Shown piece by piece: positions 1-64,000 of a stretch of DNA of 64,000 bases. The notes under the pieces are model-generated. The model was not told where the DNA came from. It saw only the letters and a list, made by a program, of their open reading frames with translations, and did not search any database. The number at the start of each line of letters is the position of its first letter. Position 1 is the stretch's first letter. The stretch spans positions 24,816-88,815 of the forward strand of contig CALIUM010000011.1 in NCBI GenBank assembly GCA_938048735.1, given 5' to 3'. Source of the stretch: an uncultured archaeon. Its GTDB lineage: Archaea > Thermoproteota > Bathyarchaeia > TCS64. The position numbers and the translations under genes were made by a program.

Positions 1-796
1 CTTCGCTAGGCTTAAGGGGAGCAGGGTCGAGGTGGTTAGGGAGTTCAGCTCGGGCGTACCGGGCAAGCATAGGGCTGGGGGGCAGAGCAGCAGGAGGTTC
101 GAGAGGATCAGGGAGATGCACCTCAACGAGTACTTCACGAGGATTGGGAACCACATGACAGAGATCTTCCTCGGGGTACCTAACCTGAAGGGTATAATCA
201 TAGGCGGGACCGGCCCGACAAAGGAGGAGTTCGTTAAGGGGAACTACATCCACCACGAGCTTAGGCCGAAGATCCTGGCGGTCGTGGACACAGCCTACAC
301 CGGGATAGAGGGCGTTAAGGAGGCTGTTGAGAGGTCGAGCGAGTACCTGAAGAAGGTCCGCTACCTCGAGGAGAGGCAGCTGATCCAGAACTTCCTATAT
401 GAGATAGGCCATGATACAGGCCTCGCCACCTATGGGGAGAGGGAGGTCATACAGGCCCTGAGGAGAGTTAATGTGAGGGTCCTCCTCCTATCAGAGGGCC
501 TGGACCGGTTTATGGTGAGGTTCAGGTGCGGGGAATGCGGACAAGAGGAGACAAAGATAATCGAACGAAGTGAGCTCGAAAGCCTTGAGCAGCCCTCGGG
601 GGCATTGAGGTGTCCCTCATGTGGAAGTGCAACCTACTTGATGGTGGAGAGGGAAGACCTTATAGAGGCTCTATCCAAGATGGCTGAGGCGGCTGAGGCC
701 AGGGTAGAGATAATATCCGCAAAGACCGAGGAGGGGGAGATGCTCCTCAAGTCCTTCGGAGGGGTCGCAGCCATCCTTAAACGCCCCCTATATTAG
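1..796 (+). CDS. prf1: Peptide chain release factor aRF1 (eRF1 family), 5'-truncated at the window edge; C-terminal domain carries a CxxC...CxxC zinc-ribbon insertion
   Basis: GGQ motif (HRAGGQSSRRFERIRE) typical of eRF1/aRF1; the frame is open from the window start; two Cys pairs (RCGECG...CPSCG) near the C terminus; stop TAG at 794-796. Confidence 0.85.
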   Translation, partial: FARLKGSRVEVVREFSSGVPGKHRAGGQSSRRFERIREMHLNEYFTRIGNHMTEIFLGVPNLKGIIIGGTGPTKEEFVKGNYIHHELRPKILAVVDTAYTGIEGVKEAVERSSEYLKKVRYLEERQLIQNFLYEIGHDTGLATYGEREVIQALRRVNVRVLLLSEGLDRFMVRFRCGECGQEETKIIERSELESLEQPSGALRCPSCGSATYLMVEREDLIEALSKMAEAAEARVEIISAKTEEGEMLLKSFGGVAAILKRPLY

Positions 797-3238
797 CTAG
801 ATGGAGAATCGGATCCCCGGATACCCCTCGACCTCCACGTCTCCTCCCGATCCTCTTATGACCTCCAGTCTCTCCGCCTTAACGGTCTCCTTGATATCTT
901 TCATCCCCGACATAAGGGCCTCAAGATCCTCCCCCTTCTCAGCATATAATGCCACATGGGTAATGGGCCTGTTGAGTGGGATGCCCCTGCGGTTCTTCTC
1001 CCTACGTAGATCCCTAATAACAGAGATTATGAGTTCTCCCTTCTCCTCAGCCTCAGGATCGATAAGCGTCTCATCGAAGTTAGGCCAGGAGGTGAGGTGA
1101 ATGCTGTCCCCCTCTCCTGCGGAGTACATGTAGCTGTAGATCTCCTCAGTAATATATGGGATCACCGGGGCCAACAACTGGAGAATCCTCTTAACCGCAT
1201 AGTAGAGGGCCGCTTGGGCTGACCTCCTCTTCTCCCCACCCCCATATAGTCTATACTTCACGGCCTCAAGATAGTGGTCGCAGAAGACATGCCATACGAA
1301 ATTCCGGACGGTCTCCAGGGCATTCATGAACTGGCAATCCTCCAGCCAATTCGTCACAGCCTTCACAACCCTCTCAAGCGTGCTCAGCATCCATCGATCT
1401 AAGAGTTCAGGCTCAGCCTTAATATTGGGGTCATAGTCCTCCAGCTGGATGCTCACGAACCTGCAGGCGTTCCAGAGTTTCCTCATGAACCTCGCCCCAT
1501 ACTCCACGTCGCTCCACCTGAATGGGACATCGAACCCCGTGCTCCCGCCGGCAGCGGCCCACTGTCGAGCCGCATCCGCCCCGTACTTGTTGAAGACCTC
1601 TGGGGTGGCCACGAAGTTTCCGAGGGACTTGCTCATCTTCCTCCCATCCCTTCCAAGAACCATACCGTTTATGAGCACAGACCTGAAGGGGGCCTCTCCG
1701 AATAGGGCTAGATGTCTGACCACAAGGTAGTAGGCCCAGGTTCTAATGATGTCCTGACCGGATGGGTGGATGGAGGCTGGGAAGAGCTTCCGCCAGTCCT
1801 CCCTATCGGGCCATCCTGCGTGGATCGCACAGGTCAAGGAGGAGTCGAACCAGGTGTCCAGCACATCCCTCTCAGGCTCAAACTCTGATGAGCCGCAGTT
1901 TGGGCATGGTTCTCTGGGCTGTGTGGTCTTAGGATCCACAGGCAGCTCCTCAGGCCTCGCCATCCTGATGGCCCCGCAGCCCTTACAGTACCATGCTGGT
2001 ATAGGTGTGGCGAAGACCCTCTGTCTGCTGAGAACCCAGTCCCATTTTAGGGATCTAGCCCAGTCAATCAACCTGTAGCGCATCCAGTCGGGGTACCACT
2101 TCATGTCCATGGCCGCCCTCTCAACCTCGTCTGTGAGGATGCGGGTTCTCATGAACCACTGGGGCTTGCTCAGTATCTCTATGGGCGTATCGCACCTCCA
2201 GCATGTTCCGATCTCCTGCTCCAGCTCCTCCACCCCCCTAAGGAGCCCCAGCTCCTCTAGGTCCGCTATGATCCTCCTCTTAGCCTCCTCCAAGCTTAGC
2301 CCCTTGTAGATTCCAGCGGCCTCCGTCATCCTCCCCTTCTCATCTATCAGGCTTATCACGGGGAGCCCATACTTCGCCACAGCTAGGACATCATCTTTAT
2401 CTCCATATGTGCAGATCATCATCGCGCCTGTTCCAAACTCTGGGTCCACGGCGTCGTCTGCTATTATCGGCACCTTCCTACCTACTATGGGAACACTAGC
2501 TTCTCCCCCTATGAGGTGACTGTAACGTTCATCTTCGGGGTGAACCCCTATGGCGACGCAGGCTGGAATATACTCCGGTCGGGTGGTTGCTATCAAAAGC
2601 TCCTTCCCCTCTTCGAGGCCGAAGGCTATGGTGTATAGCTTACCCTTCACCCTGGTATGGTCTACCTCGGCGTCTGCGATGGCGGTTTCGCATCTCGGGC
2701 ACCAGTTGACTGGGTGAACCCCCTTATAGATCATTCCCTTATCATATAGCATTATGAAGCTGAGCTGGATCTTGCGCATGTAGTCGGGATCCATGGTCCT
2801 GTACTCCAGGCTCCAGTCCACGCTGCAGCCGAGTCTTATCACCGCCTCCTTCATTACGGCTATATACTGCTCTATCCACTCCTCGCATAGCCTCCTGAAC
2901 TCGCTTGGAGGCACCTCTGACCTCCTGATCCCGTGGGCCTTCTCAACGGCCACCTCGGTCGGGAGGCCGTGACAGTCCCATCCCTGGGGGAAGTGGACAT
3001 TATAGCCTTGCATCCTCTTAAACCTGGCAACTATATCGAAGTAGGTCCAGTTGAGGACATTCCCCATGTGGAACTCCCCGCTGGGATATGGAGGGGGGGT
3101 ATCTATGGAGAACCTAGGCCTCTCATCATCCTCCCAGTCGTACCTGTAGGTGCCCCACTCCATCCAGAGCCTAGCCCACTTCCTCTCAACTTCTAAGAAG
3201 TCAACTACCTTAGGAAGAGGCCTCATCCAGAATAACAC
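797..3238 (-). CDS. valS: Valyl-tRNA synthetase (class I aaRS)
   Basis: 813 aa; HIGH-like HMGN in PPPYPSGEFHMGN; KMSKS (KMSKSLGN); editing-domain motif ATTRPEY...VAIGVHPEDERY matching the ValRS TTRPET box; size fits archaeal ValRS. Confidence 0.75.
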   Translation of the reverse strand: MLFWMRPLPKVVDFLEVERKWARLWMEWGTYRYDWEDDERPRFSIDTPPPYPSGEFHMGNVLNWTYFDIVARFKRMQGYNVHFPQGWDCHGLPTEVAVEKAHGIRRSEVPPSEFRRLCEEWIEQYIAVMKEAVIRLGCSVDWSLEYRTMDPDYMRKIQLSFIMLYDKGMIYKGVHPVNWCPRCETAIADAEVDHTRVKGKLYTIAFGLEEGKELLIATTRPEYIPACVAIGVHPEDERYSHLIGGEASVPIVGRKVPIIADDAVDPEFGTGAMMICTYGDKDDVLAVAKYGLPVISLIDEKGRMTEAAGIYKGLSLEEAKRRIIADLEELGLLRGVEELEQEIGTCWRCDTPIEILSKPQWFMRTRILTDEVERAAMDMKWYPDWMRYRLIDWARSLKWDWVLSRQRVFATPIPAWYCKGCGAIRMARPEELPVDPKTTQPREPCPNCGSSEFEPERDVLDTWFDSSLTCAIHAGWPDREDWRKLFPASIHPSGQDIIRTWAYYLVVRHLALFGEAPFRSVLINGMVLGRDGRKMSKSLGNFVATPEVFNKYGADAARQWAAAGGSTGFDVPFRWSDVEYGARFMRKLWNACRFVSIQLEDYDPNIKAEPELLDRWMLSTLERVVKAVTNWLEDCQFMNALETVRNFVWHVFCDHYLEAVKYRLYGGGEKRRSAQAALYYAVKRILQLLAPVIPYITEEIYSYMYSAGEGDSIHLTSWPNFDETLIDPEAEEKGELIISVIRDLRREKNRRGIPLNRPITHVALYAEKGEDLEALMSGMKDIKETVKAERLEVIRGSGGDVEVEGYPGIRFSI

Positions 3239-3245
3239 CTCCCGC

Positions 3246-3259
3246 TTTTTTACTATATG
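3246..3259 (-). promoter_or_regulatory. A/T-rich TATA-like element ~10-20 nt upstream of the valS start codon (a leaderless-type promoter is plausible)
   Basis: tttttactatat immediately upstream of the minus-strand ATG at 3238; archaeal promoters are A/T boxes ~25 nt upstream of the TSS. Confidence 0.25.
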
Positions 3260-3566
3260 TAACGCCGAATTCAGAACAGGCTTGAGGCAAATCTTGCTTC
3301 CAGATTTTCCAGCGGTCTAACCCTACGACTTCACCGGAGGCGTATCTCCGGGGAATGGACAAAGCAATACCCCATTTCTAGCCCCTCTATAGCCCGATGG
3401 TTAGTGAAGAACGATGTAAAAATAAAAACTTTGCCCTTCTACAGAGGCCGCCATAAACCCCCTCCTTACCCGAGATCATACAAGAATGAGAAAATAAACT
3501 AACATGGCACTGGGTAGAATGACAACACCCAATTTTTCCCTCCTCTATGAACTAATTGGGGTTCTG

Positions 3567-4400
3567 CTAGGCCTCTATGACCCTTTTCCCATCCTTCTTG
3601 GTGGGCCCTGATACCTCGATAAATTCGGAGAGATCTATCTTCATGCCATCCCTAGCCGCTATGGAGGGGATCCCTGTCTCCTCTTCGAGGTATGCAGCCT
3701 CCTTATCGGGCCCCGCCTTGAGCATGGACATCCCAAAGTGGGTCAGAACAACACATGAAGGCCCTGCCTCCCCCATCACCCTCAAAGCATCATCGACTGA
3801 TAGATGGAGGGGGAGGGGCATCCCCCTAGGCCTCATGGTGCACAGGACTAGGAGTCGAACCGCCTTATATCCCTCGCCCAGCCCTGGGAAGTACTCGGTA
3901 TCCGATGTGTAACCGATCGATCCAACCCCTGGGATATCAACCCTAACCCCAACCGTCTGAGGGTCGCCGTGCCTGGCTTCTAGAGCCTGAAACCTCAGCC
4001 CCCCGAGCTCAAATCCTCCCCCAGGGCTTAGAGGGACAACCCTCTCGACAAGGCTCTGATGATAACTAGATACACTTGGGCCCAGCCCTCCCTCACCGTA
4101 GAGTACGCTCCTAGATGCCGCGAGGACTCCCCTCCTCCTCGTCGCGCCATGGCTCATAGCCTCCAGAAAGACCTCCGCGTCGCAGTAGTGGTCTGGGTGG
4201 CAGTGGGTCACTATGACCGCTCCCAGCCTCTGAGGGCTCAGTCCAGCCCAGTTGGAGAACACGAGGGCTCCAGGTCCGGGGTCAATATGAACCTGTTCAG
4301 AGCCATGGACGAGGCGGATACCAGCCGTCCTCCTCGACTGGTTTATCATGACGAATCTACCCCCACCCGTCCCCAGGAAGTGTAGGCTTAGATTACTCAA
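3567..4400 (-). CDS. Metallo-beta-lactamase-fold hydrolase (possibly RNase Z-like)
   Basis: HxHxDH motif (THCHPDH); N-terminal FLGTGGG beta-strand-glycine motif; 277 aa. Confidence 0.7.
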   Translation of the reverse strand: MSNLSLHFLGTGGGRFVMINQSRRTAGIRLVHGSEQVHIDPGPGALVFSNWAGLSPQRLGAVIVTHCHPDHYCDAEVFLEAMSHGATRRRGVLAASRSVLYGEGGLGPSVSSYHQSLVERVVPLSPGGGFELGGLRFQALEARHGDPQTVGVRVDIPGVGSIGYTSDTEYFPGLGEGYKAVRLLVLCTMRPRGMPLPLHLSVDDALRVMGEAGPSCVVLTHFGMSMLKAGPDKEAAYLEEETGIPSIAARDGMKIDLSEFIEVSGPTKKDGKRVIEA

Positions 4401-4448
4401 GGCAGGAGTCCTTCCAAGGAGTTAATATTTAAAAGCTCCCTATCGGAA

Positions 4449-4670
4449 AAGTCTTATCGGGCCCGTAGCTTAGCTTGGTCAAAGCGCTCGGCTGATAAAG
4501 GGGTTAAGGAGACCATGGGGGAAATATCGAGGTATGCGGGACATGAGGAAGATCCAAAAGAAGGTATACAACCCCCAGCCCAGGTTAGCATACCGACCTT
4601 AAATCTCGAGCACTCTCCAACCCCTGTGGAGACCGAGAGAGCATGAGTTCAAATCTCATCGGGCCCACCA
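4449..4670 (+). tRNA. tRNA-Ile (anticodon GAU) carrying a long intron; 3' CCA encoded
   Basis: Acceptor stem GGGCCCG/CGGGCCC; D-arm GCTT-AGCTTGGTCA-AAGC; anticodon stem CTCGG/CCGAG with loop CTGATAA split after position 37; T-arm ATGAG-TTCAAAT-CTCAT; discriminator A then CCA. Confidence 0.65.
4488..4631 (+). other. tRNA intron (~144 nt) at the canonical 37/38 position of tRNA-Ile
   Basis: Sequence lying between the two halves of the anticodon stem-loop; exon 2 resumes with A-CCGAG, which completes the anticodon stem. Confidence 0.55.
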
Positions 4671-4768
4671 AAAATTTTAAGTGAATATTATCTTTATAAT
4701 AACAGATGATGATTTTCGATCACAATTCATAACAAGATCGTTGAAATGATAGTTCTTTGGAACATCGT

Positions 4769-6490
4769 TCACTGGGCTGTTGTAGGCCTTATCTTCCCAA
4801 GCTCCACCGCAGTTATGTATCTCCCCATAGTCCTCGTAGGGATGAAGGTTAATCGTCCCCTCATCCTGTCGTCGTCTATAGCGTAGAGGTCGAGTTCCAC
4901 CGTGAACTCTCCAGCCCCCCAGAGTGCGTACTCCTCTGGGGGTTTGAACCTGTACCTACCCTTGATCTCTCCGTTCTCAGCTTTGAACCCCTCTAGGGGG
5001 TGTCTCATTCCAGCCATATCGGTTGCTGTTCCTCTTAGGGGTTCCATCACCTCGAGTTCAAGGGTGTAAAACCCATATGTATGGGTGTACTCCCCTCTCC
5101 ACAGACCCCTTAGGTCTACATCCCTCTTCACGGCCCGTTCCTCCTTGCCAAGGCGTTGGAGAACCATGTTCTCCAGGTCGAACTGCTTGGCCCTTCCCCC
5201 CTCTTCGAACTCGAAGGTCAGCTCGTATCCGTCGTACCTGGTACCATGCACAATATATCTGCCGTCCCCGAGCTCCTCTAGGAAGGCCCTACCCCCCATC
5301 ATATCCACGAGGAGGTAGCCGTTCTCAACCTTGACCTCAGCCCTCTGCCCGTTCTCACCGTAGGACCCGATGAGGTCTCTCCATCCCTTGGGAATCCTCT
5401 GAAACCTATCCGGGTTTACGGGGGCTGGCCTCCCAGAGATGATCCTTAGGGCCGTGGGGGCTGGAGGCCTCCAACCTGAGCCGTCGTTGAGATTGCTCAG
5501 CCAGCAGACCCCTATACCGAGGTCTTTATAGAATGCCACATGGTTTGTGAAGCCCGGGAGGCCTCCGGTGTGGGAGAGCATAACATGGCCGCTGTGGATG
5601 CTCCTGAACCATGTGAGCGCCATCCCACTCCTAGAACCCCCGGCGCTCTTCTGGAGCCTATGCATCTCCTCAACGGTCTCCTCATCTAATAGGCGGCGCC
5701 CCCTGTATACTCCTCCGTTTAGGTTGCATATGATGAAGTGGGAGAGGTCGATGACATTTGAATATAGGCTCCCAGCTGGGTCCTCCGGCCTAGTTCCTAT
5801 GACGTAGCGGTCCACGCGTTCCAGCGGCTTATCGGCTCCGCCGCTCCTCACATATCCAGTGGCAAGGGAGGCCTCCATCTCCGGCGTCAGGTCGAAGCCG
5901 CTCATATCCATCTCCAGCGGGCTTAGGACATGCCTCTTCACGTAGACGTCATAGGGCTCCCCTGAGAAGAGTTCTATGAGGTATCCAACGATGGAATAGG
6001 CCGTGTTGCAGTAGGCCCACGCCTCCCCTGGGGTTTTCACGACCCGAGCTGCCTTGGCTATGTAGTCCCTCAGGCTCAAGGCCTCCTCAACCCGCCTGAA
6101 GAGTGGGGGAACTCTTGTCGGCATGCCCGAGTAGTGGGTTAGAAGATCCCTGATAGTAGGCCTCCTCTCGAAGGGGTTCCTGAGTTCGAAATCCAGATAC
6201 ATATCAACAGGGTCATCGAGGCTGAAGCCGCCTCTCTCCATTAATTGGAGAAACCCGAAGGTAACGAGAGGCTTCGTGACCGAGGCGCAGCGATAGACTG
6301 TACTAGGGGTCGCCTCAATCCCATTCTCGACGTCGGCGTATCCAAAGCCCTTAGACCACACAACCTCCCCACCCATCACAACAGCTACAGAGGAGCCGGA
6401 ATGGCCCCTGCAAACCAGTTCAGCTGTGATAAATTTCTCAAGCTCCTCGAAACCCTCAGAACTCCTCTCCATACCAAACATAAAATCCAA
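4769..6490 (-). CDS. Serine hydrolase of the beta-lactamase/penicillin-binding (class C-like) family with a C-terminal extension domain
   Basis: SxxK active-site motif (CASVTKPLV); 573 aa; N-terminal ~350 aa beta-lactamase-like, C-terminal ~200 aa extra domain. Confidence 0.75.
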   Translation of the reverse strand: MDFMFGMERSSEGFEELEKFITAELVCRGHSGSSVAVVMGGEVVWSKGFGYADVENGIEATPSTVYRCASVTKPLVTFGFLQLMERGGFSLDDPVDMYLDFELRNPFERRPTIRDLLTHYSGMPTRVPPLFRRVEEALSLRDYIAKAARVVKTPGEAWAYCNTAYSIVGYLIELFSGEPYDVYVKRHVLSPLEMDMSGFDLTPEMEASLATGYVRSGGADKPLERVDRYVIGTRPEDPAGSLYSNVIDLSHFIICNLNGGVYRGRRLLDEETVEEMHRLQKSAGGSRSGMALTWFRSIHSGHVMLSHTGGLPGFTNHVAFYKDLGIGVCWLSNLNDGSGWRPPAPTALRIISGRPAPVNPDRFQRIPKGWRDLIGSYGENGQRAEVKVENGYLLVDMMGGRAFLEELGDGRYIVHGTRYDGYELTFEFEEGGRAKQFDLENMVLQRLGKEERAVKRDVDLRGLWRGEYTHTYGFYTLELEVMEPLRGTATDMAGMRHPLEGFKAENGEIKGRYRFKPPEEYALWGAGEFTVELDLYAIDDDRMRGRLTFIPTRTMGRYITAVELGKIRPTTAQ

Positions 6491-7092
6491 TATAAAAATA
6501 TTTAAACTTCTCTTTAATGAAATTTTGTAACCTTTAGGATGGAATTGCAGAATGGAAACTGCAAAAAAAGTAGAATATAGCTTGGAAGAACTAAGGTTAT
6601 TTCAAGTTAATCACATCTGGCTTGGGTGAGATCAACCCTTGGTTTGAGCTGTTTTGCTACCGGGTCTACCTGGTAGCCGAGGTCCTCTAGGGGATGTGAA
6701 TCCAAGGACTAATCCTCCGGATCGAAGATCACGAGGGCACAAGATCAGGTATCAAGCACGGCGACAAAACCTCCCGCTCAACCACAGCTCCGCCATGACT
6801 CTCAGCCTCCTAAAGCCAAGAGGCTCAGGCCCAGCTCCTCAAGTAATCCTCGATGGTTCGATGTGAAGGCCACCCCCGCGTCGACAGCTCGTGTTGGACA
6901 TATCCGCTGGATCATATATTAGAATCCCTACATATGTGAAGTCCAAATTCCAAAACAGATGATATGTGGCTACAGATGACTAGAACTAAGTTCAATTTCA
7001 TCATTGAAGAAAAATGATCTTAATTTAAATTCCCTTTAAATGATGCTCATATATGGTGATCATCGTTAGCCTCGTTGATGGAAGGATGAGGC

Positions 7093-7539
7093 TTAGGTCT
7101 CTGATGATGAGGCCCTCTCCTCGGCCGCGGTTCTCATTATGAACCTCAGCGTCCCGCGGCCCATGGGCAATTCCTCTAGCTTTTCGAGAGGTACCCACCT
7201 AGCCTCAAGGGCGTCAGAGGAGGGTTTGAGGCTCCCCCCGACCACCCTGCAGAGGAACTCAGAGAGGATGTAGTGGTACCTAACCCTCCCCTCCTCATCT
7301 CTAACAATGGAGTCGTAGACCTCCAGCAGCTTTATAGGCTCCACCTCGATCCCGCACTCCTCCCTCACCTCCCTGACTATAGCCTCCCTGACGGTCTCAC
7401 CCAGCTCAACGACGCCCCCGGGCAATCCCCACAACCCCTCACCAGGAGGATTCCTCCTCCTAGTTAGGAGGACCTCATTACCCCTGAGGATCACGGCGGC
7501 CACCCCCGCTATGGGCCTCTCGGGATACTCTCGCCTCAT
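7093..7539 (-). CDS. NUDIX hydrolase
   Basis: Nudix box GGVVELGETVREAIVREVREECGI (Gx5Ex7REUxEExGU). Confidence 0.8.
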   Translation of the reverse strand: MRREYPERPIAGVAAVILRGNEVLLTRRRNPPGEGLWGLPGGVVELGETVREAIVREVREECGIEVEPIKLLEVYDSIVRDEEGRVRYHYILSEFLCRVVGGSLKPSSDALEARWVPLEKLEELPMGRGTLRFIMRTAAEERASSSET

Positions 7540-7696
7540 ATCTCACCCAAGCCCAGAGGGTTCAGCTACAGCCTTTCAAGGCTGGAAGATATTTCCCCCT
7601 AAAAGTATTATATCTTCTCAGATGAGAAAGGGAGCTTATTGGTAGAAGGGCCTTTCTCAACGAGTTCATAAACAATCTATGGGAAATAAAAAGGGG

Positions 7697-8833
7697 TTAT
7701 GCCTCCTTCCCCCTTCTCCTCGTTACGAAGTAGGCGATGGCTGCACCGATGATGAGCCCCACTACGACTCCACCTCCGAGACCCATATACAGGTTGTTCG
7801 TCCTCTCAACCTCTAAGGAGCTTACCCTCGCCTCAAGGATCTTCACCTTATCCTCTTGGGTCTTCAGCTTGGAGCTGAGCTCATCTATCTTGCTCTTAGA
7901 CGCCGTTAACTCGGCGTTCAACTTTGAAATGTTATTCTGGAGCTCCATGATTCGATAGTAGGTCTCGAACTTCAATGCGAAGTTGATCATGTTGGTCACG
8001 AAGGTCGGGCCGTCTAGGGCTACGCCGTAGTAGACCGAGGACCATGTTGGCTCATAATCCCCATAGGGGCTCTCTCCGCTCGCTATGACCAGCCCCATCT
8101 TATCCCCGACCTTAACAAACTCGGCCGCGTTAAGAACTAGGGAACCCGACTGGCCTGCGGTATGTGCCCTCGCCGCTGGTGGGCTGTTCTCGACTATCTT
8201 CCCGTTGGTTGAGGTCTTCACTATCCTCACCACGTTTTCAGGCTTCTCAGCCTCCAGGGCAACCCAAGACCCGTCTGGCTTGACATAGGCCAATACCCCT
8301 GGGCCGTGGTATAGAACTGGATTTGAGATGCCGACTAGGAGGTCGCTCCTCACAGGCTCATCCGGGTCGACGTTGGCAACCACCCTGTATGGGGCTTTAG
8401 CATTCTGAACAGGATCCTCTGCGGAGCATAGGTCCAATCTTAGCCTGGAGCCTAACGCCTCCAGCAGGCCGTTTGCAGTGTCCTGGTAGCCCACACCCGG
8501 TCCATAGTCGCTATCTGCTGCGATCCAGACGGCTTTTCCCCCCTCGAGGAACCAGGACTTAAGCGCCGATATCTCATCCGGTGTGAAGGCGGCTGTCGGC
8601 TGTCCTATGAGGAGAAGCTTGACTCCTGAGAGGGATGCAGAGTTGAACTCTTTGATGGTTCTCCATTCAACAAAGGTGATGTTTCCGGTTATGAAGCTGA
8701 GATACTTGTCGCTCTCCCCATGCGATAGGTCCACCGCGACAATAACGCGCTCGCCTCCAACAGGAGTTGATGCAGGTAAAGCTGCCGTTGTTAGGAGAAG
8801 GAGAATTAATGCAATCTTCTTAAGTGACATCAA
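7697..8833 (-). CDS. Secreted/cell-surface protein: signal peptide, ~270-aa globular domain, coiled-coil stalk, C-terminal transmembrane anchor
   Basis: N-terminal hydrophobic signal (LILLLLTTAALPAS); heptad-like segment (ELQNNISKLNAELTASKSKIDELSSKLKTQEDKVKILEARVSSLE); C-terminal GLGGGVVVGLIIGAAIAYFV followed by RRRGKEA. Confidence 0.6.
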   Translation of the reverse strand: MMSLKKIALILLLLTTAALPASTPVGGERVIVAVDLSHGESDKYLSFITGNITFVEWRTIKEFNSASLSGVKLLLIGQPTAAFTPDEISALKSWFLEGGKAVWIAADSDYGPGVGYQDTANGLLEALGSRLRLDLCSAEDPVQNAKAPYRVVANVDPDEPVRSDLLVGISNPVLYHGPGVLAYVKPDGSWVALEAEKPENVVRIVKTSTNGKIVENSPPAARAHTAGQSGSLVLNAAEFVKVGDKMGLVIASGESPYGDYEPTWSSVYYGVALDGPTFVTNMINFALKFETYYRIMELQNNISKLNAELTASKSKIDELSSKLKTQEDKVKILEARVSSLEVERTNNLYMGLGGGVVVGLIIGAAIAYFVTRRRGKEA

Positions 8834-8928
8834 CTACCTCTTTTTAATGGTAATATTTATGATTTTATATTTATTTTCAAGGTTCAACCCTTGAAAAGCT
8901 TAAAATAAACGCTCAGCCTTCAAAGGGG

Positions 8929-10575
8929 ATGAGCATGAATTCCAAGGCTGGTGAGAGGAAGCCTAAGGGGGTTATTATTGCTCTTGGATTAATCCTAATC
9001 GCCATCTCCATGGCCGCCTTCTATCTCCTAAGGTCTAGAGAGGAGGTTCCAGAGAAGACATATATCTTCTCGGGGAGGGTGACCGACTCTGCGACGGGGT
9101 CTCCACTTAAAGATGCCACCGTTAAGGTGGCCGGGAGGTCTGTTAAGACCGATGAGGATGGTAGATACCGGGTCGAGCTTAGGCCTGGAAACTACTCCAT
9201 AACTGTGGAGAGGGAGGGCTACACCTCCAAGTCTGAGTTCTTGGAGATCAGGGATAAGGATGTCTCCATAACAATAGCCCTGGTCCAGGTGAGGAAGCCC
9301 ATCACCCTCGTCATCCTCACTAGGCACGACACGACTATACAGGAGAAGGCCAAGGCATCCTTCTTGGCTAGCAACATCTCAAAGGAGTTGAACATAGTTG
9401 ACTTGAGGTTCATGCCCTCCGCAGGGCCCCTATGGGAGGACTACCTCAAGAGGGAGGGGGAGGTAGATGTTGCTTGGGGAGGGGGGCCAACCCTCTTCGA
9501 CTCCCTCCTAAAATATTGGGCTCCCCCGGCGTCGAAGATCGCCATAAGCGTCATAGAGGAGATACCTGACAAGATCGGGGGGGCGCCAGTCAAGAGGTTC
9601 GGGGTTAACGGTAGCCTCCTCTGGGTCGCATCTGCCATCTCTAGCTTCGGATACACCGTGAATAAAAGGGGCCTGAGCTCATGGGGGCTTGATAAGCCCC
9701 TTTCCTGGAGGGATCTGGCCTCCCCAAGCCTAGCTGTTCTACCTTACCCCCAACTGGGGATAGCCGACCCCCTAAGGAGCACCAGCCATACCAGAATATA
9801 TGAGATCATACTCCAGGCCTATGGTTGGGAGGAGGGGTGGAGGGTGCTTGCCTTGATGGCGGCGAACTCCAAGATCTATGACAGCAGCGACGCAGTGAGA
9901 GAGGGAGTGATAACCGGAGACCTAGCGATAGGGATCACCATAGACTTCTATGGATACCAAGCCATGAAGGTCAACCCAGACACTGAGTATATCATACCAG
10001 AGGGGGAGTCCATAATAAACGGTGATCCCATAGCCCTCGTTGCCTCAACCAGGAGGAGGGAGGCAGCCGAGGCCTTCATAGCTTGGGTATTATCACCCGA
10101 AGGGCAGAAGCTGTGGCTGGACCCGAACATAAACAGAATGCCTGTGAATGCTAGGGTCTTCGAGACCCCTGAGGGGAGGGCCCGAGAGGACCTTAGAAAG
10201 CTATATGAACAGACCCTAAAGACAAGGGGGATAGAGTTCGACGATGAGAGGGCTCTAAGAACCGAGATGGCGATGCAGCAGTACTTCAAAGCCGTCCTAA
10301 TAGACCAGAACCTGGAGCTCAAGAGGGCTTGGAGGGAGGTGGCTAAGCTGAGAACATCAGACCCAGAGAGGTATGAGGAGCTGAGGGAGAGGTTGACCGA
10401 CATCCTCACATTTAAGGATCCCACCACGGGGAAGGTTGAGAGGTTCACAGAGGAGTATGCCACCACCATAAACCCGAGGCTCGCGGATCCGACATTCTCG
10501 GGCTCCATGATGAAGGCCTGGAGGGAGGCCGCTAGGGAGAGGTTCGCTGAGATATATAACTTGGCCTCTAGATAG
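8929..10575 (+). CDS. ABC transporter substrate-binding protein (PotD/FbpA-like, family-1 SBP) with an N-terminal TM anchor and a carboxypeptidase-regulatory-like beta-sandwich domain
   Basis: N-terminal TM helix; GRVTDSATGSPLKDATVKVAGRSVKTDEDGRYRVELRPGNYSITVEREGY resembles the CarboxypepD_reg fold; first gene of an SBP-permease-ATPase operon. Confidence 0.7.
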   Translation: MSMNSKAGERKPKGVIIALGLILIAISMAAFYLLRSREEVPEKTYIFSGRVTDSATGSPLKDATVKVAGRSVKTDEDGRYRVELRPGNYSITVEREGYTSKSEFLEIRDKDVSITIALVQVRKPITLVILTRHDTTIQEKAKASFLASNISKELNIVDLRFMPSAGPLWEDYLKREGEVDVAWGGGPTLFDSLLKYWAPPASKIAISVIEEIPDKIGGAPVKRFGVNGSLLWVASAISSFGYTVNKRGLSSWGLDKPLSWRDLASPSLAVLPYPQLGIADPLRSTSHTRIYEIILQAYGWEEGWRVLALMAANSKIYDSSDAVREGVITGDLAIGITIDFYGYQAMKVNPDTEYIIPEGESIINGDPIALVASTRRREAAEAFIAWVLSPEGQKLWLDPNINRMPVNARVFETPEGRAREDLRKLYEQTLKTRGIEFDDERALRTEMAMQQYFKAVLIDQNLELKRAWREVAKLRTSDPERYEELRERLTDILTFKDPTTGKVERFTEEYATTINPRLADPTFSGSMMKAWREAARERFAEIYNLASR

Positions 10576-10584
10576 GTCGGGGCG

Positions 10585-12408
10585 ATGATGTTCTGTTTGA
10601 GGGGGAGGTTCAGAAGGCTCCTCTTCGAGATAGATCTAACATCCCTAGCATTCATCTCGATACCTCTAGTAATCTTCCTCTTTTTCCTTATCTACCCCCT
10701 ATCAGAGATGCTTGTGATAGCCTTCACCAAGGACGGGAATCCATCCCTCTCCTGGTTCATGGACATCTTCACCTCGAGGTTTTACATAGACCCTATAGGG
10801 CAGGGATCCATACTCGAGTATAGCCCTGATTACAACCTCCTGTACATCCAGGGTAGGGATCACGGGGTCATCCTCAACTCGCTGATCGTCGCATCCTCGG
10901 TCTCCGGGATCGCAGGTCTCTTCGGGCTGATCATGGCCTTCATCCTAGCCAGATACGACTTCCCCGGGAAATCCCTCTTCAGGGTTCTCTCCATGACGCC
11001 CCTCCTCCTATCCCCCTTCGTCAATGTCTTCGTGGTGAAGAAACTGTTCGAGCCCTTCGGCCTCCTGAACTGGCTCCTCCATGAGGTGCTCAGGGTTCTG
11101 CCTTTCAGGGTTTACTTCGATGGCCTAGCAGCCGTGGTCCTGGTCCAGAGCTTAACCTTCTACCCCATCGTAGTTCTGAATACCTATTCAGCCCTCGTCA
11201 ATATGGATCCAACCATGGAGGAGCAAGGGGAGAACCTGGGAGCCAAGGGCCTAGTCCTCTTCCTTAAGGTTACCCTACCCCTCTCCCTCCCGGGGCTATT
11301 GGCAGGATCTCTGCTTGTCTTCATATTCAGTCTCGAGGACCTAGGGGCCCCCATAGTCTTCCATGGACATCCCCTCACGAGGAAGCTGATATCCTTCCAG
11401 GTCTACTCCCGCTTCATCAGCGAGACGGGGGTGAGGTCCCCGGAGATAGCTGCCCTCTCCCTCATCCTCCTCGCCTGCGCCATAGCCGTATTCCTCGCCA
11501 TAAAGAACTATGTTATGCTTAGGCCCTACGCCACCTTGAGCCGGGGTGGAAGATGGAAGCCTAGGCTTAGGAGGCTAGGCCCAGTGGGACTGGCAGCCGT
11601 ATACCTAATTCTTCCTCTCTTAGTGTTCTCATCCCTCCCCCAGTTAGGTGTCTTCGCCCTAGCCCTCTCCGAGAGGTGGGCTGGGTTGCTGCCAGAGGGC
11701 CTCACCACGTGGAACCTCATCCAGATCTTCGTTAATCCGAGGGTGTCTAGGTTTTTAATCAACAGCCTCACCTACGCCCTCATCTCCCTCGTGATTATGA
11801 TCTCCTTATCCCTGATGGCCTCCTACACCGCGAGTAGGATGAGGTTCAGGGGGGCGTCGCTCATAGATGCATTGGTCACATCTCCAATAGCCATTCCAGG
11901 CATAGCCATCGCCATAGCCTACTTCTACTTCTTCTCAAACCACTTCAGGGGCACACCAGTAGATCCAATAAATGTCCTCCAGTTCAACCCTGCCCCGATA
12001 CTGGTATTGGGCTACTCCCTCAGGAGGATGCCCTTCGCCGCTAGGGCCATATTCGCGGGGCTCCAGCAGGTACATGTCAATCTGGAGGAGGCAGCTATGA
12101 ATCTTGGGGCTGGGAGGCTTAGGACGATAGCTAGGGTCACAGCCCCCCTCATCTCCCTCAACATCCTCAGCGGGGCCCTTACGAGCTTTGTCTACGTTGT
12201 TGGGGAGGTGAGCCTCAGCATAATAATAGGTGTGCTGAACATGGAGTATGCACCCATGACAGCTTACATGAGGGATGTCTGGCTCTCAGCCGTGGGCTCC
12301 CTCCAGATAGCAGCTGCCCTGGGCCTCCTCCTCATGCTCATGCAGCTCTCCGTCATCCTGATCACCACCATTGGTCTCAAGCAGAGGTATGCCTTCATGG
12401 GTGTGTAG
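10585..12408 (+). CDS. ABC transporter permease, duplicated (two-domain) type as in Fe(III)/thiamine importers (FbpB/ThiP-like)
   Basis: 607 aa with ~12 predicted TM helices in two repeats; operon position between the SBP and the ATPase. Confidence 0.8.
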   Translation: MMFCLRGRFRRLLFEIDLTSLAFISIPLVIFLFFLIYPLSEMLVIAFTKDGNPSLSWFMDIFTSRFYIDPIGQGSILEYSPDYNLLYIQGRDHGVILNSLIVASSVSGIAGLFGLIMAFILARYDFPGKSLFRVLSMTPLLLSPFVNVFVVKKLFEPFGLLNWLLHEVLRVLPFRVYFDGLAAVVLVQSLTFYPIVVLNTYSALVNMDPTMEEQGENLGAKGLVLFLKVTLPLSLPGLLAGSLLVFIFSLEDLGAPIVFHGHPLTRKLISFQVYSRFISETGVRSPEIAALSLILLACAIAVFLAIKNYVMLRPYATLSRGGRWKPRLRRLGPVGLAAVYLILPLLVFSSLPQLGVFALALSERWAGLLPEGLTTWNLIQIFVNPRVSRFLINSLTYALISLVIMISLSLMASYTASRMRFRGASLIDALVTSPIAIPGIAIAIAYFYFFSNHFRGTPVDPINVLQFNPAPILVLGYSLRRMPFAARAIFAGLQQVHVNLEEAAMNLGAGRLRTIARVTAPLISLNILSGALTSFVYVVGEVSLSIIIGVLNMEYAPMTAYMRDVWLSAVGSLQIAAALGLLLMLMQLSVILITTIGLKQRYAFMGV

Positions 12409-12409
12409 C

Positions 12410-13477
12410 ATGGTCGGGGTTAGGCTTGAGAGCGTGACGAAGAGGTTTGGAAGGGTCGTGGCAGTAGATGAAGTCACCCTATCCATCAGGGATGGGGAGC
12501 TCTTCACTCTTCTAGGACCCAGTGGATGTGGGAAGACCACCGTCCTAAGGATCATAGCGGGCCTAGAGCTCCCAGACTCTGGGAGGGTCTACTTCGGGGA
12601 TAGGGATGTGACATTCATGAAGGCCTATGAGAGGAGGGCGGTGATGGTCTTCCAGAACTACGCCCTCTGGCCCCACATGAAGATCTATGACAACGTCGCC
12701 TTCGGCCTGAGGCTCATGGGGCTGGGGAGGGAGGAGATATTGAAGAGGGTGAAGGAGGCTCTAAAGATGGTGAGGCTTGAGGGTTTCGAGGACAGGTATC
12801 CGAATCAGCTCAGCGGGGGGGAGCAGCAGAGGGTAGCCCTAGCTAGGGCCTTAGTCGTAGAGCCTGAGGTCCTCCTACTAGACGAGCCCCTCAGCAATCT
12901 TGACGCCAAGCTGAGGGTGGAGATGAGGGAGGAGCTTAGGAGGCTCCAAAGGGAGTTCAAGATCACCTCGATCTATGTGACCCACGATCAAGAGGAGGCC
13001 CTAAGCATATCCGACAGGGTTGCGGTCATGAACAGGGGTAGGATCCACCAGGTTGGAACTCCTCTCGAGGTCTACGAGGAGCCGATCGACCCCTTCGTCG
13101 CCTCCTTCATAGGGAGGGCCTCAACAATATACGGAATCCTGAGCGGAGTGGAGGAGGGCCTCGCCGTAGTGGATTCGGGAGGCATGAGGTTCAGGGGGAG
13201 GCTCTTAGAGAAGGTTCCAGAGGGCTCAAGGGTTGTTGCCATATTCAGGCCTGAGGGCTTCACATTCGGCCTAGGGGGTAAAGGCCTCAACATATTCGAG
13301 GGGGTTGTCGACACCGTGATGTTCCTAGGCGCCCACTTCCACATAAGGGTCCAAGTGGATGGGGTGGAGCTCCTAGCCAGGGTTGAGCCTAGGATGGTGC
13401 CCGAAAAGGGTTCCAAAATCAGGCTTAGTATAGACCCTGACCAGGTTAAGGTCCTACCAACTCCCAATAAATCTTAA
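12410..13477 (+). CDS. ABC transporter ATP-binding protein (PotA/FbpC-like) with a C-terminal TOBE-like domain
   Basis: Walker A LLGPSGCGKTT; ABC signature LSGGEQQRVALARAL; Walker B LLLDEPLSNLD; the start at 12410 immediately follows the permease stop (the ORF track allows 12371). Confidence 0.85.
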   Translation: MVGVRLESVTKRFGRVVAVDEVTLSIRDGELFTLLGPSGCGKTTVLRIIAGLELPDSGRVYFGDRDVTFMKAYERRAVMVFQNYALWPHMKIYDNVAFGLRLMGLGREEILKRVKEALKMVRLEGFEDRYPNQLSGGEQQRVALARALVVEPEVLLLDEPLSNLDAKLRVEMREELRRLQREFKITSIYVTHDQEEALSISDRVAVMNRGRIHQVGTPLEVYEEPIDPFVASFIGRASTIYGILSGVEEGLAVVDSGGMRFRGRLLEKVPEGSRVVAIFRPEGFTFGLGGKGLNIFEGVVDTVMFLGAHFHIRVQVDGVELLARVEPRMVPEKGSKIRLSIDPDQVKVLPTPNKS

Positions 13478-13488
13478 ATTAGAACCCC

Positions 13489-15702
13489 ATGAATGAATCA
13501 CATGTGAGAGTTATTAAAATCCTCGCGATAATAATCCTCGTCACACTCACCTCTTTCCCCATCTACCCCTTAAGGGGTGAGGAGCAGCCTCCGAGGTTCA
13601 TAGAACCGAGGCTCGGAAACCCCTATTCGGCCCTGCCGGGGATGAGCCTCAACATAACCCTGACAGCCCCCTCCGAGGCTTCGGGATGGGCTGTGGAGGC
13701 GTACTCCATTGCCGAGGAGAAGGGGGGCCTAGCCCTCCTCAACTATAGCCTCCCGGTGGATGGGGTCTGGCTTGAGGGGTTGAGGTGGAAGATCCAGGTT
13801 AGGATACCCGATGGGATTAGACCAGCCCTCTACTGGGTCAGGGCGATATACAAGCTGGCCGGAGGGCTAAATTACCTAGAGGAGCCCGAATCCCTATGGA
13901 TCCTGGATAGATGGCCCGACGAGCTTACGATCCTCCAGTTGACGGATACCCACATAGGATACCAAGCTGAATCCTCTACGAGGACCCTGACCGGCCTGCT
14001 CATGGCCAAGCTCCTTAACGCCTCCATCATCCTCATCACCGGAGATGTGACTGACACGGCGACGGACTCCCAGGCCCAGGAGTTCAGATTCCTATTGGTT
14101 AACTATTCTCGTGGCACCCCCAAGTTCATAATACCTGGAAACCACGACCGCAAGACGGAGGCGTATGAGAAACATATTGGAGATAGAAACTATGCCGTGA
14201 ATATCGGCAGCTTCTCCATACTCGGCTTAGACACGGGTGATGAGGGCTATATAGGCCCCGAGCTGATAGAGTGGGCGAACAGGACCCTGAGGTCCATGAT
14301 GGGAAGGACTAAGATCGTCATGTTCCACCACCCCCTCTTCGATGGATCCGTCTATGGAACCCTGAGCTTCAACGGAACGCTAGAGAGGTCCTGGCTCTAC
14401 TCAAGCTGGAGGGGGGTTTACGAACTCGCCTCGAGGCTTCTCGAGGTTCTCATGGAGAACAACGTCACCATTGTCCTCTCGGGCCATATCCACACCGATA
14501 GGGTCCTCCTATTCAGATACATGAATGGGACCATATACTTCATGAGTACGTCTACGACGGGGGCTGGGAGGCCAGAGTACAACGGGGTTAGACTCCTGAG
14601 AGTCAGGGAAGACGGCTCCGTTATGATAATAACTCCTCCTTGGAGGGGCATCGATGGTTACCCCAACTCGATCCCCGTGGAGCCTGTGGCCTCTATAACC
14701 TCCGCAGGCGAGGTGAGACTGACGGGTGAGAAACCCCTATTCGGTTCAGTCTTCTCCAGCGACGGCTCCTCCCTAACCCTATCCCTAAATCTGCCCTTCG
14801 ACTGGCTGAGGCTTAGTGGGAGGGTAATACTCCCAACAAGTGGTAGGGCATCTAAAGATGACTATGCCCTTCATCTAACAAGGGCTGAAAATGGGAGTTC
14901 AGCAAACCTTCTAGACTCTATATCTCTGTCGGGCTTAAACTACTTCTTGGTTGATCTGAGGCTCCCGGGATCTTCAGGCCTGCTCTTCACGCTCTCAAGC
15001 TTTAAGGATCTCCTCCCCCCTTCCGCCTCCATAGCCTATATGGTTCCATCCACCCCCCAAGCCGGATCGCCGATAACCCTCTATCTTCAATCTAGGGATG
15101 AGGGGTGGGGGATCCTCTCGGTGATCCTAAGGGAAGAACTCAGGGTTGGGGATAAAGTGGAGCTCAAAGAACATCCCGCAAACAGGGAGAGGGGGGACCT
15201 ATACTCCGTAAGATTACCGGGATATCCACCCGGCTCCAACATAACCCTGACCTGCATAGCCCTGGATGCAGCCCTACTGGAGGGTATGAGCCCACCCCTC
15301 ACCATATCCCTCCCCCCTCCACCAGCACCCTCATTCAACCTCAAGGAGCTCAACATCTCAAAGGAGACGGCAGAGCCCAACGAGGAGATAAGCGTCAAGG
15401 TCACATTAGCCAATATTGGTAATGCTCAGGGCTCCCACAGGGTCTCCCTTAAGGTTAATGGGACGGAGCTACAAGGTATGGTGGTCGAGTTACCCCCAGG
15501 CAAAGAGACACTAGTGGAGTTCAAGTTAAGGCTCGAAAATGTGGGGACATACATCATAGATGTGGATGGATTAAGTAGGTCCCTAAAGGTCACACAGCCT
15601 CCCCAACCCGTCGGATTACCAGTTCAGTACATAGTTTTGGCAGTAATTCTAGCTTCTGTGATCGCTGCCCTGGCCTTGTATATGGTAAGGAGAAAAAGAT
15701 AG
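13489..15702 (+). CDS. Secreted metallophosphoesterase (calcineurin-like) with a CARDB-like domain and a C-terminal TM anchor
   Basis: Signal/TM at the N terminus; MPE motifs LTDTHIG, ITGDVTD, GNHD, GHIHTD; C-terminal Ig-like segment (ISVKVTLANIGNAQGSHRVSLKVNGTE) then a hydrophobic helix and RRKR. Confidence 0.75.
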   Translation: MNESHVRVIKILAIIILVTLTSFPIYPLRGEEQPPRFIEPRLGNPYSALPGMSLNITLTAPSEASGWAVEAYSIAEEKGGLALLNYSLPVDGVWLEGLRWKIQVRIPDGIRPALYWVRAIYKLAGGLNYLEEPESLWILDRWPDELTILQLTDTHIGYQAESSTRTLTGLLMAKLLNASIILITGDVTDTATDSQAQEFRFLLVNYSRGTPKFIIPGNHDRKTEAYEKHIGDRNYAVNIGSFSILGLDTGDEGYIGPELIEWANRTLRSMMGRTKIVMFHHPLFDGSVYGTLSFNGTLERSWLYSSWRGVYELASRLLEVLMENNVTIVLSGHIHTDRVLLFRYMNGTIYFMSTSTTGAGRPEYNGVRLLRVREDGSVMIITPPWRGIDGYPNSIPVEPVASITSAGEVRLTGEKPLFGSVFSSDGSSLTLSLNLPFDWLRLSGRVILPTSGRASKDDYALHLTRAENGSSANLLDSISLSGLNYFLVDLRLPGSSGLLFTLSSFKDLLPPSASIAYMVPSTPQAGSPITLYLQSRDEGWGILSVILREELRVGDKVELKEHPANRERGDLYSVRLPGYPPGSNITLTCIALDAALLEGMSPPLTISLPPPPAPSFNLKELNISKETAEPNEEISVKVTLANIGNAQGSHRVSLKVNGTELQGMVVELPPGKETLVEFKLRLENVGTYIIDVDGLSRSLKVTQPPQPVGLPVQYIVLAVILASVIAALALYMVRRKR

Positions 15703-15779
15703 GATATATGAATCCCGAGTTTTCAGCTAGATCATGAAGCTTTAACTGTTGGTGTTATAGAACCCTTTGTGAGGGTCCC

Positions 15780-16043
15780 TCATACATCTCCATTCTCCCT
15801 CATCTTGACATCCTCGTAGGGGGCTGCAACCCTCCTGTAGAACTCCTGCTTGATGCATTCTAAAACTCCCATGGCTCTGTTCAGGTGGAAGTACCTCAGT
15901 GGATAGACCTCCTTCAATATCTTCGTGACAACATAGTTCAATTCTCCATCAACCTCCTCAACAGGCAGAGACTTCAAGATACCAATGAGCTCCTCCAAAA
16001 CCTTCTCATATTTGGGCCTCTTATCCCTACTAATATAAGGCAA
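15780..16043 (-). CDS. Hypothetical small protein (87 aa)
   Basis: ORF only; in an intergenic gap between two annotated genes; no recognisable motif. Confidence 0.35.
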   Translation of the reverse strand: MPYISRDKRPKYEKVLEELIGILKSLPVEEVDGELNYVVTKILKEVYPLRYFHLNRAMGVLECIKQEFYRRVAAPYEDVKMRENGDV

Positions 16044-16097
16044 AGTTATTCCTCCCGATTAGATCTCCGGTCGATCCAGTATTTAACGAGTTTTCAG

Positions 16098-17228
16098 TTA
16101 GACCAACTTCATAACTTCTTGATTCGGCTGGAAGGTCTCTCTCAGGAACTGGATGAGGTCCTCCTTCACCTGGAATATCTTCGTGGAGTACCACTCGAAG
16201 AAGGGGCTTGGCTCATACGGGTAATAAACGTATACGAACTTCGCCAGGCTTCTAGCCTCGACCATCTCGCACATCACCCCGGCGGAGAGCTGCTCCCTGG
16301 GGTGGTAGGCCACGACCGCGTAGCAGCTCTCGATGATCTTGTAGTCTATGTCTATTATCTGGGCCCTGATGTTCTTTATGGCAGCCTCCACCTCCCAGGA
16401 GTCGAGCTCATACTCCTTCAGCCCTTCAGCATAACCTATGGAAACCCTTATTCTGCCAGGTACACTCACCCCCTTCTCCCTCGCCTCGTTCCTGACCCTC
16501 CTCCAGGCATCCACGATGCTCCAATCCTTTATCATTGAGGGGATGAAGACCGTGCAGTAGGGCTGGATCTCTGAGGCGAAATCCTTGACCTCCTCTAGAA
16601 ACTGGCTTGATTCCCCTGTTATTGGGTGGCTGAGGTAGACCTTCCTCTTACCCCTGTCGAAGACGAGTTCTTTCAGGAGCCCTATGCCGTGCTCCCGCGC
16701 CACTATGTAGAACTCCCTGTGGGGGGTGAAGCTTCTGGAGAGGCTGTATATCCCCTTGATCTCCTCCCTCCTCCACTGGGCCAGCTCCCCTATAGTGAAG
16801 TGGTGCTCCATCCACTGGGGGTCCCTCCTAAGCCTCTCCCTCACCCTGATGAGGTCGTCTATCACGACGATGAATATGTCGGGGTTGAGGCTCTTAACCT
16901 CCTCCAGCTTCAACCCCTCATATGACATCCCCCTCCACTCGAAGTGGTAGGGCGTGCTTATGATGTGGACCCCTCCACACCCCTTCGTCTCCTCTATAAT
17001 CCTCTTTATAGCCGCCTCCCTGAAAGCCTCGAGCTTATCAGGCTTGCTGTCATAGAAGTCCAAAACATTGAGCTTACTAAGATAGTAACCTTCCCTTCTC
17101 GCCTCCTCCACGATGTAGTCGAAGAGATGATAATAAGAGAACTCCTCCCTCCTCCTCAACTCCTCGAGATAATCATCCCTACCGCTACCAGGCTGGCCAC
17201 AACAGATTACCACGATCCTCTCCGACAT
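16098..17228 (-). CDS. Uncharacterised protein with an N-terminal P-loop-like motif (putative nucleotide-binding/kinase-like)
   Basis: IVVICCGQPGSGRDDY glycine-rich loop after a beta-strand; 376 aa; no confident family assignment. Confidence 0.5.
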   Translation of the reverse strand: MSERIVVICCGQPGSGRDDYLEELRRREEFSYYHLFDYIVEEARREGYYLSKLNVLDFYDSKPDKLEAFREAAIKRIIEETKGCGGVHIISTPYHFEWRGMSYEGLKLEEVKSLNPDIFIVVIDDLIRVRERLRRDPQWMEHHFTIGELAQWRREEIKGIYSLSRSFTPHREFYIVAREHGIGLLKELVFDRGKRKVYLSHPITGESSQFLEEVKDFASEIQPYCTVFIPSMIKDWSIVDAWRRVRNEAREKGVSVPGRIRVSIGYAEGLKEYELDSWEVEAAIKNIRAQIIDIDYKIIESCYAVVAYHPREQLSAGVMCEMVEARSLAKFVYVYYPYEPSPFFEWYSTKIFQVKEDLIQFLRETFQPNQEVMKLV

Positions 17229-17504
17229 CCACCACTATATATAGCTGAAAGCACACTAGCTGATAAGTTTGACCTAGAACGCTCCCATTAGCTCTCCTCA
17301 GAATCCATCGGATTAGAACTCTATTTGATCCTTTAATCTCTATCGATGGGTCTATCCTGATACGGTTGAGGTTAAATTAGGAAAGGGTTATTGGAATATC
17401 TCTCCACATACCAGACAGCTCCTTGATAAATATGCTAGACAGGATAGGCCTATCAAAACAACTCCTAATTATAAACCTCTGTTAAGATATCTTAGGGTGC
17501 ATCC

Positions 17505-18530
17505 TTGCGCGCCGCCATGTATTATAGGAATGACGACATAAGGATGGTGAAGATGCCCATCCCTAGGATCGGGGAGGGTGAGCTGCTGCTAAAGGTGATG
17601 GCATGCGGGATATGCGGAAGCGATGTGATGGAGTGGTACAGGGTGAAGAGGGCCCCGAGGGTTCTCGGACATGAGGTGGCCGGGATGATCTCGGAGGTTG
17701 GCGGGGGAGTAGAGAGCTTTAAAGTGGGCGACAGAGTTGTGGTCTCCCACCACGTCCCGTGCAACACCTGCCGTCACTGCCTGAGGGGGGAACACACCGC
17801 CTGTGAAACCCTTCATAGGACCAACATCGATCCAGGAGGCTTCGCCGAATATGCCAGGGTTCCAAGAATAAATGTGGACAGGGGCGTCTTCAGACTGCCA
17901 GAGGAGGTGAGCTTCGAGGAGGGGGTCTTCGTAGAGCCCCTGGCCTGTGCTCTAAGGGCTCAGAGGAGGCTTGGCATCCGCCCGGGGGACACCGTCCTCA
18001 TCCTCGGAAGCGGGGTCTCAGGGATCCTCCACATACAGTTATCCAGAATCTTGGGAGCCGGCAGGATATTAGCCACCGATATAAATGAGTATCGGCTTAG
18101 GGCTGCCGAGAAGTTTGGCGCCGACATCTCCATAGACGGCAGAATGGATGTTCCCAAACTCCTCAGGAGCTTCAATGATGGGAGGGGAGCCGACCACGTC
18201 ATCGTCAGCACCAACGCCATCCCGGCCATAAGGCAGGCATTCCAATGCGTCGATGATGCGGGAAAGATCCTATTCTTCGCCCCAACACCACCGGGCTTCG
18301 AGATCCCCCTAGACATCAACGACCTCTGGAGCAGGCAGATAACCCTGACCACAAGCTACGCGGCAGCCCCATCAGACCTATTAGCGGCCCTCGAGCTCAT
18401 AAGAGCAGGCCGCGTCAAGGTCAGGGATATGATAACCCACAGGCTAAGCCTAGAGGAGACGGGCATAGGATTCAGGATCGTCGCCGAGGCTGGAGATTCG
18501 CTCAAGGTGGTGATAGAGCCACATCAATAA
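17505..18530 (+). CDS. Zinc-dependent alcohol/threonine/sorbitol dehydrogenase (MDR family)
   Basis: Catalytic zinc motifs CGICGSD...GHEVAG; structural zinc Cys cluster (CNTCRHC...C); Rossmann GSGVSG. Confidence 0.8.
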   Translation: MRAAMYYRNDDIRMVKMPIPRIGEGELLLKVMACGICGSDVMEWYRVKRAPRVLGHEVAGMISEVGGGVESFKVGDRVVVSHHVPCNTCRHCLRGEHTACETLHRTNIDPGGFAEYARVPRINVDRGVFRLPEEVSFEEGVFVEPLACALRAQRRLGIRPGDTVLILGSGVSGILHIQLSRILGAGRILATDINEYRLRAAEKFGADISIDGRMDVPKLLRSFNDGRGADHVIVSTNAIPAIRQAFQCVDDAGKILFFAPTPPGFEIPLDINDLWSRQITLTTSYAAAPSDLLAALELIRAGRVKVRDMITHRLSLEETGIGFRIVAEAGDSLKVVIEPHQ

Positions 18531-18647
18531 AATCTCAAGAGGTTGAGCTCCACCATCAACAAATTATTGGTCGTTTTAGCTATAAAAGAATACTTATAGA
18601 TGCTAGAAGGGGATGGGCTTCAGGATTAGTTGGTCGATGGAGGAGCT

Positions 18648-19499
18648 TTATTCCGTCTCCGCCGTGGCTGCCAAGGTGATGGTGGCTCTTAGGCCTCTTA
18701 GGGCTTCGGGATAACTGTTGAAGGACGCCCTCAGGGTTCTCCCATCTATTCTCTCCACGTATGGGAGAACAGCCGCAGCATCGGCCATCGATGAGGTTAT
18801 GAGCCTTAGTCTGAACTCTACGGGTTCAGTAACCTTGTAGGGCTTGATCTCGTGGAGTTTTTCGAGGGCCTCCACAACAGTTTTCTCAATCAGTACCCTA
18901 GCCTTCTTTGGGTGGAGGCATCTAGCTGCGTATCTTCCAACCCCCCACTTGACCACAGCCGCCCTTATCTCGGGAACCAGCCCCCTAGCCTCCTCGACCA
19001 CGGCGGCGTCGCCCGAGATAAATACTGATGGGACTCCATACCATCCCGCGAGGGCGGAGTTCAGGCCGAACTCTCCTGTTTCAATGCCATTGATATAGAT
19101 AGCATCTACAGTCCTGCTGGAGATGGTGTGGCATAGGATGCCGTTCTTCGCCCCATTCATGGCGTGATATCCTACATATAGGGCTGCGTCGAAGCCCTCA
19201 TCTATGCCCTCCATCATCGAGAGGGGCTTGGGCGACCCCCTCACCAGCTGGGCTGCCTCATGGACCTCCTCTGGCTGGAGGTTTCTCATCCTCCCATGGG
19301 CATCAGAGACCACGACCTCCTCAGCGCCAGCCTTGAGGGCCCCCTCAACCGCCGCGTTCAGGTCTCCCACCATGAGCCTCCTTCCCACCCCATACTCCTG
19401 GGGATCTCGGCCCACCTGTGACCAGTCAACGATTCCGCTTATCCCCTCCATATCTATGGAGATGAAAACCCTCTTAGGCTTCTCAATCATCTTTCTCAT
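18648..19499 (-). CDS. dppA: D-aminopeptidase DppA (peptidase M55 family)
   Basis: Strong similarity over the whole length to the B. subtilis DppA pattern (ISIDMEGISGI...VSDAHG...MMEGIDE...VGYHA...GE.GLNSALAG.YGVP). Confidence 0.8.
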   Translation of the reverse strand: MRKMIEKPKRVFISIDMEGISGIVDWSQVGRDPQEYGVGRRLMVGDLNAAVEGALKAGAEEVVVSDAHGRMRNLQPEEVHEAAQLVRGSPKPLSMMEGIDEGFDAALYVGYHAMNGAKNGILCHTISSRTVDAIYINGIETGEFGLNSALAGWYGVPSVFISGDAAVVEEARGLVPEIRAAVVKWGVGRYAARCLHPKKARVLIEKTVVEALEKLHEIKPYKVTEPVEFRLRLITSSMADAAAVLPYVERIDGRTLRASFNSYPEALRGLRATITLAATAETE

Positions 19500-19639
19500 C
19501 CTCGTATGATTATAACTCAGTTCAAGATTTAAAATGGATCATTCCGTAGGTCTTTTGAGGTTTTAATCGAGATTTTAATACATCTCTCGAATAGCTAAGG
19601 GGTGGCTCTAAACCCTTTAATAGAATCTTCGAGAATCTC

Positions 19640-20461
19640 TTGGATGTGAGCCCTCGTCCCATCTTCGATCCATCTACTGGCAGGTTGATGAGGGTGGCCT
19701 GCTTCATGTCCGGCTCTGGCACCAATGTTAGGAAGATCATCGAGGCCTCGCTGAAGGAAGGCTCAAGGTATAGAGTTGTCCTCATATTCACCGATGTGAA
19801 GGAAGACAGATTCGACGTTGAAGGGAAGAGGATCTGCAGGGCTAAGGAGATCTCCGAGGAGTTCGGCATCCCCTACGAGTGCATAGATATCCTAGACTTC
19901 TACAGGAGCAAGGGATATGACTCTAAGAAGGCCTTGGCCATCCGCCCAGAGTACGATATGAAGGTTCTTGAGAGAGTTGAGCCATACGATGTGGATCTAA
20001 TCGCCCTCGGGGGATATATGAGCATATTGACCAGCCCCATCCTCGAGAGGTATGAGGGAAGGATAGTGAATGTCCATCCGGCCGACCTGTCGGTTACGGA
20101 GGATGGCCGTAGGAAGTACACAGGCCTAAACGCTGTGAGGGATGCGATCCTCTCGGGGGAGAGATGGCTCTACTCCACAACCCACATCGTCAGGGAGAGG
20201 GTTGACTACGGCGAGATACTGGTAAGGTCGAAGCCCGTGGAGGTAAAGCTCCCTGAGGGTGTTTCTCTGGAGAAGCTGAGAGAGGATAGGGATTTGCTTA
20301 GGAGGGTTGTGAGGGAGAACCAAGATAGGCTTAAAGAAAGAGGGGACTGGATGATCTATCCGCTCACGCTCCAGCTGATAGCCGAGGGGAGATTCGCCCT
20401 CGATGGGAGGGGAGGAGTCTACCTCGATGGCGTCCCGCTGCCTCATGGGCTAAGGCTCTGA
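19640..20461 (+). CDS. Formyltransferase-family protein (PurN/GAR transformylase-like) with a C-terminal extension
   Basis: MSGSGTN motif (cf. PurN SGxGSN); HPADLS (cf. HPSLLP); a likelier start is at 19688 (MRVACFMSGSGTN). Confidence 0.65.
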   Translation: MDVSPRPIFDPSTGRLMRVACFMSGSGTNVRKIIEASLKEGSRYRVVLIFTDVKEDRFDVEGKRICRAKEISEEFGIPYECIDILDFYRSKGYDSKKALAIRPEYDMKVLERVEPYDVDLIALGGYMSILTSPILERYEGRIVNVHPADLSVTEDGRRKYTGLNAVRDAILSGERWLYSTTHIVRERVDYGEILVRSKPVEVKLPEGVSLEKLREDRDLLRRVVRENQDRLKERGDWMIYPLTLQLIAEGRFALDGRGGVYLDGVPLPHGLRL

Positions 20462-20911
20462 GATGGATGCGACTATGGCGTTGTTGAGGCGGATCACATC
20501 CTCCACCCTAACCTCTAGGAGAAGGTCTCTGGATCCTCCCCCGCAGAATATCCTCTCAAGCTCAGTCAATTCATCATCTACAATCACCCTGACCCTCTCC
20601 CTGTAACCTAGCGATGGTGTTCCACCTGGAGGGTAGCCGCTCACAGCCTCAGCCTCCTCTGGGGATAGAAGTCTCACATTCCTCACTCCCAAAACTTCTG
20701 AGGCCTTCCGGAGATTTACCCTCCTATCCCCAGGAACTATCAGCACCACATGTTCCCCCCTATCCGTAACCGAGAGGAGGTTCTTTGTTATCCTGTGGAG
20801 CTCTATGCCTGTAGCTGAGGCCGCATCCGCGGTGTGTATGGTCTCACTTTTGGGGATGAACCTATGATAGACCCTCTTGCTCTTAAGATACTCCTCTAGA
20901 TGGCTCTTCAA
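20450..20911 (-). CDS. YbaK/ProX-family aminoacyl-tRNA deacylase
   Basis: 153 aa; conserved YbaK-like pattern (GGTPSLG...IFCGGGS); size typical of ProX. Confidence 0.6.
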   Translation of the reverse strand: MKSHLEEYLKSKRVYHRFIPKSETIHTADAASATGIELHRITKNLLSVTDRGEHVVLIVPGDRRVNLRKASEVLGVRNVRLLSPEEAEAVSGYPPGGTPSLGYRERVRVIVDDELTELERIFCGGGSRDLLLEVRVEDVIRLNNAIVASISEP

Positions 20912-21834
20912 TGGTCATCCCTTAGGATGGGGCAGGTCATGCAGTGGGGGCCTCCTCCACCGAGGCTTAACTGGCTTCCTGGAATCCTGATAACCTCGAG
21001 CCCTCTCTCCTCCAGTTCAGCTATTATCCTCTCGTTCCACTCATAGGAGACGCACTTGCCTCCACCTATCCCAACTATGTTCGTGCCGAACTGCCTCACC
21101 TCAGCGTCATCAGCATATATGAGCTCAATTCCCCTCTCCCTGAGATAGTCCTCCACGAATACCAGCTCCACCCCATCCTCGCTGTAGAGGTAGGCCGGGT
21201 ACATCTCAAGAGATGGTTTATGGATAAGGGCGAGATCGGGGGCCAGTATCATCAAACCCCCGTCTAGGTGGACCCTGAAGGAGGGCAATGGTACAGCTAG
21301 GAGCCTCTTGACGGCCTTCCCCAGCAGCGTTCTCTTAACCATCTCCAGGCCAACCTCGTTTGTCCTAGTTCCGAAGCCCACCATGAGGGTCTCCCGATCC
21401 AAGTATACGAAGTCTCCCCCCTCGACTGTGCCGGGAGGCTTCACCCTCAGGGCTATCGGGATGCCCAGCCTCTCCATAGCCTTCCCAACCAGGAGGGGCT
21501 CAGGATACCTCGCCTGATAAGTCATCCTCAGGACGAGGGCGCCAAGGTAGGTTACGCTGCAGACATCCCGCGTATAAACCAGGTTTGGGAGCCTCGCAGC
21601 GATCTCCCTGTCCCTTCCCTCGAGAAGATCTTCTAGGAGGATGACCTCCACCCCCTCCTCCCTAAGGGCCTCTGTGAAGGCATCGTGCTCCCTCTGGAAC
21701 ATCCTCCAATAGACCACATCCCTGAAGAGGTAGGCATCCCGATTGCTGGGGGTTATCCTCCTCAGCTCCTCCGATGGCCTATGCATCAAGACCTTCCTAA
21801 GCCGACCATACTCAGTCTGAGCTCCGAACTCCAA
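20908..21834 (-). CDS. Amidinotransferase/DDAH/arginine-deiminase superfamily enzyme (guanidino-group modifying)
   Basis: 308 aa; C-terminal catalytic Cys motif GGGPHCMTCPI; conserved D/H residues of the pentein fold. Confidence 0.7.
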   Translation of the reverse strand: MEFGAQTEYGRLRKVLMHRPSEELRRITPSNRDAYLFRDVVYWRMFQREHDAFTEALREEGVEVILLEDLLEGRDREIAARLPNLVYTRDVCSVTYLGALVLRMTYQARYPEPLLVGKAMERLGIPIALRVKPPGTVEGGDFVYLDRETLMVGFGTRTNEVGLEMVKRTLLGKAVKRLLAVPLPSFRVHLDGGLMILAPDLALIHKPSLEMYPAYLYSEDGVELVFVEDYLRERGIELIYADDAEVRQFGTNIVGIGGGKCVSYEWNERIIAELEERGLEVIRIPGSQLSLGGGGPHCMTCPILRDDH

Positions 21835-21955
21835 ATCTCGACCCCCTAAAGGTTAGAATAATCACTCCACCGTTCCCAATATAAAACCTCCTGTCTTGTC
21901 GAGACATTTGTTCATTCAACCCAGAAAGTAACACAAACAAGGTATCAATATCGGA

Positions 21956-22376
21956 TTGCCGATATCTTTTTATATCAGTTTATTCACTAAAACAATAGAG
22001 ATGAAATCAGTATCGTTGTTCTTGTTAGGTTTTCTCTCCCTTTTATCTATAAGTATAACCGTAGCTGCAGTTGTGGAGCCATATGTGTGGTACAAGTATC
22101 AAACTATTTCAGATAAGCTATATTTTGATCAATCTGGATCATTATTATAAAGAACCATATGCTGTGTCAGTAAGGATAAATGCTGTTGAACCATCTGGGG
22201 CTAAACTTAGAGTAGCAATTTATGTTAATTATGTGGAGAAATGGTTTGGATATCTCGGATCAGGAGAAAGTTCCCCCACAATCGTTTGTGTTGATCAAGA
22301 AACAATGGTAGATGTATGTAATAACACACAGGGATATATAGAATATAGAGGTCTTATAACTTGGGTTATGCATTGA
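21956..22376 (+). other. Two overlapping small ORFs in different frames (64 aa with signal peptide; 101 aa) in an AT-rich islet; possibly a frameshifted or degenerate gene
   Basis: ORF 21956-22150 (signal-peptide-like MKSVSLFLLGFLSLLSISITVAAV) overlaps ORF 22071-22376 in another frame; local GC is far below the genome background. Confidence 0.25.
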
Positions 22377-22526
22377 CTATAAAGATCAAAATGTTGGAGG
22401 GAATTAATGTTAGGATTTTTTACAAAAGAAATTTCTATAGATAGATATAAGTTATACTTATCCTCCAAAATTTAGATCAATAAATTTGTACTAAATATTT
22501 ACAAATCATGTATAAGTTGTTTTTCT

Positions 22527-23306
22527 TTGTCAAAAATGATAAAGGAAATGGAAGAGCTAGGTGAAAAAAGATATCAAACTGATAGAGGACAACTTTACGT
22601 TAAAGATCTCATCTACATAATTTCCTTGATAGGGCTGACTTTGGTCTCTGGTCTCTACATAGATCTGTATAGAAGGTTTAACTCTCAACATGATATCCTC
22701 CTGAAACAGGAAGAGGATCTTAGAATTTTGAGAGATAAATTTGATGATTTAATCCCCATCCTTGACCTTATAAACATGTCGTTAGAAAGGCCTCCAACCT
22801 ACTCCGATAGGGGTATTATTCTTGTCTCCGGCTATAGTATTGAGTACTGGGTTAGGAAGGTTGATTCAGACTTCAGGAGGAGCGCATTAACCTCCTTCGC
22901 CGTATTCTATGCCCCATATGAAGACTTAACTCTAAGGATGCATCTCTTCTTCTGGCCTAGGAATATTCTAGAGGTACCATTAACAATCCAGAGTGGGAAT
23001 GCACTCCGCAATGAGTCAGGTATCTTTGTTGGGAGGAGGGGCGACATAATCACCTGGCAGTCCCCAGTCGTCTGGTCGATAAACGTCAGCAAGGTTGGTA
23101 TCTATGAGACAATTCTACCATCCAAGGGTTGGTATACCCTATCCATATCAGGCCCAATTCAAATACAGAGTCGAGACGATCCCCAGTCCGCGACATCCCT
23201 TCACATCTCATACATCCCATACTTTAATGATCTCCAGATAAATTTAGATTTCAAACTCTTAAGGAATGGTGAGCCAGTCATTTTTGCTATTATGAGAAGA
23301 TGGTGA
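22527..23306 (+). CDS. Hypothetical membrane-anchored protein (AT-rich islet)
   Basis: 259 aa; one N-terminal TM helix (LIYIISLIGLTLVSGLYIDLY); no recognisable catalytic motif; AT-rich codon usage. Confidence 0.5.
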   Translation: MSKMIKEMEELGEKRYQTDRGQLYVKDLIYIISLIGLTLVSGLYIDLYRRFNSQHDILLKQEEDLRILRDKFDDLIPILDLINMSLERPPTYSDRGIILVSGYSIEYWVRKVDSDFRRSALTSFAVFYAPYEDLTLRMHLFFWPRNILEVPLTIQSGNALRNESGIFVGRRGDIITWQSPVVWSINVSKVGIYETILPSKGWYTLSISGPIQIQSRDDPQSATSLHISYIPYFNDLQINLDFKLLRNGEPVIFAIMRRW

Positions 23307-23476
23307 TAGGGTCGTTAAGGCCTTTAATTTTTCAAAAGTTCTCCAATATTAACTTATTGATTTACCTTTAGTCTTAGGTCTTCCTCATGAGAGGGGAGCC
23401 AGGGGGACTCATTCCGGCCTCAGGCCTCAAATATAGCTTTATACCATCCATCCGCAAAACTTCAATATGGTCAAGT

Positions 23477-25255
23477 ATGCTCTACGCCACCCTTGTTGAG
23501 GCTTACCAGAGGCTTGAGGCAACCACCAAGAGGCTCGAGATGACAGATATCTTGGCGGATATGCTCAGGAGGGCGGACCTGGATGAGATTGATAAGGTCA
23601 TCTACCTGACCCAGGGGAAGATCCACCCCGACTGGACTGGGGAGCCTGAGATAGGTATCGCTGAGAAGATGGCCATCGAGAGCATAGCTAGGGCATCGGG
23701 ATTGGGGAGGGAGGAGGTGGAGAGGCTCATGGCCGAGACCGGGGATATAGGCCTCGCCGCTGAGAGGGCTATGGAGAGGAGGCGCCTGGGAAGGCTCGGG
23801 GGAGGACAGCTAACGGTGTCTGATGTCTACAACACCTTTGATAGGATAGCGAAGGAGTCTGGTAAGGGGAGCAGCGAGAGGAAGATAGAGAGGCTTATAG
23901 GGCTGTTCTCTGAGGCCTCACCCCTAGAGGTTCGATACATAACTAGGACCGTTGTTGGAACCCTACGCCTGGGGGTCGGGGATATGACGATACTCGACGC
24001 ATTGGCCATCGCCTACACAGACTCAGCCGAGAATAGGGATATTCTTGAGAGGGCATACAACCTCACCAGCGACCTCGGATACGTCGCTAAAACTTTGGCG
24101 AGGGAAGGGCTTGAGGCCTTGGAGAGGGCCAAGCCGGTCCTCGGAAAGCCGATAAGGATGATGCTGGCCCAGCGCCTCTCAACTCCCCAGGAGATACTGG
24201 AGAAGCTTGGGGGAGGGGGCTCAGCTGAGTACAAGCTTGACGGGGAGCGATTCCAGATCCACAAGATGGGAAACGAGATCCAGATATTCTCAAGGAGGCT
24301 TGAGAACATCACCTCCATGTATCCTGACGCGGTGGAGATGGCGAGGAGATACATAAAGGCCAAGGAGGCCATCGTCGAGGGGGAGGCGGTGGCCATAGAC
24401 CCTGAGACCGAGGAGATGAGACCCTTCCAGGTCCTGATGCAGCGGCGGAGAAAATACAGGATAGAGGAGATGATGGAGAAGTTCCCAATCGCCCTATTCC
24501 TCTTCGAGTGCCTCTACGTAGACGGCGAAGACCTGACCCTCAAGCCTTACAGGGAACGCCGCAGGAGGCTCAAGGAGATTATCGAGGAGACCAGCAGGTT
24601 CCGACTAGTGAGATCCATAGAGACATCTGAGGCATCAGATCTTGAGAGGTTCTTCGAGGAGGCCATCACAGAGGGCTGTGAGGGCCTGATAGTGAAGTCA
24701 ACAGCCGACGACTCCCTATACAGGGCAGGGGCGAGGTCTTGGATGTGGGTCAAGCTGAAGAGGAGCTATCAGAGCAGGATGGTGGAGCCAGTCGACCTCG
24801 TAGTCGTAGGGGCCTTCCACGGGCGTGGCAAAAGAGCAGGCAGCTATGGAGCCCTCCTAGCCGCCGTATACGACCCATATGAGGATGTCTTCAAGACAGT
24901 CTGTAAGGTTGGCTCCGGCTTCACTGACGAGGACCTTGAGAGGCTGCCGAAGATGATGGAGGAGTACAGGCGCGGGGAGAAACATCCAAGGGTAGACTCC
25001 CTCATAGAGGCCGATATCTGGTTCACCCCCAGCCTGGTCATAGAGGTTATAGGGGACGAGATCACCCTGAGCCCGGTCCACACGGCCGCCTTCAACACTA
25101 TAAGGGTCAACTCAGGCCTCGCCATCAGGTTCCCCAGGTTCACAGGTAGGTGGAGGTCAGATAAGGCCCCTGAGGACGCGACCACAGTGGCTGAGATCGT
25201 CGATATGTATAAATCCCAGCTCAAGACCATAGCAGGGGAGGCCGAGGAGAGGTAG
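23477..25255 (+). CDS. lig: ATP-dependent DNA ligase
   Basis: Adenylation motif KLDGERFQIHK (KxDGxR); OB and DNA-binding domains; start moved to MLYATLVEAYQRLE (the track ORF begins at 23387). Confidence 0.9.
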   Translation: MLYATLVEAYQRLEATTKRLEMTDILADMLRRADLDEIDKVIYLTQGKIHPDWTGEPEIGIAEKMAIESIARASGLGREEVERLMAETGDIGLAAERAMERRRLGRLGGGQLTVSDVYNTFDRIAKESGKGSSERKIERLIGLFSEASPLEVRYITRTVVGTLRLGVGDMTILDALAIAYTDSAENRDILERAYNLTSDLGYVAKTLAREGLEALERAKPVLGKPIRMMLAQRLSTPQEILEKLGGGGSAEYKLDGERFQIHKMGNEIQIFSRRLENITSMYPDAVEMARRYIKAKEAIVEGEAVAIDPETEEMRPFQVLMQRRRKYRIEEMMEKFPIALFLFECLYVDGEDLTLKPYRERRRRLKEIIEETSRFRLVRSIETSEASDLERFFEEAITEGCEGLIVKSTADDSLYRAGARSWMWVKLKRSYQSRMVEPVDLVVVGAFHGRGKRAGSYGALLAAVYDPYEDVFKTVCKVGSGFTDEDLERLPKMMEEYRRGEKHPRVDSLIEADIWFTPSLVIEVIGDEITLSPVHTAAFNTIRVNSGLAIRFPRFTGRWRSDKAPEDATTVAEIVDMYKSQLKTIAGEAEER

Positions 25256-25265
25256 AAGAGGAAGA

Positions 25266-25595
25266 TTGGTTGAAGAGATATCTCTAAAGGATTTCAAGAA
25301 GCTAGATCTAAGGGTTGGAACGGTAGCCGAGGTCGAGAGGATCCCAGGATCGGAGAAGCTCTACAAGCTCCAGGTCGACATGGGTGGGGAGATGAGACAG
25401 ATAGTCACAGGGCTTGTGGGATACTATACGGAGGAGGAGCTGAAGGGAAAGGTGATAATAGTATTGACAAACCTCAAGCCTGCAAAGATCTTCGGCGTAT
25501 CCTCCAACGGAATGTTGCTGGCAGCAGAGTTCGATGGCCAGCTCGCACTCCTAACCACAGATAGAAGCATACCCAACGGAGCTAAGATAACTTAA
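25266..25595 (+). CDS. tRNA-binding protein (Trbp111/CsaA/MetRS-C-terminal-like OB-fold)
   Basis: 109 aa; DLRVGTV...KLYKLQVDMGGE...QIVTGL is the characteristic tRNA-binding OB-fold pattern. Confidence 0.7.
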   Translation: MVEEISLKDFKKLDLRVGTVAEVERIPGSEKLYKLQVDMGGEMRQIVTGLVGYYTEEELKGKVIIVLTNLKPAKIFGVSSNGMLLAAEFDGQLALLTTDRSIPNGAKIT

Positions 25596-25717
25596 CAACT
25601 TCTTTACTTATTTACAGCAGAGAATTTAAAGAGATCGCCAATTCACCAACTTTTATATAGTAACATAAACTCATAATTTAAATGGAGGAATGGAAAATAA
25701 AGAGGAAATGGGATCGT

Positions 25718-26032
25718 TTAAGGAGGAGTTATCTTTATCGCTTGGACGGGACAGCTGTTCTCACAAGCCCTGCACTGGATGCAATCAGACTCTCTCACGG
25801 GATCAGACTTCTTATCAGAGGTGGGATGCCCCGGCGTCTCAGCCCACTCGTAGACGCTCATAGGACAGACGCTTATGCAGATTCCATGCCCCTCACAGAT
25901 ATCCCAGTCCACGGCCACATTCGTGCCGTGTATCCCCAGCTTCTTAGGGGGGTCAACCGGCCCCCAGACACTGTGCCCCTGATGCTCCCCCACGATCCTT
26001 CTATTCTTCTGGAAATCCTCATCTATAGGCAT
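25718..26032 (-). CDS. Ferredoxin with two [Fe-S] cluster motifs and an N-terminal His-rich (zinc-binding type) extension, as in Sulfolobales zinc-containing ferredoxins
   Basis: CEGHGICISVCP and CIQCRACENSCP cluster motifs; N-terminal GEHQGHSVWGP histidines. Confidence 0.75.
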   Translation of the reverse strand: MPIDEDFQKNRRIVGEHQGHSVWGPVDPPKKLGIHGTNVAVDWDICEGHGICISVCPMSVYEWAETPGHPTSDKKSDPVRESDCIQCRACENSCPVQAIKITPP

Positions 26033-26163
26033 CTTTATCCCCCAAAAATATTACAACAACTTAATAAAATTTTATCGTATTCGAAGTCTATAGTGATAAT
26101 CGCTCGGAATCTCTGAATTATCAGTTCTAGACAGGAATTTTCCGCCTCAGAGGTTCACCGGGC

Positions 26164-26694
26164 CTAGTATCGCTCCCTATGGAGGACCTCTGAGACAGGC
26201 CTTCTTGGAGGGGCTGAAGGTGTTTCCGCCGGGTATCCGATAGGGATGATCGATATTGGTCTAACGCCCTCAGGGATCCCTATAGCCCTCGCGGCCCTCT
26301 CCTCGTCGAAGGCTCCAACCCAGCATCCTCCGAGGCCATTAGCGGTGGCTGTGAGGAGAAGGTTCTGGATTGCGGCCGCGGTGTCCTGGATACAGTATAG
26401 GTCGGATCCCCTCTTCCCATACCTCCAAGAGGACCTCCCCGGCACGGCGCATACAACGAACACCAAGGGCGCCTCGGCTACGAAGGATTGGCCGTAGGCT
26501 GCATCAGCCAGCCTCTTTTTCGTCTCTGGGTTACTTACAGCTATGAACTCCCATGGCTGGAGGTTTCCAGCGCTTGGTGCCATGCAGGCCGCCCTCACCA
26601 GCACCTCAGCCGCCTCCTCTGGGAGCTCTCTCTTGGAGAAGGCTCGGATGCTCCTCCTATTTCTTATGATCTCAGGGATCTCCATGCCTCTCAC
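26164..26694 (-). CDS. Nitroreductase-family NAD(P)H-flavin oxidoreductase
   Basis: RRSIRAF motif and overall nitroreductase fold pattern; 176 aa. Confidence 0.8.
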   Translation of the reverse strand: MRGMEIPEIIRNRRSIRAFSKRELPEEAAEVLVRAACMAPSAGNLQPWEFIAVSNPETKKRLADAAYGQSFVAEAPLVFVVCAVPGRSSWRYGKRGSDLYCIQDTAAAIQNLLLTATANGLGGCWVGAFDEERAARAIGIPEGVRPISIIPIGYPAETPSAPPRRPVSEVLHRERY

Positions 26695-26723
26695 AACTCC
26701 ATCTCTTAATGGGTATTAATCAA

Positions 26724-27863
26724 TTATTTGCTCCGGTGCCTCTCAAACCTCACATTTGAAAATCTCGGGGGTCTTCCTCTCTTAATGAGGATAATAACCG
26801 TCAGGGCTATTATCCATATAGAGGCGACCATGATTATGGGGGCTAGGGGGGTTTCCCGGGAATTTTGGTCTATCACTGAGGCGGTATCATAGCTCTTTAT
26901 GTAGAGGCTCCCAGCCATAACGGCCTCCCTCATCTTCCTCGACTCGCCTACATAGTCGTATCTCGAGACATTTAGAGCTGTGACGACGGAGGGGCCATAT
27001 TGTGGGGCCTCCATTATAATGGTTAGGGGCTCCTTCGCCCTTGTGAGGGTTAGGTCGATGGGGAGCCATCCCCATGGTGGTATGTACACTAGGGCCCAGC
27101 CGTGCCATCCAACCCCCTTTTGAGAGGTGCTCAGATGCCCTCCCCAGGAAACCTTATCTCCGGTGATTCCCTCATTGAAGACCATCCCCAGCTGTAGTAG
27201 AGCCGGTACGCCTAATATTCGGCACATGGTTACAAGGAGTATTGCCTGGTCATCGCAGTCCCCCCTCCCAGAGGCTATCGTCTCGTTCGGATAACGAGGG
27301 GTCTCGAAGCTTCCATAGGATATGTTCTCCAACATCCAACTCAGTAAGCTTAGAACCATTCCCAGGACGGTCGATTGGTTTGCGGCCAGCCTTAGGGCTA
27401 GGGCGCGGATCCCCTCATCCCCTGTTGTGAAGGTTCCCGTCTCCATGGTGTACTCGTCGATGAGTTCCCTCGGGATCTCCGAGATCGCGCCAGCCCTTTC
27501 TGGGTCTATCCTTGGTCTGGGCATCTCAGAGGTCTCGATCAAGTAGGTCACGGAGAAGTTGACGCTAGAATTTGGAGCGATGGTCAGGGGTATATCGAGA
27601 ACCGCCAGCTTGTTCCCATCCTCGTCAAAGTAATCTCTGACTACGGAGTTTGTCAGGTTGATAATCCTAATGTTCTGCTTGCTATCGTTGTGGAAGAGGA
27701 GGATGGTTATGTCATCAACCGTCAACATGTAAGGCTCCTCTCCCCTATTCTCGAAGATGTATGTTGATGTGTATAGTCTCTTGATAGTCAGCCCTTCATG
27801 GACTCCTCTAATAGGCGATATTGAGATCAGGAGGGTTAGTAGGAGGAGCGCCTTCAAGCTCAA
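26724..27863 (-). CDS. Secreted transglutaminase-like cysteine protease-fold protein with a C-terminal TM anchor
   Basis: Signal peptide; GRGDCDDQAILLVTMCRILGVPA matches the transglutaminase-like core (Cys...R..G[IV]PAR); C-terminal hydrophobic helix then KRGRPPR. Confidence 0.6.
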   Translation of the reverse strand: MSLKALLLLTLLISISPIRGVHEGLTIKRLYTSTYIFENRGEEPYMLTVDDITILLFHNDSKQNIRIINLTNSVVRDYFDEDGNKLAVLDIPLTIAPNSSVNFSVTYLIETSEMPRPRIDPERAGAISEIPRELIDEYTMETGTFTTGDEGIRALALRLAANQSTVLGMVLSLLSWMLENISYGSFETPRYPNETIASGRGDCDDQAILLVTMCRILGVPALLQLGMVFNEGITGDKVSWGGHLSTSQKGVGWHGWALVYIPPWGWLPIDLTLTRAKEPLTIIMEAPQYGPSVVTALNVSRYDYVGESRKMREAVMAGSLYIKSYDTASVIDQNSRETPLAPIIMVASIWIIALTVIILIKRGRPPRFSNVRFERHRSK

Positions 27864-27911
27864 TACATATCCTTAAGGGTTCGCCCCTTATATCTGGATT
27901 ATCGATGTTGG

Positions 27912-29327
27912 CTACTCAACATGAACCCTGAGGAGGTCTATGTCCTCCCTGAGGTATGGAAGGAACTCCCTCACAGCCCTCTCAACATCCCTCGACTGGG
28001 TTATATAACGGCCCACTATCAGGATATCAGCCCCGGCATCCAAAGCCATCCTCGCTGTCGACGGCAGTATCCCCCCGGCCACCGCTATAAGAAGCCTCTT
28101 TTCCCTAAAGCTCTCCCTGATCTCCTTGATATAACCCCACCTGGGCTCTGCGCCCCTCTGCTCCGCGTCTATGGATCGGTGGAGAACCACTCCGTCTGGA
28201 AGCCTCTCAAGGGCCTTGAGCCTTGAGACGGGGTCCGAGACCTCCATCATGTCTATGAAGGAGTAGATACTCAGCCTGCGGGCCTCGTATATGAAATCGT
28301 TAAGGGTTTCTGTGGAGGCCGCCCCCAGAGCGCAGACAGCGTCGGCTGTCTCGTTGAATGCTATGTCAACCTCAACCTTGCCAACATCCATAGTCTTCAG
28401 ATCCGCTACAAAGAAGCTGTCTCCAACAATACTCCTTAGCTCTTTTATCACCCCAACCCCATACCGCTTTATGAGGGGGGTTCCCACCTCGAATATTATG
28501 CTGTCGCTCTTGGGCACGTTGGCCAGAACCTTCTTCACAGCCTCAAGCTCCGGTATATCTAAGGCTATCTGGAGATAGGGTGGGCGCCAGAGCCTTGGAG
28601 CCCTGAACTTTACGAGGGGGTGGCGGGCTCTATCCTTCTCGTACATCAGCCTCTCCACCGATGGATACCCTTGGAGGGCTCGTGTGAGGGCCAGCTTAGT
28701 TGCGCTGTAGTTGTACTGGTAGATCTTCCTCTCATCCTCCGCTTTGGGGTGGATGAAGACGCTTGCTATGACCACCCATTCATCCGCCGCCTCCTCCGGG
28801 AGGATCCCCTCTTCAAGGGCGTCCGCGACGGCCTTGGCGACAGCCATCTGGGCGGGGCCGAAGATCTTCCCAGCGTCCTCCATCCCCTTCACCGTGACCT
28901 TTGGGACAATGACCGTGAAGGGCTTTGCGGGGAGGTTGGGCCTGATGACGGAGAGGAGGGGAGTATGTCCGGCGGATAGGTTGCTGAGAGACTGGGCGAA
29001 GGCGTGGCCCACCGGGCCCCACTTATCCCCTATAAGGAGATCTATATGAGCCACCTCGTTCCCCTCCCCCACTAGGGCCTCCCCTATGAGGTAGACCCCT
29101 TTAGAGGATGAGGTTCTCTCCCTAAATTGGTCTATGGCGGCCCTCATAGCCTCACTGACTGAGCTATATCTACCAGCAGCTACAAGCTCCTCGAGGAACC
29201 TATACTGATCCTGGGTGATCCTCCCAGGAGCCCTTATGAGCCCCCTCTCCTCACTCATTCCAGACATACTTCGAAGATCCATATGGCTATATAATCCTTT
29301 CCCCTTGGAGTGTCCTCTAAGTGTCAC
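27912..29327 (-). CDS. fae-hps: Bifunctional formaldehyde-activating enzyme / 3-hexulose-6-phosphate synthase (Fae-Hps) with an N-terminal ~60-aa RHH-like extension
   Basis: Fae block GEALVGEGNEVAHIDLLIGDKWGPVGHAFAQ...VIVPKVTVKG...FGPAQMAVAKAV...YQYNYSATKLAL; Hps (OMPDC-like) block LQIALD...DLKTMDVG...DAGADILIVGR. Confidence 0.85.
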   Translation of the reverse strand: MTLRGHSKGKGLYSHMDLRSMSGMSEERGLIRAPGRITQDQYRFLEELVAAGRYSSVSEAMRAAIDQFRERTSSSKGVYLIGEALVGEGNEVAHIDLLIGDKWGPVGHAFAQSLSNLSAGHTPLLSVIRPNLPAKPFTVIVPKVTVKGMEDAGKIFGPAQMAVAKAVADALEEGILPEEAADEWVVIASVFIHPKAEDERKIYQYNYSATKLALTRALQGYPSVERLMYEKDRARHPLVKFRAPRLWRPPYLQIALDIPELEAVKKVLANVPKSDSIIFEVGTPLIKRYGVGVIKELRSIVGDSFFVADLKTMDVGKVEVDIAFNETADAVCALGAASTETLNDFIYEARRLSIYSFIDMMEVSDPVSRLKALERLPDGVVLHRSIDAEQRGAEPRWGYIKEIRESFREKRLLIAVAGGILPSTARMALDAGADILIVGRYITQSRDVERAVREFLPYLREDIDLLRVHVE

Positions 29328-29516
29328 AAAAGAAAAACTCTAGCATCATTAAGACCTGAAATCTCAGATTTGGTGTCACATATACGCCACAATCGGTTAG
29401 CGCCCTACTACGGCGATAAGGCATCATCATGTCCCATCTGATCCTGGATAGAGCAGAGGCTGGCCACAGTTCAACATAAATCTTGGCAGGGGTTAAAAGA
29501 TAACAAGCCTATAGGG

Positions 29517-29993
29517 ATGTTCAAGAAAGGGGTCGATAAGAGGTTCATAGATTATGTGGAATCGGCCATCACTGAGCTAGCCAGGATTCACGATGTACCA
29601 AAGCCCTCATTTAAGATCTCATTCCTCGGTAGCCTATACCTCCCACTCCGAATATTCGGGGTGCGAAGGATAATCATAAGCTCACGTTATCTCGACTACT
29701 GGAAGATTGATGAGGATGCAACGAAGATCTGCCTGAAACATACCATAGCCCACGAGTTCTGCCACTACCTCCAAGACTTGAGGGGAAGAATGCCAGTATT
29801 AAGGATACCGCCGACACGTCCACCTCTGGGATACCGCTTCCTAGAGTACCTGAACCTGCTCACATATGATCTAGAGGATGAGGCTAGGATCTTCGCAGAG
29901 GAGTTCTCAGGTCTTAAAACCCATCAATATGAGGAGATCCTCAGAGGTCTTAGGGAGGAAAGGATACACCGGAGAAGATATATGAGAATATAA
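29517..29993 (+). CDS. Putative zinc metallopeptidase-like protein (HExxH)
   Basis: HTIAHEFCHYL (HExxH) motif; 158 aa; no further family assignment. Confidence 0.45.
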   Translation: MFKKGVDKRFIDYVESAITELARIHDVPKPSFKISFLGSLYLPLRIFGVRRIIISSRYLDYWKIDEDATKICLKHTIAHEFCHYLQDLRGRMPVLRIPPTRPPLGYRFLEYLNLLTYDLEDEARIFAEEFSGLKTHQYEEILRGLREERIHRRRYMRI

Positions 29994-30030
29994 ATATGGA
30001 CATGAAACACGAAGAGGTGAGACAGGCTCA

Positions 30031-30471
30031 TCAACCCGAATATCTTGGCCTCAACCTCCAGATCCTACCCATCCTCTCATATCTTGAGGCTATCGCGCTC
30101 GAGGCATCCCTAAATAGGTTCTCTGGGTCATAAAGGGGTAGCCCCTCCGATAATGCGTCAAGGATTACCCCCCACCCTCCCTTAATTCCCTCCCAAAGTT
30201 CCTCCGGGGTCAGCCAGATATCCTCAACGGCCAATGGGCGCTTCCTCAGCCTCGAGGTATAAGCCCTCCTCTCCAACAGTCTTTTGGGAAGACCTCTCGA
30301 TACTACAAGTACATCAACATCACTTTCTGGATAGGGTTTAATGAAACCTCTAACTATGGATCCAAAGACAACTATTAAGAGGATCTCATTGAAAGTTTTC
30401 TTTGCCTCCTCCAGAAATTCCTCTAGGTCTTCTATATATTTTCTCTCTCTAACTCTCAAGAGCTTTAACAA
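30031..30471 (-). CDS. Nucleotidyltransferase (MNT/minimal NTase) antitoxin-like protein
   Basis: GS...DxD motif: FGSIVRGFIKPYPESDVDVLVV; 146 aa; overlaps the upstream HEPN gene by 7 nt. Confidence 0.7.
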   Translation of the reverse strand: MLKLLRVRERKYIEDLEEFLEEAKKTFNEILLIVVFGSIVRGFIKPYPESDVDVLVVSRGLPKRLLERRAYTSRLRKRPLAVEDIWLTPEELWEGIKGGWGVILDALSEGLPLYDPENLFRDASSAIASRYERMGRIWRLRPRYSG

Positions 30472-30941
30472 TCCAATCCCTCGATGATCTGCTTTGCAAT
30501 CCTGAATACCTCTCTAGCATTTGCCACAAGTAGATGGGTCTTCTCCTCGTCATATATTTCAGAGGGCTTTATAACTCGATCTATGGTCTCCCAGCCATAC
30601 CTAGGTGCCACGCCCTGATCCTCGAGCACTAAGGAGAGGGAGACCAGTCTATCTAGAAGGCGCATCTCCTCCTCTGGAAGTTCTATAAGCCCACCGATCA
30701 TTAACCCTCTAAGCACTAGACTAGGCCTATGGGTTTTCCCAGGTTCAAAGCCAAGGGCTACTATAACGCCCTTCACACACTTCTGAGCGGACAGCTCGGC
30801 GTGGAAGACGGAGCTGCCATATCGCCCCTCCCTTAAGTCAGCGTCAGAATCATCTAAATCCTCCTCAGCCATAGATAACCAGTCTAAGGCCTTCCTGGTT
30901 ACAGGCACAAACAGCACCGTAAGAGAGAAGGCAAAGCTCAT
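30465..30941 (-). CDS. HEPN-domain protein (toxin-like partner of the MNT)
   Basis: ~120-aa all-alpha domain, operonic and overlapping with the MNT gene; the true start is probably an internal Met (MAEEDLDD). Confidence 0.6.
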   Translation of the reverse strand: MSFAFSLTVLFVPVTRKALDWLSMAEEDLDDSDADLREGRYGSSVFHAELSAQKCVKGVIVALGFEPGKTHRPSLVLRGLMIGGLIELPEEEMRLLDRLVSLSLVLEDQGVAPRYGWETIDRVIKPSEIYDEEKTHLLVANAREVFRIAKQIIEGLDC

Positions 30942-31166
30942 ATTTTATATTTATATATCTAGTTCCCGTTAAACCCCTTCATCAACTAGACGATGATGAA
31001 TACCGGTTTTGAGGGGGTTTACTTTAAGGGCTCATCTCTTATAGAAATCTATTTCATCTCTATAACCAAGCGAAATCAAGACTAAAATCTGAGAACTAAG
31101 TTATATATTATTTAATCAATAATTAAATAGATAGAGATTCATCTCTTCATCGGGTCTCTGATCATA

Positions 31167-31598
31167 TTAAGGCTCATCCTTAACGATTAACCTAATAATA
31201 ACCTCTTGGTCTACCTTCCTGAGAAGCTTCAGAAGAGGGCTGGGGATGTCGGAGGCTGCCTTATCAGCCTTCACCATGAGGGTTCTGCCACATATATAGC
31301 CACTTTTCCTCACCACAATATCCGTAGGGTGACTCAAGGGGAGCCTAGGATCTCCAAAGCCCGAAACCTTAAATATGAGATCTTCCGCCTCTAGGAAGAG
31401 GCTTATTTTGGCCCCTTCCCTCCTTATCGCCTCCTTTACCTGTGAGCTGAGATCCTTTAATCCCTTCTCAGCTGCAACGGCCACCACACAATCTCCCCGT
31501 GGGGTCACCTCCTCCTCCTTGGTTATCATCAAGGTGGTTCTATGAGAGGCCCTTATATTCGGGTGCCCCCAGGCCCTGAAAATCTCCATCAGGCCCAT
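31167..31598 (-). CDS. DUF371-family archaeal protein
   Basis: N-terminal MEIFRAWGHPNIRASHRTT pattern characteristic of DUF371; 143 aa. Confidence 0.55.
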   Translation of the reverse strand: MGLMEIFRAWGHPNIRASHRTTLMITKEEEVTPRGDCVVAVAAEKGLKDLSSQVKEAIRREGAKISLFLEAEDLIFKVSGFGDPRLPLSHPTDIVVRKSGYICGRTLMVKADKAASDIPSPLLKLLRKVDQEVIIRLIVKDEP

Positions 31599-31672
31599 GA
31601 GGGATATCGAGTCTCCAAGCTTTATAACTTGAAAGGAAAATTTTTACGCTACCATCTTCAACTTCTTCTTTA

Positions 31673-31745
31673 GGGCTGGTAGATCAGTGGTATGATCGCC
31701 GCCTTGGCAGGGCGGAAGTCGCGGGTTCAAATCCCGCCCAGTCCA
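31673..31745 (+). tRNA. tRNA-Ala (anticodon GGC), no intron, CCA not encoded
   Basis: Acceptor GGGCTGG/CCAGTCC (one G-U pair); D-arm GATC-AGTGGTAT-GATC; anticodon stem CCGCC/GGCGG with loop TTGGCAG; T-arm GCGGG-TTCAAAT-CCCGC; discriminator A. Confidence 0.85.
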
Positions 31746-31867
31746 CTCTTCTTTTGGAAAATGGACCCCGTTTAAAGCCTCGATCAATCTTCTGAGGCAG
31801 AAATTGAAGGCCCAAGCCAGGTCAAGGTTCAATTCTTTAGCCCTTTTTAGGAGATCATCGTTCATTC

Positions 31868-31883
31868 TGGCCACCGGTGGCCA
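31868..31883. repeat. Perfect 16-bp palindrome TGGCCACCGGTGGCCA ~125 bp downstream of tRNA-Ala
   Basis: Read directly from the sequence; could form a hairpin or serve as a dimeric protein-binding site. Confidence 0.5.
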
Positions 31884-32275
31884 CCCCCTCACCTTTTCGG
31901 GCTGACCATCGCTCTAAGCACCAATTCGCGGCGTCTATGAACCCATCCCTCAGGAAGCGCCCTGTCTCCCTATCTAGGGCCAAGGGGATAAGCACCTCCC
32001 GCAAAGCCCCGGCCTCCTCCATGAGAGTTTCGAGATTTATCCTCCCTCGCCACTCCCTCCTCAGTCTCGTTTAGGGGCGTCAGGGAGTCTGGCAGGATGG
32101 GAGGAGCAAGGGAGATGGGAAAGGCGAAAATAAAGAAGTGTATGGAATCCGTGAGCGAGAGATGAGTCCGCTTAAGGATTGAGTCCACCATCTCTCGAGT
32201 AAAATTCTGGGAAGAAGTCGATTCTACCGTTCTGCAGACACATTTTTCAGCGACCTTTATGAGGCTCAGACAACA

Positions 32276-32695
32276 TTAATTAATCTCTTCTTTCTTCTTC
32301 TTTATCCCCATTAGACCTATCAGGGATATTATGGCTGCGGAGAGAATGTATATTGATGATTTAAGATTTGGGCTTGAGTTGATTGAGGAGAAGATGTAGA
32401 CTCCAAATCCCATGGCCATCCCTGTAGCGAACCTGATCTTGTTGTTGCTCTCCCTCAAGCCCCAGGATTGGGTCAGCCAGTCGTATGATAGAGGTATAAC
32501 CATGAGGAGGCTGAAGATCAGCTTAAGCTCCTCCTTTATAGGGGAGATGAGATTAACGCCGATTATGCTTGTTAGGGCTGTTAGGGTGAGGAGGCTGGTC
32601 AGGTATCCTGAGCATCTAGAGCAGAATCTGAACTCTCTTCCCAGGATCCTAAGTGAGAACCAGTGCCTGTGGGCTATGAGCCTCCACAGCTCCAT
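32276..32695 (-). CDS. Small polytopic membrane protein (DUF2085-like, CxRC motif)
   Basis: FCSRCSGY motif preceding TM helices; 139 aa, ~4 TM segments. Confidence 0.5.
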   Translation of the reverse strand: MELWRLIAHRHWFSLRILGREFRFCSRCSGYLTSLLTLTALTSIIGVNLISPIKEELKLIFSLLMVIPLSYDWLTQSWGLRESNNKIRFATGMAMGFGVYIFSSINSSPNLKSSIYILSAAIISLIGLMGIKKKKEEIN

Positions 32696-32703
32696 CAGCC
32701 CAT

Positions 32704-33267
32704 CTACTCCCTTATCAGCTTCTCACCGCAGTAGGGGCAGAGGTTGAACTCCTTCAGAACAGGCTTTCCGCAGGATGGGCATCTATCCGATATCGGGGGT
32801 GCGGGGATCTTCAATGGCTGAGAGGCCTTGAACTTGGCTATCCTGCTTTTAAGAGATGAGTCGTATGTTGCCTTCACAACAGTTCCACCCCCTTCAACCT
32901 CTGTAAGTTCAAAGTATATTGGGCCGGAGCTGTCATCCATCCTAAAAAGCCTCGGGGGAATCGCCTCCTTGACAACGAACCTCGCCTCTACCTTTCCTCC
33001 TCCAAAGGCCCTCCTGAACCTTGATGAGAGGGATCCTCCCCCCTCCCTCATCCTCTCCTCAGCCTCCCTCCTCCACTCTGAGGTCGCGTTCTCGATCGCC
33101 TTAAAGGTCTCCTCAATATCCTGGACAGTATACCAAGTCTCGGTTACGCTCTCGCGCTGGGAGGCAGTCCCTCCCCTGGGCTGGGCCATCATCATGGCGC
33201 AACATAACAGAGGGAGGATGAGCCACAGGATGTCCGTAGCGCCCTGCTCCACGAACGGCGGCAACAT
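32704..33267 (-). CDS. Membrane-anchored protein with a C-terminal zinc ribbon
   Basis: N-terminal hydrophobic helix (ILWLILPLLCCAMMMA); C-terminal CPSCG...CPYCG. Confidence 0.5.
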   Translation of the reverse strand: MLPPFVEQGATDILWLILPLLCCAMMMAQPRGGTASQRESVTETWYTVQDIEETFKAIENATSEWRREAEERMREGGGSLSSRFRRAFGGGKVEARFVVKEAIPPRLFRMDDSSGPIYFELTEVEGGGTVVKATYDSSLKSRIAKFKASQPLKIPAPPISDRCPSCGKPVLKEFNLCPYCGEKLIRE

Positions 33268-33581
33268 ATCAATCCGATGGATTTTATCACCAACCCTTTA
33301 TTTAAAACAATGCCCAAAACCTTACCTTAAGAGTTAAGAACCGAAACTCCAGAGCCTAGGCTCTCCATTAGAATTATCCTCAAGATAAGATGAAGAACCC
33401 ACTTCCCCAAGAACCCCTCTATCCCTGTCAAGAATGAGATCCACAATTTAGGCCTCCAATCAGGCCCATGTAGGTTACTCCGTCATATAGGCTGGGGAGG
33501 CGGCCTTGGGGGAGATGGATGATTAAGCTTTAATTCGCAATCCTTTTAAATATGATGAATCCCTTATACTAAAGGAGACAA

Positions 33582-34562
33582 ATGAAAACAAAAATACCAT
33601 TAGTATGCTTAATTATAATATCTATATCAATTATGGTTATTCCATCTCATTGTGCAGAAGAAGGAGGATGGATCTCATGGTATAAAGTAGAAGATTTAAA
33701 GACGAAAAAATTGATAATGGAAAAAGATCTTATAACAGGAAATGAAAAAATCTATGAACCTGTACTTAGCGGTGCAGAATATAATGTAACTGTTGTTTTA
33801 AATATCGCTGTAACTGTACCTCGATCTGTTTTGAAGATCAATACATCATTAGAACGTGCAAGCTTGTTGGATAGGTTTTGGGAGCTTCACACTAAAGATT
33901 ATCCTATGGTTAATTATAATCCAAGTGAAAAAGCTGTAAGATTTAACCAGGTCAAAGGAAATCTTACAATATCAATGTATGGAAGAATTCCTCAAAATAT
34001 AACAGAAAAAATTTTTAACGGATATGTTATTAATAAAGCGGTTGATTATTCCGTTTTAGAATTGAGAGGTCCAAACGATGAAATATTAGATTATTTATCT
34101 TTCAATGTGATAGATTCAAAAATTCATGAATATCGAAATTTGTTAAGGTCAAAAGAAAATGATTTGAAAAATATTAAAAATCAAGGAGTAATAAGTTCAT
34201 ATGTTAAGTTATATGAAAAAATGTTAAATCAATCAAAGTTTGAGGCAGAAAAGGGTTTCATAGATAATGCCATAAAAATATTGAATTTGTTATCTATAGA
34301 AGGAGCTCCCAAAGAACCAACCCCATCAATTTTAGAAACATTATTTTACCCAACTGTTTTGATACTAATAGGTGTGATTGTATTTACCGGATTCATGTTT
34401 CAAAGAAGCAGAGCTAAATTGAATTATACCTTAATGGTGGTTGAAGAACAAGTCAAAGAGCTGGAGGGTCTAGGGGTCAGATTATCTAAAATAGATAAAA
34501 ATATTTCTTTAAATTTGGATGGTATTAAAGATAGGCTGAAAAGGTTGGTTGGGGTGTCCTGA
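33582..34562 (+). CDS. Type-I membrane protein: signal peptide, ~220-aa extracellular domain with several N-glycosylation sequons, single TM helix, ~55-aa cytoplasmic tail
   Basis: N-terminal LVCLIIISISIMVIPSHC; NVT/NTS/NLT/NIT sequons; TM TVLILIGVIVFTGFMF followed by QRSRAK; the stop overlaps the next gene start (translational coupling). Confidence 0.6.
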   Translation: MKTKIPLVCLIIISISIMVIPSHCAEEGGWISWYKVEDLKTKKLIMEKDLITGNEKIYEPVLSGAEYNVTVVLNIAVTVPRSVLKINTSLERASLLDRFWELHTKDYPMVNYNPSEKAVRFNQVKGNLTISMYGRIPQNITEKIFNGYVINKAVDYSVLELRGPNDEILDYLSFNVIDSKIHEYRNLLRSKENDLKNIKNQGVISSYVKLYEKMLNQSKFEAEKGFIDNAIKILNLLSIEGAPKEPTPSILETLFYPTVLILIGVIVFTGFMFQRSRAKLNYTLMVVEEQVKELEGLGVRLSKIDKNISLNLDGIKDRLKRLVGVS

Positions 34563-37218
34563 TTTGTCAAAACAGCCCTCTAACATAATTCACCTAATAG
34601 GTTTAGGTTCCGCTGGGACGAATATAGTTGAAGCCTTTATTTCAAGTAAGAAAACCATGAACTTATTAGAAAATGAAAATACTCGCCTATCCCTTTTAGC
34701 TATAGATGTTGCAGATCCAGATATCAGAAGTTTGCAGGAAACATATAGTAAATTATTAAAGGAGATGAAAGATAAGGGCATACCTAAAGAAAGAATTTCT
34801 CTAATAGCTCAATCCATTAAATTTCCAACCGCTGAAGCTATGTTTGACTTTATAAATGAAAAATATAAAGATCATTTAATTAGTGAGGGTGTAACTCTTG
34901 AGGAATATTCCCCGTGGTTGCCTTCAACGATGGCGATACCACCTCTAGCAGGAGGCGCTGGTAGGAGAAGAGCTCTGGCTAAGGCGATATACGCCTTAAA
35001 CTATTACCAACTTGGAATCATAAGAAACTTCTTGAACTCTTTCAAGGAACAGGCCCTCTCATCGATAATGACCCCAATAGTGATGATCATCTACGGGATA
35101 GGTGGGGGGACCGGGAGCGGGATAGCCTTCGAGTTCGCTAGGCACCTCAGGAAGGTTCTAGGTTCAGGAGTTCCGATCATAGGCATGTCCATCCTTCCAT
35201 GCAGGGGGGATGACCCGCCCGCCAAGGGCTGCTCGGCCTTCTCCTCGTTAACCGAACTCTCACTGCTGTTGAATAAGGACTATAACGATTATATATGCAA
35301 GAATTATGGTGAATTCTATAGAAACCCCTTCAACGCATTTATATGCATTCCACTAACTCCAGCATATTCAAATACAGGGAACATAATAGTAGCTAGAAAA
35401 GATATCGATGAAATGATTATAGATATAATATATATGTTAATGGATTTTGATTTATCTGATCTATTAGGGGGAATAGGAACTGAAGTAGGGTTAACCGAAG
35501 ATTATATTCATACAATAAGTATGACAAAAGTTGTTTATCCAGTAGATGAATATATAGATGCTTTTAAAATATACTTAGATAGAATACAAACTTTATACGA
35601 ATTCAGAAAAGAGAAACTTGAAATAATAAACAATATTAATGAAATATTGATGCTAAGATATAATGATATAAAGGAAATCCTAAAAATGTATTTGATAAAA
35701 ACAGGAACATATGTGGAAGAACAATTCGATGAAAAAACTAAATCCATAATAAGGAGCTCATCAAGATTTAACGAAGATTATTGGTTATATATCAAAGGAG
35801 TAGAAGATCAAATAAAAAATTGGATTAGTGAATTGTCAAAATTCTTGACAACAATAAAATTGACAGCTAAAACCGGGACAATAGAAGACGCCATTGTCAA
35901 TTTAACACTCCACAAAGAGGAATCAAGGGAAATGGATAATCTCGAAGATCTATTAACAAATATCACAAAAACATACATTGAATTCCCAGAAAAAAAGGGG
36001 ATAATTTTTGAAAGATTAAAACAGTTAATTCCAAGCTCACAAATACTTACTATAAGACAGAAAAGGATTTTAGATGATTTAATGAACATTACAGAAATTG
36101 TAGATAAAACTCTCCAAATATTTAAATTATATAATGAATCCAGATTTTTAACAGAAACATTAATTAGATATTACTCAGCAATTCCTGAAACAGAATCAAT
36201 ATCGAGAGAATTAAAAGAGATCAGAACAGAACTTACATGTTTATACTATATTGTCCAACTAATCTTGAAAACCCCATTAGATGAAGCTAAAATAATAGAT
36301 GAAAATTTGACTTATCTTCAAGGAATCATAAATAAGATAAGGGATGAAATTAACGTTATAAATGAGGAAATATTGAGAATGGAAGAATCGAAAAAGAGAA
36401 AGGAATTTGATCGTACAAAGTATGAACAAGAAATTGGAAGGTTTTTTGGAATAGGTAGAAGAAAATATATTAAAGAAAAACTGGCTAAGTTAGAGATTGA
36501 TATAAAAAGAATCGAGGAAGAGAAAATTTATTTAGAGAAAAATGCCAAAGATTATGATGTTTTACTAAGATCTTATAATAACTTGATGAGAAAAATTGAT
36601 GTCACTTCAGATTATAGAAGAAAGTTGAACAAGATTATAGAATTATATGGCGCCTATCAAGATAAGATATCTGATGTTCTTAAACCAAAAAAATATTTTG
36701 AAAAGACAACCGAACTAACTGAAACAGAACAAGTAAAAATAATATATAAAATTTTAGCCGAACAAGAGGAAGATTTATCAAGAGAAGGTATCTTAAAAGA
36801 AATCCTTGATACAGATCATTTTAAGGACTATATGAAAAGTGTGATTAGGATTTTCAGGACTCCAAGTTTTATGGGTTTAAATACATCATTTAAATCAGAT
36901 TACATATGGGTAACAGTTCAGACCCCCCAGGGTCTTTGGAATGAAGAATTAACTCAAGAGATTTACACTGTTTTAGCAGGATATATTGTGGGAGAAGTAT
37001 CAAGGAATGTTACAATTAGAATAATAGATTCAAGGGATCCATGGACGATAAGGATTCTTGTTGTAGGTGGAAGAGGAAAACCTATGAATTTAGAAACATA
37101 TGATGAGATGCATGTGCTTTACAATAAATCAACAGAATTTGAAAAACAACTTTCTAGATCCTTTTTAATTGAGCATGAAATCAACATTAATAAGATTATC
37201 GATAAAATAAATCTTTAG
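34549..37218 (+). CDS. Divergent FtsZ/tubulin-superfamily GTPase (N-terminal ~330 aa) fused to a ~560-aa coiled-coil-rich C-terminal region
   Basis: T1-like IGLGSAGTN; T2/T3-like LLAIDVADPD and AGGAGRRRALAKA; T4 tubulin signature GIGGGTGSG; T5-like MSILPCRGDDPPAKG; the remainder is heptad-rich K/E/I/L sequence. Confidence 0.7.
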   Translation: MGCPDLSKQPSNIIHLIGLGSAGTNIVEAFISSKKTMNLLENENTRLSLLAIDVADPDIRSLQETYSKLLKEMKDKGIPKERISLIAQSIKFPTAEAMFDFINEKYKDHLISEGVTLEEYSPWLPSTMAIPPLAGGAGRRRALAKAIYALNYYQLGIIRNFLNSFKEQALSSIMTPIVMIIYGIGGGTGSGIAFEFARHLRKVLGSGVPIIGMSILPCRGDDPPAKGCSAFSSLTELSLLLNKDYNDYICKNYGEFYRNPFNAFICIPLTPAYSNTGNIIVARKDIDEMIIDIIYMLMDFDLSDLLGGIGTEVGLTEDYIHTISMTKVVYPVDEYIDAFKIYLDRIQTLYEFRKEKLEIINNINEILMLRYNDIKEILKMYLIKTGTYVEEQFDEKTKSIIRSSSRFNEDYWLYIKGVEDQIKNWISELSKFLTTIKLTAKTGTIEDAIVNLTLHKEESREMDNLEDLLTNITKTYIEFPEKKGIIFERLKQLIPSSQILTIRQKRILDDLMNITEIVDKTLQIFKLYNESRFLTETLIRYYSAIPETESISRELKEIRTELTCLYYIVQLILKTPLDEAKIIDENLTYLQGIINKIRDEINVINEEILRMEESKKRKEFDRTKYEQEIGRFFGIGRRKYIKEKLAKLEIDIKRIEEEKIYLEKNAKDYDVLLRSYNNLMRKIDVTSDYRRKLNKIIELYGAYQDKISDVLKPKKYFEKTTELTETEQVKIIYKILAEQEEDLSREGILKEILDTDHFKDYMKSVIRIFRTPSFMGLNTSFKSDYIWVTVQTPQGLWNEELTQEIYTVLAGYIVGEVSRNVTIRIIDSRDPWTIRILVVGGRGKPMNLETYDEMHVLYNKSTEFEKQLSRSFLIEHEININKIIDKINL

Positions 37219-37269
37219 GAAAATATAATAATACTAATTCCCAACAATTTCATACTACATCCTGATTTA

Positions 37270-38445
37270 TTACCCTAAAACATCTTTAAATTTTACTTTA
37301 TCTATTATACCTTTTTTAGTTAGGTATTCAATTGTTTCTCTTGATTTCTCTTCTAATAAATTCAAAATTTTTTCTTCATTAAAACCTCCAACTATAATCA
37401 TAATATCTATTCTGTCATTTGTTTCGTCTATAAAAATAGGATCACTAATATATATTGCTTTTGGTGTTGACTTTTCTCTTATCCATCTTATAAAGGTGGA
37501 TTCGATTTTTTCTTTGGTAATTTCACCCCTCAATTTAACTGGGATCCTGGCTAACACATAAAAAATATATGATTCTTTTAAATCAAAATTTAAGAGCGTT
37601 CTATATAACATTGAATTAAATATGTTTTCTAGAGAATCATAAATTTTCAGGCTGCAACCAGTAGAAATTAATATTGTATATAATTTAATATCGAAGTATT
37701 TTGAAAATCTTATAAAATCATTCACGAAACTCACTTTAGATAACATCAACCCTAGAATTTCATTCAGGATCATGCTCCCTTTAATTAAATTACCTTTCCT
37801 GTCAACTCCAACATAGTCTTCTAGAAGATCTCTGTTTATTATAAAGATTGGATAAAATCCTTTATTTATGCAAATAGTTATTGATGATACAGAATTAAAA
37901 TGGGCATCGGAGGGTTGTGTTGGAGATGGTATCAAAGCTATAGAGATCAAATCTATTTTCCATTCCATTAACTTTGATGTTATATATGGAAAAAGACCAC
38001 TTCCAACCCCATCCCATGTAGATGAAACTATTAATGCAGATTTAACCTTATGTAGAAGCCTGTCTTTTAAATCTGAATCTAATAATCCTCTCTTTTCAAT
38101 ATATTCATACATATTAAAACAAAAATGTTCATCGATATTAGGGTCGACATCTATAAAACTAAAAAAATCTATTTTATCAATGAAATTTTCTATGAAGAAT
38201 TCACTTTTCTTACCAATTAGGAGAAACAAAATATCGTTAGATGATTTTAACGATAAATTTTTTAAAAAAATGTTGTTTGTATATCCACCTAAACTTATAG
38301 ATGCTCTTTCTGGTATCCTGAGTTTCAATGACCTAATATGCCTCAAAACACTTTCAAGCACATCGAATGATTCTATACTCATCAGGTCACGAAGTAAACT
38401 TTTAAAGGCCTTACAAATAAATATTATGAATGAAGGCCATGCCAC
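37270..38445 (-). CDS. Degenerate FtsZ/tubulin-like paralog (possible pseudo-GTPase partner)
   Basis: Weakened motifs at FtsZ-like spacing: SLGGYTNN (T1), FIDVDPNI (T2/3), SSTWDGVGSG (T4, vs GGGTG[ST]G), IALIPSPTQPSD (T5); the start is probably the internal MSIESF (38382). Confidence 0.5.
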   Translation of the reverse strand: MAWPSFIIFICKAFKSLLRDLMSIESFDVLESVLRHIRSLKLRIPERASISLGGYTNNIFLKNLSLKSSNDILFLLIGKKSEFFIENFIDKIDFFSFIDVDPNIDEHFCFNMYEYIEKRGLLDSDLKDRLLHKVKSALIVSSTWDGVGSGLFPYITSKLMEWKIDLISIALIPSPTQPSDAHFNSVSSITICINKGFYPIFIINRDLLEDYVGVDRKGNLIKGSMILNEILGLMLSKVSFVNDFIRFSKYFDIKLYTILISTGCSLKIYDSLENIFNSMLYRTLLNFDLKESYIFYVLARIPVKLRGEITKEKIESTFIRWIREKSTPKAIYISDPIFIDETNDRIDIMIIVGGFNEEKILNLLEEKSRETIEYLTKKGIIDKVKFKDVLG

Positions 38446-40784
38446 GATTACATGATTCAGTTAAATTCATCCAAAGAATAATTAAAATTTTTACTTTTTC
38501 AGTTTCTTTTTCCGCCCTTTCTATGGGCCTTTCCTTCATTCCACTTCTTCCTCAACCCATACCACTAATAATATCTTTCATCATTTCTTTTTTAATACTG
38601 AATAATCGCAGAGAGGGAATGATTATGGGAAGCTTTCTAATTGGATTAGGATTAATATATCATTTGAGTAGAATAAACCTTATTTTAATACTTGGAAGCA
38701 CTGAAACAAAACTACTTTTTTTAAGTATTTTAATAATTTTTTTCCTTTTTACCCCAATAATTGCAAAAATATATGAAGATATCATAGCTATTTCTATTGG
38801 AATCATCGCTGCATCAATGCTTTTTTTCAATCAAATATACTTTTTCGCAGTACCCCTAATAATAGTTTTTGCAGGGATATACAAAAAACAAAGGATATGG
38901 CTAACATTATCATATTATGCTGTTATCTCGATTCCAATACAAATAATGCAATACATAAAATACATTTACAATGAAGAATATCATACTCTACCACCTTTAT
39001 ATGTTCCATTATCAGAAATCTTTAACGATATACAAGAATCAATGAAAAAAATAAGTATAAATGAAATATCAAGGGTTTTAGATATTATTTCTGGGCAGTT
39101 TAAATCGAGGTCAGACTCAACACTAAAATTCATGATAAATGCCGTATCTGAATATATAAACTCATTTCCAGGAGTCATTTTCTTTTTGATAATAATGTTC
39201 AGCCTTGTTTCCATAACTGCCTACATAATGTCTAATTCATTGAAAATCATCGAAAGTATGGAGATAACAAAAAAATATTCCAAATTCCTAGAAATATTTT
39301 TTTCAGTTATCACTGTAACGATAATTACAACACTATTCTATACATTTCTTATAATTCTTCAAGAACCATTATCCTACGTGGCAGAAATAAATCTTTTCAA
39401 CACAATGGCAGGCATTATTGGAACAGTATTAACTACCATCCCAATTTCCTTCATAAATTATGAGATGAAAATCAGCAAAATAATAGAAAGGCGCTCTGAA
39501 ATAATAAGAAGAAATTCTGAAAAATTAATGGATGATATGGAAAATTTTAACGAATTAATTAGAAAAATCAGTAAAAATATCCCAGTTAATGTTGACTCTC
39601 TAAAAAGTGAAGCTGTTTCAATTGAGGAAAAAATTAAAGATATATTGGATAATATAAAATATGGAATTTATGGTTTAACAGATTTGGAAAGTAAAATTTC
39701 AGCAATAGATACTGAAATAAAAGATGAAGTAAATAATTTATACAAAAAATTAAATACTGTATTGAATGAATATTATAGGAATGAAGACTATGACTTCAAT
39801 ACATTGCTAGAAAATTATAAAAAAATAGGAATTGAAATAAATGGCGAGATATCAATAAATTACATAGATGATGAACCAATAGAAATAAAAATAGAGAAAA
39901 TAGAAATGATGCTAAATAAGCAATGGGAAATAACTGAAAAAATTTTAGACATATATGAAAAAATATATAACATACTAAGAAATTATTATGATCCTTTACT
40001 TCCAGAAGAAAATCCTACTCTGGCTATTGCAAAACAAAAATTTCAAGAAAGGCAGTTTCCATGCGTTATCCTAGAGGCAGTATATATCTCGATTAATAAT
40101 CTGGAAATGCAATACTCAAAAGAAATATCTAATACTATTAACAGGTTAATTGAACTTATGAATTCAACAAAAAACATTTATATAAATAAAGAAAAATCAA
40201 CGATCTTAAGTAAGGAAATTCGTGATAGATTAATAGATGCTGAAAATAAGGTAAATAATTTAATAGAGATATCTGAGAAAAAAGTTTTCACTATAACTAA
40301 GGTTATTAAAGTAAACGAAATAATAAATGAATATGTAAAAATATATAAAGAGATGTTTCAAGACATATACGAAGAAATAACTCTAAAAGAAGGTCATATC
40401 GAAAAATTAGCAATTAGTGAGGGAATAAAATTTACAAAAAACAATCAAGTAAAAGACAAAATAATTTACATTTTAGAAACCCTAAAACGGCCTCATATTT
40501 ATAATATTAATGAAACTATAATTAATTTAGAAAAGTTTTTAATGCAAATTGATGAATGTTTCGAAATTATATCTAATTATAATGAAACTGAGGAAATCCT
40601 AGCGAACTACGAGATTTCAGAGTTAATTATGAAAAAACTATTAAGAGAAAAGGGATTAATAAAAATAAATGAACTTCCATTCAAAAAAGAAATTGCAAAA
40701 AAATATATGGAGATTTTCAGTCAGCGATATAAAAAAGATGTGATGCTTGATTTTGAAACATTTACAATTTACAGAGGGGATTAA
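38430..40784 (+). CDS. Polytopic membrane protein (~8 TM helices, N-terminal ~330 aa) with a ~450-aa coiled-coil cytoplasmic domain
   Basis: Multiple long hydrophobic segments followed by heptad-rich Lys/Glu/Ile/Asn sequence; AT-rich codon usage. Confidence 0.6.
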   Translation: MKAMPRLHDSVKFIQRIIKIFTFSVSFSALSMGLSFIPLLPQPIPLIISFIISFLILNNRREGMIMGSFLIGLGLIYHLSRINLILILGSTETKLLFLSILIIFFLFTPIIAKIYEDIIAISIGIIAASMLFFNQIYFFAVPLIIVFAGIYKKQRIWLTLSYYAVISIPIQIMQYIKYIYNEEYHTLPPLYVPLSEIFNDIQESMKKISINEISRVLDIISGQFKSRSDSTLKFMINAVSEYINSFPGVIFFLIIMFSLVSITAYIMSNSLKIIESMEITKKYSKFLEIFFSVITVTIITTLFYTFLIILQEPLSYVAEINLFNTMAGIIGTVLTTIPISFINYEMKISKIIERRSEIIRRNSEKLMDDMENFNELIRKISKNIPVNVDSLKSEAVSIEEKIKDILDNIKYGIYGLTDLESKISAIDTEIKDEVNNLYKKLNTVLNEYYRNEDYDFNTLLENYKKIGIEINGEISINYIDDEPIEIKIEKIEMMLNKQWEITEKILDIYEKIYNILRNYYDPLLPEENPTLAIAKQKFQERQFPCVILEAVYISINNLEMQYSKEISNTINRLIELMNSTKNIYINKEKSTILSKEIRDRLIDAENKVNNLIEISEKKVFTITKVIKVNEIINEYVKIYKEMFQDIYEEITLKEGHIEKLAISEGIKFTKNNQVKDKIIYILETLKRPHIYNINETIINLEKFLMQIDECFEIISNYNETEEILANYEISELIMKKLLREKGLIKINELPFKKEIAKKYMEIFSQRYKKDVMLDFETFTIYRGD

Positions 40785-41700
40785 AATGTATTCGTTTCAA
40801 GGATATAAAGTAGGTTTAGGCAATATCAAATTGGATATATTTGATGATCGAATTGAAATATATCTTGAAAGAGGTTATCTAAAAAAGAGTAAAGAAGTTG
40901 TGAAGGTAATTTATTTTAAAGAGATCAATAAGCTTGAAACCAATAATAATGACCTTATTATTTACTTTACTAGTGGTGAAATATATAATATAAGTTTCGA
41001 ACAAAGAGAAATATTGAAAAATATATATGATGAGTTAATTGTTATCTTAACGAAAATTAATGGCAATACTGACCGCAAAATCAGTGCAACTATGTTAACT
41101 GATTTAACTAAAAAATCTATTTGTTTGATTGATTTTTTATTTGATGTTGTTTTAAACTTACGGGGCAAAATTTTCTGGGAAAATTTAGAAAAGAATCTAA
41201 AAGATATGAAGAAAGTTTATGAAGATATTAAAGCAATTTATAATAATTTTGTGGATCTCGAATTTATGGAGGTTGAGAAAAACATAACTGATCGTAATCC
41301 TGAACAGATCCCCCTGAAGGTGTTTGATTATGTAAAACTAATATTGTCTTTTTATAGAGGTTTAGAAAAAATTGATGATAAAGATTTGATTATTTTAAAA
41401 TCTAAAATTATGGATTTTTCAAAAATTATTGAATCTGAGATATTATTGAACGATATAATAATAGGTATAATTCTAGGAGATGGCTTTGTCGATGAAGAAA
41501 TTGAGGTTTTTATAAATCTAATAAACCCCCTATTCAAAAAAATTAACATTACTTTAGAAAGAAGTGATATAATAAATCAATTCGAAGAACTAAAGTTTAA
41601 GGGAAAAGATTATCAAGTAATAAATAAAATTAGGAATTTCTTTAAGGATTTAGTCATGAGATATTTCTCTGGTGAAGGATTAAAGGTTTCCCTTCTATGA
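40747..41700 (+). CDS. Hypothetical soluble Lys/Ile/Glu-rich protein, last gene of the island operon
   Basis: 317 aa; overlaps the upstream gene end; no motif recognised. Confidence 0.5.
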   Translation: MILKHLQFTEGIKMYSFQGYKVGLGNIKLDIFDDRIEIYLERGYLKKSKEVVKVIYFKEINKLETNNNDLIIYFTSGEIYNISFEQREILKNIYDELIVILTKINGNTDRKISATMLTDLTKKSICLIDFLFDVVLNLRGKIFWENLEKNLKDMKKVYEDIKAIYNNFVDLEFMEVEKNITDRNPEQIPLKVFDYVKLILSFYRGLEKIDDKDLIILKSKIMDFSKIIESEILLNDIIIGIILGDGFVDEEIEVFINLINPLFKKINITLERSDIINQFEELKFKGKDYQVINKIRNFFKDLVMRYFSGEGLKVSLL

Positions 41701-41805
41701 GACTGGCTTGATTTTTAAGCTTCGCGCCCTCCTTTAATTTGGGTGTAGGCCTTGTCGTATGTCTATCAGGAGAGGTTGTGGAGAGGGGCTGAGAGGGGGT
41801 GCTGT

Positions 41806-43434
41806 ATGGCGGAGCACGGCATCGTCGCCTCAAAGCATCCTCTGATTGGGAGGGCGGGCATTGATGTGTTGAGGAGGGGTGGGAATGCGGTTGATGCCGC
41901 CGTCGCGGCAGCCTTCGTTGACTGCGTGGTTGAGCCCGCCATGAATGGTATAGGAGGTGAGGGTGTGATGGCCATCCACCTGGCCTCGGGAGAGGATGTC
42001 ATTATAGATTACGTTGGGAGGCCCTCAAAGGATTGCACTCCCGACATGTATGAGCTTCTCGAGGAGGTTGAGCCGGGCTGGATGGGGTGGAGGAGGGTGA
42101 AGGACGACGCTAACATCATTGGGCATAGGGCTGCGACGGTGCCCGGAATCGTGGCAGGGCTGGCTAGGGCCCTAGAGCTCTATGGCACGATGGAGCTGTG
42201 GGATGTGATGGAGCCAGCGATCAGGGCTGCGGAAGAGGGGTTTCCCGTGGGCTGGTGGACGGTCTCCCACATCGCCCAGACGATGCATAAGTTCTACAGG
42301 TTCCCGGAGTGGAGGAGGCTCTTCCTCAAGGAGGAGAGGTATCCTCCACTGCCCTATACACATGCCAGAAGAGGGAGCCCAGACCTGCTAGTCAACAGGG
42401 ACCTCGCGAGGTCCCTCAAACTCATCGCAGAGGAGGGGCCAGAGGCCTTCTACCGCGGGGAGATAGCGGAGGCAATAGCCATGGATATGGAGAGGAATGG
42501 GGGGCTCATCTCCATGGAAGACCTGGCCATGTACGAGCCAATCATCTACAAGGCTGCGGATGGAGAATACAGGGACCTAGAGGTTATCTATGATCCCAGC
42601 CATGCGGGGACAACCCTGATGGAGATCCTCAACATCCTCGAGGGCTACAGCCTCTCGGACTATGGTTTCGGATCCTACGAGCATCTTCACCTGCTGGCGG
42701 AGGCTATTGGCCTAGCCTATGCGGACAGGTTCAAGTATATGGGGGATCCCGAGTTCATAAGGGTGCCTCTTAAAGGTCTAGTATCGAAGGCTTATGCCGA
42801 AGAGTTGAGGGGGCGTATAAGCCTCGAGAAGGCCCTAGAACTGAGCCCCGGAGATCCCTGGCCCTATGAGGAGTGCACGACGGCCCTAGCCGTTGTGGAC
42901 ATGGAGAGGAACGCCGTCGCAGTCAACCAGACCCTTGTAGATATATTCGGCTGCGGCGTGGTGGTGCCGGGGACGGGCCTCGTGCTCAATAACGCGATGT
43001 ATGGGCTCAACCCAGAGCCCGGCCATGCCAACTCCATCATGGGGAGGAAGAGGAGGATACAGAACGTCTGCCCGACGATATTGTTGGAGGATGGGGAGGC
43101 CTTCATGGCTCTGGGAGCTCCTGGTGGGAGGGCCATCCAGACATCCATAGCCCAAGTCATAGTCAACGTTGTCGACTTCGGTATGGACATACAATCGGCT
43201 ATCGAGGCCCCTAGGATCGTGAGGGAGACCAAGGATGTGCAGCTTGACAGTAGGTTCTCAAGGGAGGTCTATTATAGATTGCTGGCCGCAGGCCATAGAG
43301 TGGCCTATATAGATAAGGAGATTGGAGGGTGGGGGAGGCCCGTTGGAATAGTTGTCGACAGGGAGAAAGGCCTATTGTATGGGGGTGTGGAGAGCCACTT
43401 CCTAGGCTTCGAGTCAGAGGCTATAGGATACTGA
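41806..43434 (+). CDS. ggt: Gamma-glutamyltranspeptidase
   Basis: GGT N-terminal pattern (GGNAVDAAVAAAFV...NGIGG) and autoprocessing/nucleophile region ECTTALAVVD; start chosen at MAEHGIVAS (the ORF track begins at 41752). Confidence 0.85.
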   Translation: MAEHGIVASKHPLIGRAGIDVLRRGGNAVDAAVAAAFVDCVVEPAMNGIGGEGVMAIHLASGEDVIIDYVGRPSKDCTPDMYELLEEVEPGWMGWRRVKDDANIIGHRAATVPGIVAGLARALELYGTMELWDVMEPAIRAAEEGFPVGWWTVSHIAQTMHKFYRFPEWRRLFLKEERYPPLPYTHARRGSPDLLVNRDLARSLKLIAEEGPEAFYRGEIAEAIAMDMERNGGLISMEDLAMYEPIIYKAADGEYRDLEVIYDPSHAGTTLMEILNILEGYSLSDYGFGSYEHLHLLAEAIGLAYADRFKYMGDPEFIRVPLKGLVSKAYAEELRGRISLEKALELSPGDPWPYEECTTALAVVDMERNAVAVNQTLVDIFGCGVVVPGTGLVLNNAMYGLNPEPGHANSIMGRKRRIQNVCPTILLEDGEAFMALGAPGGRAIQTSIAQVIVNVVDFGMDIQSAIEAPRIVRETKDVQLDSRFSREVYYRLLAAGHRVAYIDKEIGGWGRPVGIVVDREKGLLYGGVESHFLGFESEAIGY

Positions 43435-43473
43435 AAATATGGGATCCTAGAAGCCGATTCTCCCTGAAACTCA

Positions 43474-43659
43474 TTACTTAGTCTCTTTCCGCCTCTTAAT
43501 ATACCAAATCCTCCCACTTTTGCTGGTCTCGATGTAGAAGTCAGGGTTGTAGAAAAGCATCTCCTTAACGAATTCTCTCATGGTTGTTTTGGAGCCATCA
43601 GACCTGAATATCACCTCATCAAGATCCACGGTCACACGTCTAGCCTTCTTCTCCTCCAA
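43474..43659 (-). CDS. Hypothetical small basic protein (61 aa)
   Basis: ORF only; in the gap after ggt; C-terminal KRRKETK. Confidence 0.3.
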   Translation of the reverse strand: MEEKKARRVTVDLDEVIFRSDGSKTTMREFVKEMLFYNPDFYIETSKSGRIWYIKRRKETK

Positions 43660-43825
43660 CCAGAATCAACCAATAAATTTTATGGCGCATCCTCCTATAA
43701 TCCTTACTGTTTCACCGCAGCTTCATAGCTACTTAAGCCTTCTCCAATTGATCCGGATAAAGCCGTCATCGCTTTCGAGGAGGCATACAATCTGGAATCC
43801 CAAAAATTCTATCATAACATCCAGG

Positions 43826-44224
43826 TCATATGCCTGCTATGTTGTCGAGGTCCTCCACAGCTCTTGTTCCAAGGGTTGCCATAAGCCTCCCTATTCTCCT
43901 TCTCATATCGGCTTCAACCCTGACTCCCATGCTCTCCAGGAGTAGAAGCATCTCCCGATTGATCCTCTTACCCTCCCTATCGAAGTCGCTCAGGATCAGG
44001 ACCGTCCCCCCTCTCTCGGCTACCTTCTCCGCCAGGGCGGTGTGGGCCTCATGTCTTGAGATAACCTCTATCTGGCCACGGTATCCGAGGCTTTTCAATG
44101 CCTCGACATCCCTAGCTCCCTCGACGAGGACGGTGTCCACGGTCTCCTCGGCCTCCCTAAGGAGAAGGCTGAGCTCGGCAATGGCCTGCTCCCTATCCCG
44201 CTTCAAGTTCATTTCTCCATCCAC
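43826..44224 (-). CDS. Small Toprim-domain protein
   Basis: VLVEGARDVEAL...ILSDFDREGKRI: Toprim motifs (E...DxD); 132 aa; overlaps the 3' end of the upstream glycerate kinase by 16 nt. Confidence 0.65.
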   Translation of the reverse strand: MDGEMNLKRDREQAIAELSLLLREAEETVDTVLVEGARDVEALKSLGYRGQIEVISRHEAHTALAEKVAERGGTVLILSDFDREGKRINREMLLLLESMGVRVEADMRRRIGRLMATLGTRAVEDLDNIAGI

Positions 44225-45612
44225 CTATCCGCTGAGACCAGTATCACCGCTAAATCGTTCACATTCGTCCCCGTAGGCCCCGTTATTATCAGGTCTCCAA
44301 GCCTTTTGAAGAAGTTGTAGGAGTCATTCTCTCTGAGGTATCCCTCGGGCGAGATCCCGATGGCTCTGGCTCTGGTTATTGTTGTTCCGTCGACCATGGC
44401 CCCAGCTGCGTCGGTAGGCCCGTCTATGCCGTCGGTTGCAAGGAAGGCTATTACGGCGTTGACCCCCTCGATCTTAAGGGATGAGCTCAGAGCAGCCTCC
44501 TGGTTTCTCCCCCCCTTACCTCTTCCCGCTACTGTCACCGTCGTCTCCCCTCCAGCTATCAGGGCTGCGGGCGGTGGGATGGGGTTGCCCGACGCAGCTA
44601 TCTCCCTAGCTATCCCTCCGATGACGCCTCCAACATGCCTTGCCTCCCCCTCCACCCTTGTGGATAGGATGAGGGTTTTATATCCTAAACTTGAGGCCAT
44701 GGAGGCGGCTGCTCTGGCTGCTGTCATATTGCTCCCAACTATGAGGTTGAAAACCCTACTGAATATCTCGTCCCCAGGCTTCGGGGTCTCCTCGGCCTCC
44801 CCTCTGAGGCCAGCCTCTATCCTGGATCTAATGGATTCGGCTACTTTATCCCACAGACCATATTTAAGGAGGATCTCGTAGGCGTCCTTGAAGGTTGTGG
44901 GGTCTGGGGCTGTTGGGCCTGAAGCTATTACATCCAATGGGTCTCCCACGACGTCTGATATTATAAGGCCCAAGACGGTTGCAGGGTAGGCCCATCTAGC
45001 CAGTTGTCCGCCCTTGATGATGGAGAGGTGCTTCCTCACCGCGTTGAGTTCGTTTATAGTAGCTCCACATCTCAGGAGCATGCCTGTAAGATCTCTTAAC
45101 TCCTCTAGGTCTACCCCCTCTGCGGGGTCTGCCATCAGGGCTGATCCCCCTCCGGAGATGAGGACGATCACAAGATCATCTTGGTTTAACCCCTTAACCA
45201 GCTCGAGCATCCTCTCCACCCCTCTAACCCCATCCTCCCCTGGGATGGGGTGGGGCGCCTCATTAAGCCCTATTCTATCGAGGTGGTAGCTCGATCCCGT
45301 GCCCTTTAGGATGTTCACCACCCCTGCCGTGATCCTATCTCCTATGAGTTCCTCCAAAGCTTCTGCCATCGCCCCTCCAGCCTTTCCCCCTCCGACGACT
45401 AGGATCCTCCTGAATCTCCCCATGTCGAGCTCTATTTCTCCTGCCCTAAGGAGGTTCCCCTCTCTGGTTAGGTGGCCTAGAATCGCTTTCTTCGGATCCA
45501 CTTCCTCTAAGGCTACGCTGAGGATGTCGAGGGCATCGCTTCTAAGCTTCCAAAGCTCTGGTGAAGGCGAGTTCTCAAGCAGCTGGAGCCTATTCCTTAT
45601 CTCCATTCCCAT
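44209..45612 (-). CDS. gck: Glycerate 2-kinase (MOFRL family)
   Basis: DUF4147/MOFRL pattern (VVGGGKAGGAMA...LISGGGSALM...GATINELNAVRKHLSIIKGG...GGETTVTV.G.GKGGRNQE...ATDGIDG); start taken at MGMEIRNR (the ORF track extends to 45804, overlapping the EF-2 3' end). Confidence 0.8.
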   Translation of the reverse strand: MGMEIRNRLQLLENSPSPELWKLRSDALDILSVALEEVDPKKAILGHLTREGNLLRAGEIELDMGRFRRILVVGGGKAGGAMAEALEELIGDRITAGVVNILKGTGSSYHLDRIGLNEAPHPIPGEDGVRGVERMLELVKGLNQDDLVIVLISGGGSALMADPAEGVDLEELRDLTGMLLRCGATINELNAVRKHLSIIKGGQLARWAYPATVLGLIISDVVGDPLDVIASGPTAPDPTTFKDAYEILLKYGLWDKVAESIRSRIEAGLRGEAEETPKPGDEIFSRVFNLIVGSNMTAARAAASMASSLGYKTLILSTRVEGEARHVGGVIGGIAREIAASGNPIPPPAALIAGGETTVTVAGRGKGGRNQEAALSSSLKIEGVNAVIAFLATDGIDGPTDAAGAMVDGTTITRARAIGISPEGYLRENDSYNFFKRLGDLIITGPTGTNVNDLAVILVSADRWMEK

Positions 45613-45671
45613 TATGTAAGGTTGGAGAGGCGGCCTGATAAAATAGTTATTTGGTGGAGTTTGTGGGTTTT

Positions 45672-47879
45672 CTACTCTTTCACGATGTACTCGCTGGCCT
45701 GCGGAGGTTCTGGTGGAAGTCCCTTCCTCTCCCTCACCTTTCTCACTATATCGTGGAGCATGTTGTCTGGTACTGGAGCCCAGTGGTCGAAGGTGCACTG
45801 CCAAAAGGCTCTCCCCGATGTGGCCGCCCTCATCTCGCTCGCAAGTCCGAGGGCCTCGGAGACGGGGATGAAGCCTGTCACAGCTATCAGGGGCCCTTTC
45901 TGCTCAACGCTGTATATGTTCCCCCTCTTTCTATTCAGCAGGGAGGTAACATTGCCGAGCTCCTCGGCTGGTAGGGTCACCTGTATCTTGTATATAGGCT
46001 CAAGGAGGGTAGGCCTCGCTGAGAGGAGGGCTGCGTATATCGCCTGCCTGGTGGCCGGCATTATCTGGGCAGGGCCTCGATGGACGGGATCCTCGTGGAG
46101 CTGAGCATCAACCAGCATGACCTGGACCCCTCTTACAGCCTCGCCGGCGAAGGGGCCTGACTCCATAGTCCAGTGGAAGCCTCCAGCTATGTGGTCTTTC
46201 ACCTCTCTAAGATACTGGATTCCATAGGTAGCGTCCACGAGGATGTTGGCGTTCTGGTCCACTGCAACAACCTCCCTGGCGTCTCTAGATGACCATCCAG
46301 CCTTCTCAACTAGGACCTCCAGCCTCATCCTCCTCGAGAGGGCCTCGCTCAGGGCCCCCTCCCTTATCAGGTCGATGACCTTTGGGTCTAGGGGCTTCAC
46401 CGTAAACCAGAGCTTGTTATGCTTGTTCGGGCTCTTCCCCATAAATGGGCCAGCCTCCTCCCTTATCGACTCCCTGTAAACCACGGTGGGCTCTGAGGCT
46501 GTCACCTCCACATTGTACTCCCTCGCAAGGTCCTTGAGGGCTATCTCTAGGTGGAGCTCCCCGGCGCCGGATAGGAGGTACTCCCCCGTCTCCTGGTTTA
46601 TCACAGCAACCAGGTTTGGATCTTGGATGGTGAGCTTCGTCATCGCGTCTATCAATCTCGGCAGGTCCATTGGACGCTTGGGCTCGACGGCTATCGTGAG
46701 AACGGGCTCCGTGAAGTATTTGATCTGCTCGAAGCCGACGGCGCTATCCTTGTAGGCCGGGCTGACAATGGTCTCTCCGGCTCTGCCCGCGTCTATCCCG
46801 AGGAGGGCGACTATGTTCCCGCATGGTATGGCGTCGACCACCTCCCTGAACTGGCCCATGTATATACTGACCTGCTGGGCCTTGTAAGACCTGTTTGCCA
46901 TCAGGAGGTAGATGTCATCCCCCTTCCTTATGGTTCCGGAGAAGATCCTGCCCGTGTTTATTATGCCCGCTTGGGGATCTATGATGACGTTAGTTACACA
47001 TATCACCAATGGACCATCATCATCTAGTTTGAGCATAGCCTTTCCAATCTCGCTATCGAGGTCGCCGCGCCAAATCGCCTGGAGCCTGAAGGGCTGGGCC
47101 TCCAGAGGGCTGGGCAGGTGATGGACGACCATCTCCAGGATGGCCTCGTGGAGGGGGAGGAGCTTCTGGAGCTCCTCCACCTTTCCCTCTCTGTAGAACT
47201 CGACTATGTCGTTGAACTTCAGCCCCTTCCTCTTTAGCATGGGGAGGGTGAACCCCCACCTGTCAAGGGCGGAGCCGAATGCAACGGTCCCGTTGGCCGC
47301 GTTCACCGTCCACTTCTCCTTCACCTCATCTACGCCATAGGTCTGGACTATTGTGTTGAACTGGTTTATGATCCTCAGGAGCTTCTTCATGACGGCATCG
47401 GCGTCCATCTTCAGCTCCTTTATAAGGCGGTCGAACTTGTTGATGTAGAGGACAGGCCTAACCCTCTCCTCGAGGGCTGCCCTGAGCCTGACCTCGGTCA
47501 TTATCTGGAACTCCTCCACCGCATCGACAAGGAGGATACATCCATCCAGGGCCCTTAAGGCTCTGGTAACCTTCCCTGAGAAGTCTACATGGCCAGGGGT
47601 GTCTATGAGGTTTATCACGTACTCCTTCCCATCCTCCTCATACAGGAGGCTGATGTTCGCCGTCTTTATCGTGATGCCCCTCCTCTGCTCCTCCTCAAGG
47701 TAGTCTAATGCCCTCGCCTCCCCCGCCCTGCTCGGAGCCAGTAGGCCGGCCATGGCTAGGAGGCTGTCGCTCATGGTCGTCTTTCCGTGATCTATGTGGG
47801 CTATTATCCCGATGTTCCTGATGCGCTCCTTGTTATGCATCAGCTTCAATATATCCTCGGTCTGTCTGAACCTAGGCAT
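45672..47879 (-). CDS. fusA: Translation elongation factor 2 (aEF-2)
   Basis: GTPase G1 AHIDHGKTT; full-length EF-G/EF-2 domain pattern; 735 aa. Confidence 0.95.
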   Translation of the reverse strand: MPRFRQTEDILKLMHNKERIRNIGIIAHIDHGKTTMSDSLLAMAGLLAPSRAGEARALDYLEEEQRRGITIKTANISLLYEEDGKEYVINLIDTPGHVDFSGKVTRALRALDGCILLVDAVEEFQIMTEVRLRAALEERVRPVLYINKFDRLIKELKMDADAVMKKLLRIINQFNTIVQTYGVDEVKEKWTVNAANGTVAFGSALDRWGFTLPMLKRKGLKFNDIVEFYREGKVEELQKLLPLHEAILEMVVHHLPSPLEAQPFRLQAIWRGDLDSEIGKAMLKLDDDGPLVICVTNVIIDPQAGIINTGRIFSGTIRKGDDIYLLMANRSYKAQQVSIYMGQFREVVDAIPCGNIVALLGIDAGRAGETIVSPAYKDSAVGFEQIKYFTEPVLTIAVEPKRPMDLPRLIDAMTKLTIQDPNLVAVINQETGEYLLSGAGELHLEIALKDLAREYNVEVTASEPTVVYRESIREEAGPFMGKSPNKHNKLWFTVKPLDPKVIDLIREGALSEALSRRMRLEVLVEKAGWSSRDAREVVAVDQNANILVDATYGIQYLREVKDHIAGGFHWTMESGPFAGEAVRGVQVMLVDAQLHEDPVHRGPAQIMPATRQAIYAALLSARPTLLEPIYKIQVTLPAEELGNVTSLLNRKRGNIYSVEQKGPLIAVTGFIPVSEALGLASEMRAATSGRAFWQCTFDHWAPVPDNMLHDIVRKVRERKGLPPEPPQASEYIVKE

Positions 47880-48215
47880 AGCTGATCCTAACCCTTCCCG
47901 ACTTCGTATAGGAACGAACAGTTGCCTCTTTTAAACTATTCGTATTCTCGATGTCGGCGGGACCCATATTCAGTCTCACTTTCCACTTCGATTTAAAACC
48001 AGTTCGAGATTCAAGGGCATGCTTAACAGAATAATAAGAGGATCATAAAGTTCTCACCTCGAGAACAAGAAGAATATTGAGATGAAAGTAAAAATCTCAA
48101 GTTGAATGGTTTTAATATCTAGTTTATTAGCCCTTATAGAATCCTCCCCATCGAAGAGAAATCCCTTGTTGAAAAATATTTGGAGATATCTACTTGAGGC
48201 TTGAGTGTGGCTTCT

Positions 48216-49235
48216 TTATCTCTCCTCGTGGGTGAAGGCATAGGCCACGGGGGCTCCTGACTGAACCGCCTGGAGGCTTCCAGATGTTCCTAGGGATTGG
48301 CCGCATGGGTACGCCCATGTGTATCCGTCAACGGGCATTTCTATGACCTCCAGGACGTCACCGTAGAGGTCATAGACCTCGGCGAGGGCCTCACCCTTCC
48401 TTATGAACTCCCCTGGCTTCTTGAAGAATCTTATAAGGCCGCCTCTACCGGCCCTGATCATCCCGTAGAACCTGTTAACCCCGGGTACTATCGTGATTCC
48501 CTCCTGAGGCTCGACCTTACCGTCGATCATGTTGAAGGCCCTCATTATATTCAGGACTCCCCTAACGCCGACGCTTGTTGAAGGCTCGGAGATCCACCTG
48601 CCATCTATCAGCTCCTCTAGGATTACTGGGATCCCCTTCCTCGCAGCTAGGTTTCCAAGGGTTGGAGGCGAGTCCTCCTTGAGGGTCTCGTCTGAGTATA
48701 TTGTGGTTACCCCGAAGGCCTCCGCCATCCTGATGAGCTTATCCCTGGTCTCCGGGTTCCCGATATTGATCCACTGGTAGATGAGGGAGTCCGGCCTCGT
48801 GTTGCAGTGGATGTTTACTATGAGGTCTGACTTGCTCCAAGCCTCCCTCCAAAGGGCATACGCCAGTCTCTCCGTGGTATTGCCATTAGGGTTGTCGGCC
48901 CTCACCCCTCCAACATCTAGGTTATCTATCCACGAGAGGTATTGATGGTGCATGAAGGCCAGGGGGTTCCCGACGGGTATCCCTATGACTGCACCCCTGA
49001 GTTCCCTGGGATCAAGCCTCTCCCTCATCACCCTCCTAATGACCTCTATCCCCTGTATTTCGATGCCGTGCTGGGTTGACATCAGGAGGAGGGTGGGGCC
49101 ATCCTCTAGGCCATTCATCACCAATACAGGGATATCTATGCTAACCGTGTTCACAAGCTCCACACCCTTTATAACCCCCTTTTTCAGCTCCCCCCTCCCT
49201 GCCTTGACACTTCCCACCTCTATGACCTCGGGCAT
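48216..49235 (-). CDS. Succinylglutamate desuccinylase/aspartoacylase (AstE/AspA) family zinc hydrolase
   Basis: 339 aa; conserved His/Glu zinc-binding pattern of the AstE_AspA family (MSTQHGIE...NIHCN). Confidence 0.6.
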   Translation of the reverse strand: MPEVIEVGSVKAGRGELKKGVIKGVELVNTVSIDIPVLVMNGLEDGPTLLLMSTQHGIEIQGIEVIRRVMRERLDPRELRGAVIGIPVGNPLAFMHHQYLSWIDNLDVGGVRADNPNGNTTERLAYALWREAWSKSDLIVNIHCNTRPDSLIYQWINIGNPETRDKLIRMAEAFGVTTIYSDETLKEDSPPTLGNLAARKGIPVILEELIDGRWISEPSTSVGVRGVLNIMRAFNMIDGKVEPQEGITIVPGVNRFYGMIRAGRGGLIRFFKKPGEFIRKGEALAEVYDLYGDVLEVIEMPVDGYTWAYPCGQSLGTSGSLQAVQSGAPVAYAFTHEER

Positions 49236-49777
49236 GGCAGATATCCTCCGAGATCGGGATTCCCCTATTGGATATATGAGCCTTTGTAAATGTAGAGCTG
49301 TTAGGCTCTGTCTTCGAAGACTGGTGTCACCCTAAATCCTAGAATTAGAGCAGAGCACAAGAATCATTGTTTTTGCCCTTAGTGGACCACGGATGGGCTC
49401 TAGGATTAGTCTATCTGGGTCTACATGATCCTTAATGAACTCTCTGAAACTCGTATGGCGTTTGACTTTCGCTGGTATGAGCACTCACCCTTTACCATCG
49501 ATTTTAAGATATGGTTAACCATCCTACTATCCCGCCTAAGAGATATATCTAAACATAATAACTTTTTACAACTCCCATATCGACTGAGATTCTGAGGTAT
49601 AGGATCCTACCTAATGATAGCATCAGTAATGAGGTAGGGCTAGAGGGTTAGGAACTTGGAGATTTCCAACTGCCAAGATTCAATTTTAAGATATTAAAAT
49701 AGATGAACTTCCAAACATGGCTCTTCGAAATAATAATTGTAAACATGTAGTTATCTATATAAAATTATTGATAGATC

Positions 49778-51229
49778 TCAATCTATGAGTTCATATATTC
49801 TCCCATGCTCTTTTTCTCCCCTGAGGATGCGCCCCCTCATCTCTCTAGCCAGCATATTAGCTGTAGGTGTGGGATATTCTCCAGTTACGCATCCTAGGCA
49901 GAGATCCTCCATCTTCATCCCAGTCGCCCTTACATAGTCCTCTATTGGCTGGTAGTTTACGCTGTCGGCTCCAAGCTCCTTCGCTATCTCTTCCGGGGTC
50001 ATCCGAGCCCCTATCAGCTCCCCATATGTGGCCATATCGACGCCATAGAAGCATGGGCCTACGATCCTTGGAAAGGTTATGAAGAGGTGGATCTCCCTAG
50101 CTCCAGCCTCCCTTAGGCGCCTCACAGCCGAGCGAGTCGTATCCCCCCTCACGATGCTATCGTCGACAACGGCGATCCTCTTTCCAGCTATTTTGGACTT
50201 AAGGATATTCACCTTCCTGTATATGATGTTCTTCCTATCCTCAGCTCCCATTATGAAGGCTCTCTGGGTTACATATCTATGTCTCCTGGTCGCCATCTCC
50301 CAGGGGAGGCCGGACTCCTCGTGGAATCCATAGGCTGCGTCGTTGGCTGTCTCGGGGATGGAGATCACCATATCACATCTGGAGGCGGTCTCGGAGTACC
50401 TTGAGGCTAGGTTAACCCCGAAGTCCCTCCTCACCTCATATACATATCTATCGTCGAATATGGAGTCGGGGCGGGCGAAGTAGGCGAACTCGAAGGCGCA
50501 GAAGGCTCTCCGCCTACATGGGATAAGCTGCTCCCTCGAGAGGGATGATCCGTTCACCATGAGGAGCTCCCCGGGCTGGATCTCCCCCACCCTCTCCATT
50601 CCGTTTATGTCGAGCCCCACGCTCTCGGAGCTGAAGGCATCGACATCCCCCCCTCCACCGTAGCATAAGGGCTTGAAGCCGTAGGGGTCCTTGAAGGCGA
50701 AGAGGGTGCCCTCGCCCGTCAGGCCGATTATGGAGAAGGAGCCCTCAGCCCTCTCCATGCACCTCCTGATCCCCTCCTCTAACGAGCCCTCCTCCTGGAT
50801 TCCATAGAGTAGCATCCTGCATATTATATGGGCGTCCGATCCTGCGTTTCCGAACTCCTCTCGGAGGCTCTTTACATTGACTATATTCCCGTTAAAGGAT
50901 ATGGCGATGGAGTTTCCACCGTCGGAGGTGTGGATGGGCATCGCATCCCTTCTAAGGGAGGCCTCATCGCACGCCCCTGAAGTTGCATATCTCACGTTTC
51001 CTATCCCCACCCTCCCCGATAGCTCCCCTATCCCGGGTTTAGAGCTGAGATGCAATATCGGTGGGATGAGGCCAAGCTCCCTGAAGACCTTGATCCCGCC
51101 GTTGTAAACCGCGAATCCATAGCTTTGATGTCCTCTATGGTTCTGGGCCAGTAGACCCCAGTATAGGTAGGGGAGGGCATCCCCCTCTTTCACGCGAACC
51201 CCGTACACTCCGCATCCCTCCCACATCAT
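49778..51229 (-). CDS. purF: Amidophosphoribosyltransferase
   Basis: N-terminal nucleophile Cys in CGVYGV after a short propeptide; Ntn-glutaminase domain; PRPP-binding VVDDSIVRGDT. Confidence 0.9.
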   Translation of the reverse strand: MMWEGCGVYGVRVKEGDALPYLYWGLLAQNHRGHQSYGFAVYNGGIKVFRELGLIPPILHLSSKPGIGELSGRVGIGNVRYATSGACDEASLRRDAMPIHTSDGGNSIAISFNGNIVNVKSLREEFGNAGSDAHIICRMLLYGIQEEGSLEEGIRRCMERAEGSFSIIGLTGEGTLFAFKDPYGFKPLCYGGGGDVDAFSSESVGLDINGMERVGEIQPGELLMVNGSSLSREQLIPCRRRAFCAFEFAYFARPDSIFDDRYVYEVRRDFGVNLASRYSETASRCDMVISIPETANDAAYGFHEESGLPWEMATRRHRYVTQRAFIMGAEDRKNIIYRKVNILKSKIAGKRIAVVDDSIVRGDTTRSAVRRLREAGAREIHLFITFPRIVGPCFYGVDMATYGELIGARMTPEEIAKELGADSVNYQPIEDYVRATGMKMEDLCLGCVTGEYPTPTANMLAREMRGRILRGEKEHGRIYELID

Positions 51230-51230
51230 C

Positions 51231-52175
51231 TCAGCCCCCTAGAGCCTCATCCAAGCTCTTCAACTCGAAGTCATTGAGGCTTTTTCTTCCCGTTAGGACC
51301 TCATATGAGGCGACGCACCTCTTTGAGATCTCACATACCACGGGCCACGGTATCTCCGGGGGCGGCCCCTCCCCAAGGTATCCTATCCTTCTGCAGTACT
51401 CTCTGAGGAACTCCTTGTCTAGGCTGTGGGCCTCTTGGGGGGCTCCAGCGTTGTAAAATCTCTCATCCCAGAACCGCGCCGAGTCGTGCGTGGGGGGCTC
51501 ATCTATCTGGATGAGCAGATCCCGCAACCTTCCATACTCGAGCTTGAAGTCTGGTATTATAATACCTCTTCTCCTAGCCTCCGCTCTGTAAAACTCATAG
51601 AGCCTGTATGTGGCTTCCTCCAGCTCATCCCACTCATCCTTCCCGACTAGACCAGCCTCCAGTGCCTCTCTCCGCGATATCTCCCTGTCATGGCCCACCT
51701 CGCTCTTGGTGGTGGGGGTGAGGATGACCTCGGGTAGTTCCTCTCCCATGACCAGCCCATCTGGCAGTCTGACCCCGCTTATAACCCTTACACCATCCCT
51801 ATACGCCCTCCAGGCCGAGCCGTAGAGGTATCCCCTGCATATCCACTCGATATCTATCCTATCAGCCTTCATCACCCTCATAGTCCTATTATCCACGGAC
51901 TCTATGAAGTGATTTGGGAAGATCCCCTTAGTCCTCTCGAACCAGTATTCCGACAGGGCGTGGATGCTCATCCCTTTATGGGGGATGAGGGTTGGGAAGA
52001 CCACATCGAAGGCGGATATCCTATCCGTCGTCACTATGAGCAGCTCCTCTCCCTGGTCGTAGATATCCCTCACCTTCCCCCTCCTAGGAGGCCTCGCCCC
52101 TCCGAAGAGGTCTGATGCCCCCAGCACCTCTGTATATCCTCCCCAAATGGGGTCAGGGACAAGCCTCTTCTCCAT
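51231..52175 (-). CDS. purC: Phosphoribosylaminoimidazole-succinocarboxamide synthase (SAICAR synthetase)
   Basis: RGKVRDIY and LIVTTDRISAFD motifs; 314 aa (long-form PurC); adjacent to purF. Confidence 0.85.
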   Translation of the reverse strand: MEKRLVPDPIWGGYTEVLGASDLFGGARPPRRGKVRDIYDQGEELLIVTTDRISAFDVVFPTLIPHKGMSIHALSEYWFERTKGIFPNHFIESVDNRTMRVMKADRIDIEWICRGYLYGSAWRAYRDGVRVISGVRLPDGLVMGEELPEVILTPTTKSEVGHDREISRREALEAGLVGKDEWDELEEATYRLYEFYRAEARRRGIIIPDFKLEYGRLRDLLIQIDEPPTHDSARFWDERFYNAGAPQEAHSLDKEFLREYCRRIGYLGEGPPPEIPWPVVCEISKRCVASYEVLTGRKSLNDFELKSLDEALGG

Positions 52176-52282
52176 CGCCGACTCTCCCCCGAGAGATTAA
52201 CATCCTTTAAACACCCCGTTTATATATTAAACATAGGTGATTGGGGATTCCCTCCATGGGTTGGATAGGGGGTTCCTGAGTT

Positions 52283-53584
52283 ATGGTGAAGGTCATCATA
52301 GTTGGAGCGGGCCCTGCAGGCTTATTCGCCGCTCATGAACTCGCGGACTTCTGCGATGTCACCATCCTAGAGGAAAGGGATCACGTCGGTGGCTCGGGCC
52401 TATATTCCGACGGGAAGCTCAACTTCCATCCAAGGATAGGTGGAGATATCACACAATTTATTCCCGAGGATGATGCTTGGATGCTTATATCATACATCAA
52501 GCAGATCTTCTCGGGCCTCGGGGTGGAGCTACATCCTCCAGATGAGACGGGCGTGAGGGATCTAGAGGCCAAGGCCATTAAGGCTGGGATGAGGTTTGTG
52601 AGGATAGAGCAGAGCCACATCGGCTCCGACCATCTACCCTCGGTAATTGGTAGGATGAGGTCTAAGCTCGAGGAGAAGGGTGTCGATTTTAGGCTGAGAG
52701 TTAGGGTTAGGGACCTAATTCTTGAATCGGGAAGGATAAGGGGTGTGGAGACCGCTGAAGGGGTGTACCCCGCTGATGCCATCCTTCTGGCCCCCGGGCG
52801 GATAGGGTCGAATTGGCTTGTGGATCTCATGAAGAGGCTTGGGGTGGGAATGAGCTATAATCCACTGGATATCGGTGTGAGGGTTGAGGTTCCAAATGAG
52901 GTCTTTGAGGAGATGATACAGGGATATAGGTGCTGGGATCCAAAGTTCCATATACATACGCCGAGCTACGACGACTTCTCAAGGACCTTCTGCGTCTGTC
53001 CGAGGGGCTATGTCTTCAAGGAGGCCTACGATGAGGAGGTCTTCGGGGTGAATGGGCACTCTATGAGGGAGAAGGGGAGCCCTAACACGAACTTCGCCCT
53101 TTTGGTGAGAATAAGCCTAACGGAGCCCCTCGAGAACACGACCGAGTATGGGCGGAGGATCGCCCAGTTAGCCAACACCCTAGGCGGAAGGAGGCCAATC
53201 CTCCAGAGGCTTGGAGACCTGAGGGGGCACAGGCGCTCGACTTGGGAGAGGATCGAGAGGAGCTACGTCGAGCCCACTCTGAGGGATGTGACCCCCGGCG
53301 ACATATCCATGGCCTACCCGAGCAGGATAGTCAGGGACCTATTAGAGGCCTTGGAGATCCTGGACAGAGTGGCACCTGGGGTGAACGCGGGATCGACGCT
53401 GATCTATGCTCCCGAGATCAAGTTCTACGCCATGCGCATAGAGACAGATAATCAGCTCAGGACGGCCATTCCAAACCTTTATGTTGCGGGTGATGGAGCT
53501 GGGGTTTCGAGGGGCATAGTGGGAGCGGCAGCTACGGGAGTCATAGCTGCAAGGGGGATAAAGGCCTCGTTCTCAGGAGCTTAA
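52283..53584 (+). CDS. FAD-dependent oxidoreductase (COG2509-like flavoprotein)
   Basis: N-terminal dinucleotide-binding VIIVGAGPAGLFAA...ILE; C-terminal GD..G motif YVAGDGAG. Confidence 0.65.
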   Translation: MVKVIIVGAGPAGLFAAHELADFCDVTILEERDHVGGSGLYSDGKLNFHPRIGGDITQFIPEDDAWMLISYIKQIFSGLGVELHPPDETGVRDLEAKAIKAGMRFVRIEQSHIGSDHLPSVIGRMRSKLEEKGVDFRLRVRVRDLILESGRIRGVETAEGVYPADAILLAPGRIGSNWLVDLMKRLGVGMSYNPLDIGVRVEVPNEVFEEMIQGYRCWDPKFHIHTPSYDDFSRTFCVCPRGYVFKEAYDEEVFGVNGHSMREKGSPNTNFALLVRISLTEPLENTTEYGRRIAQLANTLGGRRPILQRLGDLRGHRRSTWERIERSYVEPTLRDVTPGDISMAYPSRIVRDLLEALEILDRVAPGVNAGSTLIYAPEIKFYAMRIETDNQLRTAIPNLYVAGDGAGVSRGIVGAAATGVIAARGIKASFSGA

Positions 53585-53635
53585 TCGCTCTTATAAAGGG
53601 AGCATCCTTTAATTTGGAGGCTCGGGAGTTTACCT

Positions 53636-54232
53636 GTGGTCTCAGGAGGTCTTAAGGAGAGGTTCGAGAGGTGGATCGGCCCCAGGCTCAGCATCCTCAC
53701 GGCCATAGGTGTCACCCCAAACCTCTTAACCCTGGTGGGCCTCATCCTCTCAGCCGCCTCAGCTTGGCTCTATATCAGCTGGAGCTCTAGTAGGCTGATG
53801 CCCCTGCTCGCAGCTGTCACACTCCTCCTCTCGGGTCTCCTGGACTCCATCGATGGGGTTCTAGCCCGCATGACCGGAAAAGCCTCACTCTTAGGAGGCT
53901 TCCTGGACTCCCTTTCCGATAGGTACTCGGATGCCATGGTCCTCGGGGCTATAACAGCCTCGGGCCTATGCGGCCTATCTTGGGGATTAGCAGCATTGGT
54001 GGGCTCGATGATGGTCAGCTATGTGAGGTCCCGAGCAGAGGCGTCAGGGGTGGATATGAGAGCTGTGGGCCTGGCGGAGAGGGCTGAGAGAATCCTAATC
54101 CTATCTACTGCCACCCTATTATCATATCTGAATAGGGAGGCCATAGGCTGGGGGGTGGCCCTACTCGCGCTTCTCTCACATATAACGGTTCTTCAGAGAG
54201 TCCTCCACTTCTATAAGAAGGTTAGGATCTAA
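53636..54232 (+). CDS. CDP-alcohol phosphatidyltransferase
   Basis: Signature DSIDGVLARMTGKASLLGGFLDSLSDRYSD (Dx2DGx2ARx8Gx3Dx3D); 5-6 TM helices. Confidence 0.8.
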   Translation: MVSGGLKERFERWIGPRLSILTAIGVTPNLLTLVGLILSAASAWLYISWSSSRLMPLLAAVTLLLSGLLDSIDGVLARMTGKASLLGGFLDSLSDRYSDAMVLGAITASGLCGLSWGLAALVGSMMVSYVRSRAEASGVDMRAVGLAERAERILILSTATLLSYLNREAIGWGVALLALLSHITVLQRVLHFYKKVRI

Positions 54233-54270
54233 TTTTAGATAGAGAAAATTAATTTTAGATAGAGAAAATG
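54231..54270. repeat. Tandem direct repeat, 2 x 20 bp (aattttagatagagaaaatt / aattttagatagagaaaatg), in a convergent intergenic region
   Basis: Read directly; 19/20 identical; spans the stop of the phosphatidyltransferase and lies just 3' of the S26e gene. Confidence 0.9.
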
Positions 54271-54276
54271 GAAAAT

Positions 54277-54567
54277 TTACCTTCTATGAGTTGCCTTGCT
54301 CATCCTCTCCTCCTTTCCCCTGACCTTCACGACCCCCCTGTGGACGGCGCAGCTAATGCACAAGTATTTGGTGGTTCTCTCCCTAGATATTCGAACTCCC
54401 TGCTGCTCAAGCTCCTTCATAAGCCTCGGATCCACTATAGAGGTCCATCTGGTGATCTTCTTGGCCTTATCCCTTGGGACGAGGGCGTTGCAGTAGCTGC
54501 ACTGAACCATGCTCTCCCGCCCCTTGTCTCCCTTTGACCTGCCCCTGCTGATCCTCTTCTTCGGCAT
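54277..54567 (-). CDS. rps26e: Ribosomal protein S26e (eS26)
   Basis: MPKKRISRGRSKGDKG...C.YC...VPRDKA.K.TRW....D...C.SC pattern of eS26 with its zinc-binding Cys residues; 96 aa. Confidence 0.85.
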   Translation of the reverse strand: MPKKRISRGRSKGDKGRESMVQCSYCNALVPRDKAKKITRWTSIVDPRLMKELEQQGVRISRERTTKYLCISCAVHRGVVKVRGKEERMSKATHRR

Positions 54568-54652
54568 CCGATCCTCCTGAGAAGGGAGAGCCTTCTATAA
54601 TATAAAGTATGTCAGTTCTCCATGTCTGATGGGCTTTCTCTCACGCTATCCT

Positions 54653-55351
54653 CTATACCTCTGATCTATTCTCATCCAACGCGTCCAATGAGGCCCCCGT
54701 AGTTCGGCATTTATCCCCCCTTCCGCAATCTTCAAGGATCTTCTCAAGCGCCTCGTAGTAGATGATGTTCGCCACCTTCATGTATCCGGCTTGGGATAGG
54801 TGAACCCCGTCGCTCGAAAAGGTCTCCCTGAGCCTTCCAGAATCGTCGGCCGTGGCTGAGAAGAGATCTGCCATCGGTATTCTGTGAGCCCTGCAGTGTC
54901 TCCTCAATAGATCGTTGAGCCTCTTTATCCTGGGTATAAGTTCATCATATCCTAGGACTGATGTAAGGGTGCAGGCTATGGGCTTTATATCACATTCCAG
55001 AGCCATCTCATAAATCCTCCTCAGGTTGTAATAGATCTCCTCAGGCTCCTCTAGGGAGAACAGGTCGTTTATGCCTCCCCAGACGATCACATAATCTGGC
55101 CTCAGTGGAGCAACCTGTGATTGGAGCCTTTGAAGCATTCTCCCGGTGGTATCGCCTGGAACGCCAAGATTTATGAAGGAGACCTCGAGATGATACAACC
55201 CCTTTCTTGGAAGCTCCCTATAGATTATGGCCTCTAGGAAAGACGTGTAGGGGAACTCCTCTCTCCCTGGTAGATATAACCCCGGAGGCTGGAATCCAAC
55301 GGTCAGGCTGTCCCCTAGGGCGACGAACCTAAGCAAGATCCTCTCGGTCAT
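54653..55351 (-). CDS. SGNH/GDSL-family hydrolase
   Basis: GDSLT block I; GGINDL block III; DGVH block V. Confidence 0.75.
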   Translation of the reverse strand: MTERILLRFVALGDSLTVGFQPPGLYLPGREEFPYTSFLEAIIYRELPRKGLYHLEVSFINLGVPGDTTGRMLQRLQSQVAPLRPDYVIVWGGINDLFSLEEPEEIYYNLRRIYEMALECDIKPIACTLTSVLGYDELIPRIKRLNDLLRRHCRAHRIPMADLFSATADDSGRLRETFSSDGVHLSQAGYMKVANIIYYEALEKILEDCGRGDKCRTTGASLDALDENRSEV

Positions 55352-55435
55352 GGTGAACCCGAATAGGGCACATCAACAATATTTGACCTTTCTGTCAAAT
55401 CCCTTCAGCCATCATAAATCAGGAATAGCTGAATC

Positions 55436-56101
55436 TCATTTTATAGCATAACATACTTTGGATTTGTAATCTATAGCTCCGCCTTTAAATGCTTGGAGGA
55501 GGTCGATGGCAGCCGCTTTTGCTCCAATCTCCGCTGTTAAGGGGGTCTCTCCAGCTCCAATTATGATCACATCCTCTTCCTCCACATCAAACCCTTCCAG
55601 GAGCCTCGCCTGGATCTCGGTCGGGATTTTTATCTCTACCCCGGGCATCTGGAAGCCTCCACCTCTATATATGAGGGTTGTCGCCCCCCTGGCGCCGACC
55701 TTTATGGCCACATCTCGCTGCTCTACTCCACTCCTGATCAGCTCCGCCGCTCCCTTGACGAGGACTGCGTGGTTGTGGGGCCCGACTGTTATCTCGGTCT
55801 CGGGGAGCTCCATGGAGGATATGATGCTCTTGATGTCCATTAGAACTTGCAGGCCTCTCTCTGAGAGCCTCATACCCTCCCTTGAAACCTTCAGGAGCCC
55901 CTCCCCCCTCAGGCGCCTAACAAGGGTTCTGACCACTCCCTCCCCCAGCCCCATCAGCCTGGCAAGCTCCTGTCTTCCAACCGCATCTGAAGATCCCAGG
56001 ATCTCCAGTGCCTTTAGTACGTGGGCCGTGGTGTAGATGGGGGCTCTACCAGCCGAGATCCTGGATGCAACCCTCTCCAAAGCCTCGAAGCCCAAACCCA
56101 T
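55436..56101 (-). CDS. Putative transcriptional regulator (N-terminal winged HTH plus C-terminal uncharacterised domain)
   Basis: wHTH-like SDAVGRQELARLMGLGEGVVRTLVRRLRGEGLL; 221 aa; directly upstream of the DUF4430/ECF-S genes. Confidence 0.5.
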   Translation of the reverse strand: MGLGFEALERVASRISAGRAPIYTTAHVLKALEILGSSDAVGRQELARLMGLGEGVVRTLVRRLRGEGLLKVSREGMRLSERGLQVLMDIKSIISSMELPETEITVGPHNHAVLVKGAAELIRSGVEQRDVAIKVGARGATTLIYRGGGFQMPGVEIKIPTEIQARLLEGFDVEEEDVIIIGAGETPLTAEIGAKAAAIDLLQAFKGGAIDYKSKVCYAIK

Positions 56102-56141
56102 AATCCCCTCAAGAGATTCGGGCTTATTAATCGTATCAGCT

Positions 56142-56594
56142 CTAGAAGGAAGTGTATATCCAGGCGACTATGGAGCCATTGCTCAGCTGCCACCTATCGC
56201 AGGCAACCGGCCCATAGATCCACTCCCCCTTTCCAGGGTCAAAGTGGAACCAGAGCCAGAAGCGGTTTGGCTCCCCCCCAACCCCGTTTATTCGAGTTAC
56301 AAAGGCTCCATAATCTCCCATTATATATTCGACCTCGGCCACCCTCCTGGTAGCGTTGAGCAGGTTGGAATTTAATGGAAGACGAGTATTATTATACCAA
56401 ACGACGCTTCCATTTCCATAGTCTATCTTCAGGTTGATGATGATTGTGAGGCTCTCAAGATCCCTAAGGAGGGCCTCGTAGCTCCTCCGGTAAGCCTCTG
56501 CTTGGCTGTAATAGTTAAAGGCGAACATTGAGGCTGCTAGAGTTGTGCAGAGCAGAACTCCAGCAATCCACATCCATCCACTTTTCGCGTTCAT
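56142..56594 (-). CDS. DUF4430-like secreted/membrane-anchored protein (family frequently linked to ECF vitamin transporters)
   Basis: N-terminal TM/signal; 150 aa; immediately downstream of and co-oriented with an ECF S-component-like gene. Confidence 0.5.
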   Translation of the reverse strand: MNAKSGWMWIAGVLLCTTLAASMFAFNYYSQAEAYRRSYEALLRDLESLTIIINLKIDYGNGSVVWYNNTRLPLNSNLLNATRRVAEVEYIMGDYGAFVTRINGVGGEPNRFWLWFHFDPGKGEWIYGPVACDRWQLSNGSIVAWIYTSF

Positions 56595-56597
56595 CCC

Positions 56598-57170
56598 TCA
56601 TCCCTCCACCAGTTGGGATGGGTCTAAGCCCCCTAGGGGCAGGCGTCTGAGGGCTGTCAGAAGTGGGGAGGCCCCAACGAAGAAGAAGACCGTGTTCGAG
56701 AGTTCATGGATGAGGGCAAAGGGGATCCCGCCTAGCAGGACTACGGTTAAAGGCATCCCGACGACCAGGCCCGTGGCGATGTTTGTGAAGAGGTCGTAGA
56801 TGAAGGTGAGGATGAAGCCTATGAAGGCGAACCTGGCATCCATAAACCAGAGCCGGCCTGTTCCCCCTCCAGGGAGCTTCAAGCCCCCAAGGAGGCCCCC
56901 AATTATTCCATATATGCTCTCCCCGATGGATGTAGCTAGGAGGATTGGAAAAGAGAAGCCGTAGGGGTTTATGGTCCCATACACAAGCCATGTCAAGAAA
57001 CCCACAAGTCCACCTATTAGAGAGCCAAACCTGAAGCCCGAGCAGAAGACTATCAGATCCATAAACTTGACGTTAACAAAGCCTATCATAAGATAGTTGG
57101 TCGCCACACAGGTTGCCGTTAAGATGGCGATGAGGCCGACCGTTCTGGCATTACCCCGGCGAGGCTTCAT
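56598..57170 (-). CDS. ECF-transporter substrate-specific (S) component-like membrane protein
   Basis: 190 aa; ~6 TM helices with a Gly-rich helix pattern typical of S components; no cognate EcfA/EcfT in the window. Confidence 0.55.
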   Translation of the reverse strand: MKPRRGNARTVGLIAILTATCVATNYLMIGFVNVKFMDLIVFCSGFRFGSLIGGLVGFLTWLVYGTINPYGFSFPILLATSIGESIYGIIGGLLGGLKLPGGGTGRLWFMDARFAFIGFILTFIYDLFTNIATGLVVGMPLTVVLLGGIPFALIHELSNTVFFFVGASPLLTALRRLPLGGLDPSQLVEG

Positions 57171-57171
57171 C

Positions 57172-57190
57172 TGGATGGATTATCCATCCA
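57172..57190. repeat. Perfect 19-nt palindrome TGGATGGAT-T-ATCCATCCA abutting the start codon of the ECF-S gene
   Basis: Read directly; lies 2 nt upstream of the minus-strand ATG at 57170. Confidence 0.5.
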
Positions 57191-57601
57191 AGCAGATATA
57201 TTAACCTTACCTATACCTCATCAATTCACCGATGGTTCCAAGCCTTTCAGGGTCAGATGAACCAACATTATAAGCTCCCCTATGCATAGACATGGAAGAT
57301 TTGAGGTAGGGTGACTAGACCGGGAAGTGGATCCTCCAAATGGGAATCAACTATCACCTCTTCCAAGATCCTCGGTATAGGCATTCATTCAGGCTATGTT
57401 CAAAAACGGAGGGGATGCCGCAACTTCAAAAGGGGCATCCATTGAATGCCTGTTCGAAAGCCTCACAACCACAATAGGGTTAATTCTCCCATGAGATCAT
57501 GTGAGAGCAAAGGCGTGAGTTTAAAGATGTGACTGGGGATGAAGATCCAAACTAAGACTAGGAAGCCCCTCCCTCCAGAGGGATGGTAGCTCACAAATTG
57601 T

Positions 57602-57717
57602 TGGTCCCGCCCCCCGGAGTTGAACCGGGAACCCTCCGGTGTCTGCTCAATGGCTGGGTGCCTTCGCCCATTGGGCGAAAACTACAGCCGGATGCTCTAC
57701 CATTGAGCTAGGGCGGG
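57602..57717 (-). tRNA. tRNA-Tyr (anticodon GUA) with a 41-nt intron; C1:G72 pair; CCA encoded
   Basis: Acceptor CCCGCCC/GGGCGGG (C1-G72, an archaeal/eukaryal Tyr identity feature); D-arm GCTC-AATGGTA-GAGC; anticodon stem TCCGG/CCGGA with loop CTGTAG|intron|A; T-arm CCCGG-TTCAACT-CCGGG; A73 then CCA. Confidence 0.7.
57641..57681 (-). other. tRNA-Tyr intron (41 nt) at the canonical 37/38 position
   Basis: Lies between anticodon-loop nucleotide 37 and A38-CCGGA; the intron contains self-complementary GCCCAATGGGC. Confidence 0.6.
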
Positions 57718-57785
57718 CTGATCTAATTGGGCGGATAGGATTGTTATAAATTTTAGGTTTATTTTTAAATTCTTTTGAGGGTTTG

Positions 57786-59639
57786 CTATCTCTTTGTGTG
57801 GCTAGGGAAGTACTCCTTGTTTCCCGGGATGTAGAGGGCGTTGGAGTACTCCTCTATGAACTCTACGTCGACCAGTAGGTCTATGTATACCATCTTCTCA
57901 GCTATCTCCTTGGCTTTCTCCCTCATCTCCATCGACATGAGGGCCGCATAGGCTCCGGCGAGGGATCCATTCCCTATGGGGTGAACCTTAGCGTTTGGGA
58001 GCTCTGGGAAGATTCCTATCCTCGTCGCGTTATCAATATCCGCGTAGTTTCCGAATGCTCCTGCTAGGTAGAGGTGCTTCACGTCGTATATGCTCAGCTT
58101 CAGCTTCCTCATGAGGACTGTTATGGCTCCGCAGGCAGCCGCCTTGGAGTCCATTATGTAGTCTAGATCCTGTTGGGTTAAGACTATGTCTCTGCCTATG
58201 GCGGTCTCCTCCGCCGGGACGACCACATACTCCAGGCCATAGGGCCCCTCCCTCACAAGCGGTGTCTTGCCCGGGATCAGTTTCCCCACGAAGTCTAGGA
58301 GGCCCACGTCGTAGAGGGAGGCTACGAGGTCTATTATCCCAGAGCCGCATATCCCCTTCGGTCGGGTTCCCCCTATAACGGAGATCTCGGCCCTATATGT
58401 ATCAGGGTCTATCCTCACCCTCTCTATGCCCCCCTCCGCCCCCCTCATCCCGTATCTTATTCCTCCCCCCTCGAAGGCCGGCCCTGAGGCGCAGCTGCTT
58501 GAGAATAGCCAGCTATTATTACCGAATATGATCTCGCCGTTTGTCCCGAGGTCGACTAGGAGGGATATCTCTTCGGAGTCGTACATGCCTGAGGCTAGGA
58601 CATCCCCCACAGCGTCTCCGCCTAGGAATCTGCTCACGTTTGGTAGGCAGTAGACATAGGCTTCTGGGTTCACCCTCAACCCTATCACTTTAGCCTTCCT
58701 CACTATTGGGGTTCTTGAGACCTCCACATTCGCCTCGTCGAGATATGTGGGGTCAAGCCCGTTTAGTAGGTGGTTCATCACGGTGTTCCCCCCCACGCAG
58801 ACATCGCTTATCATGCGGGGGTCTATGCCTGTCTCTGAGGCGAGTCTATCCAGAATGGTGTTTATAGTCTCGACGACGGCTTTCTGAAGCTTTATGAGGC
58901 CATCCCTCTCCCCAGCCACCGCTATCCTGGTGACTAGCTCCTCACCGTAGGTTATCTGCCTGTTCATCTCCGATGCTCTGGCCATGATCCTCCCGGAGTT
59001 TAACTCCACTACTTCTCCCACCACTGTGGTTGTTCCTACGTCGAGGGCTAGGCCATAGTTGGATTCGGTGTCGTCTCCTGGTCTGAGGTTCACCACCTCT
59101 GGGAAGCCCCCTGTCCATGTTATGGTCGCGGTCATGGTCTCCACATGGGCGAATTCCCGAAGCCTATCGTACATCTCGTCCGTGATCATGGGATGGGGAC
59201 CTCTGTAATTATCGAGCTGGAGCCTATAGTGTTCGATGGGAATGAGCGCACTCCTAACCCTCTGAACCCTCGCCAGATACTTTCTAGAGCCCGGGTTTGG
59301 GCTGGGGATCCTAAGCTCCGCCTCCAGCAGGATCTTGGGCTTCTCAACCCTGCTCTCCACGGGTATAGTGAAGGTGGAGTCGCTGAGGATTCTCGTCATG
59401 CAGGCAAGGTGATATCCCTGTCTCCGCTCCCCTTCTGTGAGGAGCTTCATCTCTGGCTCTTCGGAGACCTCCTCGATGCTCCCCTTCTCTAGGATGACTT
59501 TACACTTCCCGCACTTCCCCTTCCCCCCGCATATGCTCTCTATACTTATTCCCGCCTCCCTCAGCAGCTGAAGTAATATGGCTCCTTTCTCGGCCTCGAT
59601 CACCCTGTTCAGCGGCTTCACGAGAACTCTGACCTTCAA
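57786..59639 (-). CDS. RACo-like protein: N-terminal 2Fe-2S ferredoxin domain fused to an ASKHA-fold ATPase (DUF4445/COG3894)
   Basis: Plant-type ferredoxin Cys motif CGGKGKCGKCKV...C; acetate/sugar-kinase-like phosphate motifs (LALDVGTTT, LVDLGTNGE); 617 aa. Confidence 0.7.
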   Translation of the reverse strand: MKVRVLVKPLNRVIEAEKGAILLQLLREAGISIESICGGKGKCGKCKVILEKGSIEEVSEEPEMKLLTEGERRQGYHLACMTRILSDSTFTIPVESRVEKPKILLEAELRIPSPNPGSRKYLARVQRVRSALIPIEHYRLQLDNYRGPHPMITDEMYDRLREFAHVETMTATITWTGGFPEVVNLRPGDDTESNYGLALDVGTTTVVGEVVELNSGRIMARASEMNRQITYGEELVTRIAVAGERDGLIKLQKAVVETINTILDRLASETGIDPRMISDVCVGGNTVMNHLLNGLDPTYLDEANVEVSRTPIVRKAKVIGLRVNPEAYVYCLPNVSRFLGGDAVGDVLASGMYDSEEISLLVDLGTNGEIIFGNNSWLFSSSCASGPAFEGGGIRYGMRGAEGGIERVRIDPDTYRAEISVIGGTRPKGICGSGIIDLVASLYDVGLLDFVGKLIPGKTPLVREGPYGLEYVVVPAEETAIGRDIVLTQQDLDYIMDSKAAACGAITVLMRKLKLSIYDVKHLYLAGAFGNYADIDNATRIGIFPELPNAKVHPIGNGSLAGAYAALMSMEMREKAKEIAEKMVYIDLLVDVEFIEEYSNALYIPGNKEYFPSHTKR

Positions 59640-59689
59640 GTCCTCAACTCAAGGAGGATCTGGGTTTAAAAAGGTTAGCGGACCCTGCT

Positions 59690-60775
59690 TTAACCCTTTA
59701 ACCCCAGGAATCTAGGTATCGTCTCCGAGTATGGGGGCCTCAATACGCCGTTCTCGGTTATGAAGCCCGTTACATACCTTGCAGGGGTTATATCGAAGGA
59801 GGGGTTTCTCACAGGGGTATCCTTACCCATTATCAGGATCCTAGATAGCTCCCCCACCTCATTCAATCCATATATATATCTCACCTCTTCCTCGCTCCTC
59901 TCCTCCAACTCTATGTGATCCCCATCTTTGCAGTTTGGGTCGAAGGTCATCTTTGGGGCTGCGACGTAGAACGGGATCCCATTCTCTGCGGCTAGGACCG
60001 CTTTCTCATAGGTTCCTATCTTGTTGGCGAAGTCCCCGTTGAGGGCAACGCGGTCGGCTCCAACTATGACCATGTCCACCTCGCCCCGCCTCATATAATA
60101 GCCGGCTGCATTATCCACTATGACGGCGTAGGGGATGCCTTCCTGTTCAAGCTCCCAGGCTGTGAGCATGGCCCCCTGGAGCCTCGGCCTAGTCTCATCG
60201 ACCAAGACTAGGATCCTCTTCCCCTGTTGATGGGCGAGCCTTATGGGGCTAAGGGCTGTTCCATAGTCTATGAAGGCCAGGGCTCCGGCGTTGCAGTGGG
60301 TCAGGATCCTAGCCCCATCCGGGATGAGAGGGTTGCCGAACTCTCCTATCCTTCTAGAGGCCTCGAGATCCTCCTCGGCTATGGCATCAGCCTCGGAGAG
60401 CACGCTCATAACGGGGTTCTCTAGGTGCCCTTCGGCCGCCCTGAGGCACCTATCGATGGAGTGGAATAGGTTCACAGCTGTAGGCCTTGTTCTTCTGAGG
60501 AGGGTGGCCGCTGACTCCAGATAGGTTCTGATATCCTCTTTGAGTTCCTCAGCCTCTAGGGCTGCTTGGGCCATGCCATAGGCCGCCGCTACCCCTATAG
60601 CTCCAGCACCTCTGACGATCATGCTCCTTATGGCCTCGGCTGTCTCCTCATGCCTCCATGTGGATACTATCTCGAACTTGTGGGGGAGCTTCCTCTGGTC
60701 GATCATGTGGACCAACCTCCCCTCTCTCCAGATGGTTCTGAACTCCTTTACCTCCCCTCCCACCTTCACCCTCAT
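59690..60775 (-). CDS. eIF-2B alpha/beta/delta-family isomerase (methylthioribose-1-phosphate isomerase MtnA / ribose-1,5-bisphosphate isomerase type)
   Basis: Conserved family blocks (IRSMIVRGAGAIG...THCNAG.LA...GTAL...VDETRP.LQG...IVGADRV..NGD..NKIGT); 361 aa. Confidence 0.75.
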   Translation of the reverse strand: MRVKVGGEVKEFRTIWREGRLVHMIDQRKLPHKFEIVSTWRHEETAEAIRSMIVRGAGAIGVAAAYGMAQAALEAEELKEDIRTYLESAATLLRRTRPTAVNLFHSIDRCLRAAEGHLENPVMSVLSEADAIAEEDLEASRRIGEFGNPLIPDGARILTHCNAGALAFIDYGTALSPIRLAHQQGKRILVLVDETRPRLQGAMLTAWELEQEGIPYAVIVDNAAGYYMRRGEVDMVIVGADRVALNGDFANKIGTYEKAVLAAENGIPFYVAAPKMTFDPNCKDGDHIELEERSEEEVRYIYGLNEVGELSRILIMGKDTPVRNPSFDITPARYVTGFITENGVLRPPYSETIPRFLGLKG

Positions 60776-60908
60776 CCTCTCTCGCCCCCGACCCTCCTCC
60801 TAGATCTCGGAAGTTTAAAGGCCTGTGGCCCTCTCACCCTTAGGTTACTCTCATAGGCTGAGAGGATAAATCTATAGAGGACCATTACCCTAGCTTTAAA
60901 AGGAAGCC

Positions 60909-61451
60909 TTGAACCCATCCCTCGACGATGTCTGCTTTGCTTATGAGAACAGCACCGTGAGGCTCATAGCTACGAGGGATATACCCAGAATTGAGACTGC
61001 TGGGCTGGTGATAGAGGAGACCGCGGCGAACAGCGAGTTGAGGGTTAACCTATGGGTGGCGTGGGAGCTTGTGGAGGCAGGCCTAGCCCGCTTCGCGGAT
61101 GGGGGCCTAAAATCGGATGAGCTGATCCAAGCCCATTATCGTGAGCGCCTCCAGCCCCTAGGGCAGCTATCCGCCCTGCCCGACAGATTTTATGCTCAAG
61201 CGTACATCACCTTCAATCAGCTGACTAGGGAGGCTAAGGGGGAGGAGGCCCGCTTGGCACACCTGAACAGGCTGAGGGGGATGTTCAGGGATATCCTTGA
61301 GAGCAGGCTAAATAAGATCGTTAGACTCGCCTCCTCAGAGATAGCCTCACCCCCGAAGGAACTCCAGAACGAGGAGGCTCAGCTCTTTAGGGAGCTGAAT
61401 AGGAAGATCTCAGCCTGGAGGAGGATGCTGAGGAGGGTAGGAGAGAGGTGA
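60909..61451 (+). CDS. Putative GINS subunit (Gins23-like) encoded immediately upstream of and overlapping mcm
   Basis: 180-aa alpha-helical protein; 4-nt overlap with the MCM start; the GINS23-MCM operon arrangement is known in Sulfolobales; sequence assignment is weak. Confidence 0.5.
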   Translation: MNPSLDDVCFAYENSTVRLIATRDIPRIETAGLVIEETAANSELRVNLWVAWELVEAGLARFADGGLKSDELIQAHYRERLQPLGQLSALPDRFYAQAYITFNQLTREAKGEEARLAHLNRLRGMFRDILESRLNKIVRLASSEIASPPKELQNEEAQLFRELNRKISAWRRMLRRVGER

Positions 61452-63514
61452 ACATAGAGGCACTCCAAGCCCAGCCAGAGGAGGCCTTCAAAGGGTTCAT
61501 AGAGGAGTTCAGGGATCCTGAGGGGAGGCTGAAGTACGAGCAAGCCATCTCGGAGCTGGCTGTGAGGAGGCTAAAATCCCTAATTGTCGAGTTTAAGGAC
61601 CTATACACCTTCGACTCCTCCTTGGCAAATAGCATATTAGAGGATCCCGAAAGCTATCTCCCCAGCCTTGAGGCCGCAGCCTTCTCAAAGCTCAGGATGA
61701 GGGATCCTGAGTACGCGAACAGGATTGGAGGCATCCACGTCAGGATAAGGGGCCTCCCGGTCGAGATCCCCCTCCGCAGGATAGGGGCGGACTGCATAGG
61801 GAGGCTTGTGATGGTTAGCGGCATCATAGTCAGAGCGACAACAGTCACCCCGGTCCTCATAAAGGCCGTATTCAGATGCGACTCCTGCGGTGAGCTGAAC
61901 CACGTCGACCAGTCATCATCCACGAGCCAGTATATGAGGATGCCCCAGAAATGTGTTCACTGTGGGAGCCGAAGGGGCTTCGAACTCGAGCCTAGGGAGT
62001 CTATCTTCATAGATTCCCAGAGGATAACCCTACAGGAAAAGCCTGAGGAGCTCCCCCCCGGGCAGCTCCCTAGATCCTTGAACATAAGCCTCCTTGACGA
62101 CTTAGTGGATATGGCTAGGCCCGGTGATAGAGTTCAGGTAACCGGGACCATTGAGCTTCTCCCTAGGCAGGGTAGGGGCGGCCCCCTCCGCTCCTTCGAC
62201 TTCCTCCTGAAGGCGAACAACGTCGATGTGATCGGTAGAGAGCAGGAGATGCAAGAGATAACTCCAGAGGATGAGTCTAGAATTAAGGAGCTGGCGTCAG
62301 ACCCATGGATCCATAGGAAGATACTCCAATCCATAGCTCCCTCGATCCACGGCTACGAGACTGTGAAGGAGGCGATTATGTACCTCCTATTTGGAGGGGT
62401 TCCAAAGGAGCTTCCAGACATAAGGATAAGGGGGGACATCAATGTCCTCTTGATCGGGGATCCCGGCACTGGGAAGAGCCAGATGCTTCAGTACGCGGCG
62501 AGGATCGCCCCTAGGGGGCTATACACTACGGGGAGGGGATCCACAGCGGCGGGCCTAACCGCGGCGGTTGTGAGGGAAGGCGGGACTGGGAGCTTCATCC
62601 TTGAGGCGGGGGCCCTGGTTCTAGGGGATATGGGGGTCTGCTGCATAGATGAGATGGACAAGATGAGGGAGGAGGATAGGAGCGCCATCCACCCAGCTAT
62701 GGAGCAGCAGGTGGTCTCCATAGCTAAGGGGGGGATAGTGGCAACCCTTAACGCTAGATCCTCCATCTTGGCGGCGGCTAATCCAGCCCTTGGACGGTAC
62801 AACCCGTATCAGACCGTGGCCCAGAATATCAACCTACCCGTGACCATTCTGAGCAGGTTCGACTTGATTTTCATACTCCAGGATAAGCCTGAGGCGGACA
62901 GGGACTCGAGGATGGCTGAGCACATACTGGACCTCCACAGGTCCATTGGAAACCCGAGGGTAGCCCCCATAGACCAGGAGACTTTGAAGAAGTACATCAG
63001 CTACTCGAAGAGGATAAGGCCGGTCCTGTCGGATGAGGCCTCCAGACGCCTGAGGGACTTCTATGTCAAGATGAGGGCAGCCTCCACCGAGGGGGGTGAG
63101 GCCTCGGCGATAAGCATAACCCCGAGGCAGCTCGAGTCGCTGATAAGGCTGGCCGAGGCTAGGGCCAGGGTCCACCTGAGGGGTGAGGTGACGGTGGAGG
63201 ACGCCGAGGCCGTCATAGCCCTCATGCAGAGAAGCTTGGAGCAGGTGGGAATAGACCTGACCACTGGTAGGATCGACATAGACATAATCTACACAGGGAA
63301 GCCCAGAAGCCTCCAAGTCCAGCTCCAGAGGGTCCTGAGCCTCATAGCCGATATGGAGAGATCGACCGGTGTGGTGAGGGATGAGGATCTATACAACGCT
63401 CTCCAGGAAGAGCACCAGATAGGCAGGGCTGAGGCTGCTAAGCTGATAGGGATCCTGATGAGGGATGGAACCATATACTCCCCCAGGCCAGGTTTCTACA
63501 AGAGAACGGCCTAG
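61448..63514 (+). CDS. mcm: MCM replicative helicase
   Basis: Zinc finger CDSCG...CVHCG; Walker A GDPGTGKSQML; Walker B CCIDEMDKM; arginine finger SRFDLIF; C-terminal winged helix. Confidence 0.95.
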   Translation: MNIEALQAQPEEAFKGFIEEFRDPEGRLKYEQAISELAVRRLKSLIVEFKDLYTFDSSLANSILEDPESYLPSLEAAAFSKLRMRDPEYANRIGGIHVRIRGLPVEIPLRRIGADCIGRLVMVSGIIVRATTVTPVLIKAVFRCDSCGELNHVDQSSSTSQYMRMPQKCVHCGSRRGFELEPRESIFIDSQRITLQEKPEELPPGQLPRSLNISLLDDLVDMARPGDRVQVTGTIELLPRQGRGGPLRSFDFLLKANNVDVIGREQEMQEITPEDESRIKELASDPWIHRKILQSIAPSIHGYETVKEAIMYLLFGGVPKELPDIRIRGDINVLLIGDPGTGKSQMLQYAARIAPRGLYTTGRGSTAAGLTAAVVREGGTGSFILEAGALVLGDMGVCCIDEMDKMREEDRSAIHPAMEQQVVSIAKGGIVATLNARSSILAAANPALGRYNPYQTVAQNINLPVTILSRFDLIFILQDKPEADRDSRMAEHILDLHRSIGNPRVAPIDQETLKKYISYSKRIRPVLSDEASRRLRDFYVKMRAASTEGGEASAISITPRQLESLIRLAEARARVHLRGEVTVEDAEAVIALMQRSLEQVGIDLTTGRIDIDIIYTGKPRSLQVQLQRVLSLIADMERSTGVVRDEDLYNALQEEHQIGRAEAAKLIGILMRDGTIYSPRPGFYKRTA

Positions 63515-63559
63515 CCCACTAAGATAAAAATGTGTAATGGTCTTGGGGTTGTGGGTCTT

Positions 63560-63991
63560 TTAACGCCTCCTAGGTTTGGTTATTATCTCCTGAACCCTAA
63601 GGTCGAAGATGTCGCTTAGATGGGCTGGCTTTATCACTACGGCGGTGTCCGCGCCCCGCCCGGTTCCGGCTATGGCTATGACCTCTTTATCCACCGGGAT
63701 AAGGCCGGCGTCCGCGGCCATCGCCGTGATCTCGACGCAGACCTTCATACCCTCACAGAAGAGCCTTAAGGTATTAGCCATAAGCTCAGCGGGCCCTAAG
63801 GTGTTGAACTTCTTCCTTATAGCTCTGCTCACACCGGCGAAGGCATGGCTCGCTGTAAGGATCTTACCCCCTCCCTTTCTTATCTTCTCGGCCGCCTCCT
63901 CCTCGAGCTCCAGCTTCCCGGGCTCCCTGAACCCCGCTGAATGGGTGACCACGATGACGTTGAAGCCCTTGAATGTCTCCACTGCCTTCAC
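63560..63991 (-). CDS. Conserved hypothetical protein (possibly PK_C-like/COG1751-type alpha/beta domain); may extend beyond the window edge
   Basis: 143-aa ORF with a Gly-rich alpha/beta pattern (IAIAGTGRGADTAVVIKPA); upstream region truncated by the window end. Confidence 0.4.
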   Translation of the reverse strand: MKAVETFKGFNVIVVTHSAGFREPGKLELEEEAAEKIRKGGGKILTASHAFAGVSRAIRKKFNTLGPAELMANTLRLFCEGMKVCVEITAMAADAGLIPVDKEVIAIAGTGRGADTAVVIKPAHLSDIFDLRVQEIITKPRRR

Positions 63992-64000
63992 CCCAGTGGA

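Follow-up and report, generated by a model that had tools for sequence, protein, structure and literature searches.

An AT-rich island in a Bathyarchaeia genome carries a conserved gene module with two tubulin-superfamily proteins and two membrane proteins

In the chromosome of an uncultured member of the Bathyarchaeia, five genes of foreign composition stand together between GC-rich genes, and the locus raises the question of what kind of system they encode and how it came to occupy this site. All positions below refer to the window, the whole 64,000-nucleotide stretch of DNA that was analysed.

Extent and composition of the island

GC content falls from ~0.55 to ~0.27 across 33.53-41.70 kb. 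In 500-nt windows it passes from 0.52-0.56 outside the island to 0.22-0.37 inside (~33,300 to ~41,750), and a value of 0.60 is regained by 41,750. Direct reading of the sequence indicated that the edges are sharp, the left lying at ~33,530, just ahead of a TATA-like box, and the right coinciding with the O5 stop codon at 41,700. The region contains exactly five intact genes, designated O1 to O5, and nothing else but their promoter region:

33530..41705, no strand: AT-rich island with the five-gene module and promoter region, delimited by GC profile, GC3 and boundary sequences
33544..33553, plus strand: TATA-like box CTTTTAAATA, 29 nt ahead of the O1 start codon (ATG), read from the sequence
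33582-34562, plus strand: O1, 326 aa, intact ORF
34549-37218, plus strand: O2, 889 aa, intact ORF
34999-35298, plus strand: patch of host-like GC3 in O2 (codons ~151-250; GC3 0.64-0.68), a mosaic
37270-38445, minus strand: O3, 391 aa, intact ORF
38430-40784, plus strand: O4, 784 aa, intact ORF
40747-41700, plus strand: O5, 317 aa as the listed ORF, intact

GC3 is 0.22-0.29 in the island genes compared with 0.58-0.74 in six flanking genes, and the F/Y/M/I/N/K fraction is 0.36-0.48 in island proteins compared with 0.20-0.25 in flanking proteins other than the DUF2085 membrane protein (0.34). This protein and a zinc-ribbon protein flank the island at the left and gamma-glutamyltranspeptidase (ggt) at the right. 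The initial annotation had described a GC collapse of ~8.2 kb between GC-rich genes and a foreign codon usage, and both were reproduced by the windowed profile, the GC3 values and the raised F/Y/M/I/N/K fraction; the five reading frames and the flanking genes that it named were likewise all found in place.

O3 and O2 are convergent, O3 and O4 divergent, and the gene pairs O1/O2 and O4/O5 overlap or abut, the O1 stop codon overlapping the O2 start. The start of O5 is likely the ATG at 40786, one base past the O4 stop, and the true start of O3 is probably M22, at 38382. Judged by its sequence and position, the TATA-like box is a candidate archaeal promoter of O1-O2; a sigma-70 promoter scan of the island gave chance-level matches, the sigma-70 model not being applicable to archaea. 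Both island flanks are present in two independent assemblies (L038 and L039), and the left junction is present in two more (L001 and L042), whose contigs then end. Since the junctions recur in independent assemblies, the island is no assembly chimera. The ORFs are intact as far as the contigs reach: O1-O5 in the window, L038 and L039, O1-O4 in L001 and O1-O3 in L042. A GC bump at 34.75-35.5 kb is due to the host-like GC3 patch in O2, which is common to the window, L001 and L038 and absent from all other lineages. A HEPN/MNT gene pair sits upstream, at 2.6 kb from the edge of the island.

Two divergent tubulin-superfamily proteins

O2 was shown to be a tubulin-superfamily protein of the FtsZl1/Tubulin_2 type in which both the T1 and the T4 loop are intact and a T7 motif resembling that of FtsZ is present. 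It scored 48.7 bits against PF13809 (Tubulin_2; gathering score 27), the match spanning positions 2-346 of the 356 in the profile, and was also above the cut-off for PF00091; its homologs have the same precomputed Tubulin_2 domain. An AF2 model of moderate confidence (pLDDT 74.8, below 50 at residues 119-144) has the two-domain tubulin/FtsZ fold, and Foldseek matches all belonged to the tubulin superfamily, with TubZ on top. The features of O2 are as follows:

34600..34623, plus strand: T1 loop G18-L-G-S-A-G-T-N25, phosphate binding, from conservation
35095..35121, plus strand: T4 loop G183-I-G-G-G-T-G-S-G191 with the tubulin signature GGGTGSG, from conservation
35443..35460, plus strand: T7-like loop D299-F-D-L-S-D304, directly after predicted helix H7 (residues 279-298)
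35542..36681, plus strand: helical stalk, residues 332-711, with long helices of 24-55 residues, from AF2 secondary structure
36682..37215, plus strand: C-terminal alpha/beta domain, residues 712-889, modelled by AF2 as alpha/beta at 718-870

Within the T1 loop G18, G20, G23, T24 and N25 are invariant among 51 Bathyarchaeia homologs, and the G-x-G-x-x-G glycines are kept in thaumarchaeal members, where the loop reads GLGGTG(V/A/T)N. The T4 glycines are invariant across Bathyarchaeia and Nitrososphaerota, and HMMER aligns this loop with the T4 loop of CetZ. In the T7-like loop no variation between classes was seen at F300, D301 and D304; thaumarchaeal orthologs have N-F-D-L-A-D at this position, which is the FtsZ pattern NxDxxD. 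The order of elements in the AF2 secondary structure is H7-T7-H8-S7, and the acidic residues of a synergy loop (NxDxxD/E) are present in O2 as a predicted T7 motif. The layout of an FtsZ-like N-domain, a coiled coil and a C-terminal domain matches the published description of FtsZl1. The stalk appears to have been inserted behind helix H9 of the tubulin C-domain, and a strand-helix-strand-strand unit at residues 783-843 probably supplies its S8-H10-S9-S10. At about 0.3 synonymous third-position divergence O2 is still 88% identical (86-88% to the relatives that have the island), which, together with the intact ORFs of several assemblies, speaks for selection.

O3 is probably a pseudo-GTPase with a tubulin fold. 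Its AF2 model (pLDDT 86.2, pTM 0.83) shows a complete tubulin/FtsZ fold, and Foldseek matched it to TubZ (5e-15), tubulins, CetZ (target TM-score 0.70-0.74) and FtsZ. More than 1,100 PDB structure matches were obtained at E <= 1e-3, the best 50 all being tubulin-superfamily chains (top 5e-15). In profile searches against PDB the matches included the Asgard tubulin AtubB2 (6e-4) and CetZ (0.02), and the score against PF00091 (17.4 bits) was below the cut-off. The family is narrow, with 131 representatives out of 1.84e9. Its nucleotide-binding motifs are degenerate, the T4 region being replaced as follows:

37999..38022, minus strand: T4-equivalent segment S142-T-W-D-G-V-G-S149 of O3, located where GGGTGSG is expected, from conservation

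Among 51 O3 homologs S142 and W144 of this segment are invariant and D145, G146, G148 and S149 nearly so. The T1 loop is reduced to G53-x-Y55, an invariant R205 in the D-N motif replaces the guanine-contacting Asn, and no acidic NxDxxD T7 motif was found in O3. Other branches of the O3 family retain GGGTGSG, and in L106 and L107 both tubulin proteins have GGGTG(S/A)G. As these relatives within the module keep the canonical signature, the ancestral module had two GTP-competent tubulins.

The FtsZ/tubulin GTPase motifs claimed for O2 from the initial reading are therefore supported by the T1, T4 and T7-like loops, by PF13809 and PF00091 and by the Foldseek matches, and structure prediction returned the tubulin/FtsZ fold for both proteins. 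The accompanying view of O3 as a degenerate FtsZ-like paralog holds for its degenerate T1 and T4 loops, but not for a close relationship to O2, which was rejected because hhalign gave a probability of 5% and aligned only the T4-S5 stretch. Both are members of the superfamily and no recent duplicates, with O3 nearer the tubulin/CetZ side.

Partner proteins, module distribution and insertion site

Hydropathy analysis and alignments agree with an earlier description of O1 as a single-pass protein that has a signal peptide and of O4 as a polytopic protein with a long helical cytoplasmic part. O1 has an N-terminal signal or anchor helix (residues 7-25) and a hydropathy-predicted TM helix (residues 250-268), an extracellular domain of ~220 aa with N-x-S/T sequons, and a cytoplasmic tail that is helical and conserved, reading VVE(D/E)Q.K.LEGL..R..KIDK...L...K..LK, in which D305 and K316 are invariant in a cross-class alignment. 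Homologs were found at 37/37 Bathyarchaeota loci and at L102-L107 (E 1e-29 to 1e-41); no Pfam or PDB match was obtained for O1. In O4, hydrophobic helices within residues ~39-310 form a polytopic membrane domain by hydropathy and residues ~345-784 form a helical/coiled-coil cytoplasmic region that ends in an aligned conserved motif (Y717..E722..N726-Y727 ... L749-P750 ... Y759). PDB matches to O4 were generic, being keratin-type and designed coiled coils only, at residues 366-480; no Walker A motif or Pfam family was found, and homologs are present at every module locus.

O5 is a soluble, fast-evolving protein with no known domain and a single sub-threshold Pfam match. Profile searches of Pfam, NCBIfam and PDB with O1, O4 and O5 returned nothing informative. 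Homologs of O5 were found in L038 (41% identity), L040 (E 3e-18), L104 (8e-14) and L102 (1.3e-8), and O5 is absent beside O4 in the main ~40% GC group of Bathyarchaeota, the largest. The genes that follow O4 in that group, families c6 and c13, were rejected as O5 equivalents, their HMMs showing no similarity; judged by sequence, they resemble a phosphoribosyltransferase and a hydrolase and are ordinary neighbours. Within the lineage of the window O4 is 63% and O5 41% identical, compared with 87-98% for flanking genes, and this fast evolution could reflect relaxed constraint.

A syntenic arrangement of O1 (plus strand), O2 (plus), O3 (minus) and O4 (plus) was found at 37 of 37 species loci of Bathyarchaeota. 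The five-gene form occurs in L038-L041 and L104. At Nitrososphaerota loci all five genes recur in rearranged order; L102, L103 and L105 carry all five, with an O5-like gene that passes the HMM test only in L102, and L106 and L107 have the four core genes, with O5 unconfirmed. Four different gene orders, and strand rearrangements too, were seen among L038-L041 and L102-L107, and the module occurs in at least three different genomic contexts. In at least 30 species it lies in one conserved housekeeping neighbourhood of core genes, and in L040 and L041 within a ribosomal-protein/RNA-polymerase gene cluster. Elsewhere modules have the native GC of their hosts, for example in ~40% GC genomes, and this high-GC lineage is the only one in which its composition is foreign. 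No relative of the module was found on 2.9 million viral contigs. The search for co-occurrence of the genes upheld them as a real and conserved unit, but one that is chromosomal and widespread in Bathyarchaeia and Nitrososphaerota, is not specific to the island, and of which no viral copies were found.

At the corresponding site of four high-GC relatives (L075, L081, L084 and L085), which are fairly distant (zinc-ribbon protein 59-63% identical), the arrangement ggt ... zinc-ribbon-DUF2085 is kept with no module genes, and ~4.8 kb of other high-GC genes lie between ggt and the zinc-ribbon gene; an 'empty' site was not found in closer relatives. The slot between the zinc-ribbon gene and ggt is variable, other lineages holding different low-GC cargo, in one case with a transposase. 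The island itself was found to contain no integrase or transposase genes. Direct and inverted repeats at its boundaries are at chance level, with no att repeats and a 19-nt family (D1) sharing just a 12-mer, and the nearest tRNA gene, Ala-GGC, is separated from it by 1.8 kb and two genes of host GC, with none directly adjacent. Tandem repeats comprise two weak and trivial intragenic ones, with none that is centromere-like. From its foreign composition and its absence from the syntenic slot of relatives the locus looks acquired in this lineage. The proposal of horizontal acquisition in the initial annotation therefore stands as far as these two features go, but the suggested integrase or att remnants and viral copies were not found. 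Although the island is older than the divergence of three lineages (those of the window organism, L001 and L038), it has not ameliorated, and a simple one-off transfer does not account for this; no lineage with ~27% GC could be named as donor.

Functional model and alternatives

We hold, with slightly better than even confidence, that the island is a horizontally replaced copy of an ancient membrane-anchored two-tubulin module, a variant of FtsZl1, acting in the following manner. Coming from a source far richer in AT, the module would have entered the zinc-ribbon/ggt slot, or replaced DNA there, ahead of the divergence of the window organism, L001 and L038. O2 would bind GTP and assemble head-to-tail, alone or with O3, the latter serving as a non-catalytic partner that caps or nucleates the polymer or makes up the other half of a heterodimer. 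The O2 stalk of ~380 residues would project from the polymer and dock with O1's cytoplasmic tail and O4's coiled-coil domain, O5 playing an accessory part, such that GTP-driven assembly would be coupled to the membrane and, via the extracellular domain of O1, to the cell envelope. Likely roles would be membrane remodelling, cell-shape control or vesicle/envelope organisation, and not DNA segregation. This function is deduced from domain content and gene linkage only, and no experiments on any FtsZl1 protein or on this module were found in the literature searched. A stricter arrangement, in which catalytic, stalk-bearing O2 and O3, non-catalytic here, would form an obligate heterodimer or capped polymer, analogous to alpha/beta-tubulin, on a transmembrane scaffold of O1 and O4 that couples assembly to the envelope, is put forward tentatively and is rather unlikely.

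Several other explanations were weighed against this proposed module of envelope-linked tubulins. The initial annotation had drawn a loose parallel with TubZ and PhuZ, and the island could be the remnant of an integrated plasmid or virus with a type III partition or positioning system. TubZ is indeed the top Foldseek match for both O2 and O3, the island is AT-rich like many archaeal mobile elements, Borg extrachromosomal elements carry Tubulin_2 proteins, and the variety of genomic contexts would suit mobility. However, there is no TubR-like DNA-binding/HTH, replication, integrase or capsid gene in the island (PHROGs gave nothing significant), centromere-like and att repeats and viral relatives are lacking, integral membrane proteins account for two of the five, and most genomes have the module at native GC in a fixed core-gene neighbourhood. 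DNA segregation, for which neither an adaptor nor a mobile-element context was found, is accordingly very improbable. A conflict or defence system, in which an NTPase sensor with coiled-coil and membrane effectors kills or arrests the infected cell, would suit the variable slot with differing low-GC cargo in relatives, the very fast evolution of O4 and O5, the HEPN/MNT pair and a weak PADLOC match of O4 to LeoA (E 0.004, 14 bits). PADLOC was nevertheless significant for none of the five proteins, the LeoA match falls within the O4 coiled-coil region, and no effector domain could be recognised, be it a nuclease, protease, TIR, pore-toxin or another kind. The housekeeping neighbourhood shared by at least 30 species and vertical conservation over two classes are also unlike typical defence islands, and we regard such a role as improbable.

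Membrane-tethered FtsZ-family polymers drive division in most prokaryotes, and a cytokinesis machine with a division ring of O2 and O3 tethered by O1 and O4 could be envisaged, the more so as linkage to translation genes is typical of archaeal ftsZ genes and the L040/L041 module lies among ribosomal-protein and RNA-polymerase genes. Set against this, module-bearing Thaumarchaeota divide with Cdv proteins, and the module is absent at the syntenic site of the high-GC relatives, where a copy elsewhere is possible, and may therefore be dispensable. FtsZl1 also co-occurs with conventional FtsZ and was judged an unlikely division protein (Makarova and Koonin, PMC2875224). There seems little chance that the module divides cells. 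The extreme AT and amino-acid bias, together with the low identity of O3, O4 and O5 to close relatives at ordinary synonymous divergence, would fit a decaying, functionless xenolog drifting toward pseudogenes, but the ORFs are intact wherever covered (window, L038, L039, L001 and L042) and O2 remains 86-88% identical at ~0.3 synonymous divergence with intact catalytic motifs, making decay scarcely credible.

The favoured two-tubulin module was compared with known systems. The initial annotation had recognised no system of matching architecture, a view that gives way to the placement of O2 in the FtsZl1 family, which is equated in the literature with Tubulin_2 (PF13809) and for whose operon a membrane-remodelling role was proposed in 2010 (Makarova and Koonin, PMC2875224). 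As in FtsZl1 operons, the gene whose product passes the Tubulin_2 gathering score is linked to membrane-associated proteins, and the role in membrane remodelling is likewise a proposal. Archaeal FtsZl1 operons have A2 followed by FtsZl1, with a membrane protein of ~300 aa directly upstream and overlapping as in O1-O2; O1 (326 aa) and family A2 (164-334 aa) are alike in position and size, the only features by which they were compared. In contrast, the vWA, P-loop 'membrane-associated GTPase', OmpA-like and Ser/Thr kinase proteins of FtsZl1 operons have no match among the four O2 partners; what the island module has in their stead is O3 as a further member of the tubulin superfamily, O4 as a polytopic coiled-coil membrane protein, and O5. 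H7, T7 and C-domain elements could not be identified in FtsZl1 in the 2010 paper (PMC2875224), whereas the O2 subfamily has H7, a T7-like NxDxxD and probably the whole C-domain, making tubulin-type polymerisation a concrete prediction. If the stricter, rather unlikely arrangement given above is right, FtsZl1 proteins would be complete tubulins with a C-domain split by a giant helical insertion, the 2010 question about the family's capacity for tubulin-type filaments would be answered, and a previously undescribed cytoskeletal system would be common to Bathyarchaeia and the ammonia-oxidiser lineage. FtsZl1/Tubulin_2 is the most divergent tubulin-superfamily branch and has been known from sequence alone since 2010; new for it is a compact and strongly conserved partner set (a second tubulin fold, two membrane proteins and O5) spanning two abundant and ecologically important archaeal classes. 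The island itself would also serve as a clear instance of a cytoskeletal module present as a xenologous copy within a variable slot of the chromosome.

Sequence similarity of the module proteins to CetZ1/2, Asgard AtubA/B and OdinTubulin is confined to the T4-S5 region. CetZ is ~350-400 aa long, without the stalk insertion, and is not encoded with the membrane partners of the module, and O3, unlike CetZ and archaeal tubulins, is without canonical GTP motifs. TubZ/TubR/tubC and PhuZ share the tubulin fold, with TubZ as top structural match, but the module is without their DNA-binding adaptor, centromere repeats and plasmid or phage context. O3-like proteins were also considered as the thaumarchaeal FtsZ family, a view rejected as unsupported: the AGKAGSA motif and N-terminal block VKEPVLVVGLGGAGSK of that family occur in none of those retrieved, and a large homology search gave uncultured marine Thaumarchaeota only, with no cultured Nitrosopumilus proteins among its named matches. 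The thaumarchaeal 'FtsZ' Nmar_1262, from a Cdv-dividing archaeon, is non-polymerising; as a divergent member of the tubulin family whose GTP motif is degenerate and which is without a T7 loop, it resembles O3 in kind. As in alpha/beta-tubulin, BtubA/B and AtubA/B, two diverged tubulin folds occur together, one without catalytic/nucleotide features; in contrast to such heterodimers, O2 and O3 are not close paralogs (hhalign 5%), the heterodimer here is putative, one partner has an extension of ~560 aa and both are linked to membrane proteins. Within this one module family the partner tubulins form a natural series from canonical GGGTGSG to degenerate, which may help to trace the origin of non-catalytic subunits such as that of alpha/beta-tubulin.

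Composition and gene content of the island

The background GC of the Bathyarchaeon chromosome segment in the window is 0.52–0.57, and the nearest relatives of the window are all Bathyarchaeota MAGs. Between approximately 33,530 and 41,700 GC falls to 0.22–0.37, and the extent of this AT-rich island corresponds to exactly five intact ORFs, O1 to O5, referred to together as the module:

33582–34562, + strand, O1, intact ORF
34549–37218, + strand, O2, intact ORF of 889 aa
37270–38445, − strand, O3, intact ORF of 391 aa
38430–40784, + strand, O4, intact ORF
40747–41700, + strand, O5, intact ORF

Third-position GC (GC3) of these genes is 0.22–0.29 compared with 0.58–0.74 in six flanking genes, and F, Y, M, I, N and K are strongly over-represented in the encoded proteins. 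The island is bordered on the left by genes for a DUF2085 and a zinc-ribbon protein and on the right by a gamma-glutamyltranspeptidase gene (ggt), the flanks named in the initial annotation, whose claims of a GC collapse between GC-rich genes and of a biased codon usage in the five ORFs are likewise borne out. Both flanks recur in the independent assemblies L038 and L039, and the left junction recurs in L001 and L042, two further independent contigs that stop before the right flank. Because identical junctions are found in other independent assemblies, a contig chimera is excluded. Two antisense ORFs were also observed, one of 195 aa at 37868–38455 (+) within O3 and one of 93 aa at 35808–36089 (−) within O2; no evidence of homologs was seen for either, and both are most likely artefacts of the AT-rich composition, which leaves few stop codons in the complementary frame.

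Tubulin-fold proteins and their proposed membrane partners

The O2 protein scores 48.7 bits against Tubulin_2 and 39.5 bits against Tubulin, for which the curated Pfam cut-offs are 27 and 33, respectively. When its AlphaFold model (pLDDT 74.8) was searched using Foldseek, the PDB matches at E ≤ 1e-3 were TubZ, CetZ, FtsZ and tubulin chains. The glycines are conserved both in the T1 loop, where G18xG20xxG23 leads into T24-N25, and in the T4 loop (G183xGGGTGSG191). The motif D299-F-D-L-S-D304 is placed immediately C-terminal to the predicted H7 helix, with F300, D301 and D304 invariant in two archaeal classes, and thaumarchaeal O2 orthologs carry N-F-D-L-A-D at the T7 position, matching the FtsZ T7 pattern NxDxxD. 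Pfam, Foldseek and the T1/T4/T7-like motifs agree with the initial description of O2 as a GTPase with FtsZ/tubulin motifs, and by Pfam score and domain layout O2 is a member of the FtsZ-like 1 (FtsZl1, Pfam Tubulin_2) family.

In the AlphaFold model an N-terminal block (residues 12–330, less an insertion of approximately 55 residues) is followed by long helices (residues 332–711) and an alpha/beta domain (residues 718–870), in which the elements at 783–843 are ordered strand, helix, strand, strand, the strands being 783–793, 818–828 and 833–843; the N-terminal block includes a strand at 320–329. Whole CetZ or FtsZ chains were covered at 88–92% in the structural matches and, because the N-terminal block alone cannot explain this coverage, the distal domain may supply the S8-H10-S9-S10 elements of the tubulin C-domain, with the helical stalk a putative insertion after H9. 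Comparison using hhalign gave no sequence support for the distal domain as a tubulin C-domain.

The O3 model is confident (pLDDT 86.2, pTM 0.83) and matched TubZ, eukaryotic, bacterial and gamma tubulins, CetZ and FtsZ over its full length at about 1e-14; the O3 family profile searched against the PDB matched the Asgard tubulin AtubB2 (6e-4) and CetZ (0.02). The nucleotide motifs are degenerate, with T4 reading S-x-W-D-G-x-G-S, T1 cut down to G-x-Y and the D-N motif reading D-R-D, and the acidic T7 motif is absent. O3 had been annotated as a degenerate FtsZ-like paralog; the tubulin fold and degenerate motifs stand, and close paralogy with O2 is rejected (hhalign probability 5%). Identity of the O3-type protein with the non-polymerising N. 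maritimus ‘FtsZ’ was also tested and rejected as unsupported.

An exhaustive O3 profile search recovered only 131 representatives in 1.84 billion proteins, with a second tier of 420–460-aa proteins giving weak PF00091 matches, and clusters with a source name were Nitrososphaerales, Thaumarchaeota or Thermoproteota. Some branches (loci L106 and L107) have an O3-type protein with GGGTG(S/A)G intact, so the ancestral module probably encoded two GTP-competent tubulins. Many thaumarchaeal O3-type proteins (including P0279 and P0306; L102 8001–9335, L103 8001–9320) bear an N-terminal zinc-ribbon extension of approximately 50 residues (C-x-x-G-H ... C-x-x-C) that is missing from Bathyarchaeial O3.

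In O1 an N-terminal helix, either signal or anchor, precedes an ectodomain of approximately 220 aa, which is followed by a single TM helix and, on the cytoplasmic side, a conserved helical tail (residues 269–326), consistent with its earlier reading as a type-I surface membrane protein. O4 begins with a polytopic domain and continues into approximately 440 aa of helical/coiled-coil sequence on the cytoplasmic side (residues 345–784), as had also been annotated, with a conserved motif at the C-terminus; a Walker A motif is absent. No domain was recognised in O5, which is soluble.

Distribution, gene linkage and proposed function of the module

More than 750 full-length O2 homologs were found at approximately 60% identity, all source-named ones being from Bathyarchaeota or Bathyarchaeia. 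The order O1+, O2+, O3−, O4+ is invariant in 37/37 species-representative Bathyarchaeota genomes, most of which carry the module at local GC in one conserved neighbourhood (c8 c4 c7 c5 / module / c6 c13 c16, where c numbers denote neighbouring genes). Contigs of second-tier O3 relatives (Nitrososphaerales, Thaumarchaeota or Thermoproteota where named) contain the same module in different gene orders.

Module gene order in contigs of second-tier O3 relatives
L102, L103, L105: O1, O2, O4, O5(−), O3
L104: O1, O2, O3(+), O4, O5
L106: O4, O3, O1, O2
L107: O4, O3, 213-aa ORF, O1, O2

Component identity in these thaumarchaeal loci was tested with HMMs derived from the Bathyarchaeial proteins, which confirmed each module component (E values of 1e-20 down to 1e-234), O5 being confirmed at 1e-8 in L102 and 8e-14 in L104. 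Co-occurrence of the genes in archaeal genomes, proposed as a check in the initial annotation, is found for O1–O4 as an invariant order in Bathyarchaeota and in rearranged form, with or without O5, in L102–L107. That the genes stay together although their order and strand have changed several times provides strong evidence that O1–O5 represent a functional unit. In L102 (9322–13680), L103 (9317–13753) and L105 (10344–14753) a 1,450–1,480-aa protein with transglutaminase-core/Big_1 matches is encoded, always convergent to the O3-like gene, and this may be a further lineage-specific module component. A 379-aa Transglut_core gene in the window (26724–27863) is seemingly unrelated to it.

With loci L040 and L041, whose five-gene module is located between rpS11 and rpoD, the number of distinct chromosomal contexts of the module rises to at least three. 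In this Bathyarchaeon of approximately 38% GC (L040 1–22694 and L041) the module is flanked by rpS13-S4-S11 and rpoD-L18e-L13-S9-rpoN-eno-S2 and accompanied by an 869-aa NosD/beta-helix protein and a 607–628-aa ORF; it looks like an insertion splitting a conserved ribosomal-protein/RNA-polymerase gene cluster.

The defining partners of the published FtsZl1 operons (vWA, P-loop GTPase, OmpA and kinase; Makarova and Koonin 2010, PMC2875224) are absent from the module, as is the A2-FtsZl1-GTPase-A1 arrangement of the archaeal operons, to which the sole analogue is the small membrane protein upstream (O1). No publication among those searched reports an FtsZl1 gene accompanied by another tubulin-fold gene and by these membrane proteins. 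The initial view that the architecture fits no recognised system needs revision, as the module represents a variant within a family known since 2010 and has a wide distribution rather than being confined to the island. This uncharacterised module is of real interest for the cell biology of archaea and yields testable predictions on whether FtsZl1 can assemble into filaments and on two-tubulin assemblies.

Building on the established domain identities, motif conservation, membrane topology and gene linkage, we propose that O2 would be a GTP-dependent polymeriser, self-activating because the T7 motif is present, and that O3 would be a non-catalytic tubulin-fold partner acting as a cap, a nucleator or the other half of a heterodimer with O2. 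The stalk of O2 may bind both the cytoplasmic tail of O1 and the coiled coil of O4, which would anchor the assembly to the membrane and, via the O1 ectodomain, to the envelope. Such a mechanism fits and sharpens the membrane-remodelling role proposed for FtsZl1 (PMC2875224).

A TubZ-like segregation system, the TubZ/PhuZ-like option entertained initially, is disfavoured as adaptor, repeats and mobile-element context are all absent. Assignment as a defence system has no support from PADLOC and is at odds with vertical inheritance of the module in core neighbourhoods, whilst a cytokinesis machine is difficult to reconcile with the presence of Cdv-dividing Thaumarchaeota among the carriers and with the general occurrence of FtsZl1 alongside FtsZ (PMC2875224). 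Intact ORFs and constraint on O2 argue against the island being a decaying xenolog.

Probable acquisition of the island and neighbouring features

Foreign composition of the module is limited to a high-GC lineage (the window, L001, L038/L039 and L042). In the high-GC relatives L075, L081, L084 and L085 the zinc-ribbon protein is 59–63% identical and ggt is kept near zinc-ribbon-DUF2085; module genes are missing from the ggt-zinc-ribbon interval, which is occupied by approximately 4.8 kb of other genes of high GC. Judged from sequence alone, these interval genes, which were not found elsewhere in the window, encode a putative M42 peptidase, a DUF169-like protein, a putative creatininase and a saccharopine-dehydrogenase-like protein. 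The foreign composition and absence of the module at this site in the relatives uphold, for this lineage, the earlier suggestion of horizontal acquisition; the accompanying search for integrase/att remnants found no integrase, att-like repeat, adjacent tRNA or viral relative for the island. The slot beside the zinc-ribbon gene holds unrelated low-GC cargo in other lineages, with a transposase in one, and looks like a recombination hotspot. Upstream of this gene in L050 (166–1038 included), L055, L068 and L090 the low-GC cargo differs by lineage: read from sequences alone, the slot in L050 has genes for a beta-lactamase-like protein and for an S9 peptidase adjoining a transposase, and the one in L068 has asparaginase-, cyclase- and glyoxalase-like genes.

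Between the window and L038, third-position divergence at identical codons amounts to 0.28–0.35 for island genes and 0.28–0.38 for flanking genes; as the two agree, the island is by this measure older than the window/L038 split. Identity at that divergence is 88% for O2, 74–75% for O3, 63% for O4 and 41% for O5, and there is no amelioration of the island toward host GC. A 300-bp patch at 34999–35298 (O2 codons 151–250, T4 region) has a host-like GC3 of 0.64–0.68, with 0.12–0.34 in the rest of O2 around it. This patch is common to 3/3 island loci examined (window, L001 and L038) and absent from every other lineage checked, and suggests either an ancestral gene conversion event involving a native copy of high GC or a leftover of such a copy. 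At O2 codons ~751–800 GC3 rises to 0.6–0.8 at the same position in many genomes of approximately 40% GC (e.g. L009, L016 and L028), which could reflect a nucleotide-level constraint or a conserved-codon set.

A tRNA-Ala(GGC) gene at 31673–31746 (+), overlapping a spurious 82-aa ORF on the opposite strand, is separated from the left edge of the island by 1.8 kb containing host-GC genes, and is not evident as an integration target. A HEPN (30465–30941) and nucleotidyltransferase/MNT (30031–30471) pair at 30031–30941 (−), within a mild GC dip, looks like a toxin-antitoxin pair; the matching place in L038 has a single gene (165 aa) and no Pfam-annotated HEPN/MNT counterpart. A second, weaker GC dip (0.43) at 22000–24000 contains a 259-aa ORF (22527–23306, +) with no Pfam match, located directly upstream of an ATP-dependent DNA ligase gene (23387–25255).

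Follow-up and report, generated by a model that had tools for sequence, protein, structure and literature searches.

The window analyzed here, 64,000 nucleotides of an uncultured archaeal genome, encodes an FtsZl1-type GTPase facing an ORF whose product carries what look like worn versions of the GTP-binding loops of FtsZ and tubulin. This arrangement raises the question of whether the second protein belongs to the tubulin/FtsZ superfamily and, if so, whether it is a partner of the GTPase next to it. The ORF lies at positions 37270-38445 on the minus strand and, from a GTG start, encodes 391 aa identical to the deposited protein P0001. The first-pass annotation had pointed out that this start overlaps a divergent membrane-protein gene by 16 nt, which we confirmed (GTG at 38443-38445, ATG of the divergent 784-aa gene at 38430), and had preferred the in-frame Met codon at 38380-38382, from which the protein opens with MSIESF. 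The lengths and N-termini of the homologues bear this preference out: nearly all of them (n=116) are 368-382 aa long and open at or near the MSIESF equivalent, M(N/D)IESF. Because the homologues lack the 21-codon N-terminal extension of the 391-aa ORF (38383..38445, minus strand) and begin at the equivalent Met, Met 38382 is likely a better start than the annotated GTG, and the extension is probably untranslated. The likely true coding region, which we refer to as gene E (37270..38382, minus strand), then specifies a 370-aa two-domain tubulin-fold protein with remodeled nucleotide loops. Between this start and the divergent gene (gene C) lies an AT-rich spacer of 47 bp (38383-38429), with TTTTAAA at 38400-38406 and AAATAAATATTA at 38416-38427, which we read as a putative promoter region. 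On its other side gene E is convergent with the 889-aa gene B (34549-37218), across a 51-bp gap.

The direct signal that links E to the superfamily is weak, and the transitive signal is strong. Pfam PF00091 (Tubulin) matched E at 17.4 bits, below the cut-off of 33 (E-value 0.0055), over aa 134-205, which is the T4-T5 stretch alone, and a single-sequence phmmer search of the PDB gave noise only (SspB, E-values above 0.5). A family profile built from 64 sequences matched the Asgard tubulin AtubB2 (E-value 0.0017) and CetZ (E-value 0.019) in the PDB, and 41 of the 64 family members matched PF00091. Comparison of the family with a single E. coli FtsZ sequence by hhalign gave the right register with an E-value of 0.047, which is not significant alone. 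Through a sister clade the link becomes firm: hhalign aligned the E family with this clade over 354 columns at a probability of 100% and an E-value of 1e-40, and the sister-clade profile in turn matched CetZ1/2, TubZ, FtsZ, AtubB2 and BtubB with E-values of 1e-14 to 1e-10, a range that extends to 1e-7 when the tubulins are counted in. An AlphaFold2 model computed from the family alignment (pLDDT 88.8, pTM 0.87) contains a complete S1-S6/H1-H7 GTPase domain, a C-terminal beta/alpha domain and two terminal helices. The top Foldseek matches of this model were all tubulin-superfamily chains, with both domains covered and E-values of 1e-12 to 1e-14, the best being TubZ 2xka at 2.2e-14.

Profile similarity and a tubulin fold, whose joint absence the first-pass annotation had named as grounds for abandoning its assignment to the FtsZ/tubulin superfamily, were thus both found, in the family profile, the model and the Foldseek search, and the assignment stands. 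Two features expected of the superfamily, a two-domain fold with H7 and significant sequence or profile similarity, are present in E. It does not qualify as FtsZ proper (FtsZ1/FtsZ2), for which FtsZ-type motifs, the C-terminal domain and closest similarity to FtsZ are expected, and it looks nearer to tubulin and CetZ than to FtsZ. We conclude that E belongs to the tubulin/FtsZ superfamily and, as modeled, has both domains of the tubulin fold in full, and that it represents an undescribed family across Bathyarchaeia.

Motifs were placed on E by hhalign against E. coli FtsZ, by MAFFT alignment with FtsZ, beta-tubulin and relatives, and by the secondary structure of the model; the FtsZ and beta-tubulin reference sequences were entered by hand. 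The segments SLGGYTNN, STWDGVGSG and IPSPTQPSD are present in tubulin order and fall on T1, T4 and T5, and the erosion of the glycine boxes that the first-pass annotation had noticed was confirmed for T1, T3 and T4 by the MAFFT alignment and by family conservation. All of the E motifs are on the minus strand. The T1 remnant SLGGYTNN (38272-38295) corresponds to the family consensus C-I-G-E-Y-P-I-K and retains one invariant glycine only: where canonical proteins have GGGGGN or GQCGN, the family has G-E-Y-P and the window gene G-G-Y-T. Conservation is high at G32 (64/64), E33 (59/64), Y34 (63/64) and P35 (57/64), and the model places a single-residue loop between S1 (26-31) and H1. The T3 remnant DPNIDEHFCF (38116..38145; family D-x-N-I-D-T-H-F-W-F) aligned with GAGNNWA of tubulin and GAGRNW of relatives with intact motifs, so that canonical GAGNNW is set against D-T-H-F-W in the family and D-E-H-F-C in the window gene; H86 is kept in 59, F87 in 63 and W88 in 62 of the 64 members, the window gene having C at the last position. 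At T4, STWDGVGSG (37996-38022) replaces GGGTG(S/T)G, with W-D-G-V-G-S-G in both the family and the window gene. Here hhalign set WDGVGSG opposite GGGTGTG of E. coli FtsZ, and MAFFT with tubulin, FtsZ and the intact relatives concurred. S121 and W123 are invariant (64/64 each), and D124 and G125 are found in 60/64 and 62/64 members.

Other parts of the tubulin pattern are kept. The T5/H5 motif LIPSPTQPSDAHFN (37894-37935), of which IPSPTQPSD is part, is tubulin-like (compare VPSPKVSDTVVEPYNA), with the pattern PSxxQxSDxxFN retained and P, Q and N invariant. Since the Asn that aligns with the guanine-contacting N206 of tubulin (YNA motif) is invariant in E, binding of a nucleoside or another ligand is possible. 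The T7/H8 region, KVSFVNDFIR (37708..37737), was placed by alignment in a register uncertain by 1-3 residues. Within that uncertainty, an acidic residue (D222 in the 370-aa protein) present in 63 of the 64 members aligns with FtsZ D212 and alpha-tubulin E254; a second acidic position is E in 55/64 members and R in the window gene, and K216 is invariant. In the alignment about 7 residues of the T7 loop of the intact relatives are missing from that of E, around which the model has a helix (202-215), a loop and a further helix (219-228). Both longitudinal surfaces are highly conserved, the top one at T4-T6 and the bottom one at K216 and the acidic T7/H8 residue.

Judged from these alignments, the T1, T3 and T4 loops are replaced family-wide by conserved bulky or acidic residues. 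Against an orthologue of 87% identity in locus L001, E has a dN/dS of 0.21, with a dS (0.30) close to the 0.35-0.49 of the flanking genes. Given this dN/dS and the family-wide fixed replacements, E is a functional, remodeled protein under purifying selection rather than a decaying one, its degeneracy being fixed and selected. Because the T1, T3 and T4 loops serve GTP binding in the superfamily, their replacement means that E has most likely lost canonical GTP binding and hydrolysis. In the clade of the window, further losses have occurred at sites conserved in the rest of the family (E33G, P35T, W88C and E225R).

The neighboring gene B (34549..37218, plus strand) encodes an 889-aa protein in which an N-terminal GTPase head leads into a long coiled coil and a helical region at the C-terminus; the protein matched Pfam Tubulin_2 (E-value 8.8e-13) and Tubulin (9.6e-10). 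The FtsZl1 architecture has been described as an FtsZ-like head, a coiled coil and a helical C-terminus (PMC2875224), and B shows all FtsZl1 (Tubulin_2) features, including the lack of a canonical C-terminal tubulin domain. In the model of its head, S1-S6 and H7 are followed by a short helix, a disordered stretch and long coiled-coil helices, with no C-terminal beta domain, and Foldseek matched this head to FtsZ at 1e-6. The T1 loop reads GLGSAGTN (34600..34623, plus strand, by alignment) and the T4 signature GIGGGTGSG is intact (35095..35121, plus strand), with G185, G186, G187, G189, S190 and G191 invariant in 27 sequences. A T7-like motif, MDFDLSD (35440..35460, plus strand), was found in hhalign register with MNVDFAD of FtsZ, in a region of low model confidence; in the 27-sequence alignment of this (M)DFDL(A/S)D motif, F300, D301 and D304 are invariant. 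The expectation of a partner with intact GTPase motifs holds for B, which keeps GLGSAGTN, GIGGGTGSG and the T7-like DFDLSD. As for the conservation of the T7 acidic residues, which was to be checked in both proteins, those of B are invariant, and E has one acidic site (63/64) in a shorter loop of uncertain register. Calling E a paralog of its neighbor proved an overstatement. BLASTP of E against B gave an E-value of 0.036 in the wrong register and nothing meaningful, and comparison of the two profiles found the T4-T5 stretch alone in common (E-value 0.0013, probability 18%), so that a close paralogue or recent degenerate copy of B was rejected as an account of E.

Three further genes flank the pair, all on the plus strand. 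Gene A (33582..34562) encodes a 326-aa bitopic membrane protein with a signal or TM segment (7-25), an external domain of about 225 aa, a TM segment (250-268) and a short, conserved cytoplasmic tail. Gene C (38430..40784) encodes a 784-aa polytopic membrane protein with at least 6 TM segments within aa 30-310 and a charged helical cytoplasmic region of about 440 aa. Gene D (40747..41700; ORF call and tblastn) encodes a 317-aa soluble protein and is a variable fifth component. Pfam gave no family above threshold for A, C or D, and a search for a Walker A motif in A and C found none. A scan of one genome per GTDB species yielded 80 loci, nearly all of them titled Bathyarchaeota or Bathyarchaeia, in which we examined synteny by tblastn with the five window proteins. 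Synteny was near-universal: B lies convergently downstream of E in 69 of the 70 loci with enough flank, C divergently upstream in 69 of 69, and an A homologue beyond B in 57 of 58; D was matched in only about 8 of the 80. In one genome (L090), E and C are present and B is not nearby. The most conserved protein across loci is B (55-62% identity), with 27-41% for E, 31-45% for A and 24-35% for C. The TM profiles of A and C, together with disordered extensions in some E members that carry basic-aromatic motifs resembling membrane-targeting sequences, indicate that the module is membrane-associated, as the 2010 prediction for FtsZl1 would have it.

The five-gene module also stands out in base composition. 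Its extent matches exactly that of a sharp AT-rich island (33400..41750) with a GC content of 0.22-0.39, rising to 0.51 over the T4 region of B, against 0.54-0.60 outside. This island is confined to the genome of the window and its closest relatives, and in 55 of 56 other species the GC content of the module equals that of its flanks. The GC contrast, the dS of the module, which is like that of the flanks, and the GC match in the other species point to the module having been acquired horizontally long ago, from a low-GC Bathyarchaeon, without subsequent amelioration.

Beyond Bathyarchaeia, a search of 1.84 billion representatives with the E profile recovered a second tier of relatives, proteins of 420-460 aa with an N-terminal zinc ribbon. 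Many of these have intact GxGxxG, GAGxNW and GGGTGSG motifs, and others are independently degenerate. Two distant loci carry such GTP-competent sister orthologues in co-directional modules: C784, E458, A355, B857 in L008, and A350, B905, C773, a 325-aa gene and E431 in L011, with the E motifs intact in both. A is present in each of them and the C homologues are weak. BLAST recovered no D homologue from these two modules, and the 325-aa gene at the same position in L011 is without BLAST similarity to D. The adjacency of E and B, which had been read as meaningful from the window alone, is thus seen in 69 of 70 species loci and in distant lineages. Because the modules of L008 and L011 combine FtsZl1 with an E protein of intact motifs, the association between FtsZl1 and a second protein of tubulin fold predates the Bathyarchaeia E family, and the predicted dead pocket of E is the derived state.

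Comparison with known systems sets this module apart. A 2010 prediction placed FtsZl1 at the heart of a membrane-remodeling system with membrane-protein partners, and the same paper raised the question of how a tubulin head without the C-terminal domain would assemble (PMC2875224). The archaeal operons described there contain A2, FtsZl1, a membrane P-loop GTPase and A1, and the bacterial ones carry vWA, OmpA and kinases (PMC2875224). B is a member of this FtsZl1/Tubulin_2 family, and A precedes B like the small membrane protein A2 of the archaeal operons. In contrast to those operons, the present module has no vWA, Walker A protein or P-loop GTPase, kinase or OmpA, and has a second tubulin-fold gene that PMC2875224 does not mention. 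E itself differs from the FtsZl1 family in having no Tubulin_2 match, a complete C-terminal tubulin domain and no coiled coil. CetZ (PDB 4b46, 4b45, 3zid) is euryarchaeal, whereas the E family is found in Bathyarchaeia with its T1, T3 and T4 glycine motifs replaced, and a linkage of CetZ to an FtsZl1 module like that of E is not described in the literature searched. As regards membership in CetZ, E is without the GTPase motifs, and significant CetZ similarity is reached by the sister clade only.

One homology search returned mostly haloarchaeal non-canonical FtsZ-family proteins. These "FtsZ family protein, noncanonical" entries, of which P0304, P0329 and P0330 were found by the E profile with E-values of 1e-9 to 1e-4, are the non-canonical TSF or "Halo.Tub" of PMC9856176 and PMC9871819 and are, like E, uncharacterized. 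They have LPxxxExxQxxFNA, DRxD-LLxGG and C-terminal helix motifs in common with E, but their T1 and T3 glycines and their GGGTG(S/N)G are preserved, they score above the Pfam Tubulin threshold and they belong to another gene cluster. TubZ and PhuZ, which gave the best Foldseek E-values, are divergent tubulin folds with C-terminal helices, as is E. Alpha/beta-tubulin, BtubA/B and Asgard AtubA/B are each two close paralogues with full folds, and alpha- and beta-tubulin both bind GTP. In contrast, the putative E/B pair consists of remote relatives encoded by convergent genes, E without GTP loops and B without a C-terminal domain.

We favor, as the probable explanation of these data, a reading in which E serves an FtsZl1 membrane module, alongside A, B and C, as a tubulin-fold subunit without catalytic activity. 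E would act as a structural or regulatory subunit of a machine built around the FtsZl1 GTPase B, docking on the FtsZl1 head through its tubulin-type longitudinal surfaces, and the docked protein would stabilize or tune FtsZl1 assembly or cap it in a presumed direction; A and C would form the membrane scaffold at which FtsZl1 assembles. Since the T7 acidic residues of B are invariant even though the pocket of E is predicted to be dead, the T7 of B probably serves a live GTP site elsewhere than in E, presumably that of another B (B on B). For the same reason, a strict alternating E-B-E-B copolymer of the alpha/beta-tubulin kind appears disfavored. Binding of E at an end or laterally, or with its T7/H8 face on the GTP face of B, would be the preferred geometry, and in view of the roughly 7 residues missing from it relative to GTP-competent relatives, the T7 loop of E may be too short to reach the nucleotide of a partner. 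Counting against the favored reading are the extra substitutions in the clade of the window (W88C, E225R, E33G, P35T) and the locus with E and C without B nearby. A stronger version, which we regard as possible but rather doubtful, is that E and FtsZl1 are two tubulin-superfamily subunits, each "half-competent" and complementary to the other, in an obligate hetero-assembly anchored by two membrane proteins.

Other explanations accommodate part of the same evidence. E could be an autonomous CetZ-like filament former, with a non-canonical nucleotide pocket or free of nucleotide, that is tied to FtsZl1 by a shared process and not by direct assembly with it. The full two-domain fold with both longitudinal faces conserved, the invariant T5/H5 motif and guanine-contact Asn equivalent, the CetZ-like, GTP-competent sister clade, the possibility of separate B-B contacts suggested by the invariant T7 of B, and the presence of E in L090 with no B nearby are all in keeping with such a filament. 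We nevertheless consider it unlikely, given that replacement extends to the phosphate-binding glycines of all three loops (T1, T3 and T4), with the acidic E33 and D124 placed to occupy the phosphate site, and that synteny with B in 69 of 70 loci in a fixed inverted order is tighter than is usual for co-functional genes. The replaced loops may instead form a pocket (Y34, H86, F87, W88, W123 and D124) for another small ligand or a peptide (perhaps the tail of A on the cytoplasmic side, or part of C), E then being an adaptor or sensor that links the membrane proteins to FtsZl1. The (near-)invariance of these replacements implies selection for a new pocket function, and A and C offer a conserved cytoplasmic tail and a large cytoplasmic region, respectively; but the argument is purely inferential and overlaps in part with the favored reading, and we hold it to be quite improbable as a separate explanation.

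A third proposal, in which a mobile element or virus carries the module as cargo and E and B serve TubZ-like DNA segregation, draws on the sharp AT-rich island in the window and on TubZ being among the best Foldseek matches. It is made very improbable by the equal GC content of module and host in 55 of 56 species and by the lack of a DNA-binding partner. A scan of viral contigs for E relatives found none. Finally, the weak direct Pfam match (17.4 versus 33 bits) and the empty phmmer search of the PDB might be taken to mean that E is a decaying pseudogene or resembles tubulin by chance, an idea to which we give next to no credence: the frame is intact, the dN/dS is 0.21, the motifs are conserved and the gene is found in at least 80 species genomes, and conserved motifs, dN/dS and fold evidence likewise rule out a chance motif match.

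In our literature search we met neither an account of the E family, its degenerate loops or a second tubulin among FtsZl1 operon genes, nor any experimental study of FtsZl1. The search also found no nucleotide-pocket-degenerate member of the tubulin superfamily described, so E may be an uncommon prokaryotic example of such a tubulin. What appears to be new here is a tubulin-superfamily protein with a selected non-canonical pocket that is locked into an FtsZl1 module. At the level of annotation, the start codon of gene E is corrected, and more than 100 "hypothetical proteins" gain a family-level annotation. In Bathyarchaeia, as well as in two or more further lineages, FtsZl1 is accompanied by another protein with the complete tubulin fold, and E and B provide a concrete pair with which to ask how FtsZl1 assembles. 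If the hetero-assembly were true, B would supply the GTP site without a C-terminal domain and E the full fold and T7 face without a GTP site, together making up a previously undescribed archaeal membrane-remodeling cytoskeleton, and the zinc-ribbon GTP-competent and the dead forms would record an independent division of labor like that of alpha- and beta-tubulin. Overall, the locus points to what may be an undescribed two-tubulin membrane machine, and the series of E proteins from GTP-competent to dead offers material for studying the evolution of tubulin-like heteromers.

The tubulin-fold protein E of the five-gene module (37270-38382, minus strand, 370 aa) has distant relatives in which the GTP-binding signature is preserved. 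In two co-directional modules of distant lineages (L008, 5633-13098; L011, 810-9296), the relative of E carries a zinc ribbon at its N-terminus together with an intact GGGTGSG motif, and lies beside the same FtsZl1, bitopic membrane and polytopic membrane components. The glycines were lost independently in four homologues of the same tier (P0245, P0252, P0260 and P0279). In the window clade, substitutions are found at near-invariant sites of the family (E33G, P35T, W88C and E225R, in the 370-aa numbering), and with the last of these the second of the acidic residues that follow T7 is lost. In the FtsZl1-type head of B (34549-35862), a T7-like motif, DFDL(A/S)D, is located at 35440-35460; it is invariant in heads of this type and matches the register of FtsZ NVDFAD. 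The motif would immediately follow the predicted helix H7, and is itself followed by a coiled coil instead of a C-terminal tubulin domain. The T6-H7 region of the FtsZl1 family could not be aligned by Makarova & Koonin (2010) (PMC2875224).

Some members of the E family bear disordered extensions of 100-290 aa rich in E, P, K and Q, located N-terminally in P0204, P0205 and P0208 and C-terminally in P0210 and P0212. Repeated basic-aromatic motifs, such as KKKGFFSFFSGLRKK, occur in the N-terminal extensions of P0205 and P0208 and may serve in membrane targeting.

Among 70 loci, the sole exception to the module arrangement is L090, a 2.47-Mb Bathyarchaeota contig where the homologue of E is a 508-aa ORF (6980-8506) adjoining C, and where the FtsZl1 and A genes are absent within 7 kb downstream of it. 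Two short contigs, L024 and L037, measure 2.5 and 3.9 kb and are assigned to Promethearchaeota and Borrarchaeum bins; both encode a Bathyarchaeia-type E with ~40% identity to that of the window and with C upstream; in L024 the end of B is also present downstream of E. These are probably binning errors, not Asgard occurrences.

The module is spanned by a sharp-edged AT-rich island (33400-41750), with a GC content of 0.22-0.39 compared with 0.54-0.60 outside. This difference is restricted to the window clade (the window, L001-L003 and L013), and module and flank GC are equal in 55 of 56 other species. Because dS of the island against L001, whose E orthologue is 87% identical, is similar to that of flanking genes, the island appears to be old and to have undergone no amelioration. 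Its borders show neither an integrase nor repeats, and a tRNA-Ala is located 1.9 kb away on the left side.

Elsewhere in the window, two overlapping genes on the minus strand (30031-30941) encode a HEPN protein of 158 aa and a nucleotidyltransferase of 146 aa, with DUF371 and tRNA-Ala directly to the right; such overlapping pairs are typical of toxin-antitoxin or defence modules. Two Rfam tRNA matches without an ARAGORN match (4459-4667, plus strand, 209 nt; 57605-57717, minus strand, 113 nt) are probably intron-containing archaeal tRNAs.

A co-directional cluster of haloarchaeal type (L009, 2409-15447; also L010) contains two tubulin genes of the PF00091 family, with products of 404 and 410 aa, along with proteins of 86, 369, 705, 1033, 395 and 948 aa. 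Relatives carry the annotation 'FtsZ family protein, noncanonical'. This cluster may be another multi-tubulin module.

Follow-up and report, generated by a model that had tools for sequence, protein, structure and literature searches.

Genes D and E probably encode parts of an uncharacterised membrane-bound tubulin-family machine, since across the Bathyarchaeia both have a fixed place beside two tubulin/FtsZ-like genes. The cassette found in the window (the whole 64,000-nucleotide stretch of DNA that was analysed) comprises A, a type-I membrane protein, B, an FtsZl1 protein, C, a degenerate tubulin paralogue, D, and sometimes E (Table 1). With moderate confidence, D and E can be regarded as the membrane-side subunits of this conserved chromosomal FtsZl1 (Tubulin_2) cassette, with D serving as the structural scaffold and E as an accessory.

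Table 1. Features of the cassette, in window positions
Feature	Position	Strand	Basis or remark
A, type-I membrane protein, 326 aa	33582..34562	+	first cassette gene
B, FtsZl1-type tubulin/FtsZ superfamily protein, 889 aa	34549..37218	+	Pfam; conservation
C, second, shorter tubulin-like paralogue, 370 aa	37270..38382	-	ATG 38382; ORF extends to GTG 38445
C/D intergenic region, divergent, 47 nt	38383..38429	.	sequence read
D, 784-aa polytopic membrane protein, whole gene including stop	38430..40784	+	ATG start; homologue alignment; AlphaFold2
D, predicted membrane domain, ~10 TM helices, N-in/C-in	38478..39464	+	residues 17-345; hydrophobicity, AlphaFold2, charge counts
D, predicted outside loop, 65 aa, TM7-TM8, three short helices	38970..39164	+	residues 181-245; AlphaFold2, charge
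D, predicted cytoplasmic all-alpha region, ~380 aa	39465..40604	+	residues 346-725; AlphaFold2, heptad scan
D, C-terminal winged-helix-like module	40605..40781	+	residues 726-784; AlphaFold2 secondary structure, Foldseek
E, partner protein, 304 aa	40786..41700	+	start ATG 40786 from homologue lengths
E, PH-like domain (modelled), seven strands + C-terminal helix	40786..41058	+	residues 1-91; AlphaFold2, Foldseek
E, alpha-helical domain, low-confidence model	41059..41697	+	residues 92-304; AlphaFold2, BLASTP

The linkage of D to FtsZ-like genes is strongly supported by neighbour counts and by the recurrence of the same four families in three distant clades. Among 57 species-representative loci with sufficient upstream sequence, A and B (FtsZl1/Tubulin_2) adjoin D in 56 and C in 55, and hence the association with an FtsZ-like neighbour suggested in the initial annotation holds across the homologues. 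The order in Bathyarchaeia loci is invariably A+ B+ C- D+; in one exceptional genome (L023), C and D are present and A and B are not nearby. The three distant clades (phmmer against the window's D, E = 2e-22, 5e-11 and 5e-10) retain the four families in a rearranged order. E follows D in 10/60 loci, which belong to the window's clade and some other clades; as it is absent from most cassettes, E is an optional component that is not essential to the module. The region between C and D contains an AT-rich TTTTAAA element at 38400-38406 and may be an archaeal promoter region used by both genes.

B is a genuine member of the Tubulin_2/FtsZl1 family, described by Makarova and Koonin (2010; PMC2875224). 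It matches Pfam Tubulin_2 (PF13809, 8.8e-13, 48.7 bits against a cut-off of 27) and Tubulin (PF00091, 9.6e-10), and is very highly conserved across 53 homologues. An N-terminal GTPase domain with GIGGGTGSG precedes a middle region rich in heptads and a conserved C-terminal domain; at the C-terminus, the conserved motif LSRS[FY]L[LI]EHG is followed by a variable tail. C, whose start was placed from the sequence and from homologue lengths of 368-377 aa, has WDGVGSG in place of the GGGTGSG signature and matches Pfam Tubulin weakly (0.0055). It is homologous (8e-22, 1e-16) to 445- and 453-aa proteins from distant clades, both of which retain GGG[TM]GSG; against the Pfam Tubulin cut-off of 33 bits, the 453-aa homologue passes (33.6) and the 445-aa homologue lies just below (31.9). 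The last 14 nt of A are shared with the start of B. From its N-terminus, the A protein has a hydrophobic, signal-like segment, an outside domain of ~220 aa, a TM helix at ~248-276 and a 50-aa cytoplasmic tail. Its family also occurs in distant clades (phmmer 8e-30, 7e-16), and the tail is its best conserved part, consistent with several membrane subunits meeting at a cytoplasmic core.

The open reading frames of D and E are real, conserved genes, located as initially annotated (38430-40784, 784 aa, ATG; 40747-41700, 317 aa, TTG; both +), with a correction to the start of E given below. D aligns with 24 close homologues across its full length and was modelled by AlphaFold2 with a pLDDT of 83.3; the public gene call (P0001, 719 aa) is too short, as family members align from residue ~17. 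D defines an unannotated protein family, with 173 representative clusters among 1.84 billion proteins and homologues in 73 species genomes, almost all of them Bathyarchaeia. Searches of Pfam, NCBIfam, PADLOC and PHROG gave no match above threshold, no PDB family was found, and D has neither a P-loop nor a tubulin signature, which bears out the earlier remark that a catalytic motif is not recognisable. Over 52 family members, conservation is highest in the TM1-7 block (residues 17-180) and the winged-helix module and lowest in the helical arm. All 14 positions with >=85% conservation are occupied by Pro, Gly, Leu, Phe or Tyr, and none is charged. Such a pattern would fit a scaffold with a docking module, and not an enzyme or a transporter.

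The strongly hydrophobic segments of D are confined to residues 1-345 (Kyte-Doolittle scan), where the AlphaFold2 model has 10 helices. As 3/10 segments are weakly hydrophobic, 8-10 is the honest range for the TM helices; D is thus a membrane protein as proposed, and the former count of about eight is acceptable. K+R counts over 24 family members are 6.5 for the N-terminus, 1.1-2.7 for even-numbered loops and 0-0.6 for short odd-numbered loops. This distribution obeys the positive-inside rule and hence points to an N-in/C-in arrangement of ten TM helices, which would place the helical arm in the cytoplasm and is the sole basis for that orientation. The loop at 181-245 is net acidic and predicted to lie outside. 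Conserved positions of the membrane domain include P38, P41, Y77, G124, L131, P142, P169 and F303. Within Bathyarchaeia, the TM domain holds 23/28 invariant columns, including Q171, Q223, Q311, S204 and S245, and TM5 opens with a nearly invariant YED motif; the invariant Gln/Ser residues could mean a membrane function beyond anchoring. With ten TM helices, D might then be primarily a transporter, channel or lipid-handling protein, which the tubulin-like neighbours regulate or position and for which the arm is a regulatory domain; its top full-length Foldseek matches are the transporters SLC9C1 and LYCHOS, although these are non-significant (E >=0.07, TM-score ~0.09). This appears unlikely, as D has no Pfam or NCBIfam transporter family match, no internal repeat in its membrane domain and no significant Foldseek match, and in the wider family no polar TM residue stays conserved, but only Pro, Gly and aromatic positions.

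Beyond the membrane, residues 346-725 are almost wholly alpha-helical, with at least nine separate helices of 15-60 residues, and TM10 itself runs on as a single 62-residue helix (322-383). In 13% of the scan windows, heptad periodicity is above the 99th percentile of shuffled sequences, and these are limited to ~357-472 and 632-720; a PDB sequence search with the arm returned generic coiled-coil-type matches only. Hence, of the 450-aa coiled-coil cytoplasmic domain first described, the long cytoplasmic helical region stands, but it covers ~380 aa and, being heptad-rich only in parts, is not one coiled coil.

The last 59 residues of D are modelled by AlphaFold2 as helix, strand, helix and two strands, with conserved Y727, L749, P750 and Y759. 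They are called winged-helix-like from this model and because Foldseek matched this part locally to the wHTH domains of CapW and BrxR, over 62-63 residues at an rmsd of 1.9-2.3 and a probability of 0.95-0.97, but with poor E-values (~6-7). As these closest structural matches are DNA-binding regulators and D is transcribed divergently from C across the short intergenic region in Bathyarchaeia, D may be imagined as a membrane-bound sensor or transcription regulator, in which the outside loop senses and the winged helix binds DNA, e.g. the C/D promoter. However, this is very improbable: with a mean net charge of +0.9 in 52 sequences, the module is near-neutral, and its putative third helix, with the consensus KYAEEYLxLFY, is acidic/hydrophobic; distant clades do not have D and the C homologue in divergent orientation, no repeated operator-like sequences were found in the cassette, and an arm of such length is unusual among one-component membrane regulators.

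The 317-aa reading frame of E is over-extended, as all eight homologues are 301-304 aa and match it from residue 14 on (96% coverage). E truly begins at ATG 40786, 1 nt beyond the TAA of D (40782-40784) and ~8 nt downstream of GGGG; the reported overlap with the end of D is true of the longest frame (TTG 40747) only and is an ORF-calling artefact. The K/I/E-rich composition noted for E is real (K/I/E/N-rich), yet it follows the 25-26% GC of the D and E genes. The first ~90 residues model as a PH-like fold (pLDDT ~80), and Foldseek against the PDB found PH/PTB/FERM-F3 matches such as GRK2, Exo84, Brag2, Dok7 and IRS-1 (E from 2.6e-4, probability 1.00, rmsd ~3 A over ~95 residues). The window's E has no PH, bPH or GRAM match in Pfam; in two distant clades, the ~325-aa proteins encoded after D have weak Pfam bPH/GRAM/Vps36-GLUE matches and are collinear with the E family in hhalign (E = 4.6e-4, probability 33%). 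The helical domain of E is homologous to the entire 234-aa post-D protein of other Bathyarchaeia (BLASTP 8e-15, residues 114-287), which is without the PH-like part.

The GC content of the cassette is 0.288 versus 0.530 in the remaining window, and its GC3 is 0.22-0.29 versus 0.68-0.74. Together with a tRNA-Ala 1.8 kb upstream and the nearly universal FtsZl1-type genes of the Borg elements of Methanoperedens, this might suggest that an integrated virus, plasmid or other mobile element carries the five genes, e.g. as a tubulin-based partition or exclusion system. Such an origin, implied by the early description of an 'island', is extremely improbable. Relatives of D are absent from IMG/VR, INPHARED, PLSDB and BFVD, and no integrase or flanking direct repeats of >=10 nt were found around the cassette, nor centromere-like repeats within it. 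In three relatives it occupies the identical position, with the Zn-ribbon gene on one side and GGT ... EF-2 on the other; the low-GC cassette is also present in L005, a fourth close relative, and divergence at 4-fold sites is 0.50-0.58 in the cassette and 0.50-0.55 in the flanks. In ~60 other Bathyarchaeia, the GC of the cassette equals that of the genome, and some of these cassettes lie on Mb-sized chromosomal contigs. Rather, the low-GC 'island' belongs to the chromosome, as a syntenic cassette whose divergence has kept pace with that of its flanks.

The FtsZl1 family has been predicted to act with lineage-specific membrane proteins, but filament formation by FtsZl1 itself was questioned by Makarova and Koonin, as the parts on which FtsZ filaments depend, the T6-H7 elements and the C-terminal domain, could not be recognised in the family (PMC2875224). 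From gene linkage and architecture, a role of D as membrane anchor or adaptor is plausible. D is most likely a structural membrane scaffold, with its conserved 10-TM core in the membrane and TM10 leading into a variable, partly heptad-patterned arm that bears the end module; the module may dock a cytoplasmic partner, B and/or C. E, which is probably translationally coupled to D, would act peripherally, as an accessory that binds through its PH-like domain to either the membrane surface or a peptide of a partner. Following the 2010 prediction for FtsZl1 operons, the overall role would be membrane remodelling or shaping.

Several known systems resemble this proposal in part. EzrA, a regulator of FtsZ in Firmicutes, combines a single TM helix with a long cytoplasmic domain of spectrin-like helices. 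As in D, several hundred residues of cytoplasmic antiparallel helices come after an N-terminus embedded in the membrane, in a host with a tubulin-superfamily polymer. However, D has ~10 TM helices and an extra winged-helix end module, shows no Pfam EzrA match, detectable repeat unit or fold match, and its partner would be FtsZl1 instead of FtsZ. Similarly, the tethers ZipA, SepF and FtsA are membrane-bound proteins offering a cytoplasmic docking domain to a tubulin-family protein, as proposed for D. They are attached by a single TM or amphipathic helix and bind the C-terminal peptide of FtsZ, whereas B ends in a different conserved motif, and they share no sequence or fold similarity with D. 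Residues 1-91 of E would form a seven-stranded sandwich capped by a C-terminal helix, like the eukaryotic PH/PTB/FERM-F3/GLUE and bacterial bPH domains, but fused to a ~210-aa helical domain. In the TubZRC plasmid partition system, the TubZ filament acts with the wHTH adaptor TubR and the centromere tubC. There, as here, a divergent tubulin-family gene adjoins a gene for a winged-helix-containing protein; B, however, belongs to Tubulin_2 and not TubZ, the winged helix is the near-neutral tail of a 10-TM protein, and the cassette is chromosomal, syntenic and without centromere repeats.

Among the closest counterparts are the FtsZl1-centred operons of archaea, predicted to remodel membranes and arranged as A2 - FtsZl1 - membrane-associated GTPase - A1 (PMC2875224). 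In common with them, the cassette encodes a Tubulin_2/FtsZl1 protein in which a GTPase domain at the N-terminus, a coiled-coil middle and a helical C-terminal domain succeed one another. It also has a small membrane protein gene directly upstream that overlaps the start of that gene, as A2 does, more lineage-specific membrane proteins, and a chromosomal location in a host that also has canonical division genes. D is set apart from A1 by description only, as A1 was described as 'mixed alpha and beta' and not membrane-associated (PMC2875224). Unlike these operons, the cassette is without a vWA protein, OmpA-like protein, protein kinase or P-loop GTPase; it has instead the second tubulin paralogue C, the 10-TM, helical and winged-helix-like D and sometimes the PH-like E. 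The cassette represents a new form, particular to its lineage, of the FtsZl1 module predicted by Makarova and Koonin in 2010 (PMC2875224).

Genes A to E form a cassette that represents a novel, lineage-specific version of the predicted FtsZl1 membrane module and includes two unannotated protein families. It combines a type-I membrane protein (A), an FtsZl1 protein (B), a second tubulin paralogue (C), a polytopic membrane protein (D) and the partner encoded after it (E). The limits of three of these genes differ from the available gene calls. The public call for D (P0001, 719 aa) is too short, as the D homologues, which are 777-805 aa long, can be aligned to it starting near residue 17, TM1 and the LPQPLP loop included; the omitted first 65 residues (38430-38624) comprise TM1, the LPQPLP loop and TM2, all of which are conserved in the family. 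C and E are over-extended in the ORF list (391 aa vs about 370, and 317 aa from TTG 40747 vs 304, respectively). The E homologues (8/8) have 301-304 aa, and their match to the query begins at residue 14, a methionine; the start of E is hence placed at ATG 40786, one base past the TAA of D, with a GGGG about 8 nt upstream. The overlap of E with the end of D, as initially annotated, is thereby withdrawn; the two genes abut without overlap, and their translation is probably coupled. C (minus strand) and D are divergent, and their inferred starts, ATG 38382 and ATG 38430, respectively, leave 47 nt between them (38383-38429). A single TTTTAAA at 38400-38406 lies some 20-27 nt from either start and might serve as a common TATA box for divergent C/D transcripts without leaders. 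A sigma-70 promoter and terminator scan, which is uninformative in an archaeon, returned fewer sites than shuffled sequences; apart from two weak 21-nt repeats in coding sequence, no tandem or iteron-like repeats were detected.

Features of the cassette, the fold elements of E, and a second low-GC patch (nucleotide positions in the window unless residues are stated)
Feature	Position	Strand	Description
AT-rich block	33400-41750 (33.4-41.75 kb)		Sharply bounded, exactly five genes; GC 0.288 vs 0.530 elsewhere
A	33582-34562	+	Type-I membrane protein, 326 aa
B	34549-37218	+	GIGGGTGSG; Pfam Tubulin_2 8.8e-13, Tubulin 9.6e-10
C	37270-38382	-	Shorter tubulin-like protein
D	38430-40784	+	784 aa
E	40786-41700	+	304 aa
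E strands	Residues 2-8, 12-18, 22-29, 35-43, 47-53, 56-61, 66-70		Followed by helix 74-91; AlphaFold2 model
Patch, left neighbour	20908-21834	-	Amidinotransferase/arginine-deiminase-like gene
Patch ORFs	22071-22376 and 22527-23306		Second ORF 259 aa, one hydrophobic segment
Patch, right neighbour	23387-25255	+	ATP-dependent DNA ligase-like gene

There is strong evidence that A, B, C and D form a functional module. Close homologues of D number 24 among 5.8 billion clustered proteins, and a profile built from them picks up 173 representative clusters in a set of 1.84 billion proteins. When a single genome of each GTDB species was scanned, D was found in 73 of them. Almost all of these are labelled Bathyarchaeia or Bathyarchaeota, and some of the matches lie on contigs of 0.6-2.5 Mb. 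When the A-E proteins of the window were searched against all loci, the order A+ B+ C- D+ was found essentially everywhere; in the 57 loci where the sequence upstream of D extends for 5.2 kb or more, A and B each stand beside D in 56 and C in 55. One locus (L055) has A, B and D without C, and the exception L053 is a frameshift-ridden assembly. L023, on a 2.47-Mb contig (CAVZJV010000014.1), has C and D without A or B within 8 kb upstream. A search with an alignment of distant D members gave 5 proteins, yielding three usable distant loci, whose clades match the D of the window at 2e-22, 5e-11 and 5e-10; one clade falls into a 90%-identity cluster with a protein labelled Nitrososphaerota/Thaumarchaeota. 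The same four families occur in all three, ordered either D-C and B-A on opposite strands or A-B-D-x-C, and the retention of this gene set through rearrangement argues strongly for a module. The initial annotation had linked D and E to FtsZ-like genes, and this link is strongly supported, D homologues being found with an FtsZ-like neighbour both in the Bathyarchaeia and in the three distant clades.

The GIGGGTGSG signature and the Tubulin_2 and Tubulin matches place B in the FtsZl1 family of Makarova and Koonin (PMC2875224), with 48.7 bits to PF13809 (cut-off 27). Its conservation is extreme (0.63-0.92 per 30-residue block in 53 sequences), and its C-terminus (37100-37218) carries a conserved LSRS[FY]L[LI]EHG just ahead of a variable tail. 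The best conserved part of A is its cytoplasmic tail of 50 residues (277-326; 34412-34562), with the consensus VLEDQIKDLEGL..R.SKIDR....L..VKDRLK.L. Both the tail of A and the LSRS[FY]L[LI]EHG motif of B are candidate interaction peptides. In an alignment of 64 homologues of C, the GGGTGSG is replaced by WDG[VI]GS[AG] in every Bathyarchaeia protein, while the homologues from distant clades retain GGG[TM]GSG and possess a zinc ribbon at the N-terminus; one of these reaches the cut-off of Pfam Tubulin and one narrowly misses it. In the cassette, a canonical-looking FtsZl1 is thus accompanied by a paralogue in which the nucleotide-binding signature is consistently changed. C is a second tubulin-superfamily paralogue and may act as a non-catalytic partner of FtsZl1.

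The strongly hydrophobic segments of D all lie within residues 1-345, for which the AlphaFold2 model (mean pLDDT 83, built on 24 homologues) gives ten helices. Lysine and arginine are rich in the N-terminus and the even-numbered loops across the family and nearly absent from the short odd-numbered loops, and the loop 181-245, which has 65 residues and three short helices in the model, is net acidic. By the positive-inside rule, this distribution places both termini and the helical region in the cytoplasm and the loop 181-245 outside. D was initially described as having about eight TM helices followed by a 450-aa coiled coil; its membrane nature is upheld and the count is raised to about 10, 8-10 being the defensible range as three of the segments are weakly hydrophobic. 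Of the coiled coil, only the helical and cytoplasmic character stands. TM10 runs on in the model as one 62-residue helix into an all-helical region of at least nine helices, and heptad periodicity is found in 13% of the 28-residue windows (above the 99th percentile of shuffles), with enriched stretches only at about 357-472 and 632-720. A more accurate description of the region is a multi-helix arm, parts of which resemble a coiled coil.

The model of D ends in a helix-strand-helix-strand-strand module (727-782), for which Foldseek gives local matches to CapW and BrxR, in their winged-helix domains, over 62-63 residues (rmsd about 2 A, probability 0.95-0.97). The E-values are poor, and for this reason the winged-helix identity of residues 726-784 is only provisional. 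In 52 full-length sequences of all clades, the best conserved blocks are TM1-7 (17-180) and this C-terminal module (726-784), and the most variable parts are the helical arm and the outside loop. In the same number of sequences, the module is almost neutral (mean net charge +0.9), and the consensus of its third helix, KYAEEYLxLFY, is acidic/hydrophobic, which weakly suggests that it may bind protein rather than DNA. The 14 positions of D conserved at 85% or more in the 52 sequences are Pro, Gly, Leu, Phe or Tyr, and none is charged or typically catalytic; with the P-loop (GxxxxGK[ST]) and the tubulin signature also absent from D, the initial view that the protein has no recognisable catalytic motif is borne out.

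Searches with D did not assign it to any family of Pfam, NCBIfam, PADLOC or PHROG, and no significant fold match was found. A Pfam scan of all 24 members gave sub-threshold Baculo_PEP_C matches in the helical arm and nothing else. The PDB profile-search matches were all of a generic coiled-coil kind (gas vesicle protein 6l5d at 5.9e-4, HA2 and ApoA-I) and were judged to be compositional or heptad similarity and not homology. Likewise, a defence origin was rejected, the sole PADLOC match being LeoA at 0.004 on the helical arm, and a phage origin was rejected with nothing for D or E in PHROGs. As to a secondary transporter, D matches no recognised transporter family and has no inverted TM repeat; hhalign detected no internal repeats in either the TM or the helical part. 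D is most likely a scaffold, in which a conserved membrane core and a variable spacer arm would carry a conserved docking head, with B and/or C as its likely ligands.

The model of E is poor overall (pLDDT 53), and its residues 1-91 reach a pLDDT of about 80 on a shallow 8-sequence alignment, giving seven strands and a C-terminal helix. In Foldseek, this part matches PH-superfamily structures of the PDB (E from 2.6e-4, probability 1.00), which include the GRK2 PH domain, Exo84, FERM F3, Dok7, the IRS-1 PTB domain and Evectin-2. The model thus has the architecture of a PH-like fold, a predicted seven-stranded antiparallel sandwich closed by a C-terminal helix. The Pfam families PH, bPH_1-6, GRAM and GLUE were not matched by the E of the window or by two further members of its family. 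The rest of E, which is helical, shows homology to the entire 234-aa protein encoded after D in another Bathyarchaeia clade (8e-15).

Genes resembling E are detectable in only 10 of the 60 loci. In two of the distant clades, a gene of about 325 aa follows D with overlapping stop and start (L083:6531-7514 and L085:5774-6748), and these proteins have weak bPH, GRAM or Vps36-GLUE matches and a helical C-terminal part; the one at L083, the positional analogue of E, has sub-threshold PH-type matches at 0.026-0.075. A narrow E alignment compared with these proteins by hhalign is not significant (E 0.23), and a broader one is collinear at 4.6e-4 with a probability of 33%, so that their relationship to the E family is suggestive only. 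E may be an ancient component that has often been lost, and is proposed to work as a peripheral adaptor varying by clade. Another candidate analogue of E was an ORF of about 224 aa which follows D in 33 loci (e.g., L011) of the largest Bathyarchaeia clade; it was rejected by its VIIVDDGIATGSTM motif and looks like a phosphoribosyltransferase-like conserved housekeeping neighbour outside the module.

The initial annotation spoke of an island and suggested a search of archaeal viruses and plasmids for homologous clusters. The FtsZl1 family does exist on archaeal mobile elements, as FtsZl1/Tubulin_2-type proteins with an extended coiled coil and a length of about 1057 aa are reported in nearly all Methanoperedens Borg elements (bioRxiv 10.1101/2024.11.05.622173; PMC9879509). 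The reading of the cassette as a mobile element or viral cargo is not supported, on several grounds. Relatives of D are absent from IMG/VR, PLSDB and INPHARED, and by fold from BFVD; no integrase was found, and no border or att-like repeats flank the cassette. In some 60 other Bathyarchaeia, the cassette and its flanks have the same GC (mean difference -0.018), and the large deficit of 0.21-0.25 is confined to the clade of the window, comprising L078, L079/L080 and L005 (D identity to the window 83%, 63% and 57-58%, respectively). L078-L080 also share the location of the cassette, with a zinc-ribbon gene on one side, gamma-glutamyltranspeptidase on the other and EF-2 nearby. When the window is compared with L079, identity at 4-fold sites is 0.50-0.58 in the cassette genes and 0.50-0.55 in the flanking genes, and this equal divergence indicates that the cassette was already in the ancestor of the clade and has diverged in step with its surroundings, with GC3 still at 0.22-0.29 vs 0.68-0.74 in the flanks. 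Within this clade, D and E evolve faster than B and typical flanking proteins (identity to L079 of 63% and 42% vs 88% and 82-98%). The only tRNA of the window, tRNA-Ala(GGC) at 31673-31746, lies 1.8 kb upstream of the cassette and has no associated integrase or att-like repeat. A second, smaller low-GC patch is found at 21900-23400 (GC 0.29-0.44).

Bathyarchaeia are among the most abundant archaeal groups of sediments, and an enrichment or culture of them is reported (bioRxiv 10.1101/2022.10.23.513425). It is tentatively considered, as a possibility of rather low likelihood, that they, together with some few related lineages that are uncultured, have a dedicated machine of the tubulin family embedded in the membrane, in which the FtsZl1 GTPase and a paralogue with a degenerate GTP site would be held by the winged-helix docking module of a 10-TM scaffold and the conserved tail of the type-I protein, with a PH-domain adaptor in some lineages. 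The combination of FtsZl1 and its degenerate paralogue loosely recalls a catalytic/non-catalytic tubulin pair. If this is true, the machine would link membrane and cytoskeleton in prokaryotes by means of PH-like and winged-helix-like modules, folds more familiar from eukaryotic membrane remodelling, and D and E would represent novel protein families and the first concrete candidate membrane receptors of FtsZl1. The tethering of filaments to the membrane by D and E, as originally proposed, is plausible. The cassette alone does not reveal the cellular function; it is a compact, strongly conserved four-to-five-gene version of FtsZl1 with clearly delimited candidate partners (the D scaffold, the paralogue C and the optional E), which makes the question of what FtsZl1 binds, and where, directly testable, and the two conserved ends of D, the TM core and the putative winged-helix module, suggest contact sites. 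A PH-like domain and a winged-helix module would also be added to the parts known beside archaeal cytoskeletal genes.

A membrane-remodelling system with FtsZl1 (Pfam Tubulin_2) at its core was predicted in 2010 (PMC2875224). The searchable literature yielded no characterisation of FtsZl1, including filament formation, and no published description of the Bathyarchaeial cassette or of the D and E families; one study mentions 'non-canonical FtsZ-like sequences' in Bathyarchaeia and nothing more. Archaeal FtsZl1 operons consist of A2 (small, membrane-associated), FtsZl1, a membrane-associated P-loop GTPase and A1 ('mixed alpha and beta'), and the bacterial ones contain vWA, OmpA-like, kinase and GTPase genes; a vWA-domain protein is found in the majority of FtsZl1 operons, mainly bacterial, and the remaining genes are lineage-specific and often encode membrane proteins (PMC2875224). 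No vWA protein was found by Pfam in A-E or in the neighbour tables of L001-L004 and L078-L085, and Pfam and NCBIfam gave no P-loop GTPase after FtsZl1 among C, D and E, C being tubulin-like instead.

The nearest functional analogues are the EzrA and ZipA-type tethers, none of whose defining sequence or fold features were found here. EzrA has a single N-terminal TM and spectrin-like repeats, whereas D has about 10 TM and is free of such internal repeats, and EzrA (PF06160) has no match in the 24 D-family members at E up to 1; the ZipA, SepF and FtsA families gave no Pfam, NCBIfam or PDB sequence match. Compared by description only, A resembles A2 in position, membrane association and size (326 aa vs 164-334 aa). 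The cassette has in common with the operon of Makarova and Koonin an FtsZl1 gene in a cluster and an A2-like membrane protein upstream of it, and differs from it in having C, D and E in place of the vWA protein and the P-loop GTPase.
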